In this document: piece by piece, positions 1-19,634 of the stretch
Numbering within the stretch: position 1 is the first letter of the stretch
Layout: each line of letters begins with the position of its first letter
NCBI RefSeq assembly: GCF_006345805.1
Contig: NW_021824202.1
Location: forward strand, 1-19,634
Direction: 5' to 3'
DNA: 19,634 nucleotides
DNA from: Octopus sinensis
Lineage: Eukaryota
Program-made: the position numbers and the translations under genes
The notes under the pieces: model-generated
What the model was told of the DNA's origin: nothing
Seen by the model: the letters and a program-made list of their open reading frames with translations, nothing else
Databases searched by the model: none

Positions 1-68
1 TATTATTAAGTTTTAAGTTTCTAGTTTGATAATAGAGTTTATTATAAGTAAAATTATTATATTATTTA

Positions 69-580
69 CTAGCAGTATCGCCCGGCGTTGCTCGGGTTTG
101 TAAGGGAAATAACTATATAAGCATTTTTAGAGAGTTACTTCCCTTATAGATGCCAATTCGGGCTTTCTTAGCCATTTCTGTTTTGGTGTCTTCAAGCCAT
201 GAAGTCGTTGTTCTAAAAGAACGCTGGCCTCCTTGACAACGCTTTACGACGTTGATTTCCTTACACTCCCTTCCCCACAGCTTCACGAGGGAGGGTAGAA
301 GGGGGAGAAGCAAACATGTGCAGGTGTGACCATGGACGCCAACTCCGCCGCCATCGACACACGAAAAATTATGCATTAAAATGGAATAAAAAATGATGTT
401 AAATTATTTTTAAAATCGTAGACTCATCGTAGACGCGCGCTAATACTCAGACGGGCTCGATATAATCACGACTATAAGATACCCGAATTTGGTTAAATTG
501 CACCGCAAAATGTGGGAGTAGTTAGGAATCTAAATCGAAGGGGACAGGCACTCACACAACTACAGTTTTATATATATAGA
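69..580 (-). mobile_element. Non-autonomous Helitron (512 bp), both termini intact
   Basis: The minus strand reads A|TCTATATATATAAAACTGTAG... at the 5' end (580) and ...CCCGAGCAACGCCGGG-CGATACTG-CTAG|T at the 3' end (69). This gives 5' TC, 3' CTAG, a GC-rich subterminal hairpin (81-96) 8 nt before CTAG, and insertion between A and T with no TSD, which is the canonical Helitron signature. No RepHel coding sequence is present. Confidence 0.82.
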
Positions 581-629
581 TATCTTTAAAATATTGTTTA
601 AATATTTCTGATTATTTTTAAAATATTTC

Positions 630-729
630 AATTAACCTGAAGATTGACTGTAACCATAACTCGAATTATTAATTGAATTTAAATTATTGTTATTCGAATT
701 GGTACAGCCATGAAACGATCGTAGTATTT
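630..729 (+). ncRNA. Type-I hammerhead-ribozyme-like motif (HHR-1), minimal/dimer type
   Basis: CTGAAGA at 637-643. Helix II base 645-656 pairs with 700-710 (10 WC pairs, 1 mismatch, 1 bulge). GAAAC at 712-716. Perfect palindrome ACGATCGT at 715-722. GUA triplet with the predicted cut after 723. Helix I is weak (C636-G724, A635-T725, then irregular). Confidence 0.6.
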
Positions 730-819
730 TACTCTTTATCTTTTATTAAACTTTTAATACTTTTGATATTTATTTAATAAAAAAATTAATTAATTAATTA
801 ATAAACAAAATAATATATA

Positions 820-829
820 AATATAAAAT

Positions 830-863
<34 letters not shown>

Positions 864-1151
864 TATTATATATTATATATATATATATATTATATATATA
901 TATATTTGTATATATATATTTAAAATTTATAAGTTTAAATTATTTTAATAATTTTTTAATTTTTAACTTTTATATTTTTAAATTAATTTTATGTATTGGC
1001 TTATGTTTTTCACTGTTTGATTTGCCTAATAGTGGTTTTATCTCTAATTTAATATAATATATATATATATATGTATGTATACATATATGTATGTATATAT
1101 ATATATTATGTATGTATGTATGTATGTATGTATGTATGCATGTATGTATGT
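820..1151. repeat. AT-rich low-complexity region with (TA)n, (ATAC)n and (TATG)n tracts
   Basis: Visible runs at about 828-920 and 1052-1151, separated by AT-rich sequence. Confidence 0.85.
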
Positions 1152-1955
1152 AATTTTTCTTGTTCTTCTGTGAATCGATTTCGATAAAACTTTATCCAGC
1201 TGGTTTGCACACTTGCTAGATCAGCTGGTTATGAAGAACTCAGTATACTTCTAGCCATCGCTCATCGTCTCTTTTTAACCAAATCCAGTCGCTAGGCTTC
1301 TCCACTGTAGATTGGATATCAGTCATGGTGGTATTGACTTTACGATGAGTTAAGCCTATCGATAACAACAGTCGTCTCACGCTGTGTCCAACAAACCCTC
1401 TACATCCGACTTCGATAGGAAAATGTTCCGCTTTCCAGCCTGCGTCTTCACATTCCTTGAGGAGATTTTCATAACGGTTCAATTTTCAGAAAATGAAGGA
1501 TGATGATAGATATTAAGTATACATTGAGTATATATTTAACAGAAATCCAAAATAATATTATAACATTTATTGACATAATGAATTATTAAGCCACATGAGC
1601 GCTAATGAAGAAACGATCTGATTGTGGGACCTCCAAGCCTGTGACAGTTTGGAATTTAAAGAATATTGGCTACAAGTTATGTGGGAGACCCGGCGTTATC
1701 ATATTATAATGGTTTTCTGTTAAATATATACTAAAGGTATGAAAATATGTTCATTTTCTGAAAAAATATAATGTCTAGATTGGCTATTTTCATTCAAAAG
1801 TTATTAGCGTGGTTCACCTAAAAAGTTAAGGATTTAAAATAAAAAGAAAGGACGTTACACAGAATAATGAAAACATAGCAATGGTGTTGTAATAATGTGC
1901 AAACAAGCTGGGAAAAATTTTATCAAAATCGATTCACAGAAAACCGAGAAATTCC
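1152..1955. mobile_element. Decayed fold-back/MITE-like element with long inverted arms; left arm interrupted by a HERO fragment
   Basis: The reverse complement of 1153-1212 (gtgcaaaccagctggataaagttttatcgaaatcgattcacagaa) matches 1897-1953 (gtgcaaacaagctgggaaaaattttatcaaaatcgattcacagaa). Segment 1483-1564 matches the reverse complement of 1695-1764 (ttttcagaaaatgaa...agtatatatttaacagaaa.cca..ataatat.ataac). The outer termini and TSD are not resolved. Confidence 0.6.
1213..1482 (-). pseudogene. C-terminal fragment of an RLE-type (R2-group, HERO-like) non-LTR retrotransposon ORF plus a short 3' flank
   Basis: The translation LNRYENLLKECEDAGWKAEHFPIEVGCRGFVGHSVRRLLLSIGL...VEKPSDWIWLKR matches the K/R-Y..L...C...GW.....P(I/V)EVG(C)RGF ... 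S.W.W.KR end of restriction-like-endonuclease LINEs, typical of HERO-like elements. No RT domain is present. Confidence 0.75.
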
Positions 1956-1992
1956 AATTTTCACACCTAAGCTATTAGCGTGGTTTTGGGTG

Positions 1993-1995
<3 letters not shown>

Positions 1996-2064
<69 letters not shown>
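1996..2064. repeat. (CA)n microsatellite
   Basis: Near-perfect AC run with one AT interruption. Confidence 0.95.
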
Positions 2065-2068
<4 letters not shown>

Positions 2069-2070
2069 GG

Positions 2071-2466
2071 ACAGAGGGTTTGAAAATGCGATTTTAAAGA
2101 TGTTTATGCACTTGACCTGTTTCACTTTTTTAGAAAAAGATTGGCAAAAGTAAAATCTAAAGCTTTGTACGAGCTTTGTTGTGTTAAGTACTGGTTATCA
2201 CAAAAGTATTAAAATACATATATATATATTCTTTGGTAATAATAAGAAAATGTTAAAAACAGTTTACAAGAAAGTAATCAGAACAGGACTCCAAAAAGTA
2301 TTATGAGATCAATAAAAATCATGTTTGTTTGGTTGTACATATATATATATATAGAGAGAAGGCGGGTTAGCACGCCGGGTGAAATGCGTAGCCGTATTTC
2401 GTCTGCCGTTACGTTCTGGGTTAAAATTCCGCCGAGGTCGACTTTGCATTTCATCCTTTCGGATAT

Positions 2467-2498
<32 letters not shown>

Positions 2499-2743
2499 CA
2501 GAGGTAGATATATTTAAGAATACACAAAACATTGTTGAGGAATAACTGACCTGTCTTTCTGACACTTTCTTATTATTATCAAAGAATGTATAACTGTGTT
2601 TTAATACTTTTGTGATAACCAGTACTTAACACAACAAAGCTCATACAAAGGTTTTGCATTTTACTTTTGACAATCATTTTATAAAAAAGTGAAACCGATC
2701 AAGTGAATAAACATCTTTAAAATCACATTTTCAAACCTTTCAT
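2071..2743. mobile_element. MITE with ~190-bp terminal inverted repeats
   Basis: Segment 2071-2262 aligns with the reverse complement of 2551-2743 along its whole length, including an identical 40+ nt block gagctttgttgtgttaagtactggttatcacaaaagtattaaaa. It lies in TA/CA-rich flanks. A Tc1/mariner affiliation is an inference. Confidence 0.85.
2359..2462 (+). mobile_element. tRNA-derived SINE, family B (internally deleted, 3'-truncated), inside (TA)n within the MITE
   Basis: aaggcgg|gttagcacgccgggtgaaatgc...ggttaaaattccgccgaggtcgactttgcatttcatcctttcgg is homologous to the minus-strand copies at 14590, 15423 and 17229. The A-box segment is deleted relative to those copies. Confidence 0.8.
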
Positions 2744-2826
2744 ATATATTTCCACTCGTGCGGTACCTCACAAATTTACTTTGTTTTATATATATATATA
2801 TATATACCTACGTTGGCCGTAAAAAC

Positions 2827-2876
<50 letters not shown>

Positions 2877-2882
2877 CAGTAG
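2827..2882. repeat. (AGT)n microsatellite
   Basis: About 17 pure AGT units followed by cagtag. Confidence 0.95.
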
Positions 2883-3252
2883 CTACTACTATTACGGCTA
2901 ACGGTCATTTTCACGCTTAAAGCCAACGAATCTAGTCAACGCACAAGACAGCCATTATACTCCCCCCACCACAAAAATACCACCACGTGGACTCTGTTGA
3001 GACTAGTAAGAAACAATTATGGACTTTTTTATTACACTTAACTTTTAAAAAATATTTTTGATAAGGTTCGTTTTTCCAAGAAGAACCGAAACATGCAAAA
3101 TCTCTAAGAAAATTAAAATTTATCTTATATAGTGGCGTTTTCGAACGCATGCACACACACACACGTCTATATGCGCACATAACCGCACACGCACACACAC
3201 ACACATCCAAACGAGCGCACAAAAGATTTATGCATATATATATATAAACTAC

Positions 3253-3603
3253 GTAGCTGTGTGACTAAAATGCTTGCTTTCCAGCCATGTGGTCTTGGGT
3301 TCAGTATCACCGCGTAGCACGTTGAACAATTTTGTTTTTAATACAGCCCCAAGCCGGCCAATGCCCTCTGAGTGGATTTTGCAGAGAGAAACTGAAAGAA
3401 ACCCGAAATATGTATGTATGTTTCTCTGTGTGTGTTCCTTTGTGGTTACCCCAACCGACGTTATTCAGCTACTGCTTGTTTGCTTACGTCTCGGTAACTT
3501 TCCGGGTAGACAAAAGATACCTATAGAATAAGTATCGAGTATAAACTAGTACTGGATCGATTTGTTCCACTAACCCTTCAAGAAAGCATTCCATCAAGGC
3601 CGT
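3253..3603 (+). mobile_element. tRNA-derived SINE, family A, near full length, old
   Basis: Head gtagctgtgtgactaaaatgcttgc...gggttcagt, body gagtggattttgcagagagaaactgaaagaaaccc, internal (TATG/TG) tract and 3' module. Colinear with the copies at 6896-7037 and 11947-12335. Confidence 0.7.
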
Positions 3604-3605
3604 AT

Positions 3606-3607
<2 letters not shown>

Positions 3608-3670
<63 letters not shown>

Positions 3671-3724
3671 CATTATTTGATCGAACGCCACGCATCCATT
3701 TCCAAGTATGTTATCTCATATATA

Positions 3725-3785
<61 letters not shown>
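3608..3785. repeat. Two (TA)n tracts enclosing a 47-bp island (3671-3717)
   Basis: Directly visible. The island matches 10460-10490 at 28 of 31 nt. Confidence 0.9.
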
Positions 3786-3786
<1 letters not shown>

Positions 3787-3788
<2 letters not shown>

Positions 3789-3996
3789 GAGATTCAGATG
3801 AATTAGGTACCAAAAATTAGTGCAGTATTATCCGTACAACTTCAAAATAAGGTGAATAGAAATCAAAATAAGCAACAGGATATCCAGAGGTGATGTAGTA
3901 CGACCGTTTCATGCGGCTCCATTTAATTGAACAATGCAATCATTACATCAATTTAAATGGAGGGCTATCCTCAGCTGCATAAATAAATATAATTTT
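3787..3996 (-). mobile_element. Putative Penelope-like pseudo-LTR / retrozyme-like terminal remnant carrying HHR-2
   Basis: About 210 bp of non-coding sequence bounded by (TA)n. It contains a hammerhead core followed by a T-rich 3' tract. The PLE assignment is inferred from the ribozyme type only; no RT or GIY-YIG ORF is in the window. Confidence 0.45.
3893..3980 (-). ncRNA. Type-I hammerhead-ribozyme-like motif (HHR-2), minimal/dimer type
   Basis: Minus strand: ATGCAG-CTGAGGA-tagcc-CTCCATTTAAATTGA...TCAATTAAATGGAG-ccgcat-GAAAC-GGTC-GTA-CTACAT. Helix I has 5 of 6 pairs. Helix II has a 14-bp stem with one bulge. Helix III ACGGUCGU is self-complementary with two G-U pairs. The predicted cut is between 3899 and 3898. 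Confidence 0.68.
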
Positions 3997-4176
3997 AAAA
4001 ATCAGTTGGACACATTTGTACAATTTTACTTAAATCCTCTAAGAGGGTAGAAGTTTCTAAGACATCAGAAATATATATATGCGCGCACGCACACACCCAC
4101 ATATACATACACAAAACAATAACTTCACCACCACTACAATACAATATATATATGTACATGTATATATATATATATG

Positions 4177-4208
<32 letters not shown>

Positions 4209-4914
4209 CAGACACACAACAATAACCGCACCTACACTACAATATAATGCATGATATCCCCAACGAGGGACCGTATAACTGCTATTCGATCTTCTAAAGA
4301 GTGAAATTTCCCTATACCATAAGGAAAGAGGGAATCAGCTAATGCCGCAAACAAATCCTGAAAAGGACGGAATGGTCATGGTTGGAATATCATTGACTAT
4401 TAATGATGTTTTTCTGTTGATAATGCGAATGTAAAAGGAAATGATGCAATTGAAATTTGTAAAGTGTCCCAAAGAAGCGACATCTCGCAAGTAATTGTAT
4501 CGTAACAATTAAACATCAATTAGATCGAATCAGTGAGTTCAATATAATCTGCTATTTCATTGGCTTATCTTTAAATCTCAGGCAAACATTGTTTCTCTCT
4601 TTCTCTACGGACAAACTATATCTGATATCCCTTCTACTCACCCTGTCCCTTTCTCTATCTCTGCAGATACGCCAATAGATACGGTCTCACTTATTCATTA
4701 GTAACTGCTGCAGCTATAGATACATTGATGTTATTACATTTCAATACAGTAAATGAAAGAAGAAAACAACAAGCATTTAACATTTAGTTTTTCCTCTGAC
4801 AAATATCTCTCTTCGCCTTATAATTCTTCCCCCTTTTATATATTTTTGTAACAGTTTATATAATTGTATATTAATAATGATAATGATGATAATGATAATC
4901 ATTATCATTACAGA

Positions 4915-5308
<394 letters not shown>

Positions 5309-5714
5309 AGTCGCCCGTATTGATGAGCATACGAAAGCAATGCTTTCAAAATTGTCACATGCAATAAATATGCTAATACATGATATTTACAATTATGTCA
5401 ATTTGTGGCTTAGCAGACATTGCAATGGTTAAAATATACTGCAGTAGAGTTCGTTAGAAAAAATGTTGTCGTGTATGTTTACTGAGAGATTAAAAAATAA
5501 AAGAATAAAGAAAACAAACAAAAATTGAACAGTCAGCCATTGTGTCATTTGATAGCAGTGTATGTTACGTGAACATATATGACACAGCGCCGAGCAGTGA
5601 GACTTTTATAAGTCTTAAAACATTTCATCTGAGTTCATTGTGAAAATGAAATTTCCACTCGTGTCATGACGCTTGTTGAGAAACAAGAACTCAAAAGACT
5701 AGATTCTTCTCTTT

Positions 5715-5806
<92 letters not shown>
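5715..5806. repeat. Compound (CT)n(AT)n microsatellite
   Basis: Directly visible. Confidence 0.95.
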
Positions 5807-5809
<3 letters not shown>

Positions 5810-6895
5810 CCCTCTCTGTACTTTACTTTGTTTACCCCATTTAATGCATTTAATCGAACAGTGACAACTAACTAGATTTCTTCCTCTACCAAGAGAAACG
5901 TCCCACCTTTTACTGACGTAAGAAAACAATTCTGTGTGGTATGGCTCAATGAAAACGTGAGAAGCTGTTCAGTTTAAATAATTTCATTACTCATTCAAAC
6001 AGCTGTAATACGATGGAGGAATCATTCAGCATATCATATGATATCAATTGCATTACTCATTACAACATATCACCGTGTTATATCTCGACTTATTTAAATA
6101 GAAGCGATCTCTGGTTGCCGTCTAACGTATAACAACTGTTTAAAACGTTAACTACCCAATCGTTCACATGCATTCCATTCACACACACACTGACGCACAC
6201 ACAAACGCACACACGCTGTGTATGTTGTGACATATAATCAGTTACATTTGCCATTATATGTTAAGTTATCGATACATTATTATAAATTTTAATGTGTAAT
6301 ATCACACATAATCATATCTTAATCAAATAGCCACCCCCAAACTGTACATTCGATAATATCAACAGTTTCGAAATGTCAGTCTTCTTTCCATCACCCATTA
6401 ACATACCATTCCACCAATCATATCAGAAACCATTTTAAAGTATCACGTTGTCTAATTTTTTTATCATGTGATATTAGTACTCAGGCTGTGGTAACTGCTT
6501 TGTACCACGCCTCAGTTTCGTTTAAGAGGTATGTAGATATATATATGCACATATACATATACATACACACATACATATTTATACACATTAGGCGCGCACA
6601 TACACACATACACTCTTGCAAATGTGATGACTATTGTCTTTGTTTACACTTCATCAATCACAATGAAGTTGCAGGTATACACATACATATACATGCATTC
6701 GCATACAGATCAACATACACTCATACATACATACATCATATACACATCAACTTTCATACACATTCATAAAATGAATTTCTCGTTATGTTTCAAGCGCACA
6801 TTTATAGATGCACGCGCACACATTCATTCACATATATACACCCCCGCACACATATATTTTCTCAGTTATTAATTCATAAATATTTATACATATTA

Positions 6896-7037
6896 GGCTG
6901 TGTGGTAAGAAGTTTGCTTCCCAACCGCATGGTTCCGGGTTCATGCCACCGCGTCGGGAAAGTCTTTTTTACTATAACTTTGGTTCGACCAAAGCTTTGT
7001 GAGTGGGTTTGTGAGACGGAAACTGAAAGAAGCTCGT
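6896..7037 (+). mobile_element. SINE family A, 5' head and core only
   Basis: ggctgtgtggtaagaagtttgcttcccaaccgcatggttccgggttca has a tRNA-like head with A/B-box-like motifs, followed by gtgagtgggtttgtgagacggaaactgaaagaagctcgt. Confidence 0.8.
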
Positions 7038-7362
7038 AGAGTTGTCACTGTTTAGTTACGTATTTAGGAGGGGTTGTAATTTACTTATGGAATATATTTA
7101 TCGATACGGTTGTACATTGGGTAAATGTGTTTGAAAGTAGTGGTTTGTTTGTTTGTTTGTTCCCAAACAACACTTATTTTAGTACTGTTGACTAAAGACA
7201 AAAGATTCATCTAAATTAGTTTCGACAATATTCCAGTTGGTCGACATTTGAAACTAATTATTCATTAAAGCAAGTGTCTGAGTATTGCACATTACTGTAA
7301 TCGTGAGATAGAATCAGATAGGAGTGTAGTGTGAGTAGCTGAGTATTTTTACTCTTAAGGTA

Positions 7363-8565
7363 CGAGGGGTGTTCATCAAAGATATCCCCTGACCCATTTC
7401 CGGTTATTACAGGAAACGGAACTTGTACAGGTATAATCATACATGTCATATTACGGCTGCTGAAGTGGACTAAGGTGTTATAATGGAGGCAGTTGAATGC
7501 AAATAAGTGATTAGGTTCTTATACTTGAAAGGTCGAACACCAAAAGAAACTCTCAATGCGATGAAAGAAGTTTATGGTGACAATGCACCATCACACGCCA
7601 TAGTCAAGTACGGGCATCGCCAGTTCAAATGTGGTCGGACATCGACGGAAACTGCTCCTATTTCTGAACGACCACATTCCGCATTTGCCGACGACACCAT
7701 CTTTTAAGTGGAAGCCGCCATTTTGGAGGATTACAGCATAACTATTTGACAACTATCCCCAAAAGCGAAGACAAATGTAGGGTCCGGGAAAAAAATCATT
7801 TACGACCATTTGCACACGCGGAAGTTGTCTGTACAATGAATTCCCCAGATACTCACACCTTTTCAGAAGCAGGAACGAATCAATTGCTCCCAGGCTCATT
7901 TGGTTATGTGTCAAGAAAATGAAGAGGACTTTTCGGCATACTTATGACACAGGATTATGACACAGGGTCCATCACTAAGATCCTGAGAATAAAGTCCAGT
8001 CAAAGCAATGGAAGCATGATAATTCACCACCTCAAAAGAAGACTCGTGTCCAACCCTAAGCAGGCAGGGTGATGCTCACAGTCTCTTGGGACCAGCGCGG
8101 AGTAGTGATCCGATGGATCTGGAAAAGGACACCACAATTAACAAGACATATTTCCCTACTGCAGAAATTGCGGGACGTCATCAAAGCAGAGAGGCGTGGT
8201 ATGCTAACCAAAGGAGTCCGCCTCCTCCAAGACAACCTCCCAGCTCACAATGCGCATATTGCCCAGATGAAAGCACACTCCTGCGACTATTAAATACTTC
8301 CTCATCCCCTCTTATTCTCCCTACCTCGCACCATCTGACTTCCACCTCTTTCCAACCATGAAGTCTTTTTTGAAGGGAAGCACTTTTTAGATGATGATGA
8401 ACTTATTTCCGAGGTAAAGTCTAGGCTCCGGACGCAACCCACCGACTTCTACAGACGAGGTCTTCACAGCTGCATATGTAGAGAAGGACTAATAATTATG
8501 TATAGTTTCGTTTATCCCAGTCCTTGTGAAGTGGGTCAGAGGAAATCTTTAATAAACACCCCTCG
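7363..8565 (+). mobile_element. Mariner (Tc1/mariner, D,D34D) transposon copy 1, near full length, defective
   Basis: 38-nt TIRs starting cgaggggtgtt (33 of 38 identical), TA duplications at 7361-7362 and 8566-8567, and a transposase remnant inside. Confidence 0.93.
7483..8492 (+). pseudogene. Mariner transposase pseudogene
   Basis: MEAVECK*VIRFLYLKGRTPKE...(W)IPQILT...GRVMLTVSWDQRGV...LLQDNLPAH...SYSPYLAPSDFHLFP. Multiple stops and frameshifts, and a C-terminal deletion. Confidence 0.9.
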
Positions 8566-8642
8566 TAGACCTCGGTCGTGGCCCTGTCTATATAACAAGG
8601 TGGATCTCATGATTTCCAATAAATTACAGTAACAACATAGTA

Positions 8643-8790
8643 GACGGGCTTCCTTAAAGTTTCTGCTAACCCCGTTTAACTCAAATGACTTGAATCGACC
8701 CAGAACAAAGGGGACAAAAATTTACCGAAGGAGTTACGCTATGACATCGAGACATCAGTCTGCTACCTGTAAGATCTTACACAGCACCAT
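8643..8790 (-). mobile_element. SINE family A head, heavily diverged
   Basis: gacgggcttccttaaagtttctgctaacc...tcttacacagcac is colinear with 12193-12335. Confidence 0.5.
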
Positions 8791-8980
8791 TAAGTGATCG
8801 AGTGATCTGCTGGAAATATTGGACCATGGGGCAGTATAATTATACATATCTCTGAAAAACTAGGGAGGTCACGCATGGAAAGTCTCTAATTAAAGGGATC
8901 ATCTGTAGATAAAAAGCATCAACATTCGCCTCTCACACACTTTTAGCATTTACTTACATATTGAAAGTATAATTCCTGTA

Positions 8981-8982
<2 letters not shown>

Positions 8983-9032
<50 letters not shown>

Positions 9033-9110
9033 TTCTCTCCTTCTCCCTCTTTCTTTCTTTCTTTCTTTCTCTTTTTCCTCGCTCTATTTTCTCACTCTTC
9101 TTGTCTCTCA
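8983..9110. repeat. (CT)n plus polypyrimidine tract
   Basis: Directly visible. A second CT tract lies at about 9368-9460. Confidence 0.9.
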
Positions 9111-9364
9111 CCCCATTGCTGAGATACACTGTGAAATGAACTGTGCCTTTGAATTATAGCCACGGTCGTTTTGATGTATTTCCGAACTGTTTTCGTAAAC
9201 CCAAATCCACAGCCTTGTTTAGGTCGACCTGACGCTATTGTAGAAGATATATAACCATAATGCCAATATGAGAATACAAGATATCAGGATTGTAAAACAA
9301 GCTTTTTCGCCAAACGCTCAAATCTGTGCCCATGTTTCTCTTACACAGTACATACATACATTCT

Positions 9365-9409
<45 letters not shown>

Positions 9410-9834
9410 GTTCTCTCCCTCCCTCAACCCTCTCTCCCTCCCTCTACCAATCTCTCTCTCTGAATGTATATATATATCACTCACTCACTCTTCAGCTCTA
9501 CCACACTTTCCTCTAATCCAACGTTATACAATGCCTAATATACTATCTATAGATAACAAGATATTAAAACAACATCTTTATATTTACAAGTCCAATTTAG
9601 TTAACCCGACATTCATCCCGAGCCAAAAATGTCAGGCACCATTATAATCAGAAGAATCACAAGACAGTTTTATACCTCTCGACCTCATAGCAAAACTGAA
9701 CGTTCGGAAGTTAAAGAATATTGACGTAATGTTAGTTGAGCTAAAGCTCAGATTCATTCTAGAATGTATTTCTGTAACTATCTTTTCTCACTCCAAAATT
9801 TTTCCCTCAAAGTTTGCGACATAGAATATGCGGT

Positions 9835-9963
9835 CACGTGAGTCAGTCGAAAAGAATGAAGGACTAGCTGTAACGTCCCATGAGTCAACTGGGAAAGGAA
9901 TCGTAGAAACTCCTGCATTACGAGTCAGTTTTGATTCGGTCCTAGAATTATGACAGTGACTTA
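9835..9963. promoter_or_regulatory. Possible cluster of AP-1-type (TGAGTCA) motifs plus an E-box
   Basis: CACGTG 9835-9840, TGAGTCA 9839-9845 and 9881-9887, CGAGTCA 9921-9927, TGACTTA 9957-9963. Motif presence only; function is unsupported. Confidence 0.2.
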
Positions 9964-10299
9964 GTAATGGAAACCAGAGACACAATAAAAACGGCAAGCA
10001 TTTGGAGCAGGTCTGAAGAGAAATTCCTTTACCCCTTCTCACCATTTTGTGGGGGATTAGGAGAGGCTTATAGGCATGTCCTTTCTTCGGATGAACACTT
10101 ACAAGTAAACAGAACTATAAGAAATGGAACTCCATATCTCTCTCTCTCTCTCATTCTCTCTCTCTCTCTCTCATTCTCTCTTTCTCTTTCTCTCTCTCTC
10201 TCTATATATATATATACATATATATAATAATATAAATATATGCATATATACATACATATATGTACATACCTACATATGTATGTTTATATACATACATAT

Positions 10300-10490
10300 A
10301 TTGGTACAGGACATAAAAAAAAAACAACCTTGAACACAATGAGAAACGAAAATAAAACAATAACAGAAACGAACTTTTTTTCAAACAACGAAAGAACAAA
10401 CAGAGAAACGAGACATAAAGAATATTCTCCTTCTTCAGTTGTCCCTGTTTCATCTACTCCGAACGCCACGAATCCTTTTCCAAGTAAGTT
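10300..10490. repeat. Unclassified ~190-bp interspersed repeat between microsatellites
   Basis: The right end shares 28 of 31 nt with 3682-3712. Both flanks are (TA)/(CA) tracts. Confidence 0.4.
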
Positions 10491-10510
10491 TTATACACAC
10501 ACACACACAC

Positions 10511-10547
<37 letters not shown>

Positions 10548-10566
10548 ACACACACACACATATATA

Positions 10567-11834
10567 CGAGGGGCGTTCAATAAGTAATGCCCCTGACCCA
10601 CTTCCCATAGCAGTAGAGCAACGACACTTGGCACAGTTATTAGTCTTTTCCTACATAGGAACTACCTAGAGTTATGCATTTCTCCCATCGTTTGATACAG
10701 CTCTGGAGACCGTTTTTGTAGAAGACCCCAGCTTGGTCCTCCACCACGACGTGACTTCAGAAATCAAGGCTGCATCATCTGGGAAACGCTTTCCTTTCAA
10801 AATCAACTTCATGGCTGGGAAGAGTGAAAATCAGAGGGTGCAAGGGGAGGAGTTCATAGCTGCACGCCTGTGCTTCTGATCTGGCGACACGCGAGTTGTG
10901 GACCGGAGCGTTGTCCTGCAGGAGGAGAATGCCTTTGCTGATCTTGCCCCGCCTCTTGATTTTGATAGCTTCTCTTAATTTCCTCAAAAGTGAAGCATAA
11001 TAGGCTCCTGTAATTGTGGTACCCTTTGCCAGGAAATCTGTCATCACTACTCCGTCCTGGTCCCAGAAGACTGTGAGCATAACCTTGTCAGCGGAGGGCT
11101 GCACCCTTGCCTTCTTTGGAGGAGGTGAGTCACGGTGCTTTCACTGCATTGACTAGGCTTTGGTCTATGGATCATAGTGATGGACCCAGGTTTTATCCTG
11201 TGTGATCAGTCTTTTGAAAAATTTTGATTCATCTTCTTGGCACATCTCCAAATTCATCCTCGAGCACTCAACGCGTTCTTGCTTCTGGAAAGGTGTGAGC
11301 AACCTGGAAATCCATCTGGCAGACACCTTGGGCATATGCAAATGGTCATGAATGATAGTTTCCACAGACCCGGTACTAATCTTGACCTTATAGTCTATTT
11401 GGCGAATAGTTATGCGATGACCTTCCAAAATGGCAGCCTCAACTTGACGGACAGACGTCTCATCAACGGCAGAAGGGGGCGACCAGATCTGGGAGCTGTT
11501 TCCACAGAGTTCCGACTATGTTTGAATTCACAATGCCAGCGTTTTACAAGGTCATATGATGGGGCATCATCACCATAAGTTACTTTCATTTCATCAAAAG
11601 TCTCCCGTGGAGTGCGTCCTTTCAAATACAAAAACCAGATCACTGCTCGACACTCAACAGGCTCCATTTCACACTTGACTCAGTTCAAACACCTGTAAAT
11701 CAGAAACCACAATTAGTTCAGAGCTGTAATTCGCTACTTAATCTATAGAGGTATAAATAAGTGCACATGCAAAAGTTCAGCTAGATCAAACAATTGCAAG
11801 TGGGTCCGGGGCATTACTCATTGAACGCCCCTCG
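10567..11834 (-). mobile_element. Mariner transposon copy 2, full length (1268 bp), defective
   Basis: 37-nt TIRs cgaggggcgttcaat(a/g)agtaatgcccc(t/g)gacccactt (35 of 37 identical), TA duplications at 10565-10566 and 11835-11836, inserted in (TA)/(CA) tracts. Confidence 0.95.
10640..11667 (-). pseudogene. Mariner transposase pseudogene (irritans-subfamily-like, tentative)
   Basis: MEPVECRAVIWFLYLKGRTP...KVSARWISRLLT...LITQDKTWVHHYDP...KVMLTVFWDQDGV...LLQDNAPVH...LAPSD...KRWEKC. Several frameshifts, and the (P)YSPD part of the third motif is deleted. Confidence 0.93.
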
Positions 11835-11844
11835 TATATATATG

Positions 11845-11895
<51 letters not shown>

Positions 11896-11946
11896 GTATA
11901 TATGTATATACGTGCGTATACATCTATATGGAGTAGGCTCCATACA

Positions 11947-12335
11947 TCTTTTATCTTTTACTTCTTTCAGCCATTAGACTGCGGCCAGGCTGAAGCACCG
12001 CCTTGAAAAACGTCTTAGCGAATGAATCCACCCCGATACTTACTTTTCTGTTAAGCCAGGTACATATTCTATCGATCTCTTTTGCCGAACCGCTAAGGTT
12101 GTAGAGACGTAAACACACCAACATGGGTTGTCACGCAGTGGTAGGGAACAAACACAGATACAAAGACACGTACACACATAATATATACATACGAAGGGCT
12201 TCTTTCAGTTTCCCTCTACCAAATCCACTAAGAAGGCTTTGGGCGGCCCGAGACTATACTCTTGCCGAAGGTGCCACGCAATGGGACTAAACTTATACCC
12301 ATGTGGTTAGAAACAAACTTCTTACCACTCACTGC
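11947..12335 (-). mobile_element. SINE family A, full length
   Basis: The minus strand gives a tRNA-like head, then gcgtggcaccttcggcaag (resembles the start of the CORE-SINE domain), the body, an internal TG/TA tract, the 3' module and a short (TAAAAGA)-type tail at 11947-11961. Confidence 0.85.
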
Positions 12336-12613
12336 GTATAATTTTGAATTAGAAGCAACTCTAATCAGATAAACATTCGAGATGTCACATACTTAGTGCA
12401 TACGATTATACTCTAATTAGTTGCAGAATTGGTTCAGGAAAAACTCTCTTTAAGACATCAAATGTTAAAAAAAAAAAACACCTAATACTTCAAACCATAT
12501 GAAACAAATCGCCTAGGAGGTGGACGAGGAAGGTGGTCATCGATATTTCGTTGTTCTTTCAGCTCCTTGGCCTCGTATACCCGAGTCACCTTGAAACGAA
12601 TTTAAATCGCTGG

Positions 12614-12698
12614 TCTGAGGTATATATGCAGATAGCATTAAATCTAACATCTGATAGATTTCGATAGATTTTACGCTATCTGCAATATATACCTTAGA
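12614..12698 (+). other. 85-nt near-perfect hairpin (pre-miRNA-like or micro-MITE)
   Basis: 12614-12646 pairs with 12665-12698: 33 positions with one G-U, one bulge and two mismatches. The lower stem is weakly extendable to 12609/12703. Confidence 0.5.
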
Positions 12699-12813
12699 GT
12701 AGCAATGCGAATTTGCTTCCAGGTGACTTGCGTATACGGTACCGACGAGCTGGAATATATAACTCCTTTTCTTTTACATACAAACACATATACATATATA
12801 CAGCTACAGGCTA

Positions 12814-13131
12814 CAAGGAGAACGTCTCACTTGGTCACTGGATGATGTTTGATCAACCTCAGTTGGGTCGTCTAGATGAGGATACATCTCATTACATACA
12901 CAGGCACACACACACCACACACACACACACACACAACACACACACACACCACACACACACACACACAGAGGCACTCTTTTATTTGTGTTGCAAGACTCCA
13001 AACGCTACGTGTGTGTGTGAATGTGAATGTAATATGATGTGTCCTCATCTCGGCGACCCAACTGAGGTTGATCAAACATCACCCTGTGACCAAGTGAGAC
13101 ATTCTGCTGACCCCTTCCGGCTACCTCCTTG
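12814..13131. mobile_element. MITE (318 bp) with ~85-105-bp TIRs and a CA-rich core
   Basis: 12814-12897 matches the reverse complement of 13027-13131 (gtctcacttggtcac...gatgtttgatcaacctcagttgggtcg...gatgagga.acatc). The left arm has a ~21-nt deletion. TA precedes the left end; the right flank reads CA. Confidence 0.8.
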
Positions 13132-13134
13132 CAA

Positions 13135-13430
13135 TGTTATGATTTTAAGATTTGGTTTAAACTGTTCCATGTCAATAGCCGCAGAAAAATAGGAGGGCGA
13201 GGAATATTCCTGGACGAGAACGATTTAAGTGGGGGGGTGACAGACTGAAAATAGTGGTTAATGCAGGGCTAGGGGAGCGGGCAGTTGGACCCACTAGTGG
13301 TGAGTTGGGGTACTTGTGAGGAAGAGGTATAAAACGATCTAAATCTGAGGAGTAGATGCTATTATAGTAGTGATAGAAAAGACAGAAAAGAGGAGAGAGC
13401 ACAGTTGAAGGCCAGAGATGGAATGTGTCC
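13135..13430 (-). pseudogene. Decayed C-terminal ORF2 fragment of an L2/Crack-like (CR1-group) LINE
   Basis: Across frameshifts: PSLAFNCALSS/FCLFYHYYNSIYSSDLDRFIPLP ... PSYFSAAIDMEQFKPNLK. This resembles the post-RT 'SL.LFY.YY.G..SSEL...IP ... LP...FP...DL..FK' tail of invertebrate L2-type LINEs. Confidence 0.55.
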
Positions 13431-14319
13431 GTTGGTGATTGAATTCTAATCAGTCGATTGCCCCTTCTCTGATTGTGATTTAGGATGTGTGTGTGTGCGC
13501 GTTGTAGCAGTACCGAATATTTGGATGGTAGACCTAATATTTTGGTAACAGACCTAATACATGGGTGACAGTGTAAGGAATAAGACGACCAATAGTTTTT
13601 TTTTGCACGTGAAAGCCGTGTTCAACCTGTCACGTCCATGCGCATCAGTCTCTCTTTCGTGTGTGCATTCTCGTTTAGGTGTTTTGCCTGACAGACAGTT
13701 TGTTTTGCCAAGTAAAACGAGCTTTTTATTCTTCCTTGGGATGTATTGCGTTATAGTTTTATCGTCTGGTACTCAAAGCCCAAATTACAATAACAGATAT
13801 AGTTACAACAGGCAGACTTAATAACTGGAAGGGAGACCTAATCCACTGCTCATTCAAACACTATATTTGACCTAGAGAAGACCACTCTGTTACAAGTAAT
13901 CCGACCGCATTGCCAGTCTGAGAATACACTGCTTCCTACTACAGCAACGAACAAACTGTGATTTCGTACTCCTTGGAAGTTCTCGCATCTTCATCCAAGC
14001 AGTTCTCTCTCCCTCCCATTGTCAAGTCCAAGATCATGATTATCCACAATTATTGATCGACATAAAGTCTCACCAACAGCCAATGTTCTGGATATCGGTG
14101 CCAAATCATATACGACAGGTTCATACCGTTGAACCAGTGAAGATACGACAGCTGATTCTCTTTTCATTGGCTTTAAAAACGAAGGACAATTCATTTTGTA
14201 AGAAAAAATTGAAAGGTCACGGTTAAGATTATTTACGTTATTGGCTTATTTGACCAGAGCTAACCTAGAGTTAATAATAACAAGAACAACTATTATCCGT
14301 ACAGAAATTTGTATTTCGT

Positions 14320-14350
14320 TCACACACACACACACACACACACACACGCA

Positions 14351-14385
<35 letters not shown>
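14320..14385. repeat. Head-to-head (CA)n/(TG)n inverted microsatellite
   Basis: T-(CA)13C at 14320-14347, a 7-nt spacer, then (TG)15-A at 14355-14385. Confidence 0.95.
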
Positions 14386-14400
14386 TATGCAGGTACAGCA

Positions 14401-14560
14401 TAGCCGAAAGGTTACGAAGTTCGCTACGTAATCATAAGCTCCTGGCTTCGATTCGGCTTCGTGGAAAATGACATTCAGGTGTCAAGTTCTATGAGTTGAC
14501 TGAAACTGTATAAAGGGCAGTCGGGTGGATTCTACTTGTGATGTAAAGGAACTGAATTTG
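14401..14560 (+). mobile_element. Old tRNA-derived SINE head (family A-like)
   Basis: A-box-like TAGCCGAAAGG (14401-14411) and B-box-like GGCTTCGATTC (14444-14454) at tRNA-like spacing, followed by gtggatt...ggaactgaa as in family A. No cloverleaf. Confidence 0.45.
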
Positions 14561-14589
14561 GATAAATTCTAACAACAGCTGTTGCTGCT

Positions 14590-14790
14590 AATCCTTTCTA
14601 CTGTAGGCACAAGGCTTAAAATTTGGTGGAGGGAGATAGTCGATTACATCGACCTCTGTACTCAACTGGTACTTATTTCATCGACCCCGAAAGGAGTAAA
14701 GGCAAAATCGACCTCGGGGGAACTTGAACTCTGACAGACGAAATGCTGCCTAAACATTTTGTTCGGCGTGTTAATGATTCTGCCAGCTTG
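14590..14790 (-). mobile_element. SINE family B
   Basis: aatcctttctact...tagtcgattacatcgacc...ctggtacttatttcatcgaccccgaaagg...ctgccagc. The central gcctttactcctttcggggtcgatgaaataagtacc (minus strand) resembles the MetaSINE central domain (tentative). Confidence 0.85.
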
Positions 14791-14792
14791 TT

Positions 14793-14794
<2 letters not shown>

Positions 14795-14834
<40 letters not shown>

Positions 14835-14897
14835 TAATAATAATAATGATAATGATGATGATAATAATAATAATAGTAATAATAATAATAATAATAA
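14795..14897. repeat. (AAT)n microsatellite
   Basis: Directly visible. Confidence 0.95.
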
Positions 14898-15377
14898 CAT
14901 TGTTTTGTCTTGGTATAAAAGATGGGCACAGCAAATATTCTGCTCAATACCACAGATTTGCTTGTCAGTTGTTTGACCTTAACCAGTTGAGCATGTCCCT
15001 TAGTGGCTGACGATATTTGCATCTCTGATCACGAGCAGAAGTAGTGGGGGAGCATCATAGCCATGTGTTAAGAGGGATTCTTTGGGGTTTGAATAATTCA
15101 CCTCTGGAAACATGGGTGTTCTTTCAACCATCCTAAACAACCCTTATTCGGGGACCTTTTGAGCGGTGGGCTACTCAACCTGAAGAAAATTCTAATTGGG
15201 CCCCACCTGCAAGGTCATGTGCAGTTTATCTTGATATGAGATCACCATGTCGCGCACATATGGTTGTGATGCATGTGCCTGGTGTACCCTTATCAGACGG
15301 GTAGTCATGATGAGTATATTGGGCTTCGTATATTTTACCCCAGTGTCACTTTGATGGCATGAACTGCTCTCTCACTC
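14898..15377 (+). mobile_element. Unclassified 480-bp non-coding insert bracketed by (AAT)n
   Basis: Base-balanced sequence with sharp boundaries against (AAT)n on both sides (14795-14897 and 15378-15424). No ORF or Pol III box was recognised. Mobile-element status and strand are inferred. Confidence 0.5.
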
Positions 15378-15422
15378 AATAATAATAATAATAATATTAA
15401 TAATAATAATAATAATAATAAT

Positions 15423-15629
15423 AATCCTTTTCTACTATTGGCACAAGGCCTAGATATTGTGGGGAGCGAGATAGTCGATCACATCGATCCAGTACTCAAA
15501 TGGTACTTAATTTATCGAACCTGAAAGAACGAAAGACTTTGGCGGAATTTGAACCCAGAACATAGCGACGGGCGAAATACCGCTAAGCATTTTTCCAGCC
15601 TACTAACGATTCTGCCAGCTCACCGCCTT
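15423..15629 (-). mobile_element. SINE family B
   Basis: The minus strand begins aaggcggtgagctggcagaatcgttag (A-box-like TGGCAGAATCG), has gggttcaaattcc (B-box-like), and ends in an (ATT)n tail. Confidence 0.88.
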
Positions 15630-15630
15630 C

Positions 15631-15635
15631 ATAAT

Positions 15636-15711
<76 letters not shown>
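15631..15711. repeat. (AAT)n microsatellite, 5' flank of the LINE
   Basis: Directly visible. Confidence 0.95.
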
Positions 15712-15714
<3 letters not shown>

Positions 15715-16905
15715 ATAGGAGAATAAGGCTTGTACTGAAGACTGAACTCAACTCTAAAAATTGCATTGAGGCCATTAACACCCTGGCACTTCCAGTAGTC
15801 CAGTACAGTTTTAACATCATTAACTGGAACCTTACGGAACTCCAACGCTTGGACAGGAAGACAAGAAAATTACTGACATCCAAGAACATACACCACCCTA
15901 GGGCAGATGTAGACCGCCCGTACCTACCTAGAAGCAGCGGGGGGAGAGGAATGATGCAATTAGAGCTGTGCTATAAGACCTCCACTGTAGGAATGAACAT
16001 GTACCTATCTAGTACAAAGGACTGGATGCTGCGACTTGTGTGCGAACACGAAAGCAGCAAAATGCTGCATTCTATTGTCAAGGAATCTTATAAGTTCGAA
16101 AGGGAACTAGACATTAACCTTGAATCAGATGAAGAGCTGGAAACCCCTGCTACCAAGCAAGCAAAGCGAATCAAGCAGACTGCAAAAAAGAACGGGCAGA
16201 ATCAAATTGAGAGGCGGTGGAGCCGGAAGCCCCTGCATGGACAATATATTCTCCGAAGCCAAAATGCTGATGTAGACCAAGCAACAACCCATCAGTGGCT
16301 GAAGAGTTTAGGATTGAAAGCAGATACTGAAGGCTTCATACTGGCAGCACAAGATCAAAGCTTGTTTACCAGAAATTACCAGGCTAGCGTTCCCCGAAAC
16401 GGTACTGACCCTAAATGCAGATTCTGCGACACATTTGTCGAAACAATAGACCATCGCGTTTCGGGATGTCCTGTGTTGACACCAAACGAATACAAAAATC
16501 GCCACGATAGGGTAGGACAGTATATACATTGGAAGATATGTAAACACTACAAATTCGGCACTCCTGCTAACTGGTATGAACATCATCCTCAGCCAGATGT
16601 TGAAGGTAAAAATGTCACCATCCTCTGGGACTAATAGAGGTAAGCGTCCCCACTGATAACAATAGAAGTAAGCGTCCCCACTGATAACAATATATCTGTA
16701 AAGGAATTTGACAAACTTAGTAAATATAAGGACCTGGAAATCGAAATACAAAAGATGTGGAATCTTAAAACAAAAACTAGGTATGATAAAAAAGGGATGT
16801 CAGAAACACCTAGACAATATCCCTGGAGAACCATGTCTCAAGGAAATCCAAAAGATTGTGCTAACAAGTACTGCCCACATCCTTAGAAAAACCCTATCAA
16901 TGTAA
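15711..16905 (+). pseudogene. R4/Dong-like ORF C-terminal part (thumb/linker, CCHC knuckle, RLE endonuclease), disrupted
   Basis: Open from 15711 (YYRRIRLVLKTELNSKNCIEAINTLALPVVQYSF...DRKTRKLL...DR(P)YLPRSSGGRGM...KPLHGQY...EGFILAAQDQ...CRFCDTFVETIDHRVSGC = C-x2-C-x8-H-x4-C...RHDRV...ILWD*). After a frameshift: IEVSVP...KLSKYKDLEIE...GMIKK...AHILRKTLSM*. The 'PD' catalytic segment is absent. Confidence 0.9.
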
Positions 16906-17056
16906 ATGTTTGTGTTGTATTACATGGAGATATTTCTCTACTTCCCCTCCACAAGCTTTCAGCTATATTTCAACAACTCTTAACCTTCACTTGCCCTAGG
17001 GCGCTGGGTGTGCCCCGGCAAGTGATTGCATCAAACATGCAGATTAAAAGTAAATG
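15711..17056 (+). mobile_element. 5'-truncated R4/Dong-like RLE non-LTR retrotransposon
   Basis: Post-RT, zinc-knuckle and endonuclease coding remnant, a 150-bp 3' UTR and a (TAA)n tail. The 5' end abuts (AAT)n. Confidence 0.9.
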
Positions 17057-17228
<172 letters not shown>

Positions 17229-17229
<1 letters not shown>

Positions 17230-17427
17230 TCAAATTTTTGCCACAACGGCAGCTTGTGGGAGGTGGAGATAAGTCGATCGCATCGACTGGTACTTATTTT
17301 ATCGATCCCGAAAGGATGAAAGGCAAAGTCGACCTCGGCGAAATTTGAACTTAGAACATAGCGACGGGTGAAATACCGCTAAGCATTTTGTCCAGCGTGC
17401 TAATTATTCTGCCAGCTCACTTCCTCC
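17229..17427 (-). mobile_element. SINE family B, alternative 3'-end variant
   Basis: The body ctggtacttattttatcgatcccgaaaggatgaaaggcaaagtcgacctcggcgaaatttgaac is well conserved. The 3' end (ttcaaatttttgccacaacggc on the plus strand) differs from the aatcctttctact type. Confidence 0.88.
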
Positions 17428-17483
17428 ATAATAATAATAATAATAATGATAATAATAATAATAATGATAACAATATTAATAAT

Positions 17484-17675
17484 TACTACTGCTATAGGAC
17501 TAAGGGCTAAAATTTTAGGGGAGGGACTTGTCGTGCTCATCGACCCCAGTATTTACAGATTCCGGAAGGATGGAAAGCAAAGATGACTTCAGCAAGATTT
17601 CATCTCAGAACATAAAGCATTGTAATCAAATATTGCAAGATATTTGTCCGTTGCTCTACTATTCTACCAACACAC
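17484..17675 (-). mobile_element. SINE family B, diverged
   Basis: ctataggactaagggctaaaattttagggg...catcgaccccagt...ggaaggatggaaagcaaagatgacttcagcaagatttcatctcagaaca is colinear with the other copies. Confidence 0.6.
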
Positions 17676-17848
17676 AACCATATTTTTCTTTCACCCTACG
17701 GTTCTAACGTCTCACCACCAAAATTAAATATATAAGAAAAACAATGCTGTTGATGGGAAGAGAAATTACGTTGACCCGGATATACTACTGGTTCCTATGA
17801 ACTGTGAAAGTTAAAGTCGCACTGAGGAATGTTGGAACATGGGTAACG

Positions 17849-17949
17849 GAAGAAGAAGAAGAAGAAGAAGAAGAAGAAGAAGAAGAAGAAGAAGAAGAAG
17901 AAGAAGAAGAAGAAGAAGAAGAAGATGATGAATGATGATGATGATGATG
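17849..17949. repeat. (GAA)25 followed by imperfect (GAT)n
   Basis: Pure GAA run at 17849-17923. Confidence 0.95.
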
Positions 17950-19059
17950 AAGAAAAGGAAGAAGTAAAACAGAAACAAGAGGTGCAAAGACAAATAGCTA
18001 ATTATTATGTATTTAGCAGTAGAGTGGAGGGGAGTTATTGTGGTGGTGATGGTGCAGGTATATTAGTTTTGCATCATTTCTCCTTTCCTCTCTCAATCTA
18101 TCTACACATACACGTAATACAAGTATATAACTCACTCCCTACCTTTCCTACCATTCTTCCCACTTCTCTCTATCAATTATGGTGGTTATTTATTTTTAAA
18201 TTAGACATGAAGCCGTAGACATGAAGTACAGTTAAAAATGTCCTCCCTCCATGTAACATGACGCCAATAATTTAATGTTAAAGCTTCTCTTCAACCCTCT
18301 CACTCTTTCACTCTGTATATATATGTGTGTGTCTGTATGTGTACACACACACACACACATACACACACACACATACACACACACATAGAAACGCACAAAC
18401 ATACATATATATGTGTGTGTGTGGTGTGTACATACACACACACACAAACCTACATACATACACACGCACGCGAGCGTACATGTATGTATACGGCTACTCT
18501 GTCGCTGTTGCCTTGTATGAGTTGTAAATTAATACGGGATCGATATGTAGTGCTAATCACTAACAGGAAATTATAAAATTATCTCACAGCAAGTTCTTTA
18601 TTTTTTTTAATATTTAAAATACCAACAATAGTAAAGAAAAAAGAAAAACATCAATCCCGGATACAAGTGAGGGTGGATGTGGGGCAATACACAGTATTTT
18701 TATATTTTTCTATAGTTTATTTTTCATTGGTGGTTCTACTGTTATGTTTGTATGTGTGTACTTGGGGTGTGTCGGACTGTACGTGCATAAGTGTAACTAG
18801 GCATACATATGCATTGCGTATGTACATTTCCCAAGAACAGTGAATATACATACATGCATAATACATGCATAATACACACGCACACACACACACACACACA
18901 TATATATATTTATATACATACTTATATGTGTGTCTAAATATACATATACACACGTTCATGTATATATGCGTACACACGCACACACGCACACACATACATA
19001 CACACACATATATGTATATATATATATCAAAAGGATGTGTTATAATACAGCCATACCAA

Positions 19060-19240
19060 CAATCCAACATACATCAGCTGTCCTACGGATATCATTATGG
19101 TTTCGACACCTGGGCACTACCGTCCAATCTGGCGGTGTCAACAGCACTAAAATATGTGTCGTTTGGGAACGAACAAACCAAAGAAACCACAACTTGGCCG
19201 GATAACTGAAGAGATGGCGCCGTGGATTTCCACATCTCTC
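19060..19240 (+). pseudogene. Possible decayed RTE-clade LINE fragment (post-RT region)
   Basis: Across frameshifts: TSAVLRIS/YGFDTWALPSNLA ... ERTNQ ... LKRWRRGFPHL. This resembles the RTE pattern 'Y.A.VL..LLYG.ETW.L ... RT.Q ... RRLRW.GH'. The match is weak. Confidence 0.35.
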
Positions 19241-19241
19241 C

Positions 19242-19634
19242 TCACCTGCTCCAAAGAAGGCCAAACTCTTTTCTGTTGTAGAAAAGGTAACGGCTTCAGT
19301 GTTTTGGAATGCAAAATGAATTGTATTTATTGATTATCTTCAAAGGGGCCACACCATCAAAGGAGAGTACTATGCCAATTTGCTCAGATAGTTACGAAAG
19401 TCTATCAAGACCAAACGCGAAGGAAAACTAACGAAAGGTATCTTGTTTCATCAGGATAATGCTCACAGAGCACAAGTCCGTGTTTTCGATGGCTGCTGTG
19501 CGTGACCCTGGCTTTGAACTGGTTGATTAGCCTCCTTATCCTCCTGATATGGCCCCATCTGACTAGTGTCTGTTCCCCAACACGAAAAGCACTTGGCTGG
19601 GAAGCAGTACCACAATGAGGATTATGTCATATCG
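19242..19634 (+). pseudogene. Mariner transposase fragment (copy 3), running off the window
   Basis: SPAPKKAK...KVTASVFWNAK*IVFIDYLQRGHTIKGEYYANLLR*LRKSIKTKREGKLTKGILFHQDNA...GFELVD*PPYPPDMAPSD. No 5' TIR or N-terminus is seen. Confidence 0.9.

What the first reader, a model, noticed from the sequence alone, without database searches (positions are those of the whole stretch)
630..3980. HHR-1 and HHR-2 covary: a possible non-canonical 'U-U, long helix II, GRUC-loop' hammerhead class
Seen: both share CAU-GAAAC-GRUC-GUA and a U directly after CUGANGA, while their helix II sequences are unrelated yet both pair. The helix I closing pair is C-G in HHR-1 and G-C in HHR-2, a compensatory swap. Their upstream flanks are loosely similar (ctgatt.tttttaaaat..attt). 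Their helix III palindromes (ACGAUCGU and ACGGUCGU) could also cross-pair fully with one wobble, so cross-family heterodimers are conceivable (speculation). Two structurally matching cores within 3.3 kb are hard to explain by chance and suggest a high-copy ribozyme-bearing family. I cannot tell from here whether it is already described.
Basis: partly seen in the sequence, partly recalled or inferred. Interest (0 to 1): 0.85.

Follow-up and report, generated by a model that had tools for sequence, protein, structure and literature searches.

The report
Two diverged minimal hammerhead ribozyme motifs
Two short repeat copies lying in TA microsatellites of an animal genome each carry an intact-looking hammerhead (self-cleaving RNA) core of the dimer-dependent type known from Penelope-like retroelements, but with an unusually long middle hairpin; this is an odd variant of a known kind, supported so far by two copies only.

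Summary
Window 637-723 (+) and 3974-3899 (-) both read CTGANGA-T-[long hairpin]-CAT-GAAAC-GRTC-GTA. No shuffle of the window gives this composite pattern. The only hits in 241 million metagenome records are bacterial coding sequences without the hairpin. Both inserts fold end to end into 21-bp imperfect hairpins (z about -3 and -4.6), yet their sequences cannot be aligned. The 5' flanks and core boxes are homologous.

Each copy is a ~230-285 bp orphan element inside (TA)n, with no RT or endonuclease remnant nearby. The anatomy matches the minimal type I hammerheads of Penelope-like elements and animal retrozymes: full catalytic core, GUA cleavage triplet, and a 2-bp helix III with a palindromic tetraloop. 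That helix III is predicted to form an 8-bp intermolecular helix in dimers.

The "new class" claim is only partly supported. A U·U at the base of helix II with a 2-bp helix III is already published for axolotl HHR_Amex2. Palindromic helix III is the PLE hallmark. Only the 57-68 nt helix II is unusual.

No Rfam hammerhead model matches. Helix I is weak in HHR-1. Covariation rests on two sequences, and no further copies could be retrieved. Verdict: probable relic copies of a PLE/retrozyme-type hammerhead variant, of modest interest.

The parts
580..812 (+). Element e1: about 233-bp orphan repeat copy carrying HHR-1. It lies between a short (AT)4 at 570-577 and the (AT)n array at 813-919.
   Evidence: Sequence. 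TRF arrays. Homology to e2 over the 5' flank and core. No Pfam domain in any frame of 1-4998.
584..625 (+). Conserved 5' flank block of e1 (TTTAA..AATATTGT..AAAT..CTGATT..TTTTTAAAAT), partly a 21-nt internal duplication. Role unknown; a promoter or pLTR-like segment is a guess.
   Evidence: 32/43 identical to the e2 flank, z 2.9. TRF period 21 at 592-634.
637..643 (+). HHR-1 5' core box C3 U4 G5 A6 A7 G8 A9
644..711 (+). HHR-1 helix II: 68 nt, 21 predicted pairs, closed by U644·U711 (positions 10.1/11.1)
   Evidence: Fold z -3.1, 0/200 shuffles as good. Structure.
712..723 (+). HHR-1 3' core: G12 A13 A14, then helix III A15.1-U16.1 and C-G closed by the palindromic loop GAUC, then A17. Predicted cleavage after 723.
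   Evidence: An 8-bp intermolecular helix III appears in the homodimer MFE, ddG -10.2 kcal/mol.
3786..4070 (-). Element e2: about 285-bp orphan repeat copy carrying HHR-2. It lies between (AT)5 at 4071-4080 and the (AT)n array at 3609-3785.
   Evidence: Sequence. TRF. Homology to e1.
3968..3974 (-). HHR-2 5' core box C3 U4 G5 A6 G7 G8 A9
3911..3967 (-). HHR-2 helix II: 57 nt, 21 predicted pairs. U·U and A·A sit at the base, followed by G-C and C-G.
   Evidence: Fold z -4.6, 1/200 shuffles as good. Structure.
3899..3910 (-). HHR-2 3' core: GAA, then helix III A-U and C-G with loop GGUC, then A17. Predicted cleavage after 3899 (between 3899 and 3898).
   Evidence: Self-duplex -5.8 kcal/mol and duplex with the HHR-1 palindrome -9.4 kcal/mol.

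Best explanation
HHR-1 and HHR-2 are two old, diverged, solo copies of a short non-autonomous retroelement. Equivalently, they may be 5'-truncated 3' ends of a Penelope-like element. Both inserted into (TA)n microsatellites.

Each copy carries a minimal type I hammerhead ribozyme motif of the PLE/retrozyme kind. In the element's RNA, the CUGANGA and GAAA boxes are brought together by a long helix II of 21 bp with bulges. Helix III is only A-U and C-G closed by a palindromic tetraloop, which is too weak in a monomer. Two copies, in tandem or on two transcripts, would therefore pair their ACGRUCGU stretches into an 8-bp intermolecular helix III. This forms a double hammerhead that cleaves after GUA and leaves 5'-OH and 2',3'-cyclic phosphate ends. 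Cleavage would process, and possibly circularise, the element's RNA.

Shown here: the motif, the hairpins, the predicted dimer helix, the homology of the two copies, and the (TA)n context.

Inferred: transcription, cleavage, the need for dimers, and mobilisation by a PLE reverse transcriptase/endonuclease.

The two copies in this window lie on opposite strands, are not tandem, and are most likely inert relics.
For: - All invariant core positions, the A15.1-U16.1 pair and an allowed GUA triplet are present in both copies.
- The composite pattern never occurs in shuffles. In metagenomes it occurs only as hairpin-less chance hits.
- Helix II folds significantly in both copies (also z about -3.0 and -4.7 by mononucleotide shuffles) although the sequences are unalignable. 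The boxes on either side are 21/23 identical.
- The only two box differences fall on N7 and on a loop-3 base; the loop change still allows a G·U in the dimer.
- The 5' flanks are homologous.
- The predicted MFE of the HHR-1 homodimer and of the HHR-1/HHR-2 heterodimer uses the 8-bp helix III.
- Both elements are embedded in (TA)n, a preferred target of several PLE clades (PMC8557442).
- Published PLE min-HHRs share the short palindromic helix III, an enlarged helix II, a short helix I, dispersed solo copies and pairs on opposite strands (PMC4209133).
- U·U at the base of helix II is compatible with cleavage in axolotl HHR_Amex2 (PMC7229834).
Against: - Only two copies are available, so there is no position-resolved covariation.
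- No Rfam hammerhead model matches, even at E<=10 on 140-160-nt stretches. A 57-68 nt helix II would be heavily penalised by those models, so this is a weak negative.
- G10.1-C11.1, described as highly conserved in PLE min-HHRs, is replaced by U·U. HHR-2 adds an A·A next to it.
- Helix I is 2 bp plus scattered A-U pairs in HHR-1.
- The boxes are only marginally better conserved than the best 5' flank block (P about 0.04).
- The MFE of HHR-2 pairs its 5' flank with the GCAUGAA box, an inactive alternative fold.
- No RT or GIY-YIG remnant lies within 5 kb.
- The whole elements are not rod-like (z -0.9).
- Published PLE min-HHRs cleave poorly in vitro.
Confidence: 0.6

Rival explanations
1. Hairpin-bearing AT-rich repeat with a fortuitous or long-dead hammerhead-like core. 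The boxes are shared only by descent from one ancestral copy, and no member of the family cleaves.
For: - There are only two copies.
- Box conservation is barely above the best flank block (P 0.04).
- 10.1/11.1 is non-canonical and HHR-1 has a weak helix I.
- No Rfam hit.
- A chance occurrence in one founder would be multiplied by transposition.
Against: - The interior between the boxes has diverged beyond alignment while still forming a 21-bp hairpin in both copies. Uniform neutral decay does not predict this.
- The two box differences sit at the two kinds of position a hammerhead leaves free.
- The helix III palindrome is kept as a pairing-competent octamer in both.
Confidence: 0.25
2. The conserved 3' box and hairpin form a 3'-terminal recognition or priming structure for a (TA)n-targeting retrotransposon, for example a Naiad-like PLE. 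On this view it is not a working ribozyme, and the hammerhead-like boxes are a vestige.
For: - Similarity between the copies stops within 2-3 nt after GTA, as if the shared element ended there.
- Both copies are in (TA)n.
- Craig et al. report Naiads with split 'HHR_half_core' motifs that proliferate without canonical HHRs.
Against: - About 90-113 nt of non-microsatellite sequence follows the GTA in both copies before (TA)n resumes, so the insert does not end at the box.
- No Naiad coding remnant is present.
- This view gives no reason for a complete 11-position catalytic core to be kept.
Confidence: 0.1
3. The long hairpins are the functional units, either small-RNA precursors or palindromic MITE-like cores, and the flanking boxes are incidental.
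For: The hairpins are the only significantly structured parts of the elements. Weak sub-threshold miRNA-model matches cover HHR-2's hairpin (mir-2059, 16.7 bits against a gathering score of 90).
Against: - The hairpin sequences are not conserved between copies, whereas the flanking boxes are.
- The miRNA hits are far below threshold and of the same kind as the microsatellite noise across the window.
- There are no terminal inverted repeats or target-site duplications.
Confidence: 0.05

Closest known systems
Minimal type I hammerheads (min-HHRs) of Penelope-like elements (Cervera & de la Pena 2014, PMC4209133; also Lunse et al. 2017, which I could not read)
   Same: - Type I topology and a full catalytic core.
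- Helix III reduced to 1-2 bp with a palindromic loop, so activity is expected only as dimers.
- Helix II larger than canonical, helix I short, and no loop-loop tertiary contacts.
- A base directly after A9.
- Mostly dispersed solo copies, sometimes pairs on opposite strands.
- Extreme sequence variability within a genome.
   Different: - Helix II here is 57-68 nt (21 bp) against 6-8 bp.
- The 'highly conserved' G10.1-C11.1 is U·U.
- There is no PLE ORF or pLTR context at this locus.
- Family size is unknown.
Axolotl retrozyme hammerhead HHR_Amex2 (Cervera & de la Pena 2020, PMC7229834)
   Same: U·U mismatch at the base of helix II, combined with a 2-bp helix III capped by a tetraloop. It cleaves weakly as a monomer (22% in 1 h) and efficiently as a dimer.
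   Different: Amex2 has a canonical short helix II with loop 1-loop 2 contacts. It sits in 350-bp tandem repeats expressed as circRNAs. Here the copies are solo, not tandem, and the elements are not predicted to be rod-like.
'HHR_core' / 'HHR_half_core' motifs noted in Naiad PLEs (Craig et al. 2021, PMC8557442)
   Same: The two halves of the hammerhead core are separated by an unusually long spacer. The host elements insert preferentially into (TA)n microsatellites. The motifs are missed by standard HHR descriptors.
   Different: Reported spacings are 35-50 nt, and the authors did not claim a folded or active ribozyme.
Rfam hammerhead covariance models (types I, II, III, HH9, HH10; family names from my own knowledge)
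   Same: Same core consensus.
   Different: No match at gathering score, nor at E<=10.

Membership tests
Hammerhead ribozyme (general) | Invariant core C3 U4 G5 A6 N7 G8 A9 ... G12 A13 A14 | tested here: met
   CUGAAGA/GAA in HHR-1 and CUGAGGA/GAA in HHR-2
Hammerhead ribozyme (general) | A15.1-U16.1 pair and cleavage triplet N-U-H (H not G) | tested here: met
   GAAAC-GRUC-GUA in both copies, with A17
Hammerhead ribozyme (general) | Helix II closing the two core strands | tested here: met
   End-to-end hairpins of 21 bp each, z -3.1 and -4.6
Hammerhead ribozyme (general) | G10.1-C11.1 (or another Watson-Crick pair) stacking on the core | tested here: not met
   U·U in both copies. HHR-2 also has A·A at 10.2/11.2. 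U·U has a precedent in HHR_Amex2.
Hammerhead ribozyme (general) | Helix I pairing of the 5' flank with the sequence 3' of the cleavage site | tested here: inconclusive
   HHR-1: 2 bp, a 3x3 loop, then 2 A-U pairs. HHR-2: 5 of the first 6 pairs, chance about 0.03.
Hammerhead ribozyme (general) | Score above threshold with curated covariance models | tested here: not met
   No hammerhead family listed at gathering score or at E<=10
Hammerhead ribozyme (general) | Site-specific self-cleavage | not testable with these tools
   Needs in vitro transcription of monomer and dimer constructs
PLE minimal hammerhead (min-HHR) | Type I topology with helix III of 0-2 bp and palindromic 15.2-16.2/loop 3, allowing a dimeric extended helix III | tested here: met
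   ACGAUCGU is a perfect palindrome. ACGGUCGU self-pairs with two G·U. Duplex energies are -10.0, -5.8 and -9.4 kcal/mol, and the dimer MFE uses this helix.
PLE minimal hammerhead (min-HHR) | Extra nucleotide between A9 and 10.1, with G10.1-C11.1 conserved | tested here: not met
   A U follows A9 in both copies. Treating it as a bulge gives worse pairing than the U·U register, and no G-C closes the helix at 10.1/11.1.
PLE minimal hammerhead (min-HHR) | Helix II of about 6-8 bp | tested here: not met
   57 and 68 nt, 21 predicted pairs each
PLE minimal hammerhead (min-HHR) | Location in the pseudo-LTR of an element encoding RT and GIY-YIG endonuclease (most genomic copies are solo) | tested here: not met
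   No Pfam domain in six frames of window 1-4998. The only RT in the window is a non-LTR type at 15849-16634.
PLE minimal hammerhead (min-HHR) | Large intragenomic families with compensatory changes | not testable with these tools
   The source genome is not in any searchable collection
Animal non-LTR retrozyme | Head-to-tail tandem repeats of about 150-400 bp, each with one type I HHR | tested here: not met
   Two solo copies 3.2 kb apart on opposite strands, with no tandem array of the unit
Animal non-LTR retrozyme | Monomer RNA highly self-paired (rod-like) | tested here: not met
   Whole elements fold no better than shuffles (z -0.95 and -0.86)
Naiad-type PLE 'HHR_half_core' | Insertion in (TA)n and core halves far apart | tested here: inconclusive
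   The (TA)n context is met. Spacing of 57-68 nt is longer than the published 35-50 nt. No Naiad sequence was available for comparison.

The most novel reading that the evidence does not exclude
These copies represent a genuine, widespread sub-class of retroelement hammerheads: a long, freely evolving helix II closed by U·U, and a GRUC palindromic helix III. Standard descriptors and Rfam models systematically miss this class. It would correspond to the unexplained 'HHR_half_core' motifs of (TA)n-targeting PLEs. If so, PLE clades now described as lacking hammerheads would in fact carry functional, dimer-dependent ones.
Probability: 0.12. Interest if true: 0.55.

Novelty: new variant of a known kind. 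Interest (0 to 1): 0.3.

Why it matters
If the family is real and active, it widens the structural envelope of natural hammerheads. A 60-nt helix II and a U·U closing pair would be tolerated in a dimer-dependent motif. It would also show that descriptor and covariance-model searches undercount retroelement ribozymes, and it could resolve whether the PLE clades reported as hammerhead-less really are. If the copies are only relics, they are an ordinary footprint of PLE/retrozyme activity in a repeat-rich invertebrate-type genome.

Tried and rejected
- **Rfam.** I searched the whole window at gathering score and at E<=10, then each motif alone. No hammerhead appeared, only microsatellite-driven miRNA noise.
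- **More copies in the window.** An exact descriptor and a one-mismatch descriptor with a helix II test found none. The other CTGANGA...GAAA pairs have no closing hairpin. Sensitive blastn of the elements against the window found only each other and AT-rich noise.
- **Public collections.** The full pattern gave 3 chance hits in metagenomes and 0 in viral contigs.
- **Window repeats as handles for same-host DNA.** SINE-like repeats of the window gave 0 hits in viral contigs and one stray hit, not examined further, in a bacterial MAG.
- **Sampling the source genome through TE proteins.** I spent three homologue searches. The window's own ORFs are not in the protein collection. Fetched loci were Oratosquilla, Penaeus indicus and unnamed ENA eukaryotic contigs (L004-L012). 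They share only the mariner or RT segments, none of the window's SINE-like repeats, and no copy of the motif. The species therefore stayed unidentified. My initial guess of an octopus rests on memory of a SINE and is unverified.
- **Literature string searches.** Searches for the 3' box and for SINE k-mers found nothing relevant. Supplements of the two key PLE papers are not held, and Lunse et al. 2017 is not held.
- **Solo insertion of a cleaved linear monomer.** On this idea, the complement of the helix I 5' strand would sit at the element's 5' end. I checked this only by eye on the sequences printed; I did not see it.
- **Rod-like retrozyme fold of the whole elements.** Rejected.
- **A covariance model from two sequences.** Judged uninformative and not built.


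Full report
**What is there**

The window is AT-rich eukaryotic DNA (37% G+C). At least 9% is perfect short tandem repeat. It holds mariner and non-LTR retrotransposon remnants and several SINE-like repeats.

At 637-723 on the + strand and at 3974-3899 on the - strand, the sequence reads CTGANGA-T-[hairpin]-CAT-GAAAC-GRTC-GTA. In hammerhead numbering, both copies have the following:
- C3 U4 G5 A6 N7 G8 A9.
- U at 10.1, a long helix II, and U at 11.1.
- G12 A13 A14.
- Helix III made of A15.1-U16.1 and C15.2-G16.2, closed by GAUC (HHR-1) or GGUC (HHR-2).
- A17 as the cleavage nucleotide.

**Is it more than chance?**

- The loose pattern CTGANGA-N45-75-GAAAC is expected 0.2 times per window and occurs twice.
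- The full shared pattern occurs in none of 200 dinucleotide shuffles.
- In 241 million metagenome records the same pattern has three matches (two distinct loci). All lie in GC-rich bacterial sequence whose spacer does not fold end to end (z -0.3 and -0.2). There are none in IMG/VR.
- Of all CTGANGA...GAAA combinations in the window, only these two have a spacer that closes into a single hairpin. A one-mismatch descriptor finds no decayed third copy.

**Anatomy**

The helix II inserts (68 and 57 nt, counting the U·U) each form 21 predicted pairs with a few bulges. Energies are -13.8 and -16.6 kcal/mol, z -3.1 and -4.6.

Their sequences are not significantly similar: 132 of 1000 shuffles align as well. 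By contrast, the boxes on either side are 21/23 identical. The two differences fall on N7 and on one loop-3 base, which are the positions a hammerhead leaves free.

About 43 nt of the 5' flank is 74% identical (z 2.9, 9/500 shuffles). The whole-element local alignment beats all 1000 shuffles. The 3' flanks are unrelated. The two are therefore diverged copies of one repeat family, in which the boxes and a hairpin, but not the hairpin's sequence, have been kept. I stress that the boxes are only marginally better conserved than the best flank block (P about 0.04). The contrast with the unalignable interior is the stronger argument.

Helix I is weak:
- HHR-1 has C-G and A-U, then a 3x3 loop, then two A-U pairs.
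- HHR-2 has five of the first six positions paired, with chance about 0.03.

Helix III is too short to be stable in a monomer. However, ACGAUCGU is a perfect palindrome and ACGGUCGU self-pairs with two G·U. Predicted duplex energies are -10.0, -5.8 and -9.4 kcal/mol for 1x1, 2x2 and 1x2. The cofold MFE of the HHR-1 homodimer and of the heterodimer uses exactly this 8-bp intermolecular helix.

The MFE of HHR-2 alone pairs its 5' flank (UUUAUGC) with GCAUGAA of the 3' box. This is an alternative, inactive fold.

**Context**

Each motif sits in a short unique insert bounded by (TA)n:
- e1 is about 580-812, between (AT)4 and the 813-919 array.
- e2 is about 4070-3786, between (AT)5 and the 3609-3785 array.

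No Pfam domain is found in any frame of window 1-4998, so there is no RT or endonuclease next to either copy. The whole elements fold no better than shuffles, and they are not tandem. The copies are convergent, on opposite strands, so a single transcript cannot contain both in sense.

**Comparison with what is known**

- Cervera and de la Pena (PMC4209133) describe thousands of minimal type I hammerheads in metazoan genomes. [quoted passage not shown] These motifs have a short helix I, an enlarged helix II (6-8 bp), a base between A9 and 10.1, a conserved G10.1-C11.1, and a minimal palindromic helix III that implies action as dimers. Their in vitro activity is low.
- The same group describes axolotl HHR_Amex2, with about 60,000 copies. 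It has a U·U mismatch at the base of helix II and a 2-bp helix III with a tetraloop. It cleaves 22% as a monomer and efficiently as a dimer (PMC7229834).
- Craig et al. (PMC8557442) show that several PLE clades prefer (TA)n targets. They also report that Naiads lack canonical hammerheads, yet some carry the core, including eight cases with the halves 35-50 nt apart.
- A 2026 preprint argues that animal retrozymes derive from PLE pseudo-LTRs.

Against this background, the GRUC/2-bp helix III and the U·U are not new. The 57-68 nt helix II is the only clear departure.

No Rfam hammerhead model reports the motifs, even at E<=10 on isolated stretches. This is expected for such an insert and is a weak negative.

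**Mechanism proposed**

I propose that these are retroelement hammerheads. In tandem copies, or between two transcripts, they would form a double hammerhead through the palindromic helix III. They would then cleave after GUA and process the element's RNA, possibly allowing circularisation. Mobilisation would be by a PLE enzyme that targets (TA)n.

Only the sequence anatomy, the predicted folds, the homology of the copies and the insertion context are shown here. Transcription, cleavage, dimer dependence and the PLE link are inferred. The two copies in this window are probably inert relics.

I put about 0.6 on this reading and 0.25 on a dead or fortuitous core in a hairpin-bearing repeat. Smaller weights go to a 3'-end recognition structure (0.1) and to a hairpin small-RNA source (0.05).

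**Limits**

Everything rests on two sequences. I could not obtain any more members.
- The source genome is not represented in the protein-indexed assemblies. The window's own ORFs are absent, and the best relatives are 77-95% identical on short anonymous contigs.
- None of the loci I fetched shares the window's SINE-like repeats or the motif.
- Scans with the window's repeats found nothing useful.

Copy number, covariation, and association with a particular PLE clade therefore remain untested.

**Verdict**

'New class' is overstated. This is best filed as a new variant (long helix II) of the known PLE/retrozyme minimal type I hammerhead, of modest interest unless a genome-wide family with covariation or cleavage activity is demonstrated.

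Noticed in passing
window 10564-11667 (-) and 7810-8396 (+): Decayed mariner/Mos1-type transposon. Its ORFs hit Transposase_1 and HTH_48. A second partial copy lies in inverted orientation (arms 7965-8109 / 11043-11187, 77% complementary). The closest named relatives are crustacean SETMAR-like annotations (Oratosquilla 88% nt, Scylla), plus 91% nt to an anonymous metagenome contig. This suggests a widely shared, possibly horizontally spread mariner lineage.
   Followed up: partly
window 15711-17053 (+): C-terminal part of a non-LTR retrotransposon RT ORF (261 aa, 15849-16634). It has no Pfam hit itself, but its relatives carry RVT_1 / zf-RVT. It has 272 relatives, including Clytia, Penaeus and Acropora, at 50-77% identity.
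   Followed up: partly
window 14662-14730 / 17283-17351; 15535-15593 / 17331-17389; 3355-3405 / 6986-7036; 2360-2460: Several SINE-like interspersed repeats (75-90% identical pairs), some followed by (ATA)n/(TAA)n tails. ARAGORN calls no tRNA. From memory they resemble cephalopod (octopus) SINEs, but I could not verify the organism. None occurs in the crustacean or other loci I fetched.
   Followed up: partly
window 2077-2259 and 2556-2737: Long inverted repeat: three collinear arm pairs, 81-88% complementary, about 180 nt per side. It flanks a 300-nt centre containing a SINE-like insert and (TA)n. It looks like a foldback or MITE-like element, or an inverted duplication.
   Followed up: partly
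window 1240-1482 (-): An 80-aa ORF (…GWKAEHFPIEVGCRGF…) with no Pfam domain. It has nine 50-70% identical relatives on short anonymous ENA/JGI/Logan contigs. It is probably a fragment of an uncharacterised transposable-element protein, and it lies between the two hammerhead copies on the minus strand.
   Followed up: partly
window 592-634 (+): The 5' flank of HHR-1 is itself a 2.1-copy tandem duplication of a 21-nt unit (TATTGTTAAAATATTTCTAAT-like). HHR-2's flank shows the same two-part layout. Each unit contains a CTGATT, a near-miss of the CUGAUGA box.
   Followed up: no
window 3666-3714: A 49-nt unique segment splits the long (TA)n array downstream of HHR-2 into two blocks (3609-3665 and 3715-3785). 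It might be a short insertion 'tail' of the kind described at PLE insertion ends, or an unrelated remnant.
   Followed up: no
L010 13478-13508, L011 13478-13508, L012 11261-11291 (+): Unnamed ENA eukaryotic contigs, fetched through the RT homologue, carry CTGATGA-AAATTCGTTTTT-GAAAC-AAGA-GTC next to the LINE copy. This is a hammerhead-like string with only a 3-bp A-U helix II, and is probably chance.
   Followed up: no
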